A stretch of 64,000 bases of DNA, taken from assembly GCA_963675495.1 (NCBI GenBank), contig OY776215.1, forward strand, positions 832,001 through 896,000, read 5' to 3'. The DNA comes from an uncultured Methanolobus sp. (lineage in GTDB: Archaea > Halobacteriota > Methanosarcinia > Methanosarcinales > Methanosarcinaceae). Numbering within the stretch: position 1 is the first letter of the stretch; the number at the start of each line of letters is the position of its first letter. The position numbers and the translations under genes are program-made. Under the pieces are notes generated by a model. The model was not told the DNA's origin and ran no database searches. It was given only the letters and a program-made list of their open reading frames with translations. This document shows, piece after piece, positions 1-64,000 of this stretch.

Positions 1-348
1 AAAGTAAGAAAAGGATGGATACGTGAGAAAAACATAGACCCTACTACCATACGTATGGCACATTATAACGATAAAAAGTGGGAAGAGTTACCTACCAGCA
101 AAGTAAGAGAAGAAGATGATTTCCTTTACTTCACAGCTGAAACACCCGGGTTCTCATTATTTAGTATCGTGGGTGATGAGGCAATAGAAGTTATCGATTA
201 TGTAGAAACTGTCGCAACAAAACCTGTTGATAAGGATATAAATGAACCTGAAACAACACAAGATAAGAACACTTCTGGATTCAGTGCACTGTCAGGATCG
301 ATCTTAGTATCTGTTGCTTTCCTTGTGAGCAGACGGCACCATAAATGA
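1..348 (+). CDS. PGF-pre-PGF domain cell-surface protein, C-terminal part (5'-truncated by window)
   Basis: Frame open from base 1; WEELPT...YFTAETPGFSLFSI motif followed by a C-terminal SGF-hydrophobic-basic sorting tail. Confidence 0.8.
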   Translation, partial: KVRKGWIREKNIDPTTIRMAHYNDKKWEELPTSKVREEDDFLYFTAETPGFSLFSIVGDEAIEVIDYVETVATKPVDKDINEPETTQDKNTSGFSALSGSILVSVAFLVSRRHHK

Positions 349-491
349 AGAAAGGGCATATCTGTCCTTTCAGTTATCTTTTTTTGATGAATATTGTTAG
401 GCTGTACTACGATATGTAACAGTTCCTGCTATAGTGCAACTCCCTACAATACCCAAAAAATTAATCATGGAAAGGAACTTTACCTGTATCC

Positions 492-1205
492 ATGAAAGAA
501 TTATACCTTACTGAATGTTACCTGAAAGAATTCGATGCAACGGTTGAGACTGTCAAGGATGACAAATTCGTAGTACTTGACAAAACAGCATTCTATCCAA
601 ATTCTGGTGGGCAGCCAAATGACACCGGAATTCTTGTAAGAGAGGACGGAACTGAATTCCCTGTAAGCTATGTTGCAAAATTCGATGGCAATATCAGCCA
701 TGAAGTCACATTACCGGGACTGAAGGCAGGAGACAGGGTAAAAGGAGTAATTGACTGGGAAAGAAGATACCGGTTCATGCAATACCACACTGCATGCCAT
801 ATACTGAGTGCCATAATACACAATGAGACAGGAGCAAAGATATCAGGCAACCAGTTAGGCGAAGAAAAGACACGAGTGGATTTCAACCTGGAGGACTTTG
901 ACAGGGAGCAGATAAAGTCCTACGAAGGCAAGGTCAATGAGATAATAGACCGCAATATACCTGTGAGTATTACCATTATGCCAAGGGATGAAGCGTTCAA
1001 GATCCCTTCTGTAGTTAAACTGAAAGATGCATTCCCTCCTGAAATAGAAGATATTAGAGTAATTAGCATCCCTGATGTGGATACACAGGCATGTGGTGGA
1101 ACCCACATGGCAAATACAGGCGATATACCCCACATCGAGATAATCAAAGCTGAGAATAAGGGGAAAAACAACAGAAGGGTATATTTCCGATTTATGGACA
1201 ACTGA
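492..1205 (+). CDS. alaXM: Alanyl-tRNA editing protein AlaX-M
   Basis: FYPNSGGQPND, HTACH and CGGTH zinc motifs; 237 aa. Confidence 0.92.
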   Translation: MKELYLTECYLKEFDATVETVKDDKFVVLDKTAFYPNSGGQPNDTGILVREDGTEFPVSYVAKFDGNISHEVTLPGLKAGDRVKGVIDWERRYRFMQYHTACHILSAIIHNETGAKISGNQLGEEKTRVDFNLEDFDREQIKSYEGKVNEIIDRNIPVSITIMPRDEAFKIPSVVKLKDAFPPEIEDIRVISIPDVDTQACGGTHMANTGDIPHIEIIKAENKGKNNRRVYFRFMDN

Positions 1206-1219
1206 GGGAATTACTTTAT

Positions 1220-3613
1220 CTAATCGTGAATATCCGGGTTGTACAGAGGAATGGACACGTGGACAACTGTACCAACGCCTTCCTCACTTTCAACCTCAAT
1301 TGTCCCGGAATGCAATTCCACAATATTCTTTGCAAGATAAAGACCCAGTCCATTACCCCCATGGATACGGGTGGCTGAACCATCAACCTGATAGAACCTG
1401 TCAAAAATCAGGTCCATACAGTTTTGTGGGATTCCCATCCCATGGTCACTTATGTCCACATGGATATTAGTAACATCTTCCTTGATCGAAATAGAGACTA
1501 TAGAGCCACGGGAAGAGAATTTTATTGCATTATCCAGAACATAAACAAAAAGATACTGTAGAAATTCGCAGTTACCATATACCAGATTCATATCAAACGA
1601 ATAATCGGTGTTTAGATAGATGTCCTTTTCTTCCACCTTGGTATGGAGGCTGCTTATAGAATTATCAAGAACTTCTTTAAGGTGAATTGGTGATAATACA
1701 TGATACTTTTCAAAGTAAAGAGAGTTCATGTTAAGCAAAGACTCTATTAACTGCTCAAGGCGTTCTGAATTAGAAACAACGATTTTCATACATTTTTTTT
1801 GTTTTTCATCAAGCTCACCAAGAAGTCCGTCATAAATAGCTTCACTATACCCTTTAATGGAGATGAGAGGTGTTTTGAGCTCATGGGTGATATTAGCTAC
1901 GAACTCATCTTTCATCCTGTCAAGAGATTTCAGCTCTTCGTATGCGTTTCTGGTTTCATCAACAAGACGAATATTCTCAACAGCGATACCAACCTGATGA
2001 CCTACGTTACCAAGTATTTCAAGATCAGTGTTTGAGATAATAGTCCCATCATCGGGGAACAATAATATGACACCAACCAGATCTTCACGGGAAATAACAG
2101 GAACAAAAACAAATCTTCCGGAATATTCATTCACGTTTAACTTTTTCAGGCTAGCCTGAATATCATTTGCCTTGTCTGTGACCAATGTGCTCTTCTTTAG
2201 ATCAGGAATGGTACGGAATAGAGGATCATCACAATTAATGCTATTTAATTCCTCATTTAGCTCTTCTTTTATTCCGCTCGATGAGCAAACATTAAAAGAC
2301 TTGTCCTGGGAACAACGAAGGCAAATTAAACCTGAATTGCACCCTACATAAGAAAGCAACTCAACAAGGACATCATCCAGAAAATCCTTCATTTCCAGTG
2401 AACTTGCAGCGATCAATGCCGTAGACTGCAGAATAAGCAGATTACGATTCTTTATTTGAAGGTCTTCTTCTGCAAGTGATATGTCAGTTACATCCTGGGT
2501 AGTTCCCCGAAAAAGAACTTGTTTGCCATTATTGTCCCATGTTACTTCACCAAGAGAATGAAGGATGCAAATTGAGCCGTTTTTCTTTATTACCCTGGTC
2601 CTAACTTCGAATTTATAACCATGAATCGAAAGTGCCTTGTCTAAGCATGAATTGAACAAACTGCGGTCGTTTGGATGTATGAGAGTAGAATAGAGATCCT
2701 TGGTAATTGATATTTCATTGGGTGAAAAGCCCATGATCCGATACATCTCATCAGACCAAAAATGCTTTTTAGTGCGCAGATCAATTTCCCAACTTCCTGT
2801 ATGTGATATTTCCTGTGCCCTTGTAAGTCTTTCTTTGTGTTCAACAATAGATTCCTGAGCTTTTTTTCGTTCTATACTGTCTACAAAAATATCGCCAATT
2901 ATCCTCATGAGTTTTATGTAATTTGGTGGCCATACCCTGTTCTGGCTAAAGGAATCAAAACCTAGAAAACCAATCAACAAACCATTGGATTGAAGAGGAA
3001 TAGACAGTGCAGACATAATTCCTGCTTTTTGCAAAGCTTCTTTTTCTTTGCTTGCCTCTGCCGGTAATTTTGATACATCTGGTATGTTTAGTATATCAGG
3101 ATCCCGTAGCCTCTCCATCCACCATGGGAAATCCCTTCCTGGTAGATTATCTACATGGATATTATCGATATTTTCCGCATGCCATTTGTATACTGTATCA
3201 TTTTCGTTTCGATATTTTGAGAAAAGTATTAAGTAACTGCGATCAGCACCGGCAAATTCAGCTATCTTCTTAAGAGAAAGACGGATTCCAGTGTCGATAT
3301 GCTCTGATTTCTTGCCAATGAAATAGGAAGAGATCTCTGCAACAATATTCTCAAATTTCAATTGTGAAAGTAGCTCGCTCTCAGCAGATTGACATTTTTG
3401 GGACATTTTTGAAACGGTCATACCAAACAAAAGGAAGCCGATGAAAACAAAGGACCGGACATAATTATCATAGAAAAATGCCTTTTGCGACAAAGAATTA
3501 GGCAAGTTGCTTGCATTTAGCAAGAAATGTACTAGGTAGGCATCCAGAATCCAAAATGCAAGACCAAATGAGATCGATACTAATACTATTCTTGCTTCTT
3601 TCTTCATATACAA
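1220..3613 (-). CDS. Membrane sensor histidine kinase (2 TM, GAF, PAS, GAF, HisKA, HATPase)
   Basis: HELKTPL H-box, DNAIKFS N-box, DHGMGI and GNGLGL G-boxes; GSWE...WSDE PAS motif. Confidence 0.9.
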   Translation of the reverse strand: MYMKKEARIVLVSISFGLAFWILDAYLVHFLLNASNLPNSLSQKAFFYDNYVRSFVFIGFLLFGMTVSKMSQKCQSAESELLSQLKFENIVAEISSYFIGKKSEHIDTGIRLSLKKIAEFAGADRSYLILFSKYRNENDTVYKWHAENIDNIHVDNLPGRDFPWWMERLRDPDILNIPDVSKLPAEASKEKEALQKAGIMSALSIPLQSNGLLIGFLGFDSFSQNRVWPPNYIKLMRIIGDIFVDSIERKKAQESIVEHKERLTRAQEISHTGSWEIDLRTKKHFWSDEMYRIMGFSPNEISITKDLYSTLIHPNDRSLFNSCLDKALSIHGYKFEVRTRVIKKNGSICILHSLGEVTWDNNGKQVLFRGTTQDVTDISLAEEDLQIKNRNLLILQSTALIAASSLEMKDFLDDVLVELLSYVGCNSGLICLRCSQDKSFNVCSSSGIKEELNEELNSINCDDPLFRTIPDLKKSTLVTDKANDIQASLKKLNVNEYSGRFVFVPVISREDLVGVILLFPDDGTIISNTDLEILGNVGHQVGIAVENIRLVDETRNAYEELKSLDRMKDEFVANITHELKTPLISIKGYSEAIYDGLLGELDEKQKKCMKIVVSNSERLEQLIESLLNMNSLYFEKYHVLSPIHLKEVLDNSISSLHTKVEEKDIYLNTDYSFDMNLVYGNCEFLQYLFVYVLDNAIKFSSRGSIVSISIKEDVTNIHVDISDHGMGIPQNCMDLIFDRFYQVDGSATRIHGGNGLGLYLAKNIVELHSGTIEVESEEGVGTVVHVSIPLYNPDIHD

Positions 3614-3961
3614 CCCTGCGATGAAAACAATTATTTTAGTATATTTAAATATCTAAATTGATTTTCATTGGCCAGATATCTTATTATTGAGTCTTTTATA
3701 TATATGTTCCTATTTATTACGGGAAAAAGTAAAATAGCTTTGCAATTGAATTCAACAATAATATGCATTTAAAAGGGTAAAGAGACAAGTATATGTAAAA
3801 TGGCGCATTTTCAAAATAGATTAAAATAGCTTGAAAAGAACTAGGGAAGCACAGGACGATACGTAGACAAATATAAAAGAGATAATTGTATTAGTCCTTT
3901 AACCACATTAAATCAAAATGCGTAATTGCTTATATTGCATTTATCTGCGGAGATATACAAA

Positions 3962-5533
3962 ATGAAAGTACTAGTTAGTGATCCATTATCAGAACAGGGA
4001 TTAACGATACTTCAACAACATTTCACAGTTGATGTCCTTACAGGACTTTCCGAAGAAGAGCTCGTTGAAAAGATACCAGAATATGACGCACTTGTTATCA
4101 GAAGTGGAACACAAGTTACAAGAAAGGTCATAGAGGCAGCTGACAGGCTGAAGATAGTAGGCAGGGCAGGAGTTGGAGTTGATAATATAGATGTAGAGGC
4201 AGCTACGGAAAAAGGAATAATAGTTGTCAATGCACCTGAAGGAAACATGCTCTCCGCGGCAGAACACACTATTGCAATGATGATGGCGCTGGCAAGGAAT
4301 GTGGCACAGGCCAATGAGTCGCTTAAGTCCAAAAAATGGGAGCGTAGCAAGTTCATGGGTATAGAGGTCAATGGTAAGATCCTTGGTGTGATCGGGCTGG
4401 GCCGAATTGGTGCTGAGGTTGCAAAAAGAGCACAGGGACTTAACATGGATATCTTAGCATACGATCCTTTTGTCTCAGATGAGAGAGCAGAGGAAATGGG
4501 TGTAAGAATGATGTCCGTGCATGAGATAGTGAAACAGGCTGACTTTATTACTGTTCATACACCACTTATCAAAGAGACCAGAAACATAATTGATGCTGAA
4601 GAGTTCGCTATGATGAAAAGCAACGCAAGGATAATCAATTGTGCACGTGGTGGGATCATCAATGAGGAAGCACTTGCTGATGCATTGAACACTAATAAAA
4701 TAGCAGGTGCTGCAATTGATGTGTTCGTCAATGAACCTCCTTTTGACAGCCCTCTTATTGATTGCAAGACCCTGATAGCTACACCACACCTTGGTGCTTC
4801 GACCAAGGAGGCACAGGTCAATGTCGCAGTTTCCGTGGCCGAAGAAGTAGTATCTGTACTTAACGGTGGACCTGCGAAAAGTGCTATCAATATACCATCG
4901 GTCAAACCAGAGATCATGACCATGCTTGCACCTTATATCCAGCTTGCTGAAACAATGAGCAGTGCATGTGCACAACTCCTTGGCAAGAACTATGAAAAGA
5001 TAGAAATATCGTACAACGGGGACATTGCTGAGAAAGATACACGACCAATAACTGTTGCTGCACTAAAAGGTATGCTCCAGGTCGCACTTGGTTCAGCTGT
5101 CAACTATGTTAACTCAAGCTCCCTTGCAAAATCAAGGAAGGTTGAAGTTGTTGAAAGTAAATCTGAAACTACAGAAGAATTCACTTCAACAATAAAAGTA
5201 GAGATCACAATGGATGAAGAGAAGGTATCGATCATAGGTACAGTAGTTGGTGGCAAAGGAAAGATCATCAACATCAACGGGGAACATGTTGATATGATAC
5301 CATCCGGATATATGATAGTAGCAAAACATATTAACAAACCTAACGTGATCGGACCCTGCTGCATAGTGCTTGGAAAGAACAACATAAATATATCTGGAAT
5401 GCAGGTTGGAAGAGCAGATATTGGCGGAACGACCATAATGGCACTTAATGTTGATTCAGAAGTTCCGGAATCAATACTAAAAGAGATGAGATCGGTCGAA
5501 GGAATAATTGATGCCAAACTCATTCAGCTATAA
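3962..5533 (+). CDS. serA: D-3-phosphoglycerate dehydrogenase
   Basis: GRAGVGVDN, GLGRIG, TPHLGAST, C-terminal ACT domain; ATG at 3962 preferred over the ORF-track start. Confidence 0.95.
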   Translation: MKVLVSDPLSEQGLTILQQHFTVDVLTGLSEEELVEKIPEYDALVIRSGTQVTRKVIEAADRLKIVGRAGVGVDNIDVEAATEKGIIVVNAPEGNMLSAAEHTIAMMMALARNVAQANESLKSKKWERSKFMGIEVNGKILGVIGLGRIGAEVAKRAQGLNMDILAYDPFVSDERAEEMGVRMMSVHEIVKQADFITVHTPLIKETRNIIDAEEFAMMKSNARIINCARGGIINEEALADALNTNKIAGAAIDVFVNEPPFDSPLIDCKTLIATPHLGASTKEAQVNVAVSVAEEVVSVLNGGPAKSAINIPSVKPEIMTMLAPYIQLAETMSSACAQLLGKNYEKIEISYNGDIAEKDTRPITVAALKGMLQVALGSAVNYVNSSSLAKSRKVEVVESKSETTEEFTSTIKVEITMDEEKVSIIGTVVGGKGKIININGEHVDMIPSGYMIVAKHINKPNVIGPCCIVLGKNNINISGMQVGRADIGGTTIMALNVDSEVPESILKEMRSVEGIIDAKLIQL

Positions 5534-5583
5534 TTCAGGCAAACAGAGATTTTGTTAAAATATAAAGGATGGTAGCAGTTTAA

Positions 5584-6066
5584 ATGATGCGAAAACGTAT
5601 ATATCATCGGTTTCCCCACAGGGATGTGGAGTTTGAACAGAAATACCGCTACCATTCGGACCTTCCTTTTTTTGTGAAAGTGATGGCAAACACGGACGGA
5701 AAATTCGGCATGTTTGTTACCGAGTCTGTTACCCAAAGAGGACATCGTATACAGGCAAAGAGGGAAATTGCTGTGGAAGTCGTAAGCAATGGCATCGATT
5801 TTTCCCCACTTAATTATGATACTGTAGATGAAGTACTGGATACCATTGAAAGAGAAGGAATTATGGATTTCAGGGTTCACTTGAGGTATAGTTATCTTGA
5901 CGGGAAGTATAATCGTGTACCATTTCGAGGTGACATATATCTTGTGAGAGCCATTCTCGAATATGAACTACTGGTGCTTCAGATAAATCATATAGACGGT
6001 CCAAAGAGAACAGAATGTGGCCGGGTTGCCGACACTATTATTGATGAGCTTCGAAGGGGTTCATGA
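5584..6066 (+). CDS. Hypothetical protein
   Basis: 160-aa ORF overlapping the next gene (ATGA); no recognised motif. Confidence 0.65.
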   Translation: MMRKRIYHRFPHRDVEFEQKYRYHSDLPFFVKVMANTDGKFGMFVTESVTQRGHRIQAKREIAVEVVSNGIDFSPLNYDTVDEVLDTIEREGIMDFRVHLRYSYLDGKYNRVPFRGDIYLVRAILEYELLVLQINHIDGPKRTECGRVADTIIDELRRGS

Positions 6067-6542
6067 TGGATGAATTGATGCTTGTAGCTGCAACCCCATT
6101 TAAAAGAAATAACAAGAGTTCACTTTCGATCAAGGATTTTGAATTCGTGCTCTCTTTTGACCTTAAGTGGATGGCACCTGATGTTGCATCAAAGGTCAGG
6201 GACAGGGCCATTGGAGCCCACTTGTTGAAATTTAGTGGGGCAGAATTAATTCCAAATTTTGACATAAGTACAATAGAGATACCACATGGTTTCAAGCCTT
6301 CAGAATCAATTTTCAAAGAGAGATCGACCATTGAGGATATAATCGCCCTGATAGTTGCAAATTGTGGAAAAAGTGCAAGGGATACAACTGCACTTATCAA
6401 TAAAAAACAAGAATTATTCGATGATCTTATAGATATAGAGGTTGCTGCCCTGCTAACAGCAAAAGAACTGGGATGTGACATAGAACCAATATACGATAAA
6501 GTGTATAACAATGTTTTTAGTAGTGACCAAAATCCCACATAA
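6063..6542 (+). CDS. DUF2240-family archaeal protein
   Basis: FEFVLSFDLKWMAP...IPHGFKP and C-terminal EVAALL.AKELG motifs. Confidence 0.75.
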   Translation: MMDELMLVAATPFKRNNKSSLSIKDFEFVLSFDLKWMAPDVASKVRDRAIGAHLLKFSGAELIPNFDISTIEIPHGFKPSESIFKERSTIEDIIALIVANCGKSARDTTALINKKQELFDDLIDIEVAALLTAKELGCDIEPIYDKVYNNVFSSDQNPT

Positions 6543-6676
6543 TCTTTATGTACTATTAGTGTTATTCAAGAGCAGTCTGATTCTACAGACAACTCATGTT
6601 CTTACTTAATTGACACCTAACGGATGTTCGAACGCATATAATGCGTGAGTGAGACATACTCTTGCGGAGGAACAAT

Positions 6677-7057
6677 ATGAGCAAGACTACACAAGTCAAA
6701 ATTGAAAGAAAGACAAACCCTCGCACTCCTGTGCTTATTGCAGCACTGAAGGAAGGGTCACGTCAGAATGAAGCTGCTATCTGGAGAGATGTGGCAAAGA
6801 GGTTGGAAAAGCCTGGAAGGAATTACGCACAGGTAAACCTCAGTAAGATCAACAGGTATGCAAAGGATGGAGAGACAGTCCTTATTGCAGGCAAAGTACT
6901 TGGATCAGGACTCCTTGATAAGGCAGTCACTGTTGCAGCATACAATTTCAGTGCAACTGCAATGGAAAAGATCACAGGTCTTGGCGGCAAATGCCTGACA
7001 ATAGAACAGATAATGGAAGAGAACCCGAAGGGATCTGGAATTAAGATCTTACAGTAG
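6677..7057 (+). CDS. rpl18e: 50S ribosomal protein L18e
   Basis: KTNP, VNLSKINRY, GKVLGSG motifs; GGAGG RBS before ATG 6677. Confidence 0.95.
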   Translation: MSKTTQVKIERKTNPRTPVLIAALKEGSRQNEAAIWRDVAKRLEKPGRNYAQVNLSKINRYAKDGETVLIAGKVLGSGLLDKAVTVAAYNFSATAMEKITGLGGKCLTIEQIMEENPKGSGIKILQ

Positions 7058-7066
7058 GTGAAGAAG

Positions 7067-7486
7067 ATGACAATTATCGATGCAGACGGACTCATTATGG
7101 GTAGGCTTGCAAGCACTGTGGCAAAGAAATTGCTTGCTGGTGAGGAAATTGATATCATCAATGCTGAAAAAGCAGTAATTTCCGGTTCAAAGATCACCAC
7201 ATTAAGAGAGTATGACGAGACTCTGAAAAGAGGAAAGCCCGAATTCGGACCATACTTCCCCAAGAGACCAGACCGAATCCTTAAAAGAACTGTAAGAGGA
7301 ATGCTGCCATACAAACGTGCAAGAGGAAAAGATGCAATGGGTCGCCTTAAAGTGTACGTAGGTATTCCAATGGAATTCAAGGACAAGGAAAGTGTAAGAA
7401 TTGCTGAGGCAAGCATGGACCGCCTGAGCTCAAACAAATACCTCAGACTTGGCGATGTCAGTGTAAAACTGGGTGCTAAGTTCTAA
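7067..7486 (+). CDS. rpl13: 50S ribosomal protein L13
   Basis: [24 protein letters not shown]. Confidence 0.95.
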
Positions 7487-7503
7487 TAAGGAGGAAGATT
7501 ATA

Positions 7504-7908
7504 ATGTCCATTAAAGTAATAACCTCATCAGGTAAGAAGAAGACAGCTATTGCACGTGCAACAGTTAAGAAGGGAAACGGAAAGGTGCGCATAAACAAGA
7601 AGCCACTGGAAATATACGACCCTGATTTTGCAAAGTTCAAGATCACTGAAGCAGTAATGCTTGCAGGCGAAGTTGTTAACGGAATTGATATAGACGTTGT
7701 TGTCAGCGGCGGCGGAATAATAGGCCAGGCAAGTGCTGTAAGAACTGCAATCGCTAGAGGCATTGTAGATTGGACCAATGACACAAGCCTTAGGGACACA
7801 TACATGGCATACGACCGTAACCTCCTGGTAAACGACTCCAGGCAGAAGGAAACCAAGAAGTTTGGTGGACCAGGTGCACGTGCCAGATATCAGAAATCAT
7901 ACAGGTAG
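7504..7908 (+). CDS. rps9: 30S ribosomal protein S9
   Basis: [24 protein letters not shown]. Confidence 0.96.
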
Positions 7909-7918
7909 GCAATAGAAT

Positions 7919-8107
7919 ATGTTACCAGTTCGATGTTTCAGCTGTGGAAAAGTAATCTCAAATTGCTGGGAAGAGTACAAACAGCGCGTAAATGAAGGAG
8001 AAGACCCCGGAGCAGTGCTTAATGACCTTGGTGTCACACGCTATTGTTGCCGAAGGATGATCCTTTCACACGTCGAGCTAGTAGATACGCTTGCCCCATA
8101 CCAGTAA
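7919..8107 (+). CDS. rpoN: RNA polymerase subunit N (Rpo10)
   Basis: PVRCFSCG...RYCCRRM. Confidence 0.96.
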
Positions 8108-8200
8108 GGACTGTAGAGTATTCTGGGCCTTAGCGTTTGGGACATAAATATTTACTATGCGAAACACGCTGCGATCTGAGTTTAAATCTCAGCAGGCCCA
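8107..8200 (+). pseudogene. Degenerate intron-containing tRNA-Pro (anticodon TGG at 8138-8140, 24-nt intron 8142-8165)
   Basis: Anticodon stem TAGCG/CGCTG, T-arm CTGAG-TTTAAAT-CTCAG, 3' end CAGGCCCA, intact BHB; two acceptor-stem mismatches, shortened D-arm, T in place of C56; located between rpoN and rpoK. Confidence 0.75.
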
Positions 8201-8395
8201 TGACACTTTATAGGAAACTACTGTTCAGGACAAAGATATGACCACATTCGGAGGGATTCCGAATAAAATATTTATAATAACTATCATTGACCCCATTAAT
8301 GGCTATCCATACAGGAACATTTTTGTAAGCAATAGGAGTAGCTGTCGATAAATGGACTATTGATATTTTCATTATGATTTTGATAAGGTGATCTA

Positions 8396-8578
8396 TTGAC
8401 TACAGAACACTATACCAGGTATGAAAAGGCTAGAATTGTTGGTGCCAGAGCACTGCAGATTTCAATGGGAGCTCCAGTTCTTATAGATGACCCAAGTATG
8501 AACTCATTATTTCTTGCCAAAAGAGAGTTTGAACTAGGGGTTACCCCAATTACTGTTAAAAGAAATATTGATAATTAG
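8396..8578 (+). CDS. rpoK: RNA polymerase subunit K (Rpo6)
   Basis: [21 protein letters not shown]; TTG start after AGGTGA. Confidence 0.95.
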
Positions 8579-8586
8579 GTGATTTT

Positions 8587-9237
8587 ATGGATTCAACAGA
8601 GGAAACTATAATCAATGAAGCAAGTGAAGTGACAGAGGAAGTAAGCGAAGAAGCAAAAACCACATCCCTTGTCCCTATAGATGAGTATCTTGCAGCAGGC
8701 GTACACATTGGTACACAGCAGAAGACCGAGAACATGATGAAATTCGTCTACCGTGTAAGGACAGACGGTCTTTATGTACTCGACATTCAGGCAACAGATG
8801 AAAGGATCAGACTTGCAGCAGAATTCCTTTCAAAATATGAACCACAAAGAGTTCTTGTTGTCTCTGCAAGGCAGTACGGTCAATTCCCTGCAAAGATGTT
8901 CGCAAAAGCCATCGGTGCTAAGTCAATGGTCGGCAGATTTATCCCAGGGCTTCTCACAAACCCAAAAATTGAACAATTCTGTGAGCCAGATGTAGTAATT
9001 GTTACTGACCCAACCGGAGATGCACAGGTCATCAAAGAGACCGTAAACATTGGTATCCCAGTTGTTGCACTCTGTGACACAAACAACATGACATCTAACG
9101 TAGATCTTGTTATCCCAACCAACAACAAAGGAAGAAAAGCACTTTCCCTTGTATACTGGTTACTTGCAAGAGAGATAGCAAAGGCCAACGATTCAATGTT
9201 CACTTACGAACTTGAAGACTTTGAAGTAGGAGTCTGA
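8587..9237 (+). CDS. rps2: 30S ribosomal protein S2
   Basis: [24 protein letters not shown]. Confidence 0.96.
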
Positions 9238-9309
9238 ACTGACAACTTTGTGTGAAGCATACTACAAATATATTAAAAACCCTTATTAGAATATGGGGTG
9301 ATAAGTAGT

Positions 9310-10107
9310 ATGAGACAAACAACCGTTGCCGGTCAGTTCTATCCGCATAATCCGAAAAGTCTTAAAAAAGAACTTAGCAGGTGCTTCAAGGTTCTGGCAA
9401 TTTCAGAAAAGCCAATTCTTGGTGCTGTTGTACCTCACGCCGGATACGTGTATTCGGGTGAGGTGGCAGCACATGCATATGCTCAATTACCCAGAGCAGA
9501 CACCTATGTCCTGTTTGGACCAAACCATACAGGATACGGATCTGCTGTGGCAATGTCCCAGGATACATGGACGACCCCTCTTGGAGTTGTTGAAACAGAC
9601 AGGGAAATTGGAAAGCTGCTTGCGGGAACCATCATAGACTTTGATGAGCTTGCACACCATTTTGAACATTCTATTGAAGTGCAGATACCTTTTTTGCAGC
9701 ACAGGTTTGGCAGTGATTTCAAGATACTCCCCGTATGCATGGGTCTTCAAGATGAAGAAACCGCAATAGAAGTGGGGGAAGAACTTGCAAGGGCCGTTAA
9801 GGCTTCAGGAAAGAAAGTGGTGTTCATCGCATCAAGTGATTTTACTCATTACCAGCCTGCTGCAATTGCAAGTGATAATGATCAGTATCTCATCGAGCCA
9901 ATACTTGAAATGGATATTCCTGAATTTTACAGACGTAAAGAAGAAAGGAATATTTCAGCATGCGGATTTGGCCCTATAGCAGCAATGCTTGCAGCTACAA
10001 TGGAATTTGGTGCCAGGAAAGCATCACTGTTAAAATATGCAAACAGTGGAGACGTGACCGGAGACATGTCAGGAGTTGTCGGATACGCGGCAATTACCGT
10101 GGAGTGA
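9310..10107 (+). CDS. MEMO1-family protein (AmmeMemoRadiSam protein B)
   Basis: VAGQFYP, PHAGYVYSG, EHSIEVQ, SSDFTHY, CGFGP. Confidence 0.9.
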   Translation: MRQTTVAGQFYPHNPKSLKKELSRCFKVLAISEKPILGAVVPHAGYVYSGEVAAHAYAQLPRADTYVLFGPNHTGYGSAVAMSQDTWTTPLGVVETDREIGKLLAGTIIDFDELAHHFEHSIEVQIPFLQHRFGSDFKILPVCMGLQDEETAIEVGEELARAVKASGKKVVFIASSDFTHYQPAAIASDNDQYLIEPILEMDIPEFYRRKEERNISACGFGPIAAMLAATMEFGARKASLLKYANSGDVTGDMSGVVGYAAITVE

Positions 10108-10131
10108 ATATCAATATCAAAAGGACATCCT

Positions 10132-11049
10132 ATGATAACATGTTCGGCACCCGGGAAAGTTTACCTTTTTGGTGAACATGCAGTAGTGTATGGTGAAAGC
10201 GCCATCTGCTGTGCAATAGAACTTCGCACGAAGGTACACGTGCAGAAAGATAGCGATATAATAATTGAATCAGTTCTTGGAACCACAGGACTTGATTTTG
10301 AAATACACCCATACATATCCCATGTCATCGAGAAAATGCGACAGATGACAGACATAGAAGGACTTAGAATTAAGATAGAATCAGAGCTTCCAGTGGGTTC
10401 CGGACTTGGATCATCAGCCGCAGTCACTGTTGCAACTATACAGGCATTGAACCACTTATATGAATGTGACCTTTCGCTCGAAGATATTGCGAAGACCGGA
10501 CATGAAATAGAGAAGATGGTACAGGGCAATGCGAGCCCCACAGACACATATGTGAGTACCATGGGCGGTGTTGTGATGATACCCCAACGAAAGAAGCTTC
10601 AACTTATTAAATGTCCAATTGTGATCGGCAATACGAACAAGTTTTCCTCTACAAAGGAGCTTGTAGGAAATGTTGCGAAGCTTCGTAGAGAATTTCCTAC
10701 TGTAATTGACCCAATACTTTCCAATATTGGCCAGATGTCCATAGTTGCTGAAAAATTCGTCAATGAAAACGACTACATAACCATAGGCAAGCTCATGAAT
10801 GTTAATCAGGGACTTCTCGATGCTATTGGTGTCGGAAGTGCGGAACTTTCATCCCTTGTATATGCAGCACGCAAAAATGGTGCCATAAGTGCTAAAATAA
10901 CAGGTGCTGGCGGTGGAGGATGTATGGTTGCACTTGCAGAAGACGAAAATGCAACGGATGTTTCAAGAGCCATTGAAAAAGCAGGCGGAGAAGCCATTAT
11001 TACTAAAAATACAGAAGAAGGCGTACGACTGGAGTCATTAAATGGATAA
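10132..11049 (+). CDS. mvk: Mevalonate kinase
   Basis: PGKVYLFGEHAVVYG, PVGSGLGSSAA, KITGAGGGG. Confidence 0.93.
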   Translation: MITCSAPGKVYLFGEHAVVYGESAICCAIELRTKVHVQKDSDIIIESVLGTTGLDFEIHPYISHVIEKMRQMTDIEGLRIKIESELPVGSGLGSSAAVTVATIQALNHLYECDLSLEDIAKTGHEIEKMVQGNASPTDTYVSTMGGVVMIPQRKKLQLIKCPIVIGNTNKFSSTKELVGNVAKLRREFPTVIDPILSNIGQMSIVAEKFVNENDYITIGKLMNVNQGLLDAIGVGSAELSSLVYAARKNGAISAKITGAGGGGCMVALAEDENATDVSRAIEKAGGEAIITKNTEEGVRLESLNG

Positions 11050-11812
11050 CAATAGTATCACCATCTTAAAGATTGGTGGCAGTGTCATCACTGACAAAAG
11101 TGCTGATGACGGTGCTGCAAGAATGGATGAAATTAAGCGTATTGCCAGTGAAATTGCAGATTTTGACGGTAAACTTATCATCGTGCATGGAGCCGGTTCC
11201 TTCGGCCATCCGCAGGTCAAACGCTTTGGACTGACAGGAAAATTCGATCACGCAGGGTCGATAATAACACACATGTCCGTAAGGGAACTAAACACCACGG
11301 TAGTCGAGACCCTGAATTCTGCAGGAGTGAATGCGTTACCATTACACCCAATGGCCTGTACAGTGTCTGAAAACAGCCGAATAAAGAGTATGTTCCTTGA
11401 ACAGATAGAGGAAATGCTTGCAAATGGTTTTGTTCCTGTGTTACATGGAGACATGGTAATGGACACTGAACTTGGAACTTCAGTGCTTTCCGGAGACCAG
11501 ATAGTCCCATATCTGGCAATACAGATGAAAGCATCAAGAATTGGTATCGGAAGTGCTGAAGAAGGTGTACTTGACAATAAGAATGAAGTTATACCAAAGA
11601 TCAGCAATGAAAACTTCGATGAAGTCAGGGAATACCTTGGAGGATCATCCAAAACTGATGTCACCGGTGGTATGCTGGGAAAAGTACTTGAGCTTTTAAA
11701 TCTTAGTGAGCAGTCAAGTAGCACTTCTTATATATTCAATGCAGGCAATTCAGGGAACATATCCGATTTCCTGAAAGGAAAGAATATCGGCACCGCAATT
11801 TCTGGTGTCTGA
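11042..11812 (+). CDS. ipk: Isopentenyl phosphate kinase
   Basis: LKIGGSVITDK, HGAGSFGH, DVTGGM; lies between mvk and fni. Confidence 0.92.
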   Translation: MDNNSITILKIGGSVITDKSADDGAARMDEIKRIASEIADFDGKLIIVHGAGSFGHPQVKRFGLTGKFDHAGSIITHMSVRELNTTVVETLNSAGVNALPLHPMACTVSENSRIKSMFLEQIEEMLANGFVPVLHGDMVMDTELGTSVLSGDQIVPYLAIQMKASRIGIGSAEEGVLDNKNEVIPKISNENFDEVREYLGGSSKTDVTGGMLGKVLELLNLSEQSSSTSYIFNAGNSGNISDFLKGKNIGTAISGV

Positions 11813-11837
11813 ACAATATAGATATTAAGGTATTATT

Positions 11838-12941
11838 ATGAGCACTTCCAGGAGAAAGATAGAGCATCTAGAGTTATGCGCTGCAAGCCCGGTAGAATCA
11901 AGGAAAATTGGACCAGGATTCAAGGATGTCATGCTGGTGCACAGGGCTTTGCCAGAGATGGACATGGATGAGATCGATCTGTCTGTCCGTTTTCTGGAAA
12001 AGGACATGAATGCACCTTTCATGATAGCATCCATAACCGGCGGACATCCGGATACAAAACCTGTCAATGCTGCACTTGCAGAAGCTGCAGAAGAACTGGG
12101 AATTGGAATTGGCGTTGGAAGCCAGAGAGCAGCCATAGAAGACCCTTCACAGGAAGAATCTTTCAGCATTGTCAGGGATAAAGCACCCAGTGCATTTGTA
12201 TATGGGAATATTGGTGCTGCACAAATACGAGAATATGGCGTTGAAGGCGTAGAAAAGATCATTGAAATGATCGATGCAGATGCCATTGCAATTCATCTGA
12301 ACTTCCTTCAGGAAGCAATACAACCAGAAGGTGACAGAGATGCTTCTGGAGCACTGGATGTCATAAAAGAAATCTGTTCCCTAGCAGTACCTGTGATCAT
12401 TAAAGAAACAGGTGCAGGAATATCACATGAAGACGCATTACTCCTCAAAGATGCAGGAGCCTCAGCCATAGACGTAGGTGGTGTGGGAGGTACCAGCTGG
12501 TCCGGTGTGGAAGTATATCGTGCCAGGGAGAGAAAAGACCTGGAATCTGAATTACTAGGAGAATTGTTCTGGGATTTCGGCATACCCACTGTTCCAAGTA
12601 TAGTGGAATGCAGCGTGTTTTTACCAGTAATAGCAACCGGCGGACTTAGAACGGGCTTGGATATTGCAAAGTCACTTGCACTTGGTGCATCTGTTGCGAG
12701 TGCTGCGCTTCCTTTTGTTGAGCCGGCATTAAAAGGAAAAGATGAGGTCGTAAGCAGCATTCAGCATATGCTGAATGAACTCAAAGTAGCAATGTTCCTT
12801 TGCGGCTACAAAGATGTGAAAGACCTGCATCTGGCACCCACTGTGATCAGTGGCTGGACAAGAGAGTATCTTGAAATGCGTGGCTTTAACGTGAAAGACC
12901 TTGCTCTTCGTTCAAAGAACACTGATTTCCAGAGAGTTTAA
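11838..12941 (+). CDS. fni: Type 2 isopentenyl-diphosphate isomerase
   Basis: RKIEH, SITGG, GVGSQRA, HLNFLQE, GGTSW. Confidence 0.95.
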   Translation: MSTSRRKIEHLELCAASPVESRKIGPGFKDVMLVHRALPEMDMDEIDLSVRFLEKDMNAPFMIASITGGHPDTKPVNAALAEAAEELGIGIGVGSQRAAIEDPSQEESFSIVRDKAPSAFVYGNIGAAQIREYGVEGVEKIIEMIDADAIAIHLNFLQEAIQPEGDRDASGALDVIKEICSLAVPVIIKETGAGISHEDALLLKDAGASAIDVGGVGGTSWSGVEVYRARERKDLESELLGELFWDFGIPTVPSIVECSVFLPVIATGGLRTGLDIAKSLALGASVASAALPFVEPALKGKDEVVSSIQHMLNELKVAMFLCGYKDVKDLHLAPTVISGWTREYLEMRGFNVKDLALRSKNTDFQRV

Positions 12942-13001
12942 CATTCATCAAATAAGGGGATACTTAAATAAAACACATATAATAATTAGAGAGATATACA
13001 T

Positions 13002-14348
13002 ATGACTGAAATAGGAATCATTGCAGTTGGCGGCTATAACGAAATGGGCCGTAACATGACTGCTATCAGGATCAATGATGACATAATCATCGTTGATATG
13101 GGCCTTCGTCTGGACAGAGTCCAGATACATGAGGACGTAGAGATCGACAAGATGCACTCGCTTGAACTTATTGAGATGGGAGCCATTCCTGACGACACAA
13201 TCATGAAGGAAGTCAACGGGAATGTACGTGCAATTGTCTGCACACACGGTCACCTTGACCATATTGGTGCAATATCAAAACTTGCACACAGATACACAGC
13301 TCCTATAATAGGAACGCCTTATACAACAACCCTCATTAAACATCAAATAGAATCCGAGAGAAAATTCGGAGTAAAGAACAACATCGTGTCAATGAATGCC
13401 GGCGGCACAATGGAAATAACAAAAGATATTTCCATCGAATTTGTCAATGCCCAACACAGCATAATTGATACCATTTTCCTTGTAGTCCATACAGTAAGTG
13501 GTGCTATAATCTACGCTTGTGACTTTAAGCTTGACAGGACACCTACACTTGGAGAAGCACCTGACTTTGACAGACTCAAGCAGCTTGGAGAAGAAGGAGT
13601 TATTGCACTTATTACAGAAAGTACAAATTCCGGTCGTAACGGAAAAACTCCATCTGAAATGATAGCTCATTCAATGCTAAGGGATGTACTTATCGAGACA
13701 GAAGAATCAGATGTAGGCATGATCGTAACAACCTTTGCATCACATGTAGCCCGAATGAACTCTATTGTTAAGTTCGCAGAAGAAATGGGAAGAATCCCTG
13801 TACTTATGGGCAGGTCCATGGAGAGATACATTGCAACTGCGCACCAGATGGGATACATCGACCTTCCTGAATCAGTAGAGATATATGGCAACCGCAGGGA
13901 GATAGACAAGGCCCTTGCAAGGATCATGGAAGGTGGAAAAGATAAATACCTGCCAGTGGTCACAGGCCATCAGGGAGAACCTGGCGCTGTGCTTGGAAGA
14001 ATTGCAAGTGGAGATACACCTTTCAAGATAGACAAAGGTGACAGGATCATATTCTCTGCTAATATAATACCAAATCCAATGACACAGGCAAACCGCTATG
14101 CACTTGAGACTAAATTGAAGATGCGTGGAGCCAGGATATATGACAATGTCCATGTTTCAGGACACGCATACCGTGAAGACCACTGGGAATTGCTAAGGAT
14201 GTTGAAACCCGAACATGTAGTACCCGCACACGGAACCATACAAATGCACAGTGAATACATACAGATGGCAGAAGATGCAGGGTACATACTTGGAGATACT
14301 CTCCACCTCCTAAGGAATGGAGAAGAACTCTACATTGAGGAAGAGTAA
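13002..14348 (+). CDS. rnj: Ribonuclease J (beta-CASP)
   Basis: GGYNEMGRNM, THGHLDH, HVSGHA. Confidence 0.93.
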   Translation: MTEIGIIAVGGYNEMGRNMTAIRINDDIIIVDMGLRLDRVQIHEDVEIDKMHSLELIEMGAIPDDTIMKEVNGNVRAIVCTHGHLDHIGAISKLAHRYTAPIIGTPYTTTLIKHQIESERKFGVKNNIVSMNAGGTMEITKDISIEFVNAQHSIIDTIFLVVHTVSGAIIYACDFKLDRTPTLGEAPDFDRLKQLGEEGVIALITESTNSGRNGKTPSEMIAHSMLRDVLIETEESDVGMIVTTFASHVARMNSIVKFAEEMGRIPVLMGRSMERYIATAHQMGYIDLPESVEIYGNRREIDKALARIMEGGKDKYLPVVTGHQGEPGAVLGRIASGDTPFKIDKGDRIIFSANIIPNPMTQANRYALETKLKMRGARIYDNVHVSGHAYREDHWELLRMLKPEHVVPAHGTIQMHSEYIQMAEDAGYILGDTLHLLRNGEELYIEEE

Positions 14349-14369
14349 TTAGTTTAGACAGGGATCTTT

Positions 14370-15335
14370 ATGGATTTGATCGAAGAGATTAAAAAGCGCT
14401 CAAAGCATGTTGATAAAGGAATAGAGGAATACCTCCCAATCGACAAACCATATGAGCTTTATAAGGCAGCTAGATACCTTCCTGACGCAGGTGGTAAAAG
14501 GTTGCGTCCGGCAACAGTCATTCTTGCAGCAGAAGCTGTGGGATCAGATCTTGAAACAGTTCTTCCGGCCGCAGTGGCAGTTGAACTGGTCCATAATTTC
14601 ACACTTGTTCACGATGACATAATGGACAGGGATGATATACGCCGCGGAATGCCTGCAGTCCATGTCAAATGGGGAGAAGCAGGAGCAATCCTTGCTGGCG
14701 ATACCCTTTACTCGAAAGCTTTCGAGATACTTACACATGCACCAGGAGAACCTAAGCGCATCCTTAAATGTATCGACATACTTTCCAAGACATGTAGAGA
14801 CATTTGTGAGGGTCAGTGGCTTGATGTGGAATTCGAGGACCGCATGGATGTTACAAAGGAAGAATATCTCGAAATGATCGAGAAGAAAACCGGTGTACTT
14901 TATGCTGCTTCCCTGCAAATTGGTGCCATTCTGGGTGGTGCATCTGATGAAGTTGCCGATGCATTCTATGAGTGTGGAAGATTAATTGGTATAGCTTTCC
15001 AGATATATGATGATGTCATTGACATGACAACCCCTGAAGAAGTGCTGGGAAAGGTCAGAGGCAGTGACCTTATGGAAGGTAAGAAAACCCTCATAGCCAT
15101 ACATGCTCTGAATAATGGTGTGGACCTTAAGATATTCGGTAAAGGAAAAGCCACAACTGAAGAGATCAATGAGGCTGTTCATCAACTGGAAGAGGCAGGC
15201 TCAATAGATTATGTAAGCGATCTTGCACTGGGCTATGTAGCAAAAGGCAAAGAGCTTCTTGATGTTGTTGAGGATTCTGATTCAAAGACCATACTTCTGG
15301 CAATTGCAGATTATATGATCACAAGATCATATTGA
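14370..15335 (+). CDS. idsA: Geranylgeranyl diphosphate synthase
   Basis: GGKRLRP, HDDIMD and YDDVID aspartate-rich motifs. Confidence 0.9.
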   Translation: MDLIEEIKKRSKHVDKGIEEYLPIDKPYELYKAARYLPDAGGKRLRPATVILAAEAVGSDLETVLPAAVAVELVHNFTLVHDDIMDRDDIRRGMPAVHVKWGEAGAILAGDTLYSKAFEILTHAPGEPKRILKCIDILSKTCRDICEGQWLDVEFEDRMDVTKEEYLEMIEKKTGVLYAASLQIGAILGGASDEVADAFYECGRLIGIAFQIYDDVIDMTTPEEVLGKVRGSDLMEGKKTLIAIHALNNGVDLKIFGKGKATTEEINEAVHQLEEAGSIDYVSDLALGYVAKGKELLDVVEDSDSKTILLAIADYMITRSY

Positions 15336-15491
15336 TCTGTTCTTTCTCTTTTTTGTTTTTTATCTTATTTTTAAGAGCTACGCTTTTAGCCTATTCTAGT
15401 TACCATTTAGGACGAGTGATGCTGAAAATACCCCAATAACTGAAAGTACTCAGTTGTAAATAATCAAGAAAAAAGAAAGAATATTGAAAAA

Positions 15492-18152
15492 TCAGGAGTT
15501 GTCCTGTTTTTCAATTGCAGCCTGTGCTGCGGAAAGTCTTGCAATTGGTACACGGAAAGGTGAGCAACTTACGTAGTTCAGTCCGACGTTATATCCGAAC
15601 TTTACAGAGCTTGGTTCTCCACCGTGTTCACCACATATACCTATCTTAAGATCAGGTCTTGTGGAGCGTCCCTTTTCAATACCGATCCTGACAAGTTCAC
15701 CAACGCCTTCCTGGTCAAGGACTGCAAAAGGATCGTTATCAAGTATTGAATTCTCGACATAGAATGGAAGGAACTTACCTGCATCATCCCTGCTGAAACC
15801 AAAGGTTGTCTGCGTAAGATCATTGGTTCCGAATGAGAAGAACTCTGCTTCCTTTGCTATCTGGTCAGCTGTCAGAGCAGCTCTTGGAAGTTCGATCATT
15901 GTACCTACAAGATACTCCAGCTCGACACAGTTTTTGGCTATCACGGCTTCTGCGACTTCAACAAGATCCTTCTTGGCAGAACGGAGTTCATTAACGTGAG
16001 ATATCAGAGGGATCATAATTTCAGGAACTATATCCATGCCCTCGGACTTCAGCTCACATGCAGCTTCCATTATAGCCCGGACCTGCATTGCATAGATCTC
16101 AGGGTATGTGATACCAAGACGGCAACCACGGTGTCCTAACATCGGATTTGTCTCTACCATAGAGTCAACGCGTTCCATCAGCTTTTTGATATCTTCCATG
16201 CTTTGGGAACTGCCACCTTCTGCTTCAAGAGCCCTTAACTTATCTGCAAGCTCTTCGTGTTTTGGAAGGAACTCATGCAGAGGCGGATCAAGAAGACGAA
16301 TGGTTACAGGATAACCTTCCATTGCCCTGAACATACCTATGAAGTCTTCTTTCTGCATCGGAAGAAGCTTATCAAGAGCTGCTCTTCTCACATTGGTATC
16401 TTCAGCCAGTATCATATCCCTTACTGCAGGAATACGGTCCTCTCCAAAGAACATGTGTTCGGTTCTGCAAAGTCCAATGCCTTCGGCACCGAATTCCCTG
16501 GCAACCTTAGCATCATGAGGCGTATCTGCGTTTGTCCTGACACCCATATCCCTTACTTCATCTGCCCATGAAAGGAGTATATCAAGTTCACCGCTTACAC
16601 CAGGAGTGATCAAATCGACTTTACCAATAATGAGACCACCAGTAGCTCCATCCACTGTAATGTAGTCCCCTTCCTTCACAGTAACATCACGGACTGCAAA
16701 TGTCGAGTTAGCCATGTCAATCGTGATTGCACCACAGCCGGCAACACATGGTTTGCCCATACCTCTTGCAACAACAGCCGCATGAGAGGTCATACCCCCT
16801 CTTACAGTGAGTATTCCCTGCGCAGCATCCATACCGCCTATATCCTCAGGGGATGTTTCGGTACGAACAAGAATGACCTTTTCGTTATTCTTTGCCATTT
16901 CTTCAGCATGCTCTGCAGTAAAAACGACTTTACCAACAGCGGCTCCCGGGGATGCAGGAAGACCTGTGGCAAGAACTTCATATTCAGCTTGAGAATCAAT
17001 AGTTGGATGTAAAAGATTATCGATCTGTTCAGGAGAGACACGCATGAGAGCTGTTCGTTTGTCAATGAGTCCTTCATTGACCATGTCAACAGCCGTTTTC
17101 AAGGCCGCTGCAGCAGTGCGTTTGCCTGCTCTTGTTTGAAGCATGTACAATATGCCGTCCTCAATCGTAAATTCGATATCCTGCATGTCCTTGAAGTGGT
17201 TTTCCAGTTTCTTGTAGATCTCTTCAAGTTTTGCATAAGCTTCAGGCATTGTTTCTTCAAGGGTCGCTATTGGTTCAGGCGTCCTTATACCTGCAACGAC
17301 ATCTTCCCCCTGAGCATTCATCAGATACTCACCGAAGAAGCGCTTGTCCCCTGTTGCAGGGTCTCTTGTAAATGCTACACCTGTACCTGATGTCTCACCC
17401 ATGTTCCCATAGACCATGGATTGTACATTTACAGCTGTACCCCATTCACCCGGGATGCTGTTAAGACGTCTGTAGGTGATCGCACGCTGATTGTTCCATG
17501 AACTGAATACGGCATCAATAGCCATTTGGAGCTGCTTGCGTGGGTCCTGAGGGAAATCATTACCGGTTTCATCCCTTATTATATTCTTGAAGGTATCAAC
17601 AAGCTCTTTAAGAGACTCTGCATTAAGTTCCGTATCAAGAGTTACACCAAGTTCCTTTTTCTTTGCACTCAGAACAGATTCGAACTTATGATGTTCAATA
17701 TCCAGCACAACATCACCAAACATGGTGAGGAACCTGCGGTAGCTGTCATAGGCGAACCTTTCATTACCAGCCTTCTTTGCCAGGCCTGCTACAGTATCAT
17801 CATTCAACCCAAGGTTTAGAACAGTATCCATCATACCAGGCATGGAAACCCGTGCACCGGACCTGACTGAAATAAGCAAAGGATTTTCATTGTCTCCGAA
17901 CTTTTTGCCAGTTACCTTTTCAAGCTTTAATATTGCATTATTTATCTGGTCAATAACCTCGGTTGGATAAACCCCCTTCTCAAGATAAAGTAAACAAACC
18001 TCAGTTGTTATGGTGAATCCTGGTGGAACAGGGATTCCCAGATTGGCCATCTCTGCAAGGTTGGCTCCTTTGCCACCAAGCAGATCTTTCATACTATTTT
18101 TACCTTCAGTTTCTTCGTTCCCGAAAAAATATACAAATTTATTATCTGCCAC
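15492..18152 (-). CDS. ppdK: Pyruvate, phosphate dikinase
   Basis: LLGGKGANLAEM, GGMTSHAAVVARG, GTNDLTQ; GTG start after GGAGG. Confidence 0.96.
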   Translation of the reverse strand: MADNKFVYFFGNEETEGKNSMKDLLGGKGANLAEMANLGIPVPPGFTITTEVCLLYLEKGVYPTEVIDQINNAILKLEKVTGKKFGDNENPLLISVRSGARVSMPGMMDTVLNLGLNDDTVAGLAKKAGNERFAYDSYRRFLTMFGDVVLDIEHHKFESVLSAKKKELGVTLDTELNAESLKELVDTFKNIIRDETGNDFPQDPRKQLQMAIDAVFSSWNNQRAITYRRLNSIPGEWGTAVNVQSMVYGNMGETSGTGVAFTRDPATGDKRFFGEYLMNAQGEDVVAGIRTPEPIATLEETMPEAYAKLEEIYKKLENHFKDMQDIEFTIEDGILYMLQTRAGKRTAAAALKTAVDMVNEGLIDKRTALMRVSPEQIDNLLHPTIDSQAEYEVLATGLPASPGAAVGKVVFTAEHAEEMAKNNEKVILVRTETSPEDIGGMDAAQGILTVRGGMTSHAAVVARGMGKPCVAGCGAITIDMANSTFAVRDVTVKEGDYITVDGATGGLIIGKVDLITPGVSGELDILLSWADEVRDMGVRTNADTPHDAKVAREFGAEGIGLCRTEHMFFGEDRIPAVRDMILAEDTNVRRAALDKLLPMQKEDFIGMFRAMEGYPVTIRLLDPPLHEFLPKHEELADKLRALEAEGGSSQSMEDIKKLMERVDSMVETNPMLGHRGCRLGITYPEIYAMQVRAIMEAACELKSEGMDIVPEIMIPLISHVNELRSAKKDLVEVAEAVIAKNCVELEYLVGTMIELPRAALTADQIAKEAEFFSFGTNDLTQTTFGFSRDDAGKFLPFYVENSILDNDPFAVLDQEGVGELVRIGIEKGRSTRPDLKIGICGEHGGEPSSVKFGYNVGLNYVSCSPFRVPIARLSAAQAAIEKQDNS

Positions 18153-18401
18153 CGAATTTCCTCCACGCATAAGAATATATGATGGACATTTAAGTATTGT
18201 AATTTAAATTAGTGCTGTAAGTCGAGCCACAATTGTTTTTTTATCTCTTTAAGGTTGTGGTCTGTGAAAGGATAACACAGTCCGAAAAAGAATGGATATG
18301 TTTTTGTACTGAAAAAAATAAGTATTAAAATGCTTACGATAATTATATATACTATAAACGTACCATATAGTACAAAACCTAAATATAATGAATGAAGACA
18401 T

Positions 18402-18662
18402 ATGAAAAGATTAGGTCAAATACTGCATATTTCAAAGCAGAATGAAATCGTTGTTAGAGGGGACGAGAAACAATTTTCTGGGTCAATGAAGGAGCTACCT
18501 AGAGTTAACTCTTTTGTCCTGGATAAATCCATTAAGCCCATCGGAAAGGTTTCCGGCATATTTGGTCCTGTGGACCAGCCTTATTTTACTCTGAAACCTG
18601 ATAAGAGAATTATAGCTAGCGGATTGGAAAAACTTGTTAATGAGCGAGTTTACGTTCAATGA
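18402..18662 (+). CDS. gar1: H/ACA RNP protein Gar1
   Basis: MKRLG...IGKVSGIFGPVDQPY; directly upstream of tfb. Confidence 0.85.
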   Translation: MKRLGQILHISKQNEIVVRGDEKQFSGSMKELPRVNSFVLDKSIKPIGKVSGIFGPVDQPYFTLKPDKRIIASGLEKLVNERVYVQ

Positions 18663-18763
18663 TGAATTGAATTAAACTATAAGTATTTACGCTGTGAGCT
18701 GTGAATGACTAAAAATACACTTACCAAATATATTTTACATAATGTTTATTAAAGGTGATTTAA

Positions 18764-19777
18764 ATGGTCGAAGTTGAAAGGGTACGATATTCCGATACTT
18801 CCGAAAGGGAGAAGATACGTGCAATGATCAAGGCACGTAAAGAGAAAGATAAGAACTTAGACGTTGAAAAAGCAAAGGTCCAGTGCCCCGAGTGTGGCAG
18901 CCGCAACCTTGTACAGGACTACGAGAGAGCAGAGCTCGTATGTTCTGACTGTGGACTTGTAGTTGACGCAGAGTTCGTTGATGAAGGACCCGAATGGCGT
19001 GCTTTCGATCATGACCAGAGGATGAAGCGTTCCCGTGTGGGCGCACCAATGACCTACACGATACACGACAAAGGTCTGTCAACTATGATAGACTGGAGGA
19101 ACCGTGATTCATACGGAAAATCTATTTCATCAAAGAACAGGGCCCAGCTTTACAGGCTGAGAAAATGGCAACGTAGGATAAGAGTAAGCAATGCTACGGA
19201 AAGGAACCTTGCGTTCGCATTGTCCGAACTGGACCGTATGGCATCAGCTCTTGGTCTTCCAAGAACTGTTCGTGAGACTGCTGCTGTAGTCTACAGGAAA
19301 GCAGTCGACAAGAACCTCATCCGTGGAAGGAGCATTGAAGGTGTTGCCGCAGCAGCATTGTATGCAGCATGCCGCCAGTGCAGTGTCCCAAGGACACTTG
19401 ATGAGATAGGAGAAGTATCAAGGGTAAGCAGGAAAGAGATCGGAAGGACATACCGTTTCATCTCAAGAGAACTGTCCCTGAAGCTTATGCCAACCTCACC
19501 AATAGACTATGTCCCAAGATTCTGCTCAGGACTTAACCTTAAAGGTGAAGTTCAGTCCAGAGGCGTGGAGATTCTCAGGCAGGCTTCCGAGAAAGAGCTT
19601 ACCAGTGGCCGTGGGCCAACCGGTGTAGCTGCTGCAGCCATCTATATTGCATCCATTCTTTGTGGAGAGCGCCGTACACAGCGTGAGGTTGCTGATGTTG
19701 CCGGTGTGACAGAGGTCACTATCCGTAACAGATACAAAGAGCTTGCAGAAGAGCTTGATATTGAGATCATTCTCTGA
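18764..19777 (+). CDS. tfb: Transcription initiation factor IIB
   Basis: CPECGS zinc ribbon, GPEWRAF, two cyclin repeats. Confidence 0.97.
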
Positions 19778-19888
19778 GAACGCTGTCAAAATTCTGAAAC
19801 GAAGGAAGACCGTACCACCTCTTCCTTTGTTCCACATACTTTTTTCCAAATCTTTTTTACCATTTAGCCGGATTAACCAGTGTAAACT

Positions 19889-20500
19889 ATGTTAGAACTT
19901 CTGGAAATGCTGACAATAGGATTTGCCATGGGCATGACAGGTGCGCTTGTACCTGGACCAATGCTATTCGCTACGATAGATACGTCCCTGAAGAAAGGCT
20001 GGAAAGCTGGCCCCGAGATATTCATAGGCCACGCAATACTGGAATTTCTGGTCTGCATACTGATAATATTTGGTATCACAGCAGTTAGTGACAACACGGT
20101 CATGACAATATCCATACTCGGAGGAGCCACCCTTATTATGTTCGGCATCCTGACAATGAGAAATGCAAAGGGTGCGGCAGACTCAATGCATGAGCATGGA
20201 AATGCGAGCTCAAATCCAGTGCTTGCCGGAATAATCACATCAGCCTCAAACCCTTATTTCTGGCTCTGGTGGCTAGCTGCAGGAAGTGCGCTCGTACTAC
20301 GAGGACTTGAGATAAGTCTGCTTGCTGCAGCCATGTTCATGATAGGACACTGGTTAGCAGACCTTGGTTATTTCACATTTGTCTCTACATCATTCAGCAA
20401 AGGAAAGAAACTCATGTCCCCAAAAGTTTATGAAAGGGTACTGATGTCTTGTGGTCTGTTCCTTGTCCTGTTCGGGTCATGGTTTATCATAGGTACGTAG
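19889..20500 (+). CDS. LysE-family translocator
   Basis: GALVPGP, SNPYFWLWW, about 6 hydrophobic helices. Confidence 0.85.
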   Translation: MLELLEMLTIGFAMGMTGALVPGPMLFATIDTSLKKGWKAGPEIFIGHAILEFLVCILIIFGITAVSDNTVMTISILGGATLIMFGILTMRNAKGAADSMHEHGNASSNPVLAGIITSASNPYFWLWWLAAGSALVLRGLEISLLAAAMFMIGHWLADLGYFTFVSTSFSKGKKLMSPKVYERVLMSCGLFLVLFGSWFIIGT

Positions 20501-20502
20501 AC

Positions 20503-21504
20503 ATGAAAAAAAATTGTATCAAGGTTTTGAAGAAAGAAGGTGAACCAATACGCAGATCACTGCTGGAAATGGACTTGCTGGATAATTCCGCACGCATTAT
20601 TTCAGAAGGAGATCACCTGTATCTACCCCTTACAGAAGAGCCGCAGGAAAAACAGTTAATGAACCTGTCCGGAAATTTCGAACTCACCGAGCACGAGTTT
20701 GAGGAACAGAAAGGACAATTAAGGTTTGAAGACCTGCTTGATGAAGTACCGCATTTCGAACTAATTGGTGATATCGCACTTGTCGAAGATGATGTATCAG
20801 AGCCTGAAAAGGTAGCTGATGCCATCATGAAAGTGAAGAAGAACGTCAAAACAGTACTTGCCGCCATGAGCCCTGTTGAAGGAGAGTTCAGGACCCGCAG
20901 GTTCAGGGTAGTTGCAGGAGAGGACAGGACCTCAACCACACACAAGGAGTACGGTTGCAGATACTACATCGATCTTGAGAGAGCATACTTCACCCCCCGT
21001 CTGGCAACTGAGCGCTCACGTATCCTCGCACAGATCAGTGAAGGCCAGACCGTGGCAGACATGTTCGCAGGTGTTGGACCTTATAGTATAATGATAGCAA
21101 AAAAAAGCCCCGACATCCGGGTGATCGCCATAGACAAGAACCCCGATGCAGTGGAATTCCTTCGCCGCAACGTAGAACTCAATTCCGCCACCAATGTAGA
21201 AGCAATAGAAGGCGATGCCAACCTCGAGGCAGAAAAGTTTGCCGGAGTCGCCGACCACGTTATCATGAACCTACCCCACAACGCCAATGAGTTCCTTGAC
21301 GCTGCCATGAAATTGTGCGCTCCAAACGGTATCATCCACTATTATGATATCACCCACGAGGACGACCTTTTCGAGAGTTCCCTGAAACTTATCGAGGAGG
21401 CTGCATCCAGGGCAAATCGTACAACCGAGCTAGTAGAATCAAGGGTCGTCCGTTCCTACGCCCCTCACCAATCCAATGTCTGCATAGAAGTAAAAGTGAT
21501 ATAA
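20503..21504 (+). CDS. trm5: tRNA (guanine-37-N1) methyltransferase, Trm5/Met-10+ family
   Basis: YFTPRLATER, DMFAGVGPY, IMNLP. Confidence 0.85.
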   Translation: MKKNCIKVLKKEGEPIRRSLLEMDLLDNSARIISEGDHLYLPLTEEPQEKQLMNLSGNFELTEHEFEEQKGQLRFEDLLDEVPHFELIGDIALVEDDVSEPEKVADAIMKVKKNVKTVLAAMSPVEGEFRTRRFRVVAGEDRTSTTHKEYGCRYYIDLERAYFTPRLATERSRILAQISEGQTVADMFAGVGPYSIMIAKKSPDIRVIAIDKNPDAVEFLRRNVELNSATNVEAIEGDANLEAEKFAGVADHVIMNLPHNANEFLDAAMKLCAPNGIIHYYDITHEDDLFESSLKLIEEAASRANRTTELVESRVVRSYAPHQSNVCIEVKVI

Positions 21505-21567
21505 TCAGGCAGATTAATAAGCGAAATGGTTAAATCATTACATACAATTATAGTGTCGTCCACACTT

Positions 21568-21639
21568 GCCTCTGTGGCTTAGCGGTATAGCGGCTGATTC
21601 GTAATCAGCAGGCCGAGGGTTCGAATCTCTCCAGGGGCT
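21568..21639 (+). tRNA. tRNA-Thr(CGT), integration target
   Basis: Cloverleaf: acceptor GCCTCTG/CAGGGGC, anticodon arm GCTGA-TTCGTAA-TCAGC, T-arm GAGGG-TTCGAAT-CTCTC; CCA not encoded. Confidence 0.95.
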
Positions 21640-21640
21640 T
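21624..21640 (+). repeat. att site (tRNA-proximal) of integrated element
   Basis: AATCTCTCCAGGGGCTT, 16/17 identical to 31460-31476. Confidence 0.9.
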
Positions 21641-21846
21641 GACATCACGGGGTTAAAAGCCCCCTTTTTCTTATATTGTAAGTATTATCAGTTCAAATAC
21701 CAATTATAAAAAAACAAAGGATGATTATTGAGAAAATTTTATGAAGGGTAGATTGTATTTTGGTTTGTATATTGTTATAGGCTTTTGGTTGAAATAAAAA
21801 TGTGGGATCATGAGTGATTCCACATTTTGTCCATGTTTTGTTTGTT

Positions 21847-23079
21847 TCAGGAAGAAGATGTTGGTACTGTCAATGGTATCCAGCGTATATCGCAATTTGC
21901 CGCATTTGTTTCTACTTTCCAAACATCATCTTTTCGCACAGGCATGGTAATTGATGCATACTTCATTTTCTTTGTTGGGTAAATACTATCAGCCACCACA
22001 AGTTCCATAGTGGAACCAGTGAAAGTGGAGCCTTCTACATATATGGTTTCTTTGTTCTTTTTAGGCATGTCAGTTGAAGATATATAACAAACAACAAATC
22101 CATCAGTTTCCGCTATATATTGACCACCTGCAACAAAGGAATCTTTGTCCCATTCTCCAAACTCTGGACTTTCGCCCTGTGGACCTTGCTCACCTTGTGG
22201 TCCTTGCTCACCTTGTGGACCTACTGGAATAGCAACTATTTGGTCTTGTAAATCATAAATACTATCCCATATTTCATAAATTGCCTTCCATAAACCACTT
22301 ATTTCTTTATCTGGATCAATGAAGTTGACGACATTGTAATTAATACCTGTATCAACAAATACAGAACTTGGGTAATTATTAATTGTGCCGAATGAATCCG
22401 GTTCTGCTGAAGTGCCAAGCGTGCAACTACTAATTAATATGCCATAATTGTTGATGATACCAGGGCCATAATCTGCATTATTGTTAAAAATGTTGTAATT
22501 TAGAATTGTGCCGGTATTATTTACAATTCCATAAGTATAGACATACATATAATTTGTAAAATTTCCATTGTTTTGAATCAATGTTTCACTAAAAATTGTG
22601 CCGTTGTTATTTAGTGACCCGTTTTCATAGTTATAAAGCATGCCATAGAAGTTAAATTTTTTATTATTGTTTATAATTCCGTAATTATGGAGACTTATTG
22701 TAGGCTCAATGTGTAGGAAATCGTTGTTCTCAAAAACACCAAAATTATAAAATTCACTTGATAAAAGCTCCATAGACCCATTGTTCAAAAATATACCGTG
22801 GTTATTCAGATTACCCACTATCATGAAGTGTCCGTCTGAACTGATTTCGAGCACCCCGTTCGGTTGGATGATAAGGCTACCTCCATTATTTAGTTCAAAC
22901 CGATCACCATGCACTATGAGACTTTCACCATCTTCAATTACAAGTGTGTCACCTGCGTTTATATACAGTTCATCACCAATATTAATTACACCTGGGTTTG
23001 TCAGATTTGTTGCGTTGGCAGTGCCTGCAAAAACAAGCATTAATGCTATTATTATAAAGAATAATCTATCCCTATTCAT
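21847..23079 (-). CDS. Secreted Asn-rich repeat / collagen-like fibre protein
   Basis: Signal peptide (..AGTANA), Asn/Gly-rich repeats, heptad segment, GPQGEQ repeats, small beta-rich C-terminal domain. Confidence 0.75.
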   Translation of the reverse strand: MNRDRLFFIIIALMLVFAGTANATNLTNPGVINIGDELYINAGDTLVIEDGESLIVHGDRFELNNGGSLIIQPNGVLEISSDGHFMIVGNLNNHGIFLNNGSMELLSSEFYNFGVFENNDFLHIEPTISLHNYGIINNNKKFNFYGMLYNYENGSLNNNGTIFSETLIQNNGNFTNYMYVYTYGIVNNTGTILNYNIFNNNADYGPGIINNYGILISSCTLGTSAEPDSFGTINNYPSSVFVDTGINYNVVNFIDPDKEISGLWKAIYEIWDSIYDLQDQIVAIPVGPQGEQGPQGEQGPQGESPEFGEWDKDSFVAGGQYIAETDGFVVCYISSTDMPKKNKETIYVEGSTFTGSTMELVVADSIYPTKKMKYASITMPVRKDDVWKVETNAANCDIRWIPLTVPTSSS

Positions 23080-23419
23080 ATTTATCACCATTTCATAATT
23101 ATTGAAAAAATATGTAAAAACATGTCCCCCTTAAAAAAATGTCTTTAAGTAAGTATATAAAATTATCCAAATGAACGTGTATTATTAAAAGTTATGAATA
23201 ATTCAAGCTCTGTAGAAAAACTACTTCTATTTTATTTTAGTATCACTATTTAAAAAGGATGACTCCCCTAAGGAATACTTATCACTAAAAGCACAAAGGG
23301 GATGAGTGTGTTTCGTCTAGTCAGTACTTAAATAATTGATTCATAAAAATCGCATTCAAAATCCTTCCTTCCTAAAAATAAAAAAAGATGCATTGCAAAT
23401 CAACGCATCAAAAACAAAC

Positions 23420-23668
23420 TTATCTAGAATTCTCACTTTTCAGCGATTCAAGTATTGAAAGAAGCTTAACACTCAACACCTCAAGATCCGAACCAAAGAG
23501 AGTGAAGTTCTCCCATCTGTTTGATTTCTTGTTGAACTTGGAGAACTGAAGCCATTTCACGCTTGAACCATCATCCTTTTTCTTTTCAGAGATTGAGACT
23601 GACGTATTTGCCAGGTGGATCTTTTCGCCTATCTGTCTAATTCCATATTCATTATATTCATTTGACAT
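23420..23668 (-). CDS. Small hypothetical protein, possibly PC4-like ssDNA-binding fold
   Basis: 82 aa; beta-strand pattern VSISEKK..VKWLQFSKF..WENFTL followed by a C-terminal helix. Confidence 0.6.
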   Translation of the reverse strand: MSNEYNEYGIRQIGEKIHLANTSVSISEKKKDDGSSVKWLQFSKFNKKSNRWENFTLFGSDLEVLSVKLLSILESLKSENSR

Positions 23669-24131
23669 TTTGAATTACCAATTAAACATTGAAATATCAA
23701 TACAAGAACATTTATAATTTCAATAAAAAGAGGACGCAAAAGTAATACAAAAACAATACTGTTTTTCACACTTGTCTACGATGCAGTAAATAATAGTCTG
23801 TTTCTTGGGTTTGGTTAGGATGTTCCTCACTTGCGCCCGCAGTGTTCGTCACATCATTTTTAGAGGGGAGTTTGGTATTTGACGGACAGAATTACTGCGC
23901 AACTCTGCCCTTTAAAGATGGTTGGTGCGTCAATGCGCCCTTTGGTCGCATTCACACTGAAAATTAGATTACTTGCAACTTACACTGACAGTTTGCAGGA
24001 CTTGCAGTCCCGGGGAGCAGAGTTTGTCGGCTCCCCTTCGTTCTAGTCTTGCTTTTGTTACGGGATTCTGCGAGGTGTAGCTAACTGGAAATATGCTCCG
24101 CATACTGTGGGGTTTCTGCGAAACCCCACTT

Positions 24132-24398
24132 TTACATATTGAAAACTTGAAAATGCCGGAAAGCATTTATGTTGTTTTCAAAGTGCTCACATGCTATGTC
24201 ATATGATTTCCAGGAACATGCATTCCCTAGAATTATATTCTTCAGTACTATATCGGGATGTAGATCACAGGATTGTGTTTCAATGAAAGATTGAACATTA
24301 TATGATGTCAATGCACCTGTTCTTTGTTCTTTACGATATTGATTGATCCTTTTGTATAGCTCTTGTTCACTTCTTATGAGAGTTTTGTCTTCATTCAT
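24132..24398 (-). CDS. Hypothetical protein
   Basis: 88-aa ATG ORF with an upstream TATA-like sequence; no recognised motif. Confidence 0.55.
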   Translation of the reverse strand: MNEDKTLIRSEQELYKRINQYRKEQRTGALTSYNVQSFIETQSCDLHPDIVLKNIILGNACSWKSYDIACEHFENNINAFRHFQVFNM

Positions 24399-24799
24399 GC
24401 AAAGTAGTATGTATCCTGTATATATTCTGATGAGCCAAGTGAGGTGAAAGTAATTTGTTGAACCTCTGTTTCATGTAAAAAGAATTTATGCAATATTTGG
24501 GTTAAAAATCACGGTAAAATCGGGTTGCATGTCAACTGTGGCACACACGCCTTAATCGTGTACCTAAGGGAACATTGGAAAAAAGCCACGGGCGCCGCGA
24601 AGCGGCGCGAGTGCTGGGTAGGTTGGATATTTTGAAGGATAAGAGGATTTAGTAAAAACAGTAGCAAGAGATTTTTGTACAAAATAATTAATAGTACACA
24701 AGAAAAACCATTTTCCACTAGAAATGATACTGCACCTGTTCTAGCTGAAATATCTAAAAGAAATATCTTTTTTGTATATTGATTAATGTGCTACTATTC

Positions 24800-26530
24800 T
24801 TACCGTATATCAACTTTAATTCCTAATAATTTATATTCATCTGATTTATCAGTTAAAGTTAATACTTTGTGTTTTGTAATCATTTCATCAAATTCGCTTT
24901 GATTCATGTGTTTTCTAATTTCATCAAGTTGATTTTGATTCACAGTTGCAATGTATTGCTTTTTAGAATTTGAAAATTTATCGTTTATGACCTTGAACAT
25001 GTCAGCTATTTGCCTCTCGTCAATATCCGAAAAAAGTCTACTGTCATGAAAAACAAAATCTATTTTATGTTTGTATCCTTCAAATAATATTGTCAAGTCG
25101 TAGCAAAAAATCTTGACATGATTTATACCATCAGAAGCATCTGATTCAATTTTTGCATCAATATCAAATCGCAATTGATTTGTTCCGTTATTGGGATCAA
25201 TTGTAATGCCAGCTACACTATCTGGATAGAATGTTTTCGCAAGACTCCTAAAAAAGTTTCTTAATATGACAATATCATCTCCAATATCTTCTAGATACTT
25301 GTCGGTAGTTTCAGCAGATTCCATAAACTCTTTTTTAATTTCTCTTTCTTTGGAGCTGCACTCCGCTTGTAGCAATTGATATTTTTTAATGTTTTCTCTT
25401 TCTAGCTCATATTCTGCTTTCTTACTATTAAGACTAACAAAAAGATCAAGTGCTTGATGGTCACCTAGATATTTCATAATACTATCGAGTTCTTTTTGCA
25501 ACTTCTCTATTTTCTTTTCTTTAGTTTGTATTTCTAATTTCAATCTGTTTTGCTGCTCACTTAATCTTCTTTTTCGATTTGATATCAACTTTTCATAGAA
25601 TTTTTCTAATTCGTCTAACTCTTTGACTAACATTTCGGAGAATTGTATTTTTGATTCTTGATAAACATTTAATATACTATTCTTGGACAAATCAGGTGAG
25701 AAATTTAAACTATTATTTACTTGTTCTAGATTATTTTGTAAAAGTATAATCTTATTATTTAGTACAAATAGTTCTTTTTCTACTTTATCTGCCTTCAGTT
25801 GGATATCTCTATAATCTTCTGCCACTTCAAATGTTTTTAAATTATCTTCCAATTGATTGATTCGGTCTTCTAATTCTACTAGTGTCAAAGCAGCATCTTT
25901 ATTCCCGGTAAAGAAATCTTTTAATAATGAATCATTTTTAAAAGTTTTCTTCAAATTATCCACAGAGTCTAATTCTTTTTTAAGCTCTGCTTTTTTTTGT
26001 ATCAGAGAAACATCTAATCCTAGTAAAAACGAATTGTACAGTAATGTCTGGTATTGTTTTCCAGTCTTTGCCGGTTGATCAAAATTTACATAAGATTCTT
26101 TTTTCGGTCGAACAAAAAAAGGAATTAAGCTTCTGAAAGAAAGATAAGAAATATTTTCAGGAATAACAAAACACAAAGAATCCATCTTCTTGTTAAATTT
26201 TAGAACCGACATTAATTCATCATTTAACACTATATCCTTTGGATTATTTGTAGTTCTTTTAACTGTATACGTTTCATTGCCTACCTTAAAATCAATGAAG
26301 AATTCCCAATCTTCTAATTTTTCACAAAAATCATTGTATCCTTTTTCAGCAGCTCCAAAACAAAAATGAATTATGCGGACTAAAAGAGATTTTCCTACTC
26401 CATTATAGGTTTTTCCTTTGTCATTGGATTCTGGATCATCCTGTTCTGCGACAATAAAGCTAGGTCCAGTTACATTAAATTCAACTGTCCTGAAGCTTTC
26501 TTTGTTCGAATAAACTTTCAACAAATGCAT
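24800..26530 (-). CDS. lmuB: Lamassu / ABC-3C SMC-like ATPase (DUF2326 type)
   Basis: Walker A TYNGVGKS, long coiled coil, DASDG signature, FVFHDSRLFSDIDERQ Walker B/D-loop, QYIATVN. Confidence 0.88.
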   Translation of the reverse strand: MHLLKVYSNKESFRTVEFNVTGPSFIVAEQDDPESNDKGKTYNGVGKSLLVRIIHFCFGAAEKGYNDFCEKLEDWEFFIDFKVGNETYTVKRTTNNPKDIVLNDELMSVLKFNKKMDSLCFVIPENISYLSFRSLIPFFVRPKKESYVNFDQPAKTGKQYQTLLYNSFLLGLDVSLIQKKAELKKELDSVDNLKKTFKNDSLLKDFFTGNKDAALTLVELEDRINQLEDNLKTFEVAEDYRDIQLKADKVEKELFVLNNKIILLQNNLEQVNNSLNFSPDLSKNSILNVYQESKIQFSEMLVKELDELEKFYEKLISNRKRRLSEQQNRLKLEIQTKEKKIEKLQKELDSIMKYLGDHQALDLFVSLNSKKAEYELERENIKKYQLLQAECSSKEREIKKEFMESAETTDKYLEDIGDDIVILRNFFRSLAKTFYPDSVAGITIDPNNGTNQLRFDIDAKIESDASDGINHVKIFCYDLTILFEGYKHKIDFVFHDSRLFSDIDERQIADMFKVINDKFSNSKKQYIATVNQNQLDEIRKHMNQSEFDEMITKHKVLTLTDKSDEYKLLGIKVDIR

Positions 26531-26763
26531 TTTTTTATTACACCGTCCTGCTCAATAACGGCCCCTATGGAATAGAGAAAAACGATTGTGAGTAAAAAAC
26601 TATCAAAATTATGCTTCGCATGATATATTTTATTTTGATAATCATTCTGATATTTATCCCATAAATTATCAATAGGTTTTGATGATTCTAATTGAGTCAA
26701 AATGTAGCTGCCAAAACCCAGCAAAGATTCTGAAAAATTAGTGTGCTTAGTTGGAAGGATCAT
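26518..26763 (-). CDS. lmuC: Lamassu / ABC-3C middle component
   Basis: 81 aa MILPTKH...SLLG...FLYSIG; overlaps both neighbours. Confidence 0.82.
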   Translation of the reverse strand: MILPTKHTNFSESLLGFGSYILTQLESSKPIDNLWDKYQNDYQNKIYHAKHNFDSFLLTIVFLYSIGAVIEQDGVIKKCIC

Positions 26764-27671
26764 TACATTTCTCCTTTGAGAGGTTCTTCAAATATATCAC
26801 ATGTTTCAAAATACTTTGCCATAATTACAATAACTGATATTTCATATATTTGTTCTGCTTTTGGACTTGCACATTTAACAATTGCCCAAAATAATTCGTC
26901 CCCACAACTATTCTTTTTTTCTTGGATGTAGATTTCATTCATTTTATCCCGCAAAGAATCTGCAAGGAAATCACTATTATTTTTCAAATAATTTTCTAAA
27001 GAATGCAACTGAATGCATCCATTGTTAAGGAATCTAGACACATATTTAGATAGATTGTTAAACTCTATTTTTTCATCCCAATCTGGCAATTTTACTTCAG
27101 GCTTATCATCTTTTGGTAAAGGTAATGTCATTATATATGAAATTATTTCGCGGAGTATTGAGTAATCTAATTGTTTTATCTTAGCAGGATCAGGAATAAA
27201 TCCTGCTATCATTCCTATCTGATCATCAGCAAGCTCAAAAAGCATATTTTCAAGGTCTTTTGCAGTCATAAATCCTGCATAATCAAGATTATGTGATGTC
27301 CTTATGTCTTGAATTATTTTTTCAGAGTCAGGATTTACACCTTTGTACTTGTCATTGACTACAAAATAAAATTGTTTTACTGGTCCCCATTGTTTATTTA
27401 AACCTGCGAAATCTGTTTTTAGTTTATTGACAATGTCTGTGTAGGATTTTCTTATATCCTCAGGAGCAAATACCTGAAAATATATGCATTTAGATTTTAT
27501 GTAACCATCATTTTTTCTGTCACCGATGTTTCCCCATGGCTTTATCTGCTGAAAATCTGGTTCTGTATAATTCATAATTGCACTGAATATATCTTCAAAT
27601 ATTTGTCCATCAGCTTTTAAGATTTTGTTTTGAAACAAATATCTAGTTAATGTTCTTTCTTGAACGTCCAT
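26763..27671 (-). CDS. lmuA: Lamassu effector: PD-(D/E)XK-type nuclease with ABC-3C C-terminal domain
   Basis: FEDIF...PWGNIGDRKNDGY...YFQVFAP nuclease-like core; KIEFNNLS and YFETCDIFE C-terminal motifs. Confidence 0.82.
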   Translation of the reverse strand: MDVQERTLTRYLFQNKILKADGQIFEDIFSAIMNYTEPDFQQIKPWGNIGDRKNDGYIKSKCIYFQVFAPEDIRKSYTDIVNKLKTDFAGLNKQWGPVKQFYFVVNDKYKGVNPDSEKIIQDIRTSHNLDYAGFMTAKDLENMLFELADDQIGMIAGFIPDPAKIKQLDYSILREIISYIMTLPLPKDDKPEVKLPDWDEKIEFNNLSKYVSRFLNNGCIQLHSLENYLKNNSDFLADSLRDKMNEIYIQEKKNSCGDELFWAIVKCASPKAEQIYEISVIVIMAKYFETCDIFEEPLKGEM

Positions 27672-27961
27672 TCTATTGCACCTATGCTGAATTATGGAAC
27701 CGTGTAATCTGTATTATGCAGTTTACTTAAAAACAATACACTATTATCAAATATACTTCTATATAATAAATAATGATAATTTCATTTTTAAGCTGCCGAC
27801 ACAAATTTTATCTGAAGGTTTATACTATGAACTTAAACTTAAAATTTGCGATTTCATTCATAAGCACATCAAAATGGCAAGAGTTTATAATAATGCAATT
27901 TAACTATGAATATTTACAATTATGTGTTCTATATATCTTATTTTTTGATAGCTCACGCTCT

Positions 27962-29407
27962 TCAGATTACTCTGCTATACCTCATAGTATTGTAATTTGA
28001 CCTGACTGCAATACCACGCCAAATTCCAAGTTCTTTGAACTCTTTCGCTAGCTGTTTAGCCTGTCTGTAAGTATCAACTACAATAGGTTCTTGGTCAGGA
28101 GTGTGGCGAGACTTAATTAATTTCAGGTTCTTTTTACGTTCCTTGAAAGGACGGATTACTCCGGAATCTACGAAGACGTGGCCGAATATCTTTTTGAAGC
28201 CTATGTTAAAGTCTGAACAGAAGTTGATGAGAGGATCTTTTGCTTTTTCCCATAGGCGTTTAGTTTTGAAGAATACCTTTGTGCAGTGTTCGCGGGCTGT
28301 GTCCAGGGTACCTTCGGATTTCCAGTAATTGATGTAGCGCCATAGGGAACGCTCGGGGATTTCTGTTTGTTCCTGGATGTCTCGGAAGTCTGCGCATCCT
28401 TCAGATTGAAGGGCAATGAATGCCAGGGCTTTAATGGCCTGCATGTTCTTGCCAAAGTCGATGTTCTCATCTTGAGAAGATTGATTATTATAGTTCCATT
28501 TTGGGAGATCATAGCGATATTCAAAGACCTTTTCAGCATCGAAGTAATTGTCTGATACGTATTCTATGGGAGAGATGAAGTTAAGAAGGGAGAACAGGAG
28601 TTTATCGAGGTCTTTTTTCAGGGAGAGGAATTCATTGATAGAGGGATTTTGTTTTGAATCGGATTTGAGGAAGACCTCAAGTTTTGGGTGTCTTAGGGGA
28701 TCTTCTGGTCTGCGGTCCAGGAAGTTTTTTATACGGTAGGATTTGACGCTGTGTTGATATTCGGTTTTTATGTTGCAGGCGGAGAAGTCGGGATTATCCA
28801 GTTTGTACATGTCGTATTTACCGGACCTTAGATTTTTGACAAGTTTTGAATCTCCACGCATGGAGGATTCATATTCTATTGCCTGGAGCATTGTTACCAG
28901 GTCATGTTCGTGTCGTTCATGACAACGTATGTGTCTGGCCATCTGGTATATTGTGGACCTTGAACGGTCTATCATGTGGCGGAAGCGTGAAGCTCCCAGA
29001 AAGTCCATGAATTCAAAGATGATGTCAAAGTGTTCGTCAAGGTCGATATAAGAGGACTGGATATGAATTTGAGTTCCTATTGATGGAAGGTTAAGGATCT
29101 TTCCTGATTTTGTTTTTGTGCCTGCTCCAAATAGGGGTTTTATGGTGTAGGTGCATTTTGATGCTCCTTCTTTATCGGTCCATTGGAGCATGTACTCAAA
29201 GGCGAGTTTCTTTGTTTTGGGATTGTAGAGGCCGCCTTGTTTGGGCCAGAACTTGAAGTTACGGTCACCTATCTTGATATGATGGTTATAGCTATCAGTT
29301 ACATTGTTAGAGAAGTAACTGACAACTGTATAATAGAAGTCCAGGTCTGTTATATGTAAATAACAGCCGAACTCATGGGTGACGGGTTCCGGGAACTTAT
29401 GAACCAT
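27962..29407 (-). CDS. Putative replication initiator resembling the conserved betapleolipovirus/haloarchaeal-plasmid protein, with C-terminal wHTH
   Basis: Recalled motif series HEF, GGL, EY, IKP, ARHIR, VKSY, DPLRHPKL; HTH RDIQEQTEIPERSLWRYI. Confidence 0.6.
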   Translation of the reverse strand: MVHKFPEPVTHEFGCYLHITDLDFYYTVVSYFSNNVTDSYNHHIKIGDRNFKFWPKQGGLYNPKTKKLAFEYMLQWTDKEGASKCTYTIKPLFGAGTKTKSGKILNLPSIGTQIHIQSSYIDLDEHFDIIFEFMDFLGASRFRHMIDRSRSTIYQMARHIRCHERHEHDLVTMLQAIEYESSMRGDSKLVKNLRSGKYDMYKLDNPDFSACNIKTEYQHSVKSYRIKNFLDRRPEDPLRHPKLEVFLKSDSKQNPSINEFLSLKKDLDKLLFSLLNFISPIEYVSDNYFDAEKVFEYRYDLPKWNYNNQSSQDENIDFGKNMQAIKALAFIALQSEGCADFRDIQEQTEIPERSLWRYINYWKSEGTLDTAREHCTKVFFKTKRLWEKAKDPLINFCSDFNIGFKKIFGHVFVDSGVIRPFKERKKNLKLIKSRHTPDQEPIVVDTYRQAKQLAKEFKELGIWRGIAVRSNYNTMRYSRVI

Positions 29408-29444
29408 GTGTTTGCAAGAGCTTATTTTGTCTCACAACTTTGCA

Positions 29445-29648
29445 TTAAAAACTATTATTTTTGTTCGGTTCATAGGGTTGAATTATGGCATGTAATCCAT
29501 TTTCATCCATGTATAATTCGTATTTTACGCAGTCAATTACTAGACTCCCATCAGGATCAACAATACCCAAAGCAAAAGCAACTTTTTGGGGTAATGTTAT
29601 GTTCAGACGGCCACCGTTTTCCTTGATACGGTATCCTGTTTTTCCCAT
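29445..29648 (-). CDS. AbrB/SpoVT-like small DNA-binding protein
   Basis: RIKENGGRLNITLPQKVAFALGI matches the AbrB pattern. Confidence 0.65.
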   Translation of the reverse strand: MGKTGYRIKENGGRLNITLPQKVAFALGIVDPDGSLVIDCVKYELYMDENGLHAIIQPYEPNKNNSF

Positions 29649-29893
29649 TAGATCAAACCCCTTGACCTTTTGAGCTCATCCAGCGTTATTTCCCCACGTC
29701 TTACAGGTTCAAGAAGTTCATTCAACTTTTCTTTTGCGAGCTTATCGATTTTAAGCATCACTTTTTTAGAGGGAGACAAATGGTTTAAAAATTCATCATC
29801 AAAAGTACTATCGTCAATAATAGATTGCTTTAAAGATTTTAATTGTGTATTTATACGAAACATCTCCAGAGAGTTTCGTAAAAAAGGATGCAC
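29648..29893 (-). CDS. Hypothetical protein
   Basis: 81 aa, GTG start after AGGTG, TAATG coupling to the AbrB-like gene. Confidence 0.55.
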   Translation of the reverse strand: MHPFLRNSLEMFRINTQLKSLKQSIIDDSTFDDEFLNHLSPSKKVMLKIDKLAKEKLNELLEPVRRGEITLDELKRSRGLI

Positions 29894-29931
29894 AGTTGTG
29901 CACCTTCTGGAGTTTTCTTTTATTCTATTGC

Positions 29932-30112
29932 GGCTTCTCTTCTTTTTGGCTATCTTTATTATCGGCTTTTTATTCTAGGCTTTATTATTGGCATTTTCTT
30001 TTTGGCTTTTCATTTTGGGATTTTTACCCTTTCTTGTCTTCGCCTTATTTTTTGCCTTTCTTATTTTGCCTTTTTCTCTCGCCTTTCTTATATTAGCCTT
30101 CTATTTTTTGCC
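29932..30112. repeat. Mirror-arranged array: 6xGGC, GGG/CCC, 6xGCC separated by T-rich spacers
   Basis: Read directly from the sequence; triplets recur every 12-16 nt. Confidence 0.8.
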
Positions 30113-30174
30113 TTTGGTTCTTATTCTTCATATCCTTTGAAGATAACCTTTTTTACAAGAGTACCTTGAACCTA

Positions 30175-30192
30175 TAGATATATAAACTTTTC
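30175..30192 (-). promoter_or_regulatory. BRE/TATA promoter of the ORF81-abrB-rep operon
   Basis: Minus strand GAAAAGTTTATATA matches the archaeal BRE-TATA consensus. Confidence 0.55.
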
Positions 30193-30246
30193 TAATTTTC
30201 ATACGAAGAGTGCTATTATGTCTCGCAAACCGTGCTATTTATCATC

Positions 30247-31419
30247 TTAGATAGTCATATTTCGCAAAGCCTCATTGACCTTTGCGTTAACCAAGTCATC
30301 TAAGTTTGCGTCAAGAATCTTGGATATTGCATCTTCTATTGGTTGTGATTTCTCTTCTATTTCAAGTGCAGTTTTTAGTGTTAACACTGAACCACAATTG
30401 TAGCAGAACATGTTGTTTGGAGTGTTAAGTGTCTTGCACCTGGGGCACTTGTGCACTTTTGACTTATTCTCTTCTTCTTCGATTTCAACACCGTTTGCCC
30501 TCAGTACAGCATCATCGACATCACGTCCGGATAAGTGAACATATACTGATGGAACATCTGAACCTTGTATCCATCCAAAATAGGCATTCATCTGTGCCTC
30601 TGTTAAGTGATTAGCCATAAATGTAGCTCGGCTATGCCTGAATAAGTGAGCGTGAATTCTTTTGTTTACACCTGCATTTTTGGCTATCTTTTTGAGCTGC
30701 TTAGTAATAGCGGCATAACCTATCATGGTAGAAGTGTTAGCTTTATTTCTATCAAAGTTCCACCATAATGGTGCATCTGGATTATCCCTTTCAGGATGCT
30801 GTTCAAGCCAAGACATTAAAAGGCGAACAGAATAAAAAAGAAGTACAGTACGATGTCCTGTCTTACCATCAACCCTTATTTTCATGCCTTCGTCAGCGTG
30901 CATTATATGTTTTATTTTTAAATTACCAATTTCACCAATCCGACAACCAGAATCCCATAAAATAGCTATAATAGCTTGATCCCTTATGCTGCGTGTTGAT
31001 TCAATCATTTTATTGACATCATCTTCTGTTAGCAACTCTTCGGGTAACTTGCGCCCCTTGCTCTTCTTTGTTGCCTTGAAGAATGCAATGATTTCAGGCT
31101 CTTTTCCACCATTCAACCATCGATAAAATTTCTTTAATGTTACTGCATAGTCGTGCCGCGTATCTTCACTTTCTGTTCTATCCCTAACGGCAATAAGCAC
31201 ATCTTCTATGTCAGTCTTTGTTGCTTCATCCAATGGCTTGTCATTCATCATAAGAGCAATTTGCTTCAAGGTGCTAACATATTTCATTTTCCTGAAATCC
31301 GTCATACCTTCAATATCACACTGTCTTACAAACTTCTTTATATGCTGAATATTGGAATCGGATATTTTCCCATCAAGCCCAGAAATCCTTTTTTTGAGAT
31401 TGTGATTGTAAAGTGCCAT
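30247..31419 (-). CDS. int: Tyrosine integrase with C-terminal zinc ribbon (SNJ2-like type, inferred)
   Basis: SGCRIGE, DGKTG, HLFRHSR, FGW...VYVHL catalytic set; CPRC...CYNC. Confidence 0.92.
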   Translation of the reverse strand: MALYNHNLKKRISGLDGKISDSNIQHIKKFVRQCDIEGMTDFRKMKYVSTLKQIALMMNDKPLDEATKTDIEDVLIAVRDRTESEDTRHDYAVTLKKFYRWLNGGKEPEIIAFFKATKKSKGRKLPEELLTEDDVNKMIESTRSIRDQAIIAILWDSGCRIGEIGNLKIKHIMHADEGMKIRVDGKTGHRTVLLFYSVRLLMSWLEQHPERDNPDAPLWWNFDRNKANTSTMIGYAAITKQLKKIAKNAGVNKRIHAHLFRHSRATFMANHLTEAQMNAYFGWIQGSDVPSVYVHLSGRDVDDAVLRANGVEIEEEENKSKVHKCPRCKTLNTPNNMFCYNCGSVLTLKTALEIEEKSQPIEDAISKILDANLDDLVNAKVNEALRNMTI

Positions 31420-31439
31420 AGTACATAATTGGATTAAGG

Positions 31440-31453
31440 GCTTATAACCTTTA
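31440..31453 (-). promoter_or_regulatory. TATA box of leaderless integrase transcript
   Basis: Minus strand AAAGGTTATAAG about 25 nt upstream of the ATG, inside the att boundary. Confidence 0.5.
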
Positions 31454-31459
31454 GGTAAA

Positions 31460-31476
31460 AATCCCTCCAGGGGCTT
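31460..31476 (+). repeat. Distal att site (displaced original tRNA-Thr 3' end)
   Basis: AATCCCTCCAGGGGCTT followed by a T-run; CCCTC pairs perfectly with the T-stem GAGGG. Confidence 0.9.
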
Positions 31477-31580
31477 ACTTCTTTTTCGGGTACAAAACTC
31501 TTTAATTCTGATCTTACAATATTTTCACCCATATATTGTAAAATATACATTATCAGGCAGAGCTCATCAGCCTCACGGTT

Positions 31581-31739
31581 TTAATCTTCAGATAAGATCC
31601 ACGTAGCTGCCTCAATAAGATCCATATCAGAACCATTAACTAAGAATTTGTCTTCAGAAACACGTTCAACGAGATAAGATCCAAAAAAGTGCTTCTCACC
31701 AAATGGAAGTTTGTTCAATTCGCTTATTACTTTATCCAT
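31581..31739 (-). CDS. Small hypothetical protein (52 aa), not in ORF track
   Basis: MDKVISELNKLPFGEKHFFGSYLVERVSEDKFLVNGSDMDLIEAATWILSED; TTATAAA about 24 nt upstream. Confidence 0.5.
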   Translation of the reverse strand: MDKVISELNKLPFGEKHFFGSYLVERVSEDKFLVNGSDMDLIEAATWILSED

Positions 31740-31984
31740 AAAAGTAATATGTATCAAACTTTATAACTATTCGTATGCCGCTTGTACGATAATTATCTTT
31801 TATTTCAACTGGGACAAACTATACAAAAAACAAGCCATAAATCATATTGCAGACCAAAACTAGTACACACGCTTTAATCATTTACCTAAGAAAAACTAGA
31901 AATAAAACCATGGGCGTCACGAAGCGGCACAACTTTCTGATTGAAGACCAATATAAACATAGCTCAAACAAACATCAATCAGAT

Positions 31985-32452
31985 TCATTCCACCTCTGCC
32001 ACGACCACGACATAATTCTTCCCGTATTTCTTTGCACATTTTGGACAGGTTGTGTACCACATGAACCATTTCTTTATTTCAAATCCCTGTTGCTCTGCGT
32101 ATTTTTCAAAATCACTGCACCACTTTTTGGTATCACTATATGGACCCTCATACACTTTGCTCAGGAATTTTCCGCTTAAAGTTGTGTTCTGGGCATCAGG
32201 GATATTTTTGTCAACGGCAAGATAAATGTCTATGTTCCATTTTGAAGTGTGATCGGAAAGGCAAAACCAATCAGGCACATTCGCACCTGCTTCCCGAACT
32301 TTCCTGTCAAGCCTTTTCATCACTTTGCCAAAGTTAATGGGCATATAGAAAAATGTGCGGACCCTGTCCTTTATAAATTTCTTGTCAGTCCATTCAATGA
32401 CCTTGCCATCCCACGGTTCAGGGTCGAATTTAGGGCAGCATTCTTCATCCAT
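31985..32452 (-). CDS. GyrI-like conserved protein with CxxC
   Basis: ECCPKFDP, SKVYEGPY, WYTTCPKCAKKYG; GGAGG RBS. Confidence 0.7.
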   Translation of the reverse strand: MDEECCPKFDPEPWDGKVIEWTDKKFIKDRVRTFFYMPINFGKVMKRLDRKVREAGANVPDWFCLSDHTSKWNIDIYLAVDKNIPDAQNTTLSGKFLSKVYEGPYSDTKKWCSDFEKYAEQQGFEIKKWFMWYTTCPKCAKKYGKNYVVVVAEVE

Positions 32453-32641
32453 TTAAGCACCTCCACCAGTTAATATGATTTATGAGGTATAAACATAAAA
32501 AGCATTTGAATCTGCTACTGCTATGGATTTATAGCTACAATTCCAGCGTCAATTCAGTCTATTCCTCACCGAATATTACTTCTGCCCCCTACCACACATC
32601 CATCACCATTTACAGATAGAAAGACATATACACAAATACCC

Positions 32642-33145
32642 ATGGAGACAGGTGAAATGAATATTCGAAAAATAAGAGAAGAGGATGTAGCTAAGATCGA
32701 GAGATTTATATCGTTGTGTAAGCCACTTGATCAGCATTCGACTTTTACGTATTGGGTGCTTGCCAGGTACTTTGATAACACATGTTTTGTTGTGGAAGAA
32801 AATAATGAGATCGTGGGATATGTATCAGGGGTAAAGAGCAGTTCAAGACCAGATGTATTCTATATATGGCAAATTGGAATTTCACCGGAGCATAGGAAAA
32901 AAGGACTTTCATCACAGCTTATTAAAACCGTGGTTGAAGCTGCTGTCAACTTAGGCAGCAGATCGATACAGGTCTCGATTGACCCGGAAAATAATTCAAG
33001 TCACGGTGCTTTTTTACGATTCGCAGAAGCTAATGGATTGCAAATGAATAAAATTGATGAACTTGAATTATTTGATCAGGCAAATGAGAAAAATATCTGT
33101 GAATATATATATGAGATTAAGGTCAGTGGTCTAATAGATTCATAA
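32642..33145 (+). CDS. GNAT acetyltransferase, EctA (diaminobutyrate acetyltransferase)-like
   Basis: PLDQHS..Y....F..TC, FYIWQIGISPEHRKKGL, I.PEN.SS...F. Confidence 0.7.
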   Translation: METGEMNIRKIREEDVAKIERFISLCKPLDQHSTFTYWVLARYFDNTCFVVEENNEIVGYVSGVKSSSRPDVFYIWQIGISPEHRKKGLSSQLIKTVVEAAVNLGSRSIQVSIDPENNSSHGAFLRFAEANGLQMNKIDELELFDQANEKNICEYIYEIKVSGLIDS

Positions 33146-33295
33146 GTTCTATTGTTGGGAAAATCTCAGTAGTTCAATGGCAACTAGTAACCATCCACCC
33201 TGAATGATTTACATTGCCTGAAACTACAATTTTTTCCACAGCTTACATAATTGAATTATATCTAAAGCACTTTGTTCATTTATCAGGATAAGGAA

Positions 33296-33808
33296 ATGAA
33301 TAACATGAACATACATATTACATTATTCCTAGCAATTTTATTATTGACAGCCACGGCTTTTTCAATGGGATGTACAGAAACGGTCGATGAAGAGAACGTA
33401 GAACAAACCATTGAAGAAGAAGGACTGGACAACGAAACTGAGGAAGATACTGTATCAGAGCAGAACAGCATCCAGGGAATGATTATCTTTGACGGGGAAG
33501 TGGAATCATTTTCAAACGCCACAACCTACCTTAAAGTAGAGGATGTCAGTCTTCAGGATGTTTCATCCATCGTAGTAGCAGAAGATATTATTACCAGCGT
33601 ATCCCTGAATGCAGACGATGTTCAACCAGTACAATATTTTATCAATTTCCCACAACTGGAAGAAAGAATGACATATTCACTATCGGTACATGTGGATGTA
33701 GATGGTGACGGAAACCTTTCAAATGGTGACTATTATAGCACCTGGCACAATCCGGTACCTACAGAAGCCGGAGCACATGAGCTTGATGTTCATGTAGAAA
33801 TGATCTGA
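33296..33808 (+). CDS. Lipoprotein with YbaY/YscW-like domain
   Basis: Lipobox SMGC, acidic linker, VEDVSLQD...YSLSVHVDVDGDG. Confidence 0.7.
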   Translation: MNNMNIHITLFLAILLLTATAFSMGCTETVDEENVEQTIEEEGLDNETEEDTVSEQNSIQGMIIFDGEVESFSNATTYLKVEDVSLQDVSSIVVAEDIITSVSLNADDVQPVQYFINFPQLEERMTYSLSVHVDVDGDGNLSNGDYYSTWHNPVPTEAGAHELDVHVEMI

Positions 33809-33923
33809 GAAGAAAAATATAGAAAAGAAAAGAACAGAAATATAAAAAGTATAAGGATTTAGAAAAAAAGATGCTGATTGCGAGATCGTATCAGTATCCT
33901 TTCATCCTGTTTTTATCGTTGTT

Positions 33924-34415
33924 TCAGTCGATCTTATCGAACTTGGATGCAGGTGCACCACAAATAGGACATTTGTCTTCTGGTTTACCTTCATGGGTGT
34001 GCCCACAGACACTGCACACGTAGTAATCGACCTCTTCATTGTCGCCGATTTCAGCCAGTGCTTTTTCATAAAGACTGGCATGGATCTTTTCTACTTTATT
34101 TGCGACTTCAAAACTCCAGAGAGCCCTGTTGTCACCCTCTGCCTTTGCCTCTTCGATAAACTTGGGATACATCTCCTCATATTCGTATGTCTCTCCGTTG
34201 ATGGCTTCCTTCAGGTTGTCCATTGTGGTTCCGATTCCACCCATACGCTGAAGATGATTAAGAGCATGAACCGTTTCAGCAGCTGCTGCAGCCCTGAAAA
34301 GTTTCGCTACCTGAGAATAACCTTCTTCATCTGCCTTTTTTGCAAAAGCAAGGTATGTCCTGTTTGCCATCGATTCGCCGGTAAACGCTGCTTTAAGATT
34401 GTCTTTTGAACTCAT
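33924..34415 (-). CDS. rbr: Rubrerythrin
   Basis: GESMA..Y, ETVHA, EKIH, CSVCG...CPICG. Confidence 0.93.
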   Translation of the reverse strand: MSSKDNLKAAFTGESMANRTYLAFAKKADEEGYSQVAKLFRAAAAAETVHALNHLQRMGGIGTTMDNLKEAINGETYEYEEMYPKFIEEAKAEGDNRALWSFEVANKVEKIHASLYEKALAEIGDNEEVDYYVCSVCGHTHEGKPEDKCPICGAPASKFDKID

Positions 34416-34593
34416 ACAATATCCCCGTTATTATTCGCACTTTGTTTAGGGACTTGTGAATATATCAGAGTAACGCCCGTTACATTTGAAAAAAAGTATT
34501 TAATATCATTCGCACAAAGCTATTAAATTCATTATCAGGAAAATATCTTAAAACTAAATAAGGACAAATTCGCTAAAAAAGTAGAGTGAAAGA

Positions 34594-35532
34594 TCACTCA
34601 AATATTTCCTCATTCTCCTCTGACCATGCAGGCTGATCTATAGCAAAGAACTCAAGATCAACCTCACCGGTGTTCTCAGTATGCTGCTTTGCGTTTGCAG
34701 GTATGAGAATCAACTGGCCTTCACTTAGCTCAAACGGTACATCTTCTATATAGAGCATACCTTCACCTGCAAGAACATAGTGTGTTTCAGGATTCTTCAT
34801 CAGATGAGGCTCAATGGAGCCACCCGGTTTAACTATCACATGCGCTATACTGTAATTCACACCCAGATCTCTATCAACCATTGCAGGATGGAGCGCATTG
34901 CCAAGGGACACATCTCCAAAGCGTATAAAATGCCCATCTTCCTCATCCCCAAGCTTGTTGGTGTAAACATAGTCATCTACGTAGAGACCAGAATGCACAA
35001 GGTATGTCTGGTTACCGATAGAAGTCCTCTTGACGAATGTGGACTTCTTGGAAGGGGCAGTCTCACCGGGTCTTGGCCAGTAGTAATTGACCCAGCCTTC
35101 TCCCTCTTCACTTAAAGCAGTGTCAATGAACATTCTGCCTAAAGGCTCACCATTATAATCTTCAAGATCGATAACACTCTCGCCCTCACCGCTTACTTTG
35201 GGAGGAAAGACAACACGTATTCCTTCAGTACTCCATACGGTGATATAGCAATCACGATGGAACCATTTACTATCCCCCTGCCTGAAATCATCAAATGCAA
35301 GCTCTCCTTTTTCATCTATCAGCTCAATAGCATCATTGACCAGGGATACCCTTCTCTCTTTCTGAGGCAATAGCTCAGTCGGCTCCTCTTTAATTATGTG
35401 ACCTATTGTTTGATCGACCTGTTCACTATGATCATCATCTATGGATGTGTCATTAGACTGGACACAGCCAGCAGCCACCACCAACAGTGCAGCTATTGAA
35501 AGAATAAAGAGTACCTTCTTAAAACCATTCAT
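34594..35532 (-). CDS. Lipoprotein with single Cache domain fused to a cupin domain
   Basis: Lipobox AAGC; DYNG..GEGWVNYYWPRPG..KSTFV..SGLY (Cache); PH...ETHYVLAGEG...IPANAKQH (cupin). Confidence 0.75.
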   Translation of the reverse strand: MNGFKKVLFILSIAALLVVAAGCVQSNDTSIDDDHSEQVDQTIGHIIKEEPTELLPQKERRVSLVNDAIELIDEKGELAFDDFRQGDSKWFHRDCYITVWSTEGIRVVFPPKVSGEGESVIDLEDYNGEPLGRMFIDTALSEEGEGWVNYYWPRPGETAPSKKSTFVKRTSIGNQTYLVHSGLYVDDYVYTNKLGDEEDGHFIRFGDVSLGNALHPAMVDRDLGVNYSIAHVIVKPGGSIEPHLMKNPETHYVLAGEGMLYIEDVPFELSEGQLILIPANAKQHTENTGEVDLEFFAIDQPAWSEENEEIFE

Positions 35533-35968
35533 AATATAACACCTGACAAATTAGATATAAACATGAAATTAATAATTTTAATTATAAATAACATGATATA
35601 CTAATAGTATAATGTTATATTTAACTTGCCAATTATTTAAAGGAGATGAGATAATTACATTCCAAATGTATTAATTGTACCTTTTTCATTTTTGCAAATA
35701 ACCTTTGTCTTCAAAGCAACTTAATTCATAGAGATGATTTTTCGCTTTCTTTCAAAGTATGCATTTCAATTGTATAAAGCAGAGGAACTGTACAGCAGCA
35801 AAAAAAGATAATAGAAATATTAAGAAGACATCTTATCAATTTTTTATATAAAATTATTAATGTAAATTTTTGTGTTTTGTATGGAACATTCTCACATGTA
35901 TAGAGAATAAATGTTTAAAAATAGTTATATGCTTTTGGCACATATTTAAATTTGGGAGAGGTAAAAAT

Positions 35969-36076
35969 ATGAACAACAAAGCCATAATTAACGCTCAAAA
36001 GGTTGGGATGGTAGTGTTCCTGTATATTGTTATGATTATAACTATGGCTGCTGTAGCAGGTCTTGTCAACATATGA
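35969..36076 (+). CDS. Small single-TM protein (35 aa)
   Basis: GAGGT RBS, MNNKAIINAQKVGMVVFLYIVMIITMAAVAGLVNI. Confidence 0.5.
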   Translation: MNNKAIINAQKVGMVVFLYIVMIITMAAVAGLVNI

Positions 36077-36364
36077 GAATGTACTAAACTATATCTGGTC
36101 CTGAATTTTCGGTTAACTGTCATTAGCTATGCGTACATAAACCGTGGAAAAAAAGGTTTATGAATATAAATTTTTGCCCAGATCATTGCTCTAATACCAT
36201 TTAGATATTAGATGATTGATTGATGCAATTATATTGCATATTTTATGATCATCATTCAAAGATATCTAAGGTATCTTTATATAGAATTAAAAAGAGAAGT
36301 TTCTTTAAAAACGGGGTTATAATCGGAAATATTCCGAAACAGAACAAACAAAAGGGGTTAAAAT

Positions 36365-37285
36365 ATGGCTACAATGCCGATAATGGATAGTGTATACACT
36401 ATGGTAGATCAGTTGATAGCTTTCCTTCCCACTTTGATAGCAGTCATAGTGCTGTTGATAGTTGGAATGATAGCTGGAAAGGCACTTGGAAAGATAGGAT
36501 CGAAGATACTTGATAAAATAGGACTCGATGACCTGATAGACAAGACATCTATCGGAAACATGATATCACGGACGCAGATCACAACAGTACAATTCTTTGA
36601 AGCTGCCATCCGTTGGTTCATCTACTTGATATTTGCAGTTATAATAATTGACCTGCTAAATATTCAGATAGTTGCAGATTTCATCACAATGATAATACTC
36701 TATATACCATTGATACTTTCTGCAATAGTAATACTTATAATCGGACTACTTGTAGTAGATTTCCTTGCAGACCTTGTAAAGAACGTGCTGGTTGCATCCG
36801 GACTTGACGAGCATATGTCAAAGACAAGTTTTGGAAGTGCAATGAGTTCAAGCAGTATGACAACCTCAGGGATCATATCTGGGATCGTAAGGGTATTTGG
36901 TTACCTTATATTTATCACAGCCGCCCTTAATATTCTTGAGCTGTACATGATAGCAGCAGTTATCGAATCAATTCTGAACTACCTGCCAAATCTGTTTGCA
37001 GGAGTGATAATACTACTGATAGGACTACTAGCTATCGATTTCTTTGCAGACTACATGGGAAGCATGCTTGAAAAAATGAATGTAGAGGGAAGTAATATAT
37101 GGATACCAGCCCTTCGCGGATTCCTTGCATTCGTTGTAATAATGCTTGCTCTTGATGCAATGCTCATAGACACAAGCATTTTCTACCTATTTGTTGGTCC
37201 ACTTGCCTGGGGGCTTGCTGTAGTTGTAGCCTTCAAGTGGGGAATCAAGGAAGCTCTGGTCGAGTATGCAAAGGCAAAGAAGTAA
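36365..37285 (+). CDS. CmpX / mechanosensitive-channel TM-helix repeat membrane protein
   Basis: Three repeated (F/Y)(L/I)P.L...I..L.(V/I)G units. Confidence 0.75.
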   Translation: MATMPIMDSVYTMVDQLIAFLPTLIAVIVLLIVGMIAGKALGKIGSKILDKIGLDDLIDKTSIGNMISRTQITTVQFFEAAIRWFIYLIFAVIIIDLLNIQIVADFITMIILYIPLILSAIVILIIGLLVVDFLADLVKNVLVASGLDEHMSKTSFGSAMSSSSMTTSGIISGIVRVFGYLIFITAALNILELYMIAAVIESILNYLPNLFAGVIILLIGLLAIDFFADYMGSMLEKMNVEGSNIWIPALRGFLAFVVIMLALDAMLIDTSIFYLFVGPLAWGLAVVVAFKWGIKEALVEYAKAKK

Positions 37286-37318
37286 ACAAATCGATCATTG
37301 AACAGATAATTCACTATT

Positions 37319-37345
37319 GCTGGCATTTCATGCCAGCCTTTTTTT
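37319..37345 (+). terminator. Hairpin plus T-run terminator
   Basis: GCTGGCAT-TTC-ATGCCAGC followed by T7. Confidence 0.6.
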
Positions 37346-37415
37346 ACCATTGTTCCTTCGATGAACAAAAATCTTTTATTGCTACGACTCAATCCTGAAC
37401 CTACAATTCTTAGCA

Positions 37416-38570
37416 ATGATGAGTACTATGTTATCCAGAAAAGTTGAAAACATTCCGCCTTTTTACGTTATGGAAGTGCTTGAAAGGGCACAACAGCTCG
37501 AAGAAGAGGGCAAAAGCATTATTCACCTTGAAATAGGAGAGCCTGATTTTCCCACTGCCCCGCACATCTGCGACTCAGCAAAAGCTGCAATGTGTTCAGG
37601 CAACACAAAATACACCCATAGTCAGGGACTTATAGACCTAAGGAAAGCCATCGCTACGAACTATAAGAACAAATTCAACGTAGATATCAGCCCTGAACAG
37701 ATAATAGTGACTTCAGGTACAAGTCCCGCCATGCTCCTGCTTTTCCTGGCGCTCATTGACCCGGAGGATGAGATAATCATGTCAAATCCTCATTACGCCT
37801 GTTATCCTAATTTTGTAACAACCGCAGGAGGAGTACCTGATTTCATTTATACCAATGAAGGAAATGGCTTCATGTTACAGCCGGATGAAGTTGCCGCACA
37901 CATCAATCCGAAAACAAAAGCGATACTTATCAATTCACCATCCAATCCAACAGGCCAGGTCCTGCCGGAATCAACATTTAGAGAACTTGCAAAAGTTGCC
38001 ACAAAAGTGCCAATAATATCTGACGAGATCTATCAGGGGCTTGTCTACGAAGGTGAAGACCATACTATATTAGAATATACTGACAATGCCTTCGTGCTTA
38101 ACGGTTTCTCAAAACTCTATGCAATGACAGGATGGAGACTTGGCTACCTTATAGCACCTAAACAATACATAAGAACACTGCAAAAGGTCCAGCAGAACCT
38201 CTTCATCTCAACCAATACCTTTGTCCAGTTTGCGGGGATTGCCGCCCTTGAAGGGCCCCAGGAACAGATAAAGGAAATGATCGAAACATACAACAAAAGG
38301 CGCCTTTACTTGATCAAAAGACTGAAAGAGATTGGTTTTGAAATTAAAACAGAACCAAAGGGTGCATATTACGTCCTTGCTGATGCCCGTAAATTCGGAA
38401 ATGACTCCTTAAAGCTTAGCAGAAAGATACTGGAAGACATCGGAGTTGCCGTTACACCAGGGATTGATTTCGGACAGGGAGCAGAGGGGCACCTGCGTTT
38501 CTCGTATGCAAACAGCCTTGAGAATATCAAAGAAGGTATGAGACGGTTAGAAGCATACCTTAAAAAGTAG
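37416..38570 (+). CDS. Class I/II PLP-dependent aminotransferase
   Basis: GEPDF, NSPSNPTG, SDEIY, SKLYAMTGWRLG. Confidence 0.92.
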   Translation: MMSTMLSRKVENIPPFYVMEVLERAQQLEEEGKSIIHLEIGEPDFPTAPHICDSAKAAMCSGNTKYTHSQGLIDLRKAIATNYKNKFNVDISPEQIIVTSGTSPAMLLLFLALIDPEDEIIMSNPHYACYPNFVTTAGGVPDFIYTNEGNGFMLQPDEVAAHINPKTKAILINSPSNPTGQVLPESTFRELAKVATKVPIISDEIYQGLVYEGEDHTILEYTDNAFVLNGFSKLYAMTGWRLGYLIAPKQYIRTLQKVQQNLFISTNTFVQFAGIAALEGPQEQIKEMIETYNKRRLYLIKRLKEIGFEIKTEPKGAYYVLADARKFGNDSLKLSRKILEDIGVAVTPGIDFGQGAEGHLRFSYANSLENIKEGMRRLEAYLKK

Positions 38571-38707
38571 ATTGAAGAGACTTTTCCAGAGCTCGGCACC
38601 TGCAAATTTAATCATACTGTGAGTGAAGAGTATAGACATACTTATATACAACCTACATCTCATTTTACTAACAAGAATAGGCATCCCAAAAAAAGGTAGT
38701 TTTTTAC

Positions 38708-39193
38708 ATGACAACTGAGAGAACCGAAGATTATCTGAAAGTGATCGAGAAGATAATTGAAAGAAAAGGCTATGCACAGGTTAAGGACGTATCAAGGGAG
38801 CTTGAACTTAGTTCACCCAGTGTCACAGGAATGTTCAAGAAGCTCACCAAGATGGGATATATCAATTACGAGAAATATGGCGGAGTCACCCTCACCCCTG
38901 AAGGAGAGAAAATTGCAAAATGTACCATGGAAAAACACAGTGTCATCAGGGATTTTTTACAAATTCTCGGCCTTAGTGAAGATATTGCAGACCATGATGC
39001 CTGCAAAATAGAGCATGTGCTCACTCCTGAAACCTTTGAGATCCTCACCAAGTTCGTCGAATTCATGACTATGAAGGAAGATGGACCGTACTGGCTTGAC
39101 CACTTCAGCCATTACCGTGAAACAGGCGAGTATATTAATTGTACCCCAGCTGCAAAGGATACCTGCCCGGTTCATGGAAAAAGAAAAGAATAG
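38708..39193 (+). CDS. DtxR/IdeR/MntR-family metal-dependent repressor
   Basis: EDYLK, PSVT.M, ACKIEH; upstream of feo genes. Confidence 0.92.
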   Translation: MTTERTEDYLKVIEKIIERKGYAQVKDVSRELELSSPSVTGMFKKLTKMGYINYEKYGGVTLTPEGEKIAKCTMEKHSVIRDFLQILGLSEDIADHDACKIEHVLTPETFEILTKFVEFMTMKEDGPYWLDHFSHYRETGEYINCTPAAKDTCPVHGKRKE

Positions 39194-39372
39194 ACCAGAA
39201 CCGAACTTGCGTATCTGCCATCTCGCATAAACTTTTTATTAGCCATTCAACAGGCATAATTGAAAGTACACATTATTTCCGTTCTTTGCATGCAGAAATA
39301 AATTAGGTAATGCGAAATTGCTAAATATAAAAAAATGGATTACTGCTATCATCAAAAAGGACAGGGAACAAT

Positions 39373-39615
39373 TTGCTCGATATCCAGGAGACAACACTTG
39401 ACACGCTTAAACCCGGAGAGAAAGCCAGGATTACAAAAGTACGGGTAAAAGGTCCTGCAAGAAGAAAACTCTTTGACATGGGGATGGTTGCAGGTACGGA
39501 AATTGAGCTTGTCAGGAATGCACCTCTTGGTGACCCGATGGATTACAGGATAAAGGGTTACCACTTATCGATCAGAAAAGAAGAAGCAAGACAGATATTT
39601 ATTAATAGACTTTGA
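39373..39615 (+). CDS. feoA: Ferrous iron transport protein A
   Basis: RRKLFDMGM..G, APLGDP, LSIRKEEA. Confidence 0.92.
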   Translation: MLDIQETTLDTLKPGEKARITKVRVKGPARRKLFDMGMVAGTEIELVRNAPLGDPMDYRIKGYHLSIRKEEARQIFINRL

Positions 39616-39689
39616 ACCGGGATCTCTTCCGATTATTTTAGAGACGACGGTACATATGTAGATCATAACTATTTTCAGAGGATCGCTCC

Positions 39690-41687
39690 ATGGAAGACAG
39701 GGAGATAAAGATAGCACTTACAGGAAACCCAAACGTAGGTAAAACCACGCTTTTCAATGCACTGACCGGTTCCAGACAGCATGTTGGCAACTGGCCCGGT
39801 GTCACCGTTGAAAAGAAAAGCGGTAGGATATCATACAAGGGATATGACATAGAGGTTATTGATCTCCCAGGAACATACAGCCTCACTGCATACTCTGTGG
39901 ATGAGATAGTTGCAAGGGATTTTATAATAGAGGAGAAGCCGGATGTCGTCATCCAGGTAGTAGATGCCTCTAACCTCGAAAGAAACCTCTACCTTACCAC
40001 GCAACTTATGGAACTTGGTTCTGAGATACTCATTGTCCTCAACATGTGCGATATTGCCGAGGAAAGAGGAGACCGTATCTACATTGACAAGATGCAGGAG
40101 CTTCTTGCAACACCCATAATAAGGACCGTTGCAACCCAGAAAAAAGGTATTTGTGAGCTTCTGGACAAAGTCATTGAACAAAAAGAAATAGAGCAGCATC
40201 ATGGTCACGAAATAGGATATGGCAATGAGATAGAAGACAAGATCCTCGAAATTGAGAAGGTACTAAGTGAGGATGAGAACCGCGATAAGAGATATCCTCT
40301 GAGATGGGTAAGCATACGTCTTCTTGAAGGTGATGACAATGTCAGGGAAAAAATTGCCAACAGCCCTGTATATGAAAAGACAATAGAGATCATTGATGCG
40401 ATCGATCTGGAAGAATATGAAGCCGAAATAGCTGACAAGCGTTATCTTGCAATCAATATGATCTTCCCCCAGATGTGTACCAGAGCCAATGATACATTGA
40501 CTAAGTCCGATATGATCGATAGGGTACTAACTAACAAATATCTTGGTATTCCAATATTTCTAGCATTAATGTGGGGTGCATTCGAACTTACATTTGCCTT
40601 TGCGACACCTTTCATGGATATGATAGACATTACGGCCACATGGTTCGCTAACTACATATCCTCCAGTCTTCAGCCCGAATGGCTGGCATCACTTGTGGGT
40701 GATGGAATTATTGGTGGTGTCGGGGCAGTACTCGTATTCGTTCCGAATATTTTCATATTATTTTTCCTTTTATCGCTGCTTGAGGGTAGTGGCTACCTTG
40801 CACGAGCCGCATTCATCATGGATAAATTGATGTACAAAATTGGCATGCACGGCAAGTCATTCATACCCATGCTTATGGGATTCGGGTGCAATGTACCAGC
40901 CATCATGGCTGCCAGAAGCATAGAGGATGAAAAGGACAGGCTTATTACTATACTTATAGTACCATTCGTTTCCTGTGGAGCCAGACTACCCATATATGTG
41001 TTGTTCGCAGGCACATTCTTTGGAAGGCAGGCAGGAACTGTCATATTTGCAATGTACATACTTGGTATTGTTATTGCGGTCATATCTGCAAAACTACTCA
41101 GGAAAACTATTGTGAAGGGAAAACCGGCACCATTTATAATGGAACTTCCCCCATACCGTGTCCCAACCCTAAAGGCAAGTATTATTCACATGTGGGACAA
41201 CGGTTTCATGTACATAAAAAAAGCAGGGTCCATCATACTTGTAGGTGTTGTGGTTATCTGGGTAATGGCATCTTTCCCATGGGGTGTGGAATACGGAAGC
41301 GAGGATAGTTATGTTGGCAGTCTGGGTCATGCAGTTGAACCTTTTCTCAAACCTCTTGGTTTTGACTGGAAAATATCAGTTGCACTCATATTCGGACTGG
41401 TCGCTAAAGAAATCGTTGTGGCATCCATGGGAGTTCTTTATGGGTCAGGTGATAGCTCAGAAGTACTTAGTGAGAGACTTCTGGCAGACTCCGGGATCAC
41501 TGCGCTCAGTTCACTTAGCCTGATGGCATTCAGTTTGTTATATATGCCCTGTATTGCAACTGTAGGAGTCATCAAAAAAGAAACAGGTTCATGGAAATGG
41601 ACAGTGTTCGCGATAATATACGGGATCGGCGTAGCATGGATTACAGCATTCATAATTTACCAGGGAGGAAGGTTGCTTGGATATTAA
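39690..41687 (+). CDS. feoB: Ferrous iron transport protein B
   Basis: GNPNVGKT, VGNWPGVT, DLPG, GFGCNVPA, multi-TM C-terminal half. Confidence 0.96.
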   Translation: MEDREIKIALTGNPNVGKTTLFNALTGSRQHVGNWPGVTVEKKSGRISYKGYDIEVIDLPGTYSLTAYSVDEIVARDFIIEEKPDVVIQVVDASNLERNLYLTTQLMELGSEILIVLNMCDIAEERGDRIYIDKMQELLATPIIRTVATQKKGICELLDKVIEQKEIEQHHGHEIGYGNEIEDKILEIEKVLSEDENRDKRYPLRWVSIRLLEGDDNVREKIANSPVYEKTIEIIDAIDLEEYEAEIADKRYLAINMIFPQMCTRANDTLTKSDMIDRVLTNKYLGIPIFLALMWGAFELTFAFATPFMDMIDITATWFANYISSSLQPEWLASLVGDGIIGGVGAVLVFVPNIFILFFLLSLLEGSGYLARAAFIMDKLMYKIGMHGKSFIPMLMGFGCNVPAIMAARSIEDEKDRLITILIVPFVSCGARLPIYVLFAGTFFGRQAGTVIFAMYILGIVIAVISAKLLRKTIVKGKPAPFIMELPPYRVPTLKASIIHMWDNGFMYIKKAGSIILVGVVVIWVMASFPWGVEYGSEDSYVGSLGHAVEPFLKPLGFDWKISVALIFGLVAKEIVVASMGVLYGSGDSSEVLSERLLADSGITALSSLSLMAFSLLYMPCIATVGVIKKETGSWKWTVFAIIYGIGVAWITAFIIYQGGRLLGY

Positions 41688-42168
41688 CGGGGAGAACGTA
41701 AGCGATAAACCAGACACACGGTCAGCAATGATATTTTCCATTATCACAGGTTCCTTATACATCCTTTTGGGCTTGCTTCAGTTATCATCAGGATTAGGCA
41801 GGATTCTTATGGGACCGGATACCCACATCCCATTTACAGATGTACTATTCATACCTGCTGACACCATAGGAGCATTTGTCCTGCTGCTAATAGGAACAGT
41901 ATTCATATACGGCGTTATGGAGATGCGCCAGGGGGTATATGAGGGTGTGTCCTATGCCTACGTAGGTATCCTGATAGCACTTATTTTTGCAGTAATATAC
42001 ACACTTGTAAGCACGGGAAACATGCTTGAAACATACATTCTTAAAAATGAAGACTACATAGGCTGGACACCTCTGAGTGATCTAAGACCTGGAATATATT
42101 TGGCAATCCTTCCACTCCTTGCATTTAGCAAATGGAAAAACATGTTCGAAGAAGGGCTATTGAAATGA
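41677..42168 (+). CDS. Membrane protein in feo operon
   Basis: About 4 TM helices; overlaps feoB and the next gene. Confidence 0.65.
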   Translation: MDINGENVSDKPDTRSAMIFSIITGSLYILLGLLQLSSGLGRILMGPDTHIPFTDVLFIPADTIGAFVLLLIGTVFIYGVMEMRQGVYEGVSYAYVGILIALIFAVIYTLVSTGNMLETYILKNEDYIGWTPLSDLRPGIYLAILPLLAFSKWKNMFEEGLLK

Positions 42169-42437
42169 TTAGGGAAACACTGGGACTGCTGTTTGTTGAC
42201 AACTGTACGTTCCAGGAAGCAGCAAAAAAACTTGGAATTGACCAGGTTGGCGTCAAAGACAGGCTCATTATGCTGGAACATATGGGTTATATCATTGAAG
42301 TCTGTAACAATTCAGGACCAAAGTCATCCACTTGTTGCTCATGCTCTGCGGCATCTGCATGTTCAACCAACAATGCAGACTTTACAGGGAAAGCATACCA
42401 ACTGACCAAGAAAGGCGAAAAGATGTGCCGCAGCTAA
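42165..42437 (+). CDS. FeoC-like Cys-rich wHTH protein
   Basis: EAAKKLG..LEHMGYI wHTH, CCSCS...C cluster, YQLTKKG; last gene of feo operon. Confidence 0.7.
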   Translation: MIRETLGLLFVDNCTFQEAAKKLGIDQVGVKDRLIMLEHMGYIIEVCNNSGPKSSTCCSCSAASACSTNNADFTGKAYQLTKKGEKMCRS

Positions 42438-42703
42438 ATATTCAAGAAGCTCCGAGCACATTTATTTAAGCATCTTGATCTAAAGTGTCAGGGTGCATAT
42501 ATTATAGTACTTTTCAATGTTTTTAGAAATATTCAAAATAAAGGAAATCGAGCTTAGTACTGTGAAAATTTAGCGGTTTCGATATGTACTTCAATCAGTT
42601 TAAATAATGATAATAAAAGACTACATTTACCGCAACATATATTTTTAAGTTCGGACACAGATAGTACGGTATTAATTTTTAAAAGGATTGAAAAGTGATT
42701 CAA

Positions 42704-44326
42704 ATGAAACTTGGAGTTGCAATAGATATAGGCACCAGTGGTATAAGAGCACAGAAAATCGACCTTGATACCGGTGATATCCAGAAGACAGTCATCACTC
42801 TCCGTAACCCCCTCCCTGGGGCAAATGTTATGGATCACCTGGACTTTGCCATTACTTACGGGTTGGAACTTGCTCAAGGCTTGCATGTCAATGCAGTTAA
42901 ACATGTCATCGAAACGTTGGGCGTTAAACCAGAAGAACTGGAAAGAATGTCCATTTGTGGAAACCCGATTCAGCTCTCTATTTTCCAGGGGATCCCAATA
43001 GATGATCTTGCATATGCAGGTGAAAGGAAAAAGGAAAAACTGAACATCAAGGATCAGGAAAGGAATGCTCGTATTATCGATTGTTCAGAGATAAAAGGGC
43101 TTGAGGTATACCCTAATTCAAAACTTGTCGTTCCACCAGCCATCAGACACGAAGTTGGTGCCGATGCGCTTGCACTTATTATAAAATCAGGATTCATGGA
43201 TACGAAGGATACAGCAATTGCTACTGATTACGGAACTAACGCTGAGATGGCACTTATTCACGAAGGAACCATCTATACCGGTTCAGCTGCGGCAGGCCCT
43301 GCACTTGAAGGTCAGCAGATCAAATACGGAAAGCTTGCATCACCTTTTGTAATATCTGATGTTGAATTTGAAAATAATAACATACGCAATTATGTACTTA
43401 ATGAGGAAATGGACACTGTCAAAGCCCAACTCATAAATCCTAAAAATGGAGATATCATTGAAGAAGACTCCATTAAAGCAATGGGAATTACCGGAACAGG
43501 TGTCATTGCTATCATCGAAGCAGGAATGAAGAATGGAATAATCCAGCTTCCAAAGATAAACACTCCTGACCACATACTTTACCTACAGGACAAGATCAAG
43601 TTCTTCGAAAAAGACGTAGAAGCAGCAGGACTTGCAATGGGTGCTATCCGTGCAGGACACCTTGCATTGTGCAATGCAGCAGGAATACAAGTAGCTGATG
43701 TTAAGAAAGCATACATGTCTGGTGCCGCTGGAACTTATATGGATGCTGTCAAAGCACACCAGGTAGGAATGGTACCATACAATGTCGATGAAGTAATACA
43801 GATTGGTAACACATCATTGATAGTTTCAAGAGAGATCCTTTTGTCAGAAGACAGACTCTGGGAACTTCAGGACATGGCATCAAAAATAGTAAGCAATCAC
43901 GTTATGTTTGCAACTGATCCTGCATTCAAGGAAGCATATATCCAGGAAATATCATACTGGAGCGAAGGAATGCCTTTCAAGATGCTGAAAAAATTCCTGA
44001 AAAAGAAGGGACTTCCGCAAATAGACCTGCCTGAAGGTACCACAAAAGTCACCAAAGTTGTGGAAAAAGATATCCCTATACTCGGTGACGAAGGACTCGA
44101 AGTACTCGAACGTGTCGGCACGTTCCTGACAATGAAAGTTGACTGCCCTGAATGTCCAAAATGCATAAAGGTCTGCCCCAATGACGCGATCACCATTGAT
44201 GATGAGGGCGTTGTTATGATCAGTTCTGACCTTTGTGATGGGGCAAACTGTAAGAGATGTATCAACGCATGTCCAAAAGATACGTTCAGATGGGAGAACC
44301 TTACTGTGCTGGAACAATCAGCATAA
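42704..44326 (+). CDS. Corrinoid protein reductive activase, RamA/RamM family
   Basis: DIGTSG and DYGTNAEM ASKHA motifs, GSAAAGPALEG, C-terminal 2x[4Fe-4S]; beside mtaCB. Confidence 0.88.
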   Translation: MKLGVAIDIGTSGIRAQKIDLDTGDIQKTVITLRNPLPGANVMDHLDFAITYGLELAQGLHVNAVKHVIETLGVKPEELERMSICGNPIQLSIFQGIPIDDLAYAGERKKEKLNIKDQERNARIIDCSEIKGLEVYPNSKLVVPPAIRHEVGADALALIIKSGFMDTKDTAIATDYGTNAEMALIHEGTIYTGSAAAGPALEGQQIKYGKLASPFVISDVEFENNNIRNYVLNEEMDTVKAQLINPKNGDIIEEDSIKAMGITGTGVIAIIEAGMKNGIIQLPKINTPDHILYLQDKIKFFEKDVEAAGLAMGAIRAGHLALCNAAGIQVADVKKAYMSGAAGTYMDAVKAHQVGMVPYNVDEVIQIGNTSLIVSREILLSEDRLWELQDMASKIVSNHVMFATDPAFKEAYIQEISYWSEGMPFKMLKKFLKKKGLPQIDLPEGTTKVTKVVEKDIPILGDEGLEVLERVGTFLTMKVDCPECPKCIKVCPNDAITIDDEGVVMISSDLCDGANCKRCINACPKDTFRWENLTVLEQSA

Positions 44327-44366
44327 TCTCTTTTTTTTTGATAGCTAGACAAAGAAGGTAAAAAAT

Positions 44367-45500
44367 ATGAAAGTTCTTGTAGTAGGCGGATTTTTAGGTA
44401 GCGGAAAAACATCAACCATTATACGATTGGGTAAGGAATTCAGTGATGCCGGTCAAAAGGTTGCAATCATTGTTAATGAGATCGGTGAAGTAGGTCTTGA
44501 TGGAGATGTCATCTCCAAGTACGGTCTTGATATGCAAGAGATAACGAACGGATGCATCTGTTGTACTCTTAAGGTTAGTATGAAAGCAACAATGACCCTT
44601 CTCTATAGGCAATACAATCCGGATATCGTACTTGTAGAACCTACCGGGATCGCATTCCCTGAGGTCATCAAGAACGATGTTGAGTTAATGGAACTGAAGG
44701 GTACTACTGTTCAGCCTCTTGTTACACTTATAGATGGTAGCAGATTCAAGCAGTTGATGAAAGAAGCAAGGAATTTTGCCATGCGTCAGATAATCGATGC
44801 TGAAATATTGGGTATTAATAAGATAGACCTTATCGATGAGATTCGTATCCCGATCATTGAAGCATCCGTACAGCAACTGAACCCTAAGGCAAAAGTGATA
44901 CTGCTTTCTGCGTCCAAGAAAGATGAACATTGGGACAACTTTGTGAAACTTGCAATGACCGAGGTCCCTGAAAATCGGGCAATGCATGAATACCATACTA
45001 CCAGCCCTGATACCACAATTATCGATGAGGTAACAGGTAAACCGGTAGAAGAAACACTTAATTCTATTGAGGCATCGGGGATAGCCAGCTACGCTACCGA
45101 ATACACGATAACTGATGGAATTAGCGCTGACCTTGCACAAAGCATTGCAAGTGAGATGATGGAAACTATCAAGTCAGAAGTTATGAAACTCAGTCCTGAA
45201 TTTGTAGGACACATCAAGTTGTTCATAGAATCAGATTCAAATACTGTCAAAACAAACCTTACGGCTTATGATCAGGATGTGACAATGGAAATTATTGATA
45301 CTGTAACTGAAGACTTGCCCCGACTCAAGGTACTCTCCGCAGTTTCAAGCATTGATCATGAAAAGCTTGTAGACATAGTTACTAGCACTATTTCACAGAA
45401 GCTAAGTGACAATGATATTACTTTCGAGCACAACAAGCCGCATAAGCATGATCATACCCATGGGCACCCACAGCCAATTGACATAATCAATAACAATTGA
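44367..45500 (+). CDS. CobW/COG0523-family GTPase metallochaperone
   Basis: GGFLGSGKT, NEIG, NGCICC, EPTG, NKID, His-rich tail. Confidence 0.85.
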   Translation: MKVLVVGGFLGSGKTSTIIRLGKEFSDAGQKVAIIVNEIGEVGLDGDVISKYGLDMQEITNGCICCTLKVSMKATMTLLYRQYNPDIVLVEPTGIAFPEVIKNDVELMELKGTTVQPLVTLIDGSRFKQLMKEARNFAMRQIIDAEILGINKIDLIDEIRIPIIEASVQQLNPKAKVILLSASKKDEHWDNFVKLAMTEVPENRAMHEYHTTSPDTTIIDEVTGKPVEETLNSIEASGIASYATEYTITDGISADLAQSIASEMMETIKSEVMKLSPEFVGHIKLFIESDSNTVKTNLTAYDQDVTMEIIDTVTEDLPRLKVLSAVSSIDHEKLVDIVTSTISQKLSDNDITFEHNKPHKHDHTHGHPQPIDIINNN

Positions 45501-46136
45501 TTAGGATACAGGTTTACCCAAATAAAGCCTGTACCTTCTTTTTTTATTTCTTTTTTTATTGCATAGGGATGATCATTCCCTTGTTGATAGATCAAAAGCA
45601 GAATAGGATCATCAACAAATATAGGAAATCTGTGCCGCTATGAAATATTATATAAGTATTACGCATAAACAGATGAATAGTACATTTTTTGTAGATTTTC
45701 TGAAATTCGCTATGTATACTTCGACCTTTGACGATACTTAAATCAAACGGTTAACAATTGATAAAGAAGTAGTTACGATTCTAAAAATAATACAAAATCA
45801 AATTAAATTTTGAAAGTTACTCCGTGTTTTTTATGAAAATCTTGCATTATTTCACATATAGAATAAATATATTACTTATTAAATAAAAAAGAAAATAACA
45901 AGCCAACTTTACTTACAGACAAGAAAATGACAGAATTGAGCGGTACTATTTAAAACCAACGGGTACAGTCAGATTTTCTTATAACACTATAGTAAATAAA
46001 ACACACAAGTAAGACGCATACTGTATAAATATAATCAGATACTAGAACCACACTACGCTACAAAAACAGAAAACAGATGGTACTGTGTAAAAATATATGC
46101 TCCCGTTATATTTTGTATTTTTTATAAATATGCAAA

Positions 46137-46153
46137 ACCGTTAAACTTATATA
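46137..46153 (+). promoter_or_regulatory. Putative mtaCB TATA box with ~180-nt leader
   Basis: AAACTTATATA about 200 nt upstream of the mtaC ATG; long mtaCB leaders are known in Methanosarcina. Confidence 0.45.
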
Positions 46154-46350
46154 CGTATCTGGAATAGGTGGTTATGTGGAAAGATGAAGTTAGCCAATGA
46201 CTAAAGATTATTAGCAAACGGTTGTGGAGACTTTTGCAGAATCACTCAAAGTCATAAGCCAACAGATGTCCATCTGCTGCTTTACAGCATACTTCGCATG
46301 AACGTATGAAAAGTGGCAGGAAGTATCTAGATCTAAGGAGGTAGAATTAG

Positions 46351-47112
46351 ATGGATATAGACCCAAGTAAAATATTAGTAAGGTATAATGTTGCTAAAGA
46401 AAAAGCACAGACACCAGAAGAATTAGCAGCTGAGATGTACCCAAGTGCAGAACCAGCAAAATCAATCTGTGCTGCAATTTTCGATGGAGAAGAGGACGAC
46501 GTAATCGAAGGTCTTGAGAAGGCAATCGAGGGCGGAGCAGACCCAATAGCACTCATTGATGATGTGCTCATGGTCGGAATGAAGATCACAACAGACCTGT
46601 ATGACCAGGGTGTAATCTTCCTGCCAAACGTTATGATGTCAGCAGACGCAATGCTCGAGGGTATCGAGTTCTGTAAAGAACAGGGCGGATCAGCACCAAA
46701 GCCAAAAGGCAAGATTGTTTGCCACGTAGCAGAAGGTGACGTACACGACATCGGTAAGACAATTGTAGCAGCACTCCTCAGAGCAGCTGGATTTGAAGTT
46801 GTCGACCTTGGCCGTGACTGTCCAGTCGATGAAGTTATCGCAGCTGTAAAGAAGGAAAGCCCAATGATGCTTACCGGAACAGCATTGATGACAACAACAA
46901 TGTATGCATTTAAGGAAGTCAATGACAGACTCCTCGAGTCTGGTCTGAAGACACCATTCCAGTGTGGTGGCGGAGCAGTAAACCAGGACTTCGTAACCCA
47001 GTACGAACTCGGTGTATACGGAGAAGAAGCAGCAGATGCACCAAAGATGGCAGAAGCAATCCTTGCAGGAAAAGGACTTGCACAACTCAAGGAGACCTTC
47101 CACAAACACTAA
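46351..47112 (+). CDS. mtaC: Methanol corrinoid protein
   Basis: ILVRYNV N-terminus, EGDVHDIGK B12-binding motif, TALMTTTM; biased codon usage. Confidence 0.95.
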   Translation: MDIDPSKILVRYNVAKEKAQTPEELAAEMYPSAEPAKSICAAIFDGEEDDVIEGLEKAIEGGADPIALIDDVLMVGMKITTDLYDQGVIFLPNVMMSADAMLEGIEFCKEQGGSAPKPKGKIVCHVAEGDVHDIGKTIVAALLRAAGFEVVDLGRDCPVDEVIAAVKKESPMMLTGTALMTTTMYAFKEVNDRLLESGLKTPFQCGGGAVNQDFVTQYELGVYGEEAADAPKMAEAILAGKGLAQLKETFHKH

Positions 47113-47124
47113 GGAGTGAGAGAA

Positions 47125-48510
47125 ATGGTAAAAAGATACACATCAATGGCATACAAAGCTGCTGACGACATGATCTTCGGTAAGTCAGTTTACCCAGTCA
47201 AAGCAGAACTCGGATTAGAAATAGGCGCAGGATACGTAACAGGTGAAGTAAACTACGCACCAAGACCAGAAGCTGGTGTCTCTAAAGAGAAACTTGTTTC
47301 AGAGTACCGCAGACTTACAACTGACATCATGGCAAGAGCTGTACAGGTCGGTTTCCCAGCAATAGTACTTGAAACAGAACACGTCGAGCAGATGACCAAC
47401 AACCCAGACTGGGGAGGAGAAGTCGCTCACGTACAGAAGACAATACTCGAAGAATACCACGAAGAATACGGAATCAAGACAGGTCTCAGACATACACCTG
47501 GTGACATCCGTGAAGACCGTGACCTTCTTGCACTCATCGGCGGAAAGTATGACACCCTTATGGAGTCATTCGAAGCTGTTGCAGACGCAGGAGCTGACTT
47601 CCTGTCCATCGAAACAATGGGCGGTAAGGAAATTCTCGACTACGCAATTCTTAGAAACGATGTACCTGGTCTCATTTACGCAATTGGCTGCCTTGGTTCA
47701 ATTGACATGACCATGATCTGGGAAGACATCAGAAAGATCGCAGACAAGAAGGGCAGAGTAGCAGCTGGTGACACAGACTGTGCACAGGCAAACACTGCAA
47801 TGTTTATTGCAGGTGGTCTCCTCGACAAGAACCTTGCACACACCCTTGCAATCCTTGCAAGAGCAATTTCCGCACCAAGAACACTCGCAGGCTATGAAGC
47901 AGGCGCACAGGGACCAGGAAAGGACTGTGGATACGAGAACACAATCGTAAAGTCCATTACCGGATGCCCAATCTCACAGGAAGGAAAGACCTCAACATGC
48001 GCACACTCTGACGTAATGGGTAACCTTGTCATGCAGTGCTGTGACCTTTGGTCAAACGAATCTGTAGAATACCACGCAGAATTCGGTGGTACCTCAGTAC
48101 AGTGCTGGTCCGAATCCCTGAACTACGATGCAGCAATGCTTAACGTAGCAACAGAGACCGGAAACGCAAAGATGCTTCGTGACATCCTCGTACTCTCTGA
48201 CAAGTACAGAGACCCACAGGGATATGTCCTTGCATACGACAATGCATTCAAGGTAGGAGAGGCAATCGCAAAGGACGGAGACGACCTTTACCTCCGTGCA
48301 AAGAACGCAGCAGTCGCATGTGTAGACATCCTCAACGCAGCAGACAGCAAGAAACTCGTCATGTCCAAGTTCGAGCTTGGTGCACTTGCAGACGCAGAGG
48401 CAGCACTCAAAGCAATGACCGACGAATCAGAAACCTTCATGAGCGAAAGCATGGAGAAATACAAGGCAGAGGTCGCTGTATTCAGACCAGACGCAAACTA
48501 CAAGTTCTAA
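47125..48510 (+). CDS. mtaB: Methanol:corrinoid methyltransferase
   Basis: EVNYAPRP, LETEHV, GDTDCA, GPGKDCGYE, WSNESVE. Confidence 0.95.
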   Translation: MVKRYTSMAYKAADDMIFGKSVYPVKAELGLEIGAGYVTGEVNYAPRPEAGVSKEKLVSEYRRLTTDIMARAVQVGFPAIVLETEHVEQMTNNPDWGGEVAHVQKTILEEYHEEYGIKTGLRHTPGDIREDRDLLALIGGKYDTLMESFEAVADAGADFLSIETMGGKEILDYAILRNDVPGLIYAIGCLGSIDMTMIWEDIRKIADKKGRVAAGDTDCAQANTAMFIAGGLLDKNLAHTLAILARAISAPRTLAGYEAGAQGPGKDCGYENTIVKSITGCPISQEGKTSTCAHSDVMGNLVMQCCDLWSNESVEYHAEFGGTSVQCWSESLNYDAAMLNVATETGNAKMLRDILVLSDKYRDPQGYVLAYDNAFKVGEAIAKDGDDLYLRAKNAAVACVDILNAADSKKLVMSKFELGALADAEAALKAMTDESETFMSESMEKYKAEVAVFRPDANYKF

Positions 48511-48624
48511 ATTTAGAACTTGTTTCTTTTTTCTTTTTTTACTTTCAATAATAAAATCCCATACTGTAAAGTATGCTGTTTTTCAGACTTATAATAAAAA
48601 ATAAAAAAATTGTAGTCAAAAGAA

Positions 48625-50556
48625 TTACAATATAAACTTCTTAGGATAACCCACTCCTGAAATTGTAATTGTGGTTTCAAGAGGAGCATGCTTCCAGTCC
48701 TCTGGTGAAAAAATCTTTTTTGTCATTTTGATGTCAATATTATCCTTACTTACACCACATTCACCCATATAATCAAGAACCATACTTTTCCCATGTTTGT
48801 TTGCATATTCTACAGCATCATGATATTTTTCAAAATCTTTCCTTCCAATTGGGGAAAATACCATGTAACCTGCATCAGGATCAGCAACTGAAATCGGCCT
48901 TACAACGATCTCTATTCTTTTGATGCCTTTTCCAAAGAGAGCTCCTGCAGCATTTCCAACTTCTGCATGTTCAGGAATGATAATTTCCGCATCAATTATG
49001 TTCTCCATATTCTTCTGGTAAGCTGCAACAGGACCACCAAGCAAAACCACGGGAACGTCCACCTTAAATCTTGCATTGAATTTCCCATCAACTATGTCTT
49101 TTATCCCAGACCTTTCAACATCATGAAGAATATAAGACATCAGGTTGAAAGCCATATTCCTGGCTACAATATTTTTTACCTCATTACAGAATTCGAGGAT
49201 TCCCATCTTATAAAGATTCCTAAGCTTATCAGCCCCTACTTTTGATGCCTCAGCATCCCAGAAAGTATAATCACCGAGTACATGAAGAGCATCTGTCGGA
49301 GTAAAGCCAATTGCTTGTATCAACCTTTTCTGAATAAGAGAATCTATCGTAATAGTAGAGGGATGCTTTTTAGACAAATTGGTGATTTCATTAAGGCTCA
49401 TTGGCTCGTCGCCAATTACCTTGTAAACCTCAGCTTCCGACTCATTAAGACCAATGGGTTCAAATCCTGATCTCATGAAGAATTTTGTGGGCTGTATGTT
49501 CCTGTCAAGCACGCTTCTCATAGGAACAATATTTTTCTTCAATTTATTCAGGAATCCAGGATATTTGGAAGAGGCAAGACAGAGTGGAATAACTCTCCTT
49601 GGACCAATGTGTAATGCTTTGGAACATGTCCACACATGACTATCTCCCCCCATTGCAGAAGTTTCCATTCTTGTTGCACGGACCTTGGTTTTCCAGCCAC
49701 CTACTATAGCCCCTGTTTCAGACAATTCCGGCACACCATCGGTTATCGCTGAAACATCAGTGCTCGTACCACCAACATCCACTACCGCACAGGTCTCCTT
49801 ACCTGAAAGGAATGATGCTCCGACAAGACTTGCAGCTGGCCCGGAAAAAATGGATTCAACCGGTTTATCCAGCGCATCTTTCAAACCTACGACAGTGCCA
49901 TCGCATTTTAGCATCAGTAACCTGGCATCGATATCCTTTCTTTTGATCTCATCAATAACAGAACGGATAAATTTATGTGAAATTGGAAGTAACTGAGCAT
50001 TTAAAGATGCAGTTACTGCCCTTTCATATGCACCGAGATCCTGAGAAAGTTCATGCCCACAGACCACCGGTAATCCTGTCATTTCATGTATCACATCAGT
50101 AATTGCCAGTTCATGCCCGGGATTTCGAATACTGAAAACAGATGAAACTGCAAAGGCAGAAACATCATCTTTGATCTTTTGAGTGAATTTCCGTACTGCA
50201 CCAATATCAAGTTTTTCAATTTCCTCACCGTTAAAACCGTGGCCACCAGGAATTGAAAGTACATGTTTTGCCGGAAATTCACCTTTTATAGGGTGTTCTC
50301 CAACAAGAATAAGAGCCACCGGACTCCCCGTTCCTTCAAGTACTGTGTTTGTTGCAAGGGTCGTGGAAACCGATACAAGATTTACATTTTTAAGGTACTG
50401 CGAATCAAGTCCATCAATCGCATTCCTGATGCCCACCACCAGGTCAGGATATGTCGTAAGTGATTTATTAGAATCTACCACAGAAGCGTCAGAATCCCTT
50501 ACCAGAATAGCATCCGTATACGTACCGCCAGCATCAATTCCCAGACTATAGTGCAT
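48625..50556 (-). CDS. Hydantoinase/oxoprolinase (HyuA-like) family protein
   Basis: GIDAGGTYTD, STTLATN, SGPAAS, DVGGTSTD, GNAAGA. Confidence 0.85.
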   Translation of the reverse strand: MHYSLGIDAGGTYTDAILVRDSDASVVDSNKSLTTYPDLVVGIRNAIDGLDSQYLKNVNLVSVSTTLATNTVLEGTGSPVALILVGEHPIKGEFPAKHVLSIPGGHGFNGEEIEKLDIGAVRKFTQKIKDDVSAFAVSSVFSIRNPGHELAITDVIHEMTGLPVVCGHELSQDLGAYERAVTASLNAQLLPISHKFIRSVIDEIKRKDIDARLLMLKCDGTVVGLKDALDKPVESIFSGPAASLVGASFLSGKETCAVVDVGGTSTDVSAITDGVPELSETGAIVGGWKTKVRATRMETSAMGGDSHVWTCSKALHIGPRRVIPLCLASSKYPGFLNKLKKNIVPMRSVLDRNIQPTKFFMRSGFEPIGLNESEAEVYKVIGDEPMSLNEITNLSKKHPSTITIDSLIQKRLIQAIGFTPTDALHVLGDYTFWDAEASKVGADKLRNLYKMGILEFCNEVKNIVARNMAFNLMSYILHDVERSGIKDIVDGKFNARFKVDVPVVLLGGPVAAYQKNMENIIDAEIIIPEHAEVGNAAGALFGKGIKRIEIVVRPISVADPDAGYMVFSPIGRKDFEKYHDAVEYANKHGKSMVLDYMGECGVSKDNIDIKMTKKIFSPEDWKHAPLETTITISGVGYPKKFIL

Positions 50557-50726
50557 AATATATCTCCATTTTTAAATTAAAAACCCAATGTTAAATTTCA
50601 AAAGGTGAACTAATAGCACAAATAAAATTTGAGCACTTAAAGATGTGCCTAAGTCATATTAAAAAGTTATGTTAACACTGAATAATGAAAACGAAAGCAA
50701 TAGAAGTAAATTAATACAAATTGAAT

Positions 50727-50770
50727 AAAAAAAAATGTAGACATGACCATAGCTGAACTATGGTATGTCT
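50727..50770 (-). terminator. mtaA terminator (hairpin plus T-run)
   Basis: AGACATGACCATAG-CTGAA-CTATGGTATGTCT preceded on + strand by A9. Confidence 0.6.
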
Positions 50771-50781
50771 GTTTAGAAAAT

Positions 50782-51792
50782 TTATGCGTAGAATTCGTTT
50801 CTTGCTTCGACCATTGCTTTGAGGTTTGCAACTGGAGTGTCAGGTGCAATTCCACAGCCTGGTGCAAGTACATCAACGCCGTCTTTAAGAGCTTTTGTTG
50901 CAGCTGCTTTAACAGTTGCCTCGTCACCTGCAAGAAGAACAAAAGGACTTGAAACGTTACCACAGATAGTAACCTTGTCGCCGACCTTTGCCTTTGCACC
51001 TGCAAGATCCTCTACCTTCTCTTCAATACTTATTGATAGGAAGTGGCAGTCTGCCATCATTTCAAGGATTGGTGTTACATCGCCACAAACGTGGAGAATC
51101 ATTGGACCTTTTACACCATCAGCGAATTTCTGAAGGAATGGCTTGAGGAGTTTGTCAAATGTGTCTGGTGACATCAGGTCAGGTGAGGCTACTGGGTCTG
51201 GTACACTGACAACATCTGCGCCTGCATCGAAGAGTGCATTTGCGTACTCGATACATGCATCGCATGCGAAGTCAAGAATTGTGTTGAAGTCTTCTGGCTT
51301 TTTGATTGACCATTTCATGAACTTCTTTACACTTGCGAGGTCAGATGCGAGGGTAACTGGACCTTCCATACCTGCAATTATAGGTACTTCATCTCCTACT
51401 TTTTCCCTGATGATCTTCATTGTTTCAAGTACAGTAGGAATTCTGCCTACACTAAGGAGATTCTCTGGCATTGCAAGATTGTCAACGCCCTTTGGGTATG
51501 GGTGGTCGGTAACTGAAGGCTGTCTGTTCTTTGTGCCCATGTTGACTTCGCAACCCATTGCTTCTGCAAGTACTGTGAGACAGTATGGAGCTCTTACACC
51601 CTCAAGACCACATACTTCGTATGATGCGATTGCAAGGTCTGCCATCATTTCTGCATTGCTGTGTGCTTCTGGCCATGCTGCACCTGTCTGGTCCATGAGC
51701 TCAACAATAGCGGACTGTGTTACGGTCAGAACTGGAACTTTGTCAACTTCTTCGCCTTTTAATGCTTTGAGTAATCTTTCTTTCATGTTCAT
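50782..51792 (-). CDS. mtaA: Methylcobamide:CoM methyltransferase
   Basis: PYCLTVLAEAMG, LHVCG, LAPGCG; located in the methanol cluster. Confidence 0.88.
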   Translation of the reverse strand: MNMKERLLKALKGEEVDKVPVLTVTQSAIVELMDQTGAAWPEAHSNAEMMADLAIASYEVCGLEGVRAPYCLTVLAEAMGCEVNMGTKNRQPSVTDHPYPKGVDNLAMPENLLSVGRIPTVLETMKIIREKVGDEVPIIAGMEGPVTLASDLASVKKFMKWSIKKPEDFNTILDFACDACIEYANALFDAGADVVSVPDPVASPDLMSPDTFDKLLKPFLQKFADGVKGPMILHVCGDVTPILEMMADCHFLSISIEEKVEDLAGAKAKVGDKVTICGNVSSPFVLLAGDEATVKAAATKALKDGVDVLAPGCGIAPDTPVANLKAMVEARNEFYA

Positions 51793-51840
51793 AATGAATC
51801 CTTCTCTGTTGAGTAGATTTAGTCACCCTGATTTAAGTGA

Positions 51841-51970
51841 CATCAGATATAAAACTATTGGATTGGAATTATTAGATTAAAGCTGAGGGATGCAGAAAAC
51901 AAGGAAAATGATAGTTTGAGAAATCATCTGATATAAATCTGTTGGATTAAACAATTAGATTAAAGCTAAG
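51841..51970 (-). repeat. Imperfect ~47-bp tandem duplication containing TATA boxes upstream of mtaA
   Basis: 51841 CATCAGATATAAAACTATTGGATT..ATTAGATTAAAGCTGAG vs 51925 CATCTGATATAAATCTGTTGGATT..ATTAGATTAAAGCTAAG. Confidence 0.75.
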
Positions 51971-52132
51971 AAATTAAGAAAATGAGATTAAATGGGCTTG
52001 AGTAGCATACATAAATTAATCGGCATATGCCAGCAGATTTTAAAAAATGACTAAACAATTAAAAAAATCAAAACAATTGATTTAAATAAAAAAATAATTT
52101 GAAAAGCATTAAAATCTATTGAATACTTTTCA

Positions 52133-52318
52133 TTACTTTTTCTCATCGCTCCAGATAGCAATGATCTTGTTAATAGCAATGTGCGTGTACATATCATTGT
52201 CCTTTATGGTCAGAACACCATCAGCACATGCTTCAACAACACCATAGAATCTGTCAGGTCCACCACAATAGATATCGATCTTCTTTTGCAGGTAATGTTC
52301 AACTATGAACGATTGCAT
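52133..52318 (-). CDS. MM0924-family small protein (Sm-like fold)
   Basis: MQSFIVEHY...IYCGG...ACADGVLT...IAINKII; GGAGG RBS. Confidence 0.7.
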   Translation of the reverse strand: MQSFIVEHYLQKKIDIYCGGPDRFYGVVEACADGVLTIKDNDMYTHIAINKIIAIWSDEKK

Positions 52319-52429
52319 ATTTAGCCTCCCATCTATAAAACCATAGGTCAAAAAACCCTACACATTTAAATTTTGTACTTTTTTTATATTAACATTATCT
52401 ATTCGTGTAGACTTACAGATAAGAGCAAT

Positions 52430-55261
52430 TCAACTCCAGAATCTCTTATTCTTGGCATAGTTTCTTTCAGCAACCAGTATGTCACGGTAGAAAGCCTCCT
52501 CATTATGGCGCATTTTTTGTATCACCCTGGTTGCCATTTCCGGCCCTACACCCCTGCTGGCAAGTGCAATAGCTGCCATCTTCCCATGGGTCATAACAAT
52601 ATTGGCATTTCGGTAGACTCTTCTGATACGTTTGATATCCTCCTTTGAAGTGACCTTATCCTGTTTTTTCACCAGCTTTATCTCTTCCTCCTCCCAAGGC
52701 TTCAAAGCAGCCACAAGTCCTGAATCACAAACCGGGCATATTATTTTGTCAGGAACATTTTTTACTTTTCTTCTTGAGGTCCACTTCTTACAATGAACAC
52801 AGAAAAGTATCAGATTGTCATTCATGATACGCTCCTTCAGCGCCATGACAATTGACCTGTCAGCCTTTTCAGGTGCTACAAGGTCACGTTTCATGGAAAA
52901 ACCAGAACTACCTATTGGCGTTGAACCACTGACAACAACAAGAATATCCCCCGAGGAAAGTCTTGTAAGAATCTCCGTAACCCTTTCCACATCCAGCATG
53001 TTATGGAATATTTCCCGTATGACCTCATCATACATAGCAGTGTTACGATATATCTCAAGAAGTTTCTTCATGCTTATTCTGTCGTAATCAAGATTCTTGC
53101 TAAGAGCACCGAACTTCCTGGCAACATGTACCATCTTCCACTTCATCAGGGAAGTGTTCTTCAGGGTCATCTCAATGATAGGTTCAATATGTTCCGGCTG
53201 GATATCTTTCAAAAGAACCTCAATCTCCTTTGCCTTGATCCTGCGTGGAAGTGTCATCCTTATCCTGTAAGGATCGATCTCCTGTGCAACACTACTTCCA
53301 TATCTTGCAGCAAGCAGGGAAGTGAGGACTTTTGCCAGAGTCTCATTTGCATTATGACCTAAGCATGTGTTTATAAGAACAGCATCACCATCGTTCTCTA
53401 TAACGAACATATGTTGGTCAGGCATCGGATAACCACCCTCTACATGATCTCTCAAGACAGAAAGCAACTCCTCCAGACCTTCCGGTTCCAGAGGGTAAAC
53501 AGAACAAACCTCTTTTGAGATATACTCATCATCTTTTCCATCATGGATCATACCCGCAACAAAAGAACGAATGTGAGCTACTTCCTGAGCAACTTCGAAT
53601 GGCACAGGTATCTCTTCACCAACCCAGCTTGGTATTTCCCCCATACCTCTTACAGGTTCGACTTTTATCCTGTCACGGTCACTGACCATCTCAATGACCC
53701 GCCACATATCACCCTTGGTAATGAAAACAGCACCGGGTGTTGCAAAATTAATAACAAATGCCTCATCCAGAACACCAACCGACCTGCCAGTGACAATATC
53801 AAATATTTCGTACTTCCTCTCATCAGGTATCATAGAGAGATTCTCATAATAGTATTGCCAGCTTTTTTTTCTGCGACTGATGGAATCCGAACCTTCTTCC
53901 TGCCATACCATCCGATAATCCAGTATCTGACTGATTACCTTTCTGAGAACCTCTATCCGCAGGTCTTTGAAAGGATATGCACGTTTCAGGATACCATATA
54001 TCCTTTCTATCTCAACTTCCCCGAAATCAAGGACCATTCCTGAAAGCTGATTAGCCACCACATCAAGGGAATTCATGTGAGGGGAAATAGACTCGACTTT
54101 CCCTGCCTGAGCCAGTTTGCAGATAGCCATGCTTTCTGCAACATCATCTGCATCCATGGAAATTATAGTACCCCTGGATATCTCATGTATCCTGTGTCCT
54201 GCACGTCCCACACGTTGCAAGAGCCTGGAAACCTGCCTCGGTGAACCATACTGGACCACATGGTCAACATTACCTATATCGATACCGAGTTCCATTGATG
54301 AAGTGCATATCAGACCCCTGAGGTCACCATTTTTGAATGATTCCTCTGCCTCAATACGCGAATCAACTGAAAGGGAGCCATGGTGAACGCCAATTGGAAG
54401 TTCCAGCATATTGAAACCCGCTGCCAGAGCTTCAGCACTTTGTCTCGTATTTACAAAAACAAGAGTAGACACATTGTCCAGGACTATATCCCTGACACAA
54501 CGTAGATGTGCAGCGAACTGGACATCACAAGCCAACTTCTTCGAAAGTTGCACATCATCTTCTGTTACCTGCGGGTTCACTACACTGAACTCCAGAAGCT
54601 TGAGCATGGATACCGAAACTACGGAAACCTCCCTCTGTGACCCTACAAGGAATTTTGCCACTTCCTGCGGATTTCCCACAGTTGCTGAAAGCCCGATCCT
54701 CTGGAACTCACCTGAAAGCTCTACAAGTCTTTCAAGACCGACCGCAAGCTGAGTACCCCTCTTGGAAGAGGCCATCTCATGAATTTCATCTACAACCACA
54801 TGGGTTACATATGATAGATTTACCCGCAGACGCGAGCCTGTGAACATTGCCTGCAAAGTTTCAGGAGTAGTTATTAAAAAATCAGGCGGCTTCTTTGACT
54901 GCTTCTGCCTCTCGTACTGGGAAGTATCACCATGTCTTACCTGCACATCGATACCAAGCTCTTTCCCCCACCATTGGATACGCGAGAGCATATCACGATT
55001 AAGAGCACGGAGCGGAGTAATATAAAGAACTGAGATCCCAATTCTTTGCTCCTGGGTCTTGGCAAGTATAGCATGAAATATCGGGAGAACTGCCGATTCT
55101 GTCTTACCAGAACCAGTAGGTGCAATCAGAAATGTGTGGTCACCCCTGAGTATGTAGGGAAATACCTTTTCCTGTGGTTCAGTAGGAGCCTTAAAACCCT
55201 GTTTTTCGAGGGCATCCTGTATCCGTGGGTCGAATGAATCAAAAATATTGCCAAAACTCAT
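52430..55261 (-). CDS. lhr: Lhr-family ATP-dependent helicase
   Basis: [35 protein letters not shown]-terminal CxxC pairs. Confidence 0.9.
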
Positions 55262-56130
55262 TTTTTAGCTCCCTTTCTTTTTCTTCTTGAGGGACGCATC
55301 TTACTCGCTTCCAGCTTCCTTATGTTCTTCAGTTTCCCGAGATTTGTTCCGTCCAGAAGATATGCTTCTGCATTGTCAATGTCCACGCTTTTTGATGAGA
55401 ACAGAGGACCAAGCAGGTCATCATGCAGAGATTCATTGAAAGCAACACCACCACATAGTTCATTGAACGATGGTATGACGATCAACTCAGGGTCATTCCA
55501 GTTGCCATTTTCTTTTTCCAGCTCAAGGCTGGTGAAATGTCCTTGCAGTACAGATAGGTTCAGATGTGTCCTTATCCAGCTTTGTTCTACGGTGGCATAC
55601 CCCAATGAATCAGTTAAACGAATGGTAGGATGATTGTGAGCAGCGATTATGTATTTTGTGCTGAGCAAAGCCGGGTCAGGCCAGGTATGCCCGTGGAAAT
55701 ATCCCACACCCTCTATTACAGAACCACGTACAGGATGTACGGTTATATTCTTCCTTTCCGGCAGCAGGTATTCGATGCCACCATCATGATTCCCCGGAAA
55801 GATATCCACCATTGCATGGTCGCAGAGCACTGAAAGGAAATAGGGGATCTCATCCCGTTCCTGCCAGGATATCTGGGGAACATTGTGCTTCACATCACCA
55901 AGCAGGATTATCCGATCAGGGGACACTTTGTCTATGTAGCCGAGAATCCTCTCAAGACCGTGTTTCATGCGACTTGGAATCGAAAAGCCACTTCTATAGA
56001 GATCCCACTCAATTCCTAAGTGTACATCGGCAATTATCAGTGCCTTTGTATCGTTGCTTACAACAAGTGCAGGTTCATCAATAAGAGGGTCTATTTTGAT
56101 TGTCATTGTTACGGAAGATCGATTTGTCAT
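55258..56130 (-). CDS. Lhr-associated metallophosphoesterase
   Basis: ADVHLG, GDVKH, GNHD, HGH, HNHP; overlaps lhr start. Confidence 0.88.
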
Positions 56131-56647
56131 TTTCAGGCGATCATGGAAGAAGGAACATTAACCCCTTCCATGATGGTCAGCAGTTCCCTGACCATTATTG
56201 ACATCTCACATTGCTTTGGATCAAAACTATCGAATATTGAATCTATTGTTGTAAGTTATACGACATTTAAGTATTATTATATTATGTAGCGCTGATCGTA
56301 TAGAACCAGAATACTTGCATACAAGAGACTATCAAATTAGATTTTTGATCTAAACCCTGTTTCTTTTTATCAGGACCTGGTTCAAGGTTCCTCACAAGCA
56401 AGGAAGATAAAAACAAGTTATAAAGTACCCAAGAAATCATCCACCAACTTAGCAGGAAGTGCACTTCTTATATGACAATATTTATATGTTTGTATCACTA
56501 TTGGAATAACTGACACCACACAAAACAAAACACAAAAACAGAAGTTGGTGTGAATGCTGAATTGATCGGATACTAAAATCTTAATCTTAATCTTAATGCC
56601 ATGCAGAAAAATAAGATGCTGCTCAAAGATCTATCAGAAGGAATGAT

Positions 56648-57883
56648 ATGAAAACAATTGATGAAACAATGAGTATATACCAGATCTTAAGTGAATATCC
56701 TTTTTTACTCAAAATATTCAAACAGCATGGAATGGAGAAATTTGAAAGAAAGGATGTCCTTGAAAAACTTGGTCCATTTCTTAAATTGAGAACAGCCCTG
56801 TCAATGGTATCAGTGAATAAGGATTCTTTCATTGAACTTCTGAATCAGGCCATTCTGGATAGTGAAACAAAGGGAGATTTTACCCTGGCAGATTCCCCGG
56901 AACGACAAACAGAGTTGACCCTTCTTGCACTTTTACCCTGTGGAATGAAGATGCCTTTTAACCGTGCACTTGATGCCTTTTCAGCTGACTACAGCAAACA
57001 AACAGGTAATGTGCTTCACTCTCTGGTAGAAGGCAATGTCAATCACGAGATCTCTTATTATGCCTACATGGATTCAGTTACATCAATAGAAGAACTGCCG
57101 GACATAATTATCAGTTCAGACATAAACAGCTTCTATCACAAGCCATTCCAGGAGAATTTCCTTAGTAAGGAATATTTCGTAAATCTTGCCGTATCTCCTA
57201 TGAACAGTGATTTTGAATCTATTGGTTTTGCCGACCCACGAGACCAGTTTACCATGATATCCGGAAATCTTCTTGTTCTGGTTACAATAGATGAGCTCAT
57301 GGAAGGTAATGCCAGACCGGAATCCTGGGGAGATATCTTAAAAGATGAGTTCAGGAACAAGGTCGTTATGAGGGGACAGAATGGCTTTTTCTGTAATGGT
57401 GTGCTGCTCCCGTTCTACCAGATGTACGATATTGAAGGAATGAAGAAACTCGCTTCATCGATATATGCAGGACTCCACCCATCTGAGATGGTCAAAATGA
57501 TAGATAGCAAAAAAGATGATGTAGCACCCATGTATATCATGCCTCACTTCTTTGCCATGAAGATCAAGGACAAAAACAGAGTAACGATTACCATACCTTC
57601 AGAAGGAGCTATTGTAAGTCCTGTACAGATGCTGGTTAAAAAGAGTGCAACTGAGCGTGTAAAAGAGATCACCGATTTCCTTTGTGGAAAGAAGTTCGGA
57701 GAGATATCTGCCAAGGCTTTTTTCCCGACAACGAATCCTGAAATTAAGAATAAACTTGAAGATGTTGACTCACTCTACTGGGTGGGCTGGGACTTCCTGC
57801 TGGATAATGACATCGGAGCACTCAAAAAAGAGATCGCAGAGGTATTCAACAAGCAGTTCATGTTAACCGGAGGTGTTGTGTGA
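56648..57883 (+). CDS. Substrate-binding-protein-like protein without signal peptide (DUF1858-like N-terminus)
   Basis: No N-terminal hydrophobic segment; PESWGDIL, PSEGAIVSP SBP-type motifs; LLPCG. Confidence 0.7.
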   Translation: MKTIDETMSIYQILSEYPFLLKIFKQHGMEKFERKDVLEKLGPFLKLRTALSMVSVNKDSFIELLNQAILDSETKGDFTLADSPERQTELTLLALLPCGMKMPFNRALDAFSADYSKQTGNVLHSLVEGNVNHEISYYAYMDSVTSIEELPDIIISSDINSFYHKPFQENFLSKEYFVNLAVSPMNSDFESIGFADPRDQFTMISGNLLVLVTIDELMEGNARPESWGDILKDEFRNKVVMRGQNGFFCNGVLLPFYQMYDIEGMKKLASSIYAGLHPSEMVKMIDSKKDDVAPMYIMPHFFAMKIKDKNRVTITIPSEGAIVSPVQMLVKKSATERVKEITDFLCGKKFGEISAKAFFPTTNPEIKNKLEDVDSLYWVGWDFLLDNDIGALKKEIAEVFNKQFMLTGGVV

Positions 57884-58575
57884 GACTTGTTACTGTAGCA
57901 GGTCCACCTTCATCAGGAAAAACCAGTATCATTATCAAGACCATTGAAGAGCTAAGACACAAGGGTTTCACAATAGGTGTGGTGAAATTCGACTGTCTCT
58001 CGGCTCAGGATGAAGAGCTATATTCGGCTCATAATATTCCCGTCAGGACCGGTCTTTCCGGCGGCCTCTGCCCTGACCATTTCTTTGTCAGCAACATCGA
58101 AGAGGCCTTAAAGTGGGCTGAAGAGAGAAAGTTCGATTTCCTGGTCACTGAGAGTGCCGGCCTCTGCAACCGCTGCTCCCCCCATATCAAAGATGTTCTG
58201 GCAATCTGTGTCATCGATAACCTGAGCGGGGTCAACACACCTAAAAAAATCGGTCCTATGTTAAAACTTGCAGACATTGTTGTTATTACCAAAGGAGATA
58301 TCGTCTCCCAGGCAGAGCGTGAGGTCTTCGCGTACAGGATCAGGCAGGTCAATCCCGGAGCAATGATAGTTCATATCAATGGTGTTACAGGACAGGGTGG
58401 TTTCTACCTTGCAAAACTGGTGGAGAAGACCTCATCAGTTGAAACACTTCAGGGAGCCACACTTCGCTTTACCATGCCCGGAGCTCTGTGCTCGTACTGC
58501 CTTGGAGAGAGGAAGATCGGAGATGACAGGCAGATCGGTGTTTCAAAGCTGGTGAATTTCAGAGGAGAAGATTAG
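57880..58575 (+). CDS. HypB/UreG-like GTPase with Cys clusters
   Basis: GPPSSGKT, LCPDH, ESAGLCNRC, TKGD, CSYC. Confidence 0.85.
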   Translation: MRLVTVAGPPSSGKTSIIIKTIEELRHKGFTIGVVKFDCLSAQDEELYSAHNIPVRTGLSGGLCPDHFFVSNIEEALKWAEERKFDFLVTESAGLCNRCSPHIKDVLAICVIDNLSGVNTPKKIGPMLKLADIVVITKGDIVSQAEREVFAYRIRQVNPGAMIVHINGVTGQGGFYLAKLVEKTSSVETLQGATLRFTMPGALCSYCLGERKIGDDRQIGVSKLVNFRGED

Positions 58576-58576
58576 A

Positions 58577-59590
58577 ATGCGGACAGAGATGCTCCACACA
58601 AAAATATATGTGCTCATGAAGATGATGCCCTGGATAGAGGATTACTTCTCCTCATTTGCGATTGACCCTACACAGTTCGGGGACAAGAAACTGGAAGAGC
58701 TGGGCTTAATACTCGGTGATGATCATTTTGTAGAGAAAGGTAGCGATTATCAAAGCTTTATTGATGGTTTCTTTTTATTCATCGAGCAGGTAAGGACCCT
58801 TCAACAGGGAGGTGGCTTCACAGTTGAATCCCTGACTGTGCTCCCGGGACGAAACAAGAATGGTGAGAAAGAGGCATTTTCGGTAGAACTGAAAAAAGGC
58901 GAGGTTACAGCAATTGTTGGTCCCACAGGATCAGGCAAATCACGTCTTCTGGCTGATATTGAATCTCTGGCTCAGGAGGATACACCCACCGACCGCAGAA
59001 TACTTGTCAATGGCCGAGCCCCGGATGACGAGGAACGTTTCTCAACCGAGGGACGTTTTATCGCACAGCTTTCACAGAACATGAACTTTGTCATGGACCT
59101 CAGTGTAGAGGATTTTCTTACCTTGCATGCCGAGAGTCGTATGGTTGATGAGATATACCACATCGTTCAGAAGATATATGATACTGCAAACATTCTGGCA
59201 GGAGAAACTTTTAGCAGGGAAACACCTGTTACAGAACTTTCAGGAGGACAATCACGCGCCCTGATGATTGCAGACACCGCACTTCTCAGCCCGGCATCTG
59301 TCGTCCTTATCGATGAGATAGAGAATGCCGGAGTCGACAAGATAAAATCCCTGGAACTTCTGGTAAGCAATAACAAGATCGTTCTGATCAGTACTCATGA
59401 CCCCCTGCTGGCACTGTCGGCAGACCAGCGAATGGTCATTCAAAATGGTGGTATCTCAAAACTTCTAAAGACAACACCGGATGAGAAAATGCACCTAAAT
59501 AGTCTTGAAAAGATAGACATGAAGATAACTCATCTCCGAAACCAGTTGAGAACAGGTGAAGAGATAGACCTGAGTGATCTTCTGGTATAG
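58577..59590 (+). CDS. ABC-type ATPase with no adjacent permease
   Basis: GPTGSGKS, LSGGQ, LIDEIE, STHD. Confidence 0.85.
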   Translation: MRTEMLHTKIYVLMKMMPWIEDYFSSFAIDPTQFGDKKLEELGLILGDDHFVEKGSDYQSFIDGFFLFIEQVRTLQQGGGFTVESLTVLPGRNKNGEKEAFSVELKKGEVTAIVGPTGSGKSRLLADIESLAQEDTPTDRRILVNGRAPDDEERFSTEGRFIAQLSQNMNFVMDLSVEDFLTLHAESRMVDEIYHIVQKIYDTANILAGETFSRETPVTELSGGQSRALMIADTALLSPASVVLIDEIENAGVDKIKSLELLVSNNKIVLISTHDPLLALSADQRMVIQNGGISKLLKTTPDEKMHLNSLEKIDMKITHLRNQLRTGEEIDLSDLLV

Positions 59591-59779
59591 ATTGGTTTCA
59601 TTGAGATTATGACTTATACAAGAATCGTCGAACAAAAGGAAATAATCTATAATACAAAAGTTTGTATTGTATAAAAAAGCTTATTGAAGCTGAGGAGCAT
59701 TTTATTCTGATGCTTACGTTAGGGAAAGGTTGGAATTGCAGGAAACAAACCTTTTAACCGATATAATTAACATTATTAT

Positions 59780-60223
59780 ATGAATTACAAACACACCCAA
59801 ACAGGATATTTTTTAATAATTGTCGCGTTTGCGCTTGTCTTGCTCTTTGGATTCATTTTAGAAGCATCAGGTTTTGATCCAATTATTTTTGCTGTTATGT
59901 TACTCATTGTCTTAATTTTAATTTCATTCACAACGCTTAAAGTCACGATCGATGAAACTCATTTACGAATAAAGTTTGGTTATGGAATATTCTGGAAGAG
60001 ATTTCAGCTTGATGAGATAGTTTCAGCAAAGGCAGTAAAGAACCACTGGTATTATGGTTGGGGGATAAGATTATGGCTATGGCCTAAAATGGTGATCTTC
60101 AATGTTTCAGGTTATGATGCAGTTGAGATTAAGATGAAAAGTGGTAAAATATACAGGATAGGTACAGATGAACCTGAACAACTGGAACTTGCGATCTTAC
60201 AACATCTTTCCACTCATAAGTAA
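59780..60223 (+). CDS. Membrane protein, 2 TM plus PH-like domain
   Basis: YYGWGIR...IGTDEPEQL. Confidence 0.65.
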   Translation: MNYKHTQTGYFLIIVAFALVLLFGFILEASGFDPIIFAVMLLIVLILISFTTLKVTIDETHLRIKFGYGIFWKRFQLDEIVSAKAVKNHWYYGWGIRLWLWPKMVIFNVSGYDAVEIKMKSGKIYRIGTDEPEQLELAILQHLSTHK

Positions 60224-60279
60224 GATTTGATTTATCCCAGTCCACTATTTGCATTGGAAATATCTTCGGACCGTGAAAC

Positions 60280-61155
60280 TTAATCAGATGTCTCACTTTT
60301 GTTCTTACTCTTCTTGATGAGATCATCCCTTGCTTTTGGATACCATGAATCGATAATTTCGGTACTGCCCTTTGCTATTGAAACTTCTGCATCGAACTCT
60401 TTTGCGGCGGTTGAGACATTGCCACGGAAGTCTTTTTCGAAATGCATCCCGGTATCTATCTGTACTATTCTGCCAATTTTTTCGCTGAAGAAGGAATTAC
60501 CGTTCTTTCCTGATATGTCCTGGGTTATTTGTTTTGAGAAATCCCATTTGGCAGCCCACATAGGAGTGAAAAATAGCGTTCCTGTACCACGATATTTTTT
60601 GAATAGATCATCATATACCTTATTACCACCAACGGCTATGCTTACGCAATCGTCTACTATCTGACCGTCTTTATCTGTTGGAACATATAGTTCACATTCC
60701 AGCCCTTCCACGACCTTATCAATATCCCTAAGAGCATTGCCGCAGAGACCATAGAAAAGGAATATGCCGTCTGAAAAACGGGACATTTCAATGATCTGTT
60801 GCTCTACACTATTTCTAAGGAGATGATGGTCGTTATGAAGACCACGATCCATTATTTTAACAACATAGAGCAAATCAGATGAAGAACCTAAAGAGCCTAG
60901 AATTCGGGATAGAATACGACTGCGAGGTTTTTCTTTCTTTATACTTTTATTCTTACTCTTATTGTCCACAAAATCATCGATCTTGTCAATAGGAGTCTTT
61001 GAAAATGGAATATTGAGCAGGCGGAGCTTTTTTGCAAGCCCCATGGATGCAATGTCATCAATGAGAACTATCCTGCTCTTCTGCCTGTGTTCCGAAAGAA
61101 CATGAGTGATCTCATCTTCAAGTATCTCACAACCGATAAGACTTATAACTGGCAT
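60280..61155 (-). CDS. DUF1638-domain protein
   Basis: CEILEDE, GLH, LFYGLCGN, VDDC...GG, FFTPMW. Confidence 0.8.
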   Translation of the reverse strand: MPVISLIGCEILEDEITHVLSEHRQKSRIVLIDDIASMGLAKKLRLLNIPFSKTPIDKIDDFVDNKSKNKSIKKEKPRSRILSRILGSLGSSSDLLYVVKIMDRGLHNDHHLLRNSVEQQIIEMSRFSDGIFLFYGLCGNALRDIDKVVEGLECELYVPTDKDGQIVDDCVSIAVGGNKVYDDLFKKYRGTGTLFFTPMWAAKWDFSKQITQDISGKNGNSFFSEKIGRIVQIDTGMHFEKDFRGNVSTAAKEFDAEVSIAKGSTEIIDSWYPKARDDLIKKSKNKSETSD

Positions 61156-61337
61156 TTTTTCACCAAGCTGAAACGTTATTGATCATGCACAAAACAAATC
61201 TTGATATTAGCGTAAATGTTACTGAACGAATCAATGTATGCAGTACATGCAAATATACTTAATCTAAGTTTTATAGGGATTTGGAATACTGGAAAGAAGC
61301 ATGTTAAAACAGTACCAGAAGATTAATCCCTTCCATT

Positions 61338-61544
61338 GTGTCCTCTTTGGTAATATACATCCTGATCTTCGCTGTCATCTCACCCCTTCTCCCCATGATG
61401 GGAATAGATTTCATTACCATCCTGAGCGCCTCCATTGTAACACTTGACAAGTTGATCCGCATCGCCAATATGTGGATCGGAAGGTTTGAAGTGTTTACAA
61501 TCTTAGCAAGAAGAATTTTGAGGGTAGTAAGCTATTTACTTTGA
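61338..61544 (+). pseudogene. TrkH potassium-uptake protein C-terminal fragment
   Basis: IANMWIGRFEVFTIL resembles the TrkH C-terminal motif; rest of the gene absent. Confidence 0.6.
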
Positions 61545-61554
61545 ACTCTCATGT
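61464..61554 (+). repeat. 91-bp direct repeat, copy 1
   Basis: 89/91 identical to 62909-62999. Confidence 0.9.
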
Positions 61555-61623
61555 TAATAAAAAGTTGGAGATGTAGAAAGGATGGCATTCAATCTACTTA
61601 TTAGCAAATAAGTTCCAATCAAC

Positions 61624-62727
61624 TTAACACCATTTGCTGACGACTTCATTTACAGATGTATTTGTTAAAATCTGCTTGCTTTTTTCGATATGTGATGCAA
61701 CTGCATAATAAGGTAATACTTTAACAAAACGATGTTTTTCAAAAGGAACTTTAGAACCAGCTATTGCAATAATTGATTTGACCTTTGCTTCATCCTCAGC
61801 TAAATTGTAGTAAATTTTCCGAAGCGTACCTCTATATTTGTTGTTGTTTAAATAACGATATACAAGATAACTACTTCTCTGAATTTGGTCATAAGGAGTA
61901 TACGATCCATCGTTAAAGACAGATTGAACATATTGTTTACTCCAATTTTTTGTTTCGATTACGAACACTCCAGTAGGACCAACTACAAGATGATCAATTT
62001 GAGCAGATTTCAAGGGTGAGCCACTAAACTTTATGTAATCTTTCAGTTTGAGGTGCAAATCATTGAATAAATAATACTCATCAGAAAGCTCATGTAAATT
62101 TTGGATAACTTTTAGTTCTCCTAAAGCACCTTTATATGTATTTGATTTCTTTATCTCGTTTAAGTTATGAATTTGTGAAGTTAAATAGGATAATCTAGAT
62201 TCTACCTCTTCATCTGGATTACTTTCGAGATATTCATGTTTATGTTTCAATGATTTTAGTGATGAATATGAGTTTTCAAGCCGTTTGCTAATTTCACTTT
62301 CTGTATTAAGTTCTAGATAATACAATCTTTTAATAGAACGACGTAATTTCAGTTTACTGGAAAAGTATTTGAACAAGTGTTTTATGTCAAATTTAATTGA
62401 GTCCAACTCTTCTATTTCTTTTGTTAAATCGTTGGATTCTTCTTTTATATCCTCTACAATCCATGATTTTTTGAGTGGTATATCTTTTTCAGCAGCTTCT
62501 ATTTTTTCATGTAGTTCATCTATTTCTGCTTTTATTTGATCGTAGATTATTGGGGTTTTTTCATCATATTGTCTTTCAATATCTTTCAAAATCAAATCAA
62601 TTTCATTAATATCATTTATTGAAAAACCCATTTGTTTGGTAAAGTCGATTAAATCTTTTTCTGCACCTGAGACTCCGTATTGAATTACCACACTATATAC
62701 TCCACGATTTACTTGTAAATGCACCAA
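61624..62727 (-). CDS. Coiled-coil plus NERD nuclease-related domain protein
   Basis: GALGE..V, QIDHLVVGPTGVFVIETKNW, PYDQ. Confidence 0.85.
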   Translation of the reverse strand: MVHLQVNRGVYSVVIQYGVSGAEKDLIDFTKQMGFSINDINEIDLILKDIERQYDEKTPIIYDQIKAEIDELHEKIEAAEKDIPLKKSWIVEDIKEESNDLTKEIEELDSIKFDIKHLFKYFSSKLKLRRSIKRLYYLELNTESEISKRLENSYSSLKSLKHKHEYLESNPDEEVESRLSYLTSQIHNLNEIKKSNTYKGALGELKVIQNLHELSDEYYLFNDLHLKLKDYIKFSGSPLKSAQIDHLVVGPTGVFVIETKNWSKQYVQSVFNDGSYTPYDQIQRSSYLVYRYLNNNKYRGTLRKIYYNLAEDEAKVKSIIAIAGSKVPFEKHRFVKVLPYYAVASHIEKSKQILTNTSVNEVVSKWC

Positions 62728-62819
62728 TCATCTGTTAAAAGATAAGTTTATTGAAAATCTACCCATATAATTCTAAGAAATCTTTATTAGTTTATATCTT
62801 AATAAATTTTGTTATTTCT

Positions 62820-62894
62820 GTTGAGACATTTGCACGGAAGTCTTTTTTGAAACACATCCAGAATCTATCTACAACATTCTACTAACTTGTTCAC
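62820..62894 (-). pseudogene. Diverged fragment of the DUF1638 gene
   Basis: Aligns with 60410-60485 (GTTGAGACATT..CACGGAAGTCTTTTT..). Confidence 0.7.
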
Positions 62895-62908
62895 AGTCGA
62901 CCCTCATA

Positions 62909-62999
62909 GCCAATATGTGGATTGGAAGGTTTGAAGTGTTTACAATCTTAGCAAGAAGAATTTTGAGGGTGGTAAGCTATTTACTTTGAACTCTCATGT
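62909..62999 (+). repeat. 91-bp direct repeat, copy 2 (trkH fragment)
   Basis: 89/91 identical to 61464-61554. Confidence 0.9.
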
Positions 63000-63182
63000 G
63001 AAGGAGAGATTGGAAATGTTGGAATAAAGTAAAATATACACTCGTAACTATTGCTAATACAAAAAAAAAATCCTGTAGTGTAAGGTTTGTGACCCATGTT
63101 TATCCCATATTAAACTTTAATACCTAGATAATTTTCAGTCTACAATATGCTTACAAAAAATGTATAAACTAACTCTCGATCA

Positions 63183-63497
63183 CTATTGTGAGCAAGGGAT
63201 AGTTTCTATTATTGGCAGAAGTTTGACCTTATCTTCTGGTACAAACGTCAGTACATCTCCGATCACGGCTTTCATTTCAGAAGAATCCATCACAGCATTG
63301 AAGTCTGTACCAGCTTTGAATTCTACTATGCTGAATTGATAGAATGTTTCATCATCTAACTTTAAGATACTCGTATTTTCTACGATGTCACCAAAAGTCC
63401 TATTGAATAAACTCAAATGTTCCTGATATCGTGTATCAAATTTTTCTGTATCGTCTGGTATATTGTACACTACTACAAAACCTACTTTATCTGACAT
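63183..63497 (-). CDS. EthD-like (dimeric alpha/beta barrel) protein
   Basis: VVYNIPDDTEKFDTRYQEH...AVIGDVLTF; AGGAGG RBS before ATG 63497. Confidence 0.65.
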   Translation of the reverse strand: MSDKVGFVVVYNIPDDTEKFDTRYQEHLSLFNRTFGDIVENTSILKLDDETFYQFSIVEFKAGTDFNAVMDSSEMKAVIGDVLTFVPEDKVKLLPIIETIPCSQ

Positions 63498-63892
63498 TCC
63501 CACTGCCTCCTTAAAATGTCCATATAGTGGATTATTTTTCCACAAAATGTTATTGATTTAAAACTATAATATAATATCTAAAATAATTTGATGTGAAAGT
63601 AAACAGTGTTATCTCTTTTAAATATGTGAGGTGTAGAAATTACAAAGTGGAATAAAAAAATAGGTTGTGTGTTAAGCTTACAAAAGCGTTGCCATAATTA
63701 GATTTACCTATATCCCCTGATTCACATGAGATGAAATGGATTTGAAACTTTAATTCCCTTAATCACGTACCAGAACAAAAAATTAAAGATATATCCCACT
63801 TGTCACCCTTCAAATCGTTTAAAAATACATACATTGCCGAAGAAACCTTAAAGAACATTGTTGCTGTAAAACAGCGTATACGAGGCTTTCAA

Positions 63893-64000
63893 ATGGAACA
63901 TTGTCATTCAAAAGAAAAAAAACTTCAGAATCCCATCAGACCGGCCAAGATTACCGAGAACATGAGCGTTGACGAACTTGTGCATGCCATTGATGGCTGC
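63893..64000 (+). CDS. Probable deoxyhypusine synthase, N-terminus (3'-truncated by window)
   Basis: MEHCHSKEKKLQNPIRPAKITENMSVDELVHAIDGC resembles archaeal DHS N-termini; only 36 codons visible. Confidence 0.5.
   Translation, partial: MEHCHSKEKKLQNPIRPAKITENMSVDELVHAIDGC

Follow-up and report, generated by a model that had tools for sequence, protein, structure and literature searches.

RESULTS

An intact three-gene operon in a methanogenic archaeon

We analyzed a window of DNA 64,000 nucleotides in length. The presence of mcrA and TFIIB, together with a nearest named homologue in Methanolobus, identifies the host as a methanogen, as the original prediction had it. Three open reading frames (ORFs) on the minus strand span 24800-27671 and overlap one another. 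The features of the operon and its immediate surroundings are the following.

27672..27961 (-): AT-rich intergenic stretch 5' of the effector gene, presumed promoter region (sequence read; no operon-strand ORF fills the stretch)
26763..27671 (-): effector gene, 302 aa (ORF), with an N-terminal nuclease-fold domain and a C-terminal CTD10 docking/oligomerisation domain
27192..27671 (-): effector residues 1-160, predicted PD-(D/E)xK (restriction-endonuclease-like) fold
26787..27155 (-): effector residues 173-295, CTD10 helical bundle (Pfam PF20275 in 78/78 family members)
26518..26763 (-): middle component, 81 aa, Pfam MC6 (ORF and PF20293)
24800..26530 (-): coiled-coil ABC ATPase, 576 aa, DUF2326/YydD family, presumed DNA sensor (ORF)
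24586..24613 (-): G+C-rich hairpin followed by a T-run, candidate transcript end (terminator-like site; inverted repeat I11)

The effector and MC6 genes meet at TAATG, a 1-nt overlap, and the MC6 and ATPase genes share 13 nt. These overlaps have the geometry of translational coupling that had been predicted from the sequence. The operon had also been described as AT-rich, and indeed its GC content is 0.299, compared to 0.368 in the rest of the element that carries it and 0.411 in the window outside that element. The ORF lengths match those of homologues (303, 80-81, and 575-578 aa) and internal stops are absent; the cassette is complete, with all three genes intact. The candidate terminator hairpin lies roughly 190 nt past the stop codon of the ATPase gene. 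The 118 nt around it (24516-24633) are single-copy in the genome and 91.5% identical to a stretch in the second element of a sister genome, and they fold no better than shuffled sequences (z, -1.25).

The operon is cargo of an integrative element in tRNA-Thr

The operon is carried by an element of approximately 9.85 kb (21641-31476) with a tyrosine integrase, inserted in a tRNA-Thr gene. The target gene and the parts of this element outside the operon are as follows.

21568..21639 (+): tRNA-Thr(CGT), integration target (ARAGORN; Rfam, 65 bits)
21624-21640 (+): attL, the tRNA-Thr 3' end (direct repeat D6)
27962..29407 (-): DUF7845 protein, 481 aa, backbone gene of the element family (Pfam DUF7845, E 1.7e-27; PHROG "transcriptional regulator," E 2e-17)
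30247..31419 (-): tyrosine integrase, 390 aa (Pfam Phage_integrase, E 1.8e-18; PHROG integrase, E 1e-24)
31460..31476 (+): attR, a 17-nt copy (16/17) of the tRNA-Thr 3' end (direct repeat), 41 nt beyond the integrase gene

Homology to a sister genome, G003, starts exactly at the attR repeat. We looked for an empty site in four same-genus genomes that have no match to the ATPase (G019, G054, G062, and G070), and in none of them were the left and right flanks adjacent; the boundary of the element is therefore drawn from the 17-nt repeat and the G003 junction. The Rfam scan of the window returned tRNA only.

G003 has a 90% identical copy of the integrase, and its two tandem elements encode 90% and 84% identical copies of the DUF7845 protein. 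The cassette is retained (72% identity for the ATPase, 81% for the middle component, and 77% for the effector) in a syntenic element that occupies the tRNA-Thr site in G003, where it adjoins the 90% identical backbone. In G019, a DUF7845 fragment adjoins tRNA-Thr.

The element had been taken for a hairpin-rich, probably rolling-circle one, and this part of the original prediction was not supported. We searched the element ORFs against Pfam and PHROGs and found no Rep/HUH family; what is present is the tyrosine integrase and the tRNA-Thr repeat. Short inverted repeats are unremarkable, and sites with a hairpin followed by a T-run are only modestly enriched (13, versus 4.6 +/- 2.4 in shuffled sequences). 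With the hairpin-rich rolling-circle element goes the basis for the suggestion that the system avoids attacking its own carrier.

The cassette may mainly serve the element, as a module for competition between elements or for addiction, excluding rival plasmids and viruses or penalizing cells that lose the element. This reading changes the beneficiary and leaves the biochemistry as it is, and it is compatible with host defense. The position of the operon inside the integrase element fits it, as do the retention of the cassette beside the backbone in G003, the use of this site by related DUF7845 elements in G019, and the occurrence of family members on 63 plasmids. However, the G019 site has its DUF7845 fragment and no match to the ATPase, which indicates that the cassette is dispensable cargo. 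On balance, we consider it unlikely that service to the element is the main role.

The middle component and the ATPase

The predicted gene order of a nuclease-like effector, a small middle component, and an SMC-like ATPase was confirmed at the level of families and folds: CTD10 with a PD-(D/E)xK-like N-terminal domain, MC6, and a DUF2326 protein with a YydD/LmuB-like fold. All three Pfam families, which are those of an ABC three-component (ABC-3C) subtype, score above their cut-offs, and these scores together with a full-length PADLOC match of the ATPase speak against a chance resemblance. The middle component matches MC6 (PF20293) with an E value of 6e-16 and 58.6 bits against a cut-off of 27.2, and the match covers profile positions 1-76 of 76. 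In related loci the middle component likewise sits between the effector and ATPase genes. Residues M1, P4, K6, S13, D32, and L63 are invariant in its alignment, and no PADLOC model matches it.

The ATPase matches DUF2326 (PF10088; E 1.5e-32) and, over its full length, the PADLOC model PDC-M68B (E 4.7e-90); the PADLOC LmuB model matches it weakly (E 2e-12). It carries a coiled-coil insert like those of SMC and Rad50. In structure comparison, its model is nearest to Bacillus subtilis YydD, followed by solved LmuB chains and then by Rad50 and SMC heads. The integrative PDB model 9a6c (YYDD-YYDB by its title) is the top match of both predicted protein models.

The ATPase had been said to possess all ATPase motifs, and this was correct in part. 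Walker A (T41-Y-N-G-V-G-K47-S48), a signature-like motif (S463-D464-x-S466-x-G468), and Walker B (F492-V-F-H-D496-S497, hhhhDS) are conserved, but Walker B lacks the catalytic Glu, and the H-loop position has no conserved His, with N531 in its place. Assignment of the Q-loop to Y160-Q161 is uncertain.

The effector

The C-terminal part of the effector matches CTD10 (PF20275; E 2e-14, 54.7 bits against a cut-off of 28.1). In the AlphaFold2 (AF2) model of the protein (pLDDT, 91), its helices span residues 199-204, 209-220, 222-232, 234-252, 257-268, and 274-289. The effector also matches the PADLOC model PDC-M68A (E 6e-13), and this match is confined to the C-terminal domain, residues 164-296, which means that the nuclease domain differs from the N-terminal domain of that model. 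Homologues are numerous, 1317 at an E value of <=0.001, and the best 120 share 65-77% identity with the effector.

The N-terminal domain matched no Pfam family in the 78 family members, and it has 1248 cluster representatives at an E value of <=0.001. Elsewhere it is found fused to NACHT NTPases and thus serves as an effector module in other settings as well. Its conserved set is E/Q26, D51, N54, D55, G56, Q66, P70, K83, N106, and D107. No variation was seen at D51, D55, or K83, and 77/78 family members have Q66, N106, and D107. The canonical (D/E)xK position reads Q66-V-F68, with Phe or Tyr instead of Lys. Since the canonical Lys is absent from the motif, catalysis and substrate are uncertain.

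This substitution invites the alternative that the effector has no DNase activity. Its N-terminal domain might instead cleave RNA, act as a nickase on special structures only, or just bind nucleic acid, and the outcome would then be unlike that of Cap4-type Lamassu. We think this quite improbable. The conservation of D51, D55, and K83 together with Q66, N106, and D107 argues for a working metal-dependent site in which the Lys has probably been relocated, and the best fold matches of the domain in structure comparison are the DNA endonucleases FokI, LlaBIII, and Avs4.

We also considered SMEK as a relative of the N-terminal domain. In distant MC6/DUF2326 operons, a SMEK_N domain replaces it. 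An atlas look-up of effector residues 1-165 returned SMEK_N (0.87) and Mrr_cat (0.85), neither of which reaches the level at which the tool treats a match as more than a lead. An hhalign comparison of the effector family with a SMEK_N effector covered only the linker and the start of the CTD (probability, 61%) and thus gave no support for kinship of the N-terminal domain with SMEK.

Relation to Lamassu and other known systems

ABC-3C systems were reportedly defined by Krishnan et al. in 2020. The operon resembles them in having genes for an effector, a middle component, and an ABC ATPase that are adjacent, co-directional, and in that order; a middle component from an MC family (MC6); an effector with an ABC-3C C-terminal domain (CTD10) behind a variable N-terminal effector domain; and an ABC ATPase with an SMC/Rad50-like coiled-coil insert. 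The CTD10-MC6-DUF2326 subtype already goes by the NCBI name "ABC-three component system protein" on the homologue from Methanolobus sp. ZRKC5. The operon is thus an ordinary further member of the already catalogued ABC-3C (Lamassu) systems.

The original prediction named the architecture Lamassu/DdmABC. The layout is that of ABC-3C and type II Lamassu, but PADLOC v2, the program proposed as a check, assigns the effector and ATPase pair to the candidate system PDC-M68 and not to Lamassu. Given this filing, the weak LmuB match, and the lack of any match in the operon to the PADLOC LmuA and LmuC models, the name "Lamassu" is justified only in the wide sense, covering the whole superfamily, that PMC10586767 and 10.1101/2025.04.02.646746 give it. 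Searches of the PDB by single-protein sequence and by family profiles matched no solved Lamassu chain; the link to solved Lamassu comes from fold searches only.

As 10.1101/2025.04.02.646746 describes it, short LmuB has a prototypical Walker A and a deviant Walker B, hhhhD[Q/S/T/E], SMEK is counted among the short-Lamassu effectors, and seven archaeal genomes are included. The motifs of the ATPase here fit this pattern, with Walker A (N43-G-V-G-K47-S48) and Walker B FVFHDS. The comparison with type II/short Lamassu, DdmABC of Vibrio cholerae and LmuACB of Salmonella enterica, also reveals differences. According to 10.1101/2025.06.23.660979, V. cholerae LmuA is CTD7 and LmuC is MC3, whereas the operon has CTD10 and MC6, which are sister families of CTD7 and MC3 (10.1101/2025.06.23.660979 and PMC11707656). 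In addition, the nuclease here differs from Cap4/DUF4297, and its motif has no canonical Lys.

Two other systems were compared. In NACHT/Avs-type NTPases, one polypeptide holds both the nuclease and its sensor, a STAND NTPase, whereas here a separate SMC-like ATPase and an adaptor are present. B. subtilis YydB has 481 aa and the effector 302 aa, and the N-terminal enzyme differs; that of YydB is presumably a phosphoesterase.

Distribution and inheritance

The order effector-MC6-ATPase occurs in 66/77 related loci, including 7 whose titles mark them as archaeal, and pairwise identities of the three genes co-vary (r, 0.88-0.92; 64 loci). Co-occurrence and co-variation together indicate joint inheritance of the three genes. 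The archaeal locus L065 is an exception: it encodes the ATPase, and family profiles found no MC or effector in the 6 kb of DNA upstream. The nearest named homologue, from Methanolobus sp. ZRKC5, is 72-77% identical. Homologues on plasmids (63 records) show 25-35% identity; at the DNA level, a plasmid search gave just one 105-nt, chance-like match, and tblastn of a phage collection gave none.

The spread of the cassette is patchy, with the ATPase in 6/120 same-family genomes and 1/19 same-genus genomes. In the tree, archaeal ATPase copies are scattered among bacterial ones, and at least 3 label changes are needed. These data bear on whether the ATPase could be a housekeeping Rad50/SbcC-like factor for DNA repair or chromosome maintenance, accompanied by two accessory proteins. 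Such a role is highly improbable in view of the rarity of the gene in the family, its scatter in the tree, its low GC content and location in an integrative element, the lack of an Mre11/SbcD-like partner, and a Walker B without the catalytic Glu.

A more speculative proposal, which we regard as doubtful, is that the effector domain forms a distinct, unnamed branch of the PD-(D/E)xK superfamily with a rearranged site (D51, D55, and Q66, with the Lys moved to helix 77-95), and that immune sensors of both the SMC-like (ABC-3C) and the NACHT type share this branch. In the same proposal, bacteria may have passed the cassette to Methanosarcinales on more than one occasion, and related integrative elements that use tRNA-Thr would now spread it.

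DISCUSSION

We conclude, with a probability of about 80%, that the operon is an intact defense system of the ABC-3C/short-Lamassu type, CTD10-MC6-DUF2326 subtype, carried as cargo by an approximately 9.85-kb tyrosine-integrase element in tRNA-Thr of a Methanolobus-like methanogen and probably acting by sequestration and release of its effector.

The likely mode of action, release of a sequestered effector on aberrant DNA, is carried over from solved Lamassu systems. Three sources describe LmuA that is sequestered by LmuB2-LmuC and then released to tetramerize (10.1101/2025.03.14.643221), an A1B2C1 Lamassu complex that DNA ends activate (10.1101/2025.06.23.660979), and palindromes or hairpins as Lamassu triggers (PMC11707656). 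By analogy, a dimer of the ATPase and the 81-aa MC6 protein would hold the effector by its CTD10, keeping the nuclease domain monomeric and inactive. The ATPase would bind aberrant DNA of an invading virus or plasmid, such as free ends, hairpins, or stalled replication intermediates, and ATP-driven engagement of its heads would then free the effector. Once freed, the effector would oligomerize via CTD10, and its PD-(D/E)xK-fold domain would cut nucleic acid. The infection would be aborted or the foreign element eliminated, possibly at the expense of the cell.

This is a clean, intact archaeal example of a Lamassu/ABC-3C system, in a well-delimited integrative element and a complete methanogen genome. 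As such, it extends the catalogue and opens no question. It is modestly useful in that the nuclease-fold effector domain is abundant and reused by NACHT proteins, yet has no Pfam model. In the literature that we searched, we found no experimental test of the CTD10-MC6-DUF2326 subtype, and a defense assay would validate a widespread candidate system. If the cassette works in a histone-bearing archaeon, then Lamassu-type sensing of DNA ends or hairpins would operate on archaeal chromatin and against archaeal viruses.

A three-gene operon of the ABC-three-component type

The original prediction called for three AT-rich genes between 24800 and 27671, and we found all three there as open reading frames (ORFs) on the minus strand:

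27671..26763, minus strand: effector gene, ORF of 302 aa
26763..26518, minus strand: middle component (MC) gene, ORF of 81 aa
26530..24800, minus strand: ATPase gene, ORF of 576 aa

Reading the sequence, we saw that the effector and MC genes join at TAATG, a one-base overlap, and that the MC and ATPase genes overlap by 13 bases. The operon has a GC content of 0.299, compared to 0.368 in the remainder of the integrative element that carries it and 0.411 in the window outside that element, which bears out the AT-richness.

Pfam recognized each protein above its curated cut-offs: effector residues 173-295 are CTD10 of systems of the ABC-three-component (ABC-3C) type (E 2e-14), the 81-aa protein is Middle Component 6 (MC6; E 6e-16), and the C-terminus of the ATPase is DUF2326 (E 1.5e-32). 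In PADLOC, the ATPase matched PDC-M68B, a candidate system protein, over its full length (E 4.7e-90) and LmuB weakly (E 2.1e-12), and the effector CTD matched PDC-M68A (E 6e-13); the 81-aa protein matched no PADLOC model. NCBIfam added nothing above cut-off for any of the three. By sequence comparison, homologues are abundant and strongly conserved. For the ATPase, 994 cluster representatives scored E ≤ 0.001 among 8000 candidates, the best 120 being 56-74% identical, under source names such as "DUF2326 domain-containing protein" or "YydD (DUF2326 family)". For the effector, 1317 homologues reach E ≤ 0.001, and some of them are called "ABC-three component system protein". The closest named homologues come from Methanolobus sp. 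ZRKC5 (ATPase 72%, effector 77%).

The predicted Lamassu identity depends on definition. The Pfam domains place the operon in the broad superfamily, but PADLOC v2 assigns it to PDC-M68 and not to Lamassu. A review (PMC10586767) and a preprint (10.1101/2025.06.23.660979) count ABC-3C within the Lamassu superfamily, and one published detection scheme, as outlined in its source, automatically counts operons with ABC-3C domains adjoining an LmuB homologue. Since all the defining features of ABC-3C that we tested are present and the Lamassu label varies with definition, we file the cassette under the CTD10-MC6-DUF2326 subtype of ABC-3C, inside the Lamassu superfamily broadly defined. Pfam, PADLOC and NCBI annotation already include this subtype, and archaeal Lamassu systems have been reported before (10.1101/2025.04.02.646746; PMC10586767). 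In a literature search, supplements apart, we found no paper naming PDC-M68 or testing DUF2326/YydD systems for defence.

In another 26 ORFs from the window, PADLOC detected no other system near the cassette. A 943-aa helicase (52430-55261, minus strand) matched BrxHI (E 1.6e-106) and SngC; since no partner genes matched PADLOC, it is probably of the Lhr type and not part of a defence system.

An effector with a nuclease fold and a probably non-canonical active site

An AlphaFold2 model of the effector, based on 78 diverse homologues (30-77% identity), was confident, with a mean pLDDT of 91; it shows two domains, and the linker that connects them (168-170) has low confidence. The top Foldseek row was chain B of a PDB integrative model titled YYDD-YYDB, at a weak E of 9e-3. 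Across the 78 sequences, D51, D55, G56, P70 and K83 never vary, Q66, N106 and D107 each occur in 77, and position 26 is always E or Q. Residue 68, the canonical (D/E)xK lysine site, is Tyr, Phe, His or Trp but never Lys. The fold and the conserved acidic residues therefore support the label "nuclease-like" at that level, and the alignment indicates that the active site is not the canonical one.

CTD10 is present in all 78 family members, and no Pfam family covers the N-domain in any of them. This N-domain also occurs, at 54-63% identity over ~160-200 residues, at the N-terminus of two metagenomic NACHT NTPases, P0257 and P0282, and is therefore common to two classes of immune sensor. In distant MC6/DUF2326 operons, whose ATPases are 27-29% identical, SMEK_N takes its place. 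Both observations are consistent with an effector module that can be exchanged.

The modelled ATPase fold is near those of YydD and LmuB

The ATPase model (pLDDT 88.4) has N- and C-terminal head halves with long helices between them (~174-434). Its first Foldseek match was Bacillus subtilis YydD (9a6c_A; E 4.7e-24, TM 0.63), then the head and coiled coil of an archaeal Smc, then LmuB of an LmuAB complex (4.3e-12) and of Salmonella LmuACB (4.7e-11), and further down Vibrio cholerae type II LmuACB (6.1e-11), cohesin and Rad50. By fold, LmuB proteins are probably the closest solved relatives of this SMC-like ATPase; searching PDB chains by sequence and by profile returned no Lamassu protein.

The enzyme had been credited with all ATPase motifs, which is slightly too generous. 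Conserved are Walker A (T41-Y-N-G-V-G-K47-S48), a signature-like S463-D-x-S-x-G468 preceding a helix, and Walker B (F492-V-F-H-D496-S497), but the alignment has no conserved His at the H-loop position and we are unsure of the Q-loop assignment. The Ser following the Walker B Asp matches the hhhhD[Q/S/T/E] pattern given for short LmuB in a preprint (10.1101/2025.04.02.646746).

Likely mode of action

What we see is the anatomy: the effector combines a nuclease fold with a helical CTD and is accompanied by a small adaptor and by an SMC-like ATPase. In the Salmonella LmuACB complex, as summarized by its authors, two LmuB protomers and LmuC sequester the C-terminal oligomerization domain of the effector, and released LmuA forms a tetramer whose active site is built from two nuclease domains (10.1101/2025.03.14.643221). 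Type I and type II complexes are described with an LmuB dimer at the center and DNA ends as activators (10.1101/2025.06.23.660979), and the DdmABC trigger is described as palindromic sequences with predicted hairpins (PMC11707656). By analogy, the ATPase and adaptor would hold the effector CTD until DNA ends or hairpins cause its release. We put the probability that the cassette is a defence system of this kind at about 80%; each single step would be less certain. The cassette would work like the solved Cap4-type Lamassu systems, yet it is not a close relative of them.

Distribution of the cassette

Taking one genome per species, we obtained 77 distinct related loci. By record title, seven are archaeal (Methanothrix, Methanosarcinales, ANME-2, two Methanosarcinaceae, Candidatus Methanovorans and one uncultured archaeon); the remainder are bacterial, from many phyla. 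With profiles built for this analysis, the full effector-MC-ATPase order was detected in 66 of the 77. Among the 11 exceptions, a contig ends within 635 nt of the ATPase in four, one has room for the MC alone before the contig edge, two carry SMEK_N effectors, one has its effector split over two ORFs and one has the CTD alone.

Two exceptions remain. In one, an archaeal locus from a Methanosarcinaceae MAG (L065, 1-6904), a profile search detected neither MC6 nor effector in the 6 kb upstream of the ATPase, which is 62% identical and truncated by the contig end; perhaps this copy is rearranged or has no partners. In the other, from a Clostridiales MAG (L046:3552-5771), a large serine recombinase (Resolvase, Recombinase and Zn ribbon) forms an in-frame fusion with CTD10 at the effector position, probably a mobile-element insertion into the effector gene.

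The three proteins co-vary in pairwise identity (r 0.88-0.92, 64 loci), which shows co-inheritance, not binding. We also built a quick maximum-likelihood tree from 67 ATPases, leaving out 10 rows with split or truncated ones; on it the archaeal label must change at least three times. Five Methanosarcinales/Methanothrix ATPases group in a single clade (support 100) embedded among Desulfobacterales, Brocadiaceae and Nitrospirota rows, and the window's ATPase is on its own branch within the large group holding that clade. Of the genomes searched, the cassette was detected in 1 of 19 others from the same genus and in 6 of 120 from the same family.

The cassette is carried by an integrative element

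The genome consists of one contig of 2.87 Mb. TFIIB is encoded in the window, and mcrA has a match in the genome that exceeds its cut-off; the two uphold the methanogenic archaeon as host. The cassette lies in a ~9.85-kb element (21641-31476) whose backbone comprises a tyrosine integrase and a DUF7845 protein together with small ORFs. Features at or near its ends are:

21568-21639: tRNA-Thr(CGT)
30247-31419: tyrosine-integrase gene
31460-31476: repeat of the last 17 nt of tRNA-Thr, 16/17 identical, 41 nt beyond the integrase gene

The element had been described as hairpin-rich and probably rolling-circle. Pfam and PHROG searches found no Rep-like protein in it, and an inverted-repeat search found no striking hairpin load; hairpin-plus-T-run sites numbered 13 versus 4.6 ± 2.4 expected, and Rfam gave no family other than tRNA. 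With a tyrosine integrase and a tRNA-Thr repeat, and no Rep-like protein, we rejected a rolling-circle element; the proposed self-avoidance, which built on that idea, is likewise unsupported.

The element also encodes a 414-aa protein (21847-23091, minus strand) that has a hydrophobic segment at its N-terminus, followed in our description by repeats rich in Asn and a short collagen-like run of GPQGEQ triplets. It matched no Pfam family, and weak PHROG "tail fiber" matches fell on the triplet run alone. Downstream of the ATPase gene, a 118-nt non-coding stretch (24516-24633) has a GC-rich hairpin and a T-run and folds no better than shuffles; it could act as a terminator or as a site specific to the element.

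Related elements occupy the tRNA-Thr site in two other same-genus genomes, G003 and G019. Homology of G003 with the window's right flank starts exactly at the 31460-31476 repeat, and two tandem elements follow its tRNA-Thr. The first is syntenic with ours (82-aa ORF 98%, DUF7845 protein 90%, integrase 90% identical), lacks the 414-aa protein and carries a cassette (ATPase 72%, MC 81%, effector 77% identical). The second has a different integrase (39%), a different DUF7845 protein (84%) and no cassette; part of it is 91.5% identical to the 118-nt stretch. In G019, a DUF7845 fragment adjoins tRNA-Thr, and the genome has no ATPase match. DUF7845 proteins look like markers of an integrative-element family of the Methanolobus type, and since the second G003 element has no cassette and G019 no ATPase match, the cassette is optional cargo of this family.

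What the first reader, a model, noticed from the sequence alone, without database searches (positions are those of the whole stretch)
29932..30112. Mirror-symmetric GGC/GCC ladder on a strand-biased tract upstream of the rep operon
Seen: GGC at 29932, 29948, 29964, 29978, 29990, 30004; GGG at 30017; CCC at 30027; GCC at 30042, 30054, 30068, 30081, 30096, 30110. Six triplets on each side flip orientation at the centre, while spacers stay T-rich on the + strand throughout, so only the triplets are palindromic. It lies between a TATA box (about 30180, minus strand) and the first ORF, so it would be an A-rich ~260-nt leader. I know no named feature with this layout. Inference: either a ssDNA/RNA hairpin with seven 3-bp rungs and large unpaired loops, or an inverted array of short binding or priming sites (origin, AbrB operator, copy-number control).
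Basis: partly seen in the sequence, partly recalled or inferred. Interest (0 to 1): 0.8.

Follow-up and report, generated by a model that had tools for sequence, protein, structure and literature searches.

The report
Ladder-like leader upstream of archaeal Rep
A real, non-random ladder of GGC/GCC triplets lies in the long A-rich untranslated stretch between the integrase and the rolling-circle replication genes of a small mobile element integrated in a methanogen's chromosome; it most likely folds as RNA into a loose rod that helps control those genes, but this is untested.

Summary
All 14 triplets sit at the stated coordinates and are the only GGC/GCC/GGG/CCC in the 353-bp intergenic region. 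The split was never reached in 20,000 dinucleotide shuffles, and the ladder is unique in the 2.87-Mb genome.

It lies in a ~9.85-kb tRNA-Thr-integrated element, between the integrase and an operon of two small ORFs plus a DUF7845 protein. DUF7845 is the Rep-Arvir rolling-circle initiator.

Five loci share this intergenic region:
- Three carry a GGC/GCC ladder, with different unit lengths.
- One has unrelated repeats.
- One has no repeats.

All five keep a TATA-like box, a 10-bp 5'/3' panhandle with a compensatory change, and a hairpin plus T6 before the first ORF. As RNA the rungs pair with probability ≥0.9 in two elements; as ssDNA the fold is no better than shuffles. The Rep winged helix is nearly invariant while the repeats differ.

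Best reading, about 45%: the ladder is the hypervariable central rod of a structured leader or non-coding RNA controlling the rep operon. There are no expression data. Separately, a strongly conserved ~130-nt element downstream of rep is a better origin candidate.

The parts
30179..30186 (-). TATA-like box (TTTATATA on the gene-sense strand), 22 nt upstream of the 5' arm, about 60 nt after the integrase stop codon.
   Evidence: Located. A TATA-like octamer lies 20-23 nt upstream of the arm in 5 of 5 homologous loci, by my reading of the extracts printed. In Methanolobus psychrophilus, BRE/TATA lies about 19-22 nt from mapped start sites (PMC5378194, passages). The start site here is not mapped.
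30147..30156 (-). 5' arm GTAAAAAAGG, the predicted 5' end of the transcript. It pairs with the 3' arm to form a panhandle.
   Evidence: (inverted repeat I1). The 10-bp core pairs in 5 of 5 loci. Position 2 is T-A here, C-G in three loci and T.G in one.
30125..30143 (-). P1 hairpin directly after the 5' arm (TCTTCA / TGAAGA). An outer GGTT/AACC pairing spans 30116-30148.
   Evidence: A hairpin is predicted at this position in 5 of 5 loci, with different sequences.
30042..30112 (-). 5' half of the ladder on the sense strand: six AAGGC cores (GCC on the + strand) spaced 12-15 nt apart in A-rich spacers.
30017..30029 (-). Apical hairpin GGG-N7-CCC at the centre of the ladder.
   Evidence: pair probability 0.71. 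The central GC hairpin also has a 7-nt loop in L003 and L046.
29932..30006 (-). 3' half of the ladder on the sense strand: six GCC cores (GGC on the + strand) spaced 12-16 nt apart in A-rich spacers.
29886..29904 (-). Conserved 7-bp hairpin (GGTGCAC-AACT-GTGCATC) abutting the T-run. Terminator- or attenuator-like.
   Evidence: (the only terminator-like site in 29400-30400). A hairpin of 7-8 bp is present in 5 of 5 loci with different stem sequences.
29878..29887 (-). 3' arm CCTTTTTTAC. Its T6 (29880-29885) is the only run of at least 4 T on the sense strand in 29864-30246.
   Evidence: There are 16 runs of at least 4 T on the + strand against 1 on the sense strand.
29855..29879 (-). Inverted repeat ACGAAAC-N11-GTTTCGT with GGAG and the ATG (29863-29861) in its loop. 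An anti-GGAG stretch CTCCAGA lies at 29906-29912.
   Evidence: (I4, I2). Arms are present in 5 of 5 loci: GCTAAAC/GTTTAGC in two, G.T at the base in L046, one mismatch in L004.
29648..29863 (-). First ORF of the operon, 71 aa from the ATG. The 81-aa GTG extension is closed by a stop in L003. No family assigned.
29445..29648 (-). 67-aa ORF with weak SpoVT/AbrB-MazE-like similarity.
   Evidence: PF04014, E 0.017, below the Pfam cutoff.
27962..29407 (-). 481-aa DUF7845 protein, the Rep-Arvir rolling-circle replication initiator.
   Evidence: (PF25227, E 1.7e-27, 97.2 bits against a cutoff of 27), and PMC13107129.
30247..31419 (-). Tyrosine integrase with a C-terminal zinc ribbon, same strand, immediately upstream of the ladder region.
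   Evidence: PF00589, E 1.8e-18.
21624..21640 (+). attL candidate: the 3' end of tRNA-Thr (21568-21639). The partner attR candidate is at 31460-31476 (16 of 17 identical). Together they bound an element of about 9.85 kb.
24515..24650 (-). Context: a highly conserved non-coding element (GC hairpin plus T-run, then a near-invariant 35-nt block) downstream of rep and its cargo genes. It is the better candidate for the double-strand origin.

Best explanation
The ladder is the hypervariable central part of a structured, A-rich non-coding transcript of about 280-295 nt. This is either the 5' leader of the rep operon or a discrete RNA ending at the T6.

Proposed path of the transcript:
- It starts from a conserved archaeal promoter just after the integrase gene.
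- It begins at the 5' arm GTAAAAAAGG and runs through a small hairpin and the ladder.
- It reaches a conserved hairpin followed by U6, immediately before the first ORF of the operon (71-aa ORF, 67-aa ORF, Rep-Arvir).

Proposed fold: in the RNA, the GGC (5' half) and GCC (3' half) cores are almost the only bases able to pair. They zip the two halves into a loose rod of 3-bp rungs separated by roughly 10x10-nt A-rich internal loops. That brings the 5' arm next to the CCUUUUUUAC 3' arm, which pairs with it and stacks on the hairpin.

Proposed function: I infer that this fold tunes termination or read-through at the U-run, RNA stability, or access to the start codon. It would thereby set Rep expression, that is, copy number or the switch to replication after excision.

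The one-strand A-richness is explained by selection against oligo-T terminators in a transcribed AT-rich tract.

Shown: the anatomy, its conservation and covariation in relatives, and the predicted folds. Inferred: that the tract is transcribed, that the fold forms in vivo, and that it regulates anything.
For: 1. Promoter and terminator frame. A TATA-like box lies 20-23 nt before the 5' arm in 5 of 5 loci (my reading). A hairpin plus T6 follows in 5 of 5 loci, with compensatory stem changes. The T6 is the only sense-strand run of at least 4 T in 383 nt, against 16 on the other strand.

2. Panhandle. The 10-bp arms pair in 5 of 5 loci, with T-A changing to C-G and a T.G intermediate. The panhandle is in the RNA MFE and centroid in 5 of 5 loci. 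With DNA parameters it is in the centroid of only one, L004.

3. Rungs. For this window's RNA, ladder-only MFE is -26.5 against -15.8 +/- 2.9 for shuffles (z = -3.7; 1 of 300 shuffles as low). The six outer rungs pair with probability at least 0.89. In L003, all five rungs pair with probability 0.92-0.99.

4. Array-level covariation. L003 uses GGC, GGGC x3, GGC opposite GCC, GCCC x3, GCC in nested order. Its spacings are mirror-like: 43/41, 28/28, 28/28, 27/26. Rung counts are balanced at 7:7 here and 5:5 in L003.

5. Exclusive pairing partners. 21 of 22 sense-strand C here, and 18 of 22 G in L003, lie in rungs. Cores are 100% conserved while flanks are 57% pairwise identical.

6. No other conserved TATA-like sequence lies between the ladder and the ATG (my reading).

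7. Long 5' UTRs are common in the genus: 24% exceed 150 nt in M. psychrophilus, with a maximum of 497 nt (PMC5378194, passages).
Against: - There is no transcript evidence of any kind. No RNA run was listed, and no start site or 3' end is mapped.
- The ladder is not conserved across the five loci. L002 has three unrelated 57-nt repeats that fold worse than shuffles (z = +1.1). L004 has no repeats; its arms are 122 nt apart instead of 262-351.
- L046 has unbalanced arrays (3-5 GGC against 10-12 GCC) and ambiguous rungs (probability 0.05-0.27). It is, however, a degraded remnant.
- The L003 ladder MFE is not better than shuffles (z = -0.8).
- Predicted stability depends on nearest-neighbour estimates for very large internal loops, which are rough.
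- GGAG abuts the ATG with no spacing. The T6 lies 17-22 nt before the ATG, so it could instead be a weak TATA for a leaderless mRNA.
- Only five related, non-independent loci exist.
Confidence: 0.45

Rival explanations
1. No dedicated function. The centre of a permissive leader is a hot spot for tandem duplication. Two seeds, the arms of an ancestral GGC-loop-GCC hairpin with their A-rich flanks, expanded separately. The only constraints are 'no oligo-T on the sense strand' and 'do not interfere with the flanking regulatory hairpins'.
For: - TRF finds period 14 and 26/27 arrays in each half.
- Units are near-identical recent copies in L003 and L046.
- Unit length and number differ in every element. 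L002 has other repeats and L004 has none, while their proteins are 80-90% identical.
- L046 is unbalanced.
- 5' and 3' units look like direct-repeat relatives differing only in the core (my reading).
- Genomes of the family are rich in tandem repeats generally.
Against: - Cores are intact in all 12 diverged units here while flanks are 57% identical.
- The G-type/C-type boundary is strict and has the same polarity in 3 of 3 ladder-bearing loci.
- The core changed in step on both sides in L003 (GGGC with GCCC).
- Counts and spacings are balanced in both intact elements.
- Unequal crossing-over across one direct array should mix or fix the two core types.
Confidence: 0.2
2. A DNA-level accessory of rolling-circle replication, in particular a single-strand origin where lagging-strand synthesis starts on the displaced strand. 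It would act either as a folded hairpin or as a pyrimidine-rich or A-rich platform for the host primase.
For: - The element encodes a rolling-circle initiator.
- The tract is non-coding, strand-asymmetric, variable or absent among close relatives, and sits upstream of rep, as bacterial single-strand origins do (general knowledge, recalled).
- In Methanosarcina plasmid pC2A, dispensable long repeats lie between the recombinase gene and repA. The authors speculate these are a single-strand origin (PMC9569500, passages).
Against: - With DNA parameters the ladder is no more stable than shuffles in any of the four loci tested: z = -0.24, +1.05, +0.51, 0.00. The panhandle is not in the DNA MFE.
- The 5' arm coincides with the predicted transcription start and the 3' arm with a U-run. 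These are RNA features.
- The 6-nt CS-6 consensus of bacterial ssoA (recalled) is absent, though it need not apply in archaea.
- The ladder is about 4-5 kb from the best origin candidate in the circular form.
Confidence: 0.15
3. An array of short double-stranded binding sites in two orientations for a protein. Candidates are a host chromatin or replication factor, the integrase, the 67-aa or 71-aa protein, or Rep. It would act as operator, iteron-like copy-control sites, or a centromere-like site.
For: - Regularly spaced identical cores with flanking A/T tracts.
- Orientation flips at a centre.
- Position in the control region of the rep operon, next to genes for small putative DNA-binding proteins.
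Against: - Spacing is irregular (12-16 bp here, 26-43 bp in L003), so sites do not share a helical face.
- Only 3-5 bp per site are specific.
- The Rep winged-helix region (alignment windows 331-420) is 77-93% invariant across four elements whose repeats are unrelated or absent. The small proteins are similarly conserved.
- L004 lacks the array yet keeps intact genes.
- No partition ATPase is present in the element.
Confidence: 0.12
4. An invertible DNA switch. The 10-bp inverted repeats (23 nt at 74%) flanking the ~270-bp segment would be recombined by the adjacent tyrosine recombinase. Inversion would place eight oligo-T terminators on the sense strand and shut off the rep operon.
For: - Inverted repeats 29865-29887 and 30147-30169 flank the tract.
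- A tyrosine recombinase gene lies immediately upstream.
- The + strand carries 8 runs of at least 5 T.
Against: - 5 of 5 loci are in the same orientation.
- No strand-change joint appears in the contigs of four runs, although contigs drop rare variants.
- The arms are A/T-rich and double as promoter-proximal and terminator sequences.
Confidence: 0.03

Closest known systems
Leader attenuators and copy-control regions of rolling-circle plasmids (pT181-type hairpin plus U-run just before rep; pMV158 small repressor plus rep operon). Recalled from general knowledge; pMV158 is mentioned in PMC9569500.
   Same: A structured non-coding stretch directly upstream of the rep operon. A hairpin followed by a U-run lies immediately before the first start codon. 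A small putative DNA-binding protein gene precedes rep.
   Different: No countertranscript has been shown. The body is a ~180-nt A-rich ladder of 3-bp rungs closed by a 5'/3' panhandle, which those leaders lack. The host is an archaeon, where termination needs only oligo-T. The Rep belongs to another family (Rep-Arvir).
SNJ2 replication operon and origin (Rep-Arvir prototype), PMC13107129.
   Same: Same Rep family (PF25227). The integrase gene lies directly upstream in the same transcriptional direction. A conserved non-coding element lies downstream of rep: a terminator-like motif followed by a conserved hairpin. I found a candidate at 24515-24650.
   Different: SNJ2 is a haloarchaeal pleolipovirus. 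Its operon is assembled only after excision and starts inside int. Nothing like the ladder appears in the text I read (abstract, section 25, passages); figures and supplements were not seen. That paper reports no convincing conserved downstream element outside Halobacteria.
Repeat-rich intergenic region between ssrA (recombinase) and repA of Methanosarcina plasmid pC2A, PMC9569500 (passages).
   Same: Same gene order in a relative of the host family: recombinase, then a repeat-bearing non-coding region, then the rolling-circle rep. The repeats are dispensable for replication. They are speculated to be a single-strand origin.
   Different: [quoted passage not shown] It has no ladder of short complementary cores.
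Bacterial single-strand origins (ssoA and others), recalled.
   Same: Non-coding, orientation-specific, imperfect long hairpin, variable and dispensable among related replicons.
   Different: The ssDNA fold here is not better than chance. No conserved sso motifs are present. The ends coincide with transcription signals.
Zipper-type RNA thermometers and long regulatory 5' UTRs of Methanolobus (PMC5378194, passages; thermometers recalled).
   Same: A long 5' UTR whose weak, cooperative pairing could respond to temperature or to a binding factor.
   Different: Known thermometers are short and occlude the ribosome-binding site directly. Here the weak pairs are far from the start codon and are repeated 5-7 times.

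Membership tests
Rep-Arvir (DUF7845) rolling-circle replicon | Encodes a protein with the PF25227 domain. | tested here: met
   E 1.7e-27, 97.2 bits against a cutoff of 27, residues 6-292; 46 of 46 hits carry PF25227.
Rep-Arvir (DUF7845) rolling-circle replicon | Conserved non-coding hairpin element downstream of rep (the origin in SNJ2). | tested here: inconclusive
   Nothing is conserved directly after rep. A ~130-nt element at 24515-24650 lies downstream of rep on the same strand in 19 rep/element pairs from 15 genomes, by my reading. Its conserved core is shown. Function not tested.
Transcription attenuator / structured 5' leader | Promoter at a fixed distance, with hairpin plus U-run between the start site and the start codon. 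| tested here: met
   TATA-like box, hairpin and T6 are present in 5 of 5 loci. The start site is predicted only.
Transcription attenuator / structured 5' leader | The tract is transcribed and alternative folds change expression. | not testable with these tools
   No RNA run listed. Needs RACE, Term-seq and reporter assays.
Single-strand origin of rolling-circle replicons | Extensive intrastrand pairing of the displaced single-stranded DNA. | tested here: not met
   with DNA parameters, z = -0.24 (this window), +1.05, +0.51, 0.00; the panhandle is absent from the DNA MFE.
Single-strand origin of rolling-circle replicons | Conserved sso motifs (RSB, CS-6 of bacterial ssoA). | tested here: not met
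   the recalled 6-nt CS-6 consensus and its variant are absent on both strands in 5 of 5 loci. The motif is bacterial and may not apply.
Single-strand origin of rolling-circle replicons | Deletion leads to accumulation of ssDNA intermediates. | not testable with these tools
   Experiment needed.
Iterons / Rep-binding direct repeats | Repeats of constant sequence and phasing that co-vary with the initiator's DNA-binding domain. | tested here: not met
   Spacing is 12-16 bp. Repeats are unrelated in L002 and absent in L004, while the Rep winged-helix windows are 77-93% invariant.
H-DNA-forming mirror repeat | True mirror symmetry on an uninterrupted homopurine/homopyrimidine strand. | tested here: not met
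   GGC and GCC are reverse complements, not mirror images. Both purines and pyrimidines occur in each core.
Invertible promoter/terminator switch (fimS-like) | Both orientations of the segment occur. | tested here: not met
   5 of 5 loci are in one orientation. No strand-change joints in the contigs of 4 runs. Rare variants could be missed.
Protein-coding gene (membrane ORF on the + strand) | One conserved open frame. | tested here: not met
   antisense ORFs of 50-98 aa are open in all three frames in the three ladder loci because the strand is poor in A. Their products are unrelated, and the longest antisense ORF in L004 is 41 aa.
Known RNA families (Rfam 15) | Match at or near the gathering score. 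| tested here: not met
   the best hits in 29300-30700 score 15-26 bits against gathering scores of 34-55, and none falls on the ladder.

The most novel reading that the evidence does not exclude
A new structural class of archaeal regulatory RNA: a discrete 'ladder RNA' of about 280 nt, closed by a 5'/3' panhandle. Its body is a rod of 5-7 isolated 3-4-bp G-C rungs separated by large A-rich loops. The rod acts as a cooperative zipper, sensitive to temperature or to an A-rich-loop-binding protein. It gates expression of the Rep-Arvir operon and so the switch between integrated and replicating states of the element.
Probability: 0.2. Interest if true: 0.7.

Novelty: new variant of a known kind. 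Interest (0 to 1): 0.5.

Why it matters
Rep-Arvir was recognised as a rolling-circle initiator family only in 2026. According to that paper, its control and origin sequences are unknown outside haloarchaea. This locus offers two things for methanogen elements.

First, a defined promoter-leader region with conserved, covarying hairpins. Its odd ladder insert can be tested directly by deletion and by compensatory rung mutants.

Second, as a by-product, a strongly conserved candidate origin downstream of rep, found in 34 of 177 genomes of the family.

If the ladder RNA folds and regulates as proposed, it would be an unusual RNA architecture: function carried by many marginal 3-bp helices. It would also be a handle on copy-number or induction control in elements that could serve as vectors for Methanolobus and Methanosarcinaceae. 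If it proves to be neutral repeat expansion, it remains a clear example of how composition constraints (no oligo-T on a transcribed archaeal strand) shape non-coding repeats.

Tried and rejected
- Translated ORF on the + strand (29888-30169, 93 aa): rejected. All three antisense frames are open in the ladder loci and the products are unrelated.
- Rfam: no family match on the ladder or on the conserved element.
- H-DNA or curved DNA: rejected from the sequence itself. The cores are not mirror images, and the period of about 14 bp is not in helical phase.
- Integrase arm-type sites: unlikely. The att core candidate (31460-31476) is 1.35 kb away.
- Double-strand origin within the intergenic region: considered, because it is the only non-coding block inside the conserved int-rep module. 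It became less likely once the conserved element at 24515-24650 was found.
- More examples were sought:
  - Rep protein in 61 related genomes: 18 with a match.
  - Metagenome contigs: 4 loci. Two include the region upstream of rep, and neither has a ladder.
  - Genome contigs: 8 loci. Of the 6 with full-length rep, only L039, which is the same place as L003, has a ladder.
  - Viral contigs: none.
  - The small-ORF DNA in 177 family genomes: 9 with a match.
  - The 71-aa protein in 284 genomes of the order: 21 with a match, 30 loci. An A-rich tract (A fraction at least 0.54 in 120 nt) lies upstream in only 4 of the 30. Five others were read by eye and have no ladder.
  - Pattern AAGGC-N7-12-AAGGC-N7-12-AAGGC in 177 genomes: 83 with a match, almost all ordinary perfect tandem repeats. 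Among the listed rows only this window and G094 are of the ladder type, and 273 matches were not listed.
- Expression: no RNA holder listed.
- Laying the contigs of four runs of unknown kind showed no differences, no joints, no excised circle and no inversion. One run (X4) is highly fragmented, with GATC at loose ends and very uneven summed depth. Its kind is unknown, and contig depth cannot rank regions, so I draw nothing from it.
- Inovirus idea: the Methanolobus profundi provirus in bioRxiv 10.1101/548222 (passages) lies on a different contig from the related locus L040, so I did not pursue it.
- Supplementary files of PMC13107129 and PMC5378194 (host lists, origin alignments, start-site tables) were not seen and may bear on the claims about origins and start sites.
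- Literature searches behind 'not described'. I did not search specifically for ladder-like RNAs.
Full report
OBSERVATION. On the + strand there are six GGC (29932-30004), then GGG (30017), CCC (30027), and six GCC (30042-30110). These are the only GGC/GCC/GGG/CCC in the whole intergenic region 29894-30246. The + strand of 29932-30112 is 57% T in both halves. On the gene-sense (minus) strand the tract is 57% A, and 21 of its 22 C lie in the cores.

In 20,000 dinucleotide-preserving shuffles the best GGC-left/GCC-right split never reached the observed 12 (mean 5.6, maximum 11). A run of five consecutive 10-16-nt gaps occurred in a fraction of 5e-5 of shuffles. A ladder regex finds only these two arrays in the 2.87-Mb genome.

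Because each half is a tandem array (period 14 and 26/27), regular spacing alone is not surprising. The informative features are three. The polarity is strict. The cores are invariant in units whose flanks are only 57% pairwise identical. The layout recurs in relatives.

CONTEXT. All genes from 21847 to 31419 are on the minus strand. A 17-nt direct repeat (16 of 17 identical) at the 3' end of tRNA-Thr (21624-21640) and at 31460-31476 bounds an integrated element of about 9.85 kb. From the right end the element contains:
- a tyrosine integrase with a zinc ribbon (30247-31419);
- the 353-bp intergenic region with the ladder;
- a 71-aa ORF (ATG at 29863);
- a 67-aa ORF with a sub-threshold SpoVT/AbrB-MazE match;
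- a 481-aa DUF7845 protein;
- an ABC-3C-type three-gene cargo (PF20275, PF20293, PF10088);
- two small ORFs;
- a 414-aa secreted protein with collagen-like repeats.

DUF7845 was shown in 2026 to be 'Rep-Arvir', a rolling-circle replication endonuclease distantly related to bacterial Rep_trans. It is essential for replication of the haloarchaeal virus SNJ2, whose origin is a conserved hairpin downstream of rep (PMC13107129; I read the abstract, section 25 and passages). So 'upstream of the rep operon' is right.

RELATIVES. Relatives of this Rep are named Methanolobus and Methanosarcinaceae by their sources. The same int / intergenic region / small ORFs / rep module occurs in four further places:
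- L002 (genome G001).
- L003, which is the same place as L039 (Methanolobus vulcani PL 12/M).
- L004 (G006).
- L046 (G094, another genus), a degraded remnant with truncated int, a truncated 67-aa gene and no rep.

Other Rep-Arvir elements of the genus have a different upstream organisation and no ladder. Within the five homologous intergenic regions the flanks are conserved and the centre is hypervariable:
- This window has 6+1 AAGGC-type and 1+6 GCC-type cores about 14 nt apart.
- L003 has GGC, GGGC x3, GGC, then GCC, GCCC x3, GCC. The spacings are 43, 28, 28, 27 | 10 | 26, 28, 28, 41.
- L046 has three GGC, a central GGCC(C)-N-GGCC hairpin, and ten GCC about 15 nt apart.
- L002 has three copies of an unrelated 57-nt purine-rich repeat.
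- L004 has no repeats, and its arms are 122 nt apart instead of 262-351.

In all three ladders the spacers are A-rich on the sense strand in both halves. The 5' and 3' units look like direct-repeat relatives that differ in the core only.

CONSERVED FRAME. In 5 of 5 loci I find the following:
(i) A TATA-like octamer 20-23 nt upstream of a 5' arm G(Y)AAAAAAG(G) (my reading). This matches the roughly 19-22-nt promoter-to-start distance mapped in M. psychrophilus (PMC5378194, passages).
(ii) A small hairpin right after the arm.
(iii) A 7-8-bp hairpin of varying sequence, followed directly by C(C)TTTTTT(R)C.
(iv) An inverted repeat with 7-bp arms whose loop holds GGAG and the start codon.

The 5' arm and the T-run arm are complementary over 10 bp in all five. 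Position 2 is T-A here, C-G in three loci and T.G in L004. That is a compensatory change with a wobble intermediate.

The T6 at 29880-29885 is the only run of at least 4 T on the sense strand between 29864 and 30246. The opposite strand has 16 such runs. Archaeal RNA polymerase terminates at oligo-T (recalled general knowledge). An AT-rich tract that must be transcribed in one direction therefore has to be A-rich on the sense strand. This explains why the spacers keep one polarity while the cores flip.

FOLDING. As RNA, the stretch from 5' arm to 3' arm folds in both MFE and centroid with the panhandle stacked on the hairpin in 5 of 5 loci. For this window the ladder forms a rod with all seven rungs. 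The ladder alone has an MFE of -26.5 kcal/mol against -15.8 +/- 2.9 for 300 shuffles (z = -3.7; 1 of 300 as low). Pair probabilities are 0.89-1.00 for the six outer rungs and 0.71 for the apical one.

In L003 the five rungs have probabilities of 0.92-0.99, although the MFE is not better than shuffles (z = -0.8). L046 is ambiguous apart from its apical hairpin (z = -1.7). L002 is unstructured (z = +1.1). With DNA parameters no ladder beats shuffles (z = -0.24, +1.05, +0.51, 0.00), and the panhandle is not in the MFE. The predicted structure is therefore an RNA property, and a marginal one.

AGAINST PROTEIN-SITE READINGS. The four full Rep proteins are 80-90% identical. The windows covering the winged helix are 77-93% invariant, and variation sits in a linker (residues 301-330) and in the C-terminal 60 residues. 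The 67-aa and 71-aa proteins are similarly conserved. Yet the repeats are unrelated (L002) or missing (L004). Spacing of 12-16 bp, or 26-43 bp in L003, puts successive cores on different faces of the helix.

WHERE IS THE ORIGIN? Nothing is conserved directly after rep, and the cargo differs between elements. Whole-element comparison revealed a non-coding block at 24515-24650 that is more conserved (84-97%) than the genes around it. It has a GC hairpin (GCGCCGC-TTC-GCGGCGC) plus a T-run, followed by a near-invariant block of about 35 nt that can form a second hairpin.

This block occurs in 34 of 177 genomes of the family. In the genus, of 36 genomes, 15 have both Rep and the block, 3 have Rep fragments only, 2 have the block only, and 16 have neither. 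In 19 rep/block pairs it lies 0.36-6 kb downstream of rep on the same strand (my reading; kin are not independent). This mirrors the SNJ2 arrangement of a terminator motif followed by a conserved hairpin. It is a better candidate for the double-strand origin than the ladder region.

INTERPRETATION. I put about 45% on the ladder being the variable central rod of a structured leader or non-coding RNA that controls the rep operon. The rest is spread as follows:
- about 20% on functionless repeat expansion under composition and structure constraints;
- about 15% on a DNA-level replication accessory such as a single-strand origin;
- about 12% on a double-stranded protein-binding array;
- about 3% on an invertible switch.

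The mechanism beyond 'the RNA folds back on itself and brings the arms together' is inference. Candidates are modulation of termination at U6, protection of both RNA ends, or control of access to the start codon. It is also open whether the operon mRNA starts at the upstream promoter or is leaderless from the T-run. GGAG abuts the ATG, and the T6 is 17-22 nt upstream of it.

COMPARISON AND NOVELTY. In function class this resembles leader and copy-control regions of rolling-circle plasmids. In position and dispensability it resembles the repeat-rich region between the recombinase gene and repA of pC2A (PMC9569500, passages). Its architecture consists of isolated 3-4-bp G-C rungs, roughly 10x10 A-rich loops, a panhandle closure, and array-level covariation (GGC:GCC against GGGC:GCCC). 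This matches no Rfam family and nothing in the papers I read. I did not run a dedicated literature search for such RNAs. I rate it a new variant of a known kind, of moderate interest. It is real and odd, but seen in only three related elements, absent from two close relatives, and without expression data.

Noticed in passing
window 24515-24650 (minus strand); loci L115-L138 and L140: A ~130-nt non-coding element consisting of a GC hairpin plus T-run, followed by a near-invariant ~35-nt block. It is more conserved than the neighbouring genes and occurs in 34 of 177 family genomes. In 19 rep/element pairs it lies downstream of a DUF7845 (Rep-Arvir) gene or fragment on the same strand. It is a candidate double-strand origin for methanogen Rep-Arvir elements. 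PMC13107129 states that no such conserved downstream element was found outside Halobacteria. 25 of 30 loci were aligned; 5 short hits were dropped.
   Followed up: partly
window 24800-27671 (minus strand): Three-gene ABC-3C-type cargo (PF20275 CTD10, PF20293 MC6, PF10088 DUF2326) between rep and the conserved element. It is shared with the G001 element at 77% DNA identity but replaced by other cargo in G006 and G033.
   Followed up: partly
window 21847-23091 (minus strand): A 414-aa secreted-looking protein rich in N/G/I repeats, with a short collagen-like GPQGEQ run, inside the element next to attL. It is not conserved in the related elements.
   Followed up: no
window 23374-24460 (minus strand): Two small ORFs (82 aa and 88 aa) and the 460-nt spacer between them are conserved at 75-93% DNA identity in all three full related elements, so they belong to the element backbone. 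Their function is unknown, with no Pfam match at E <= 0.01.
   Followed up: no
loci L019, L005, L006/L036 (about 900-1000 nt upstream of rep): A second family of Methanolobus Rep-Arvir elements has no ladder. Next to the att-like sequence and a TATA box it carries a long inverted repeat (GGCTGTGGT...ACCACAGCC) enclosing a smaller hairpin.
   Followed up: no
G000:C1:2352056-2352241 and G000:C1:2474623-2474850 (outside the window): The same genome holds a second homologue of the 71-aa ORF (52% identity) and a decayed Rep-Arvir fragment containing stop codons. These are traces of further elements of this kind.
   Followed up: no
window 29808-30174, run X4: In one run of unknown kind, with fragmented contigs and GATC at loose ends, the bin holding the ladder has the highest summed contig depth of 30 bins. 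Contig depth cannot rank regions and low-complexity cross-matches are possible, so no conclusion is drawn.
   Followed up: no
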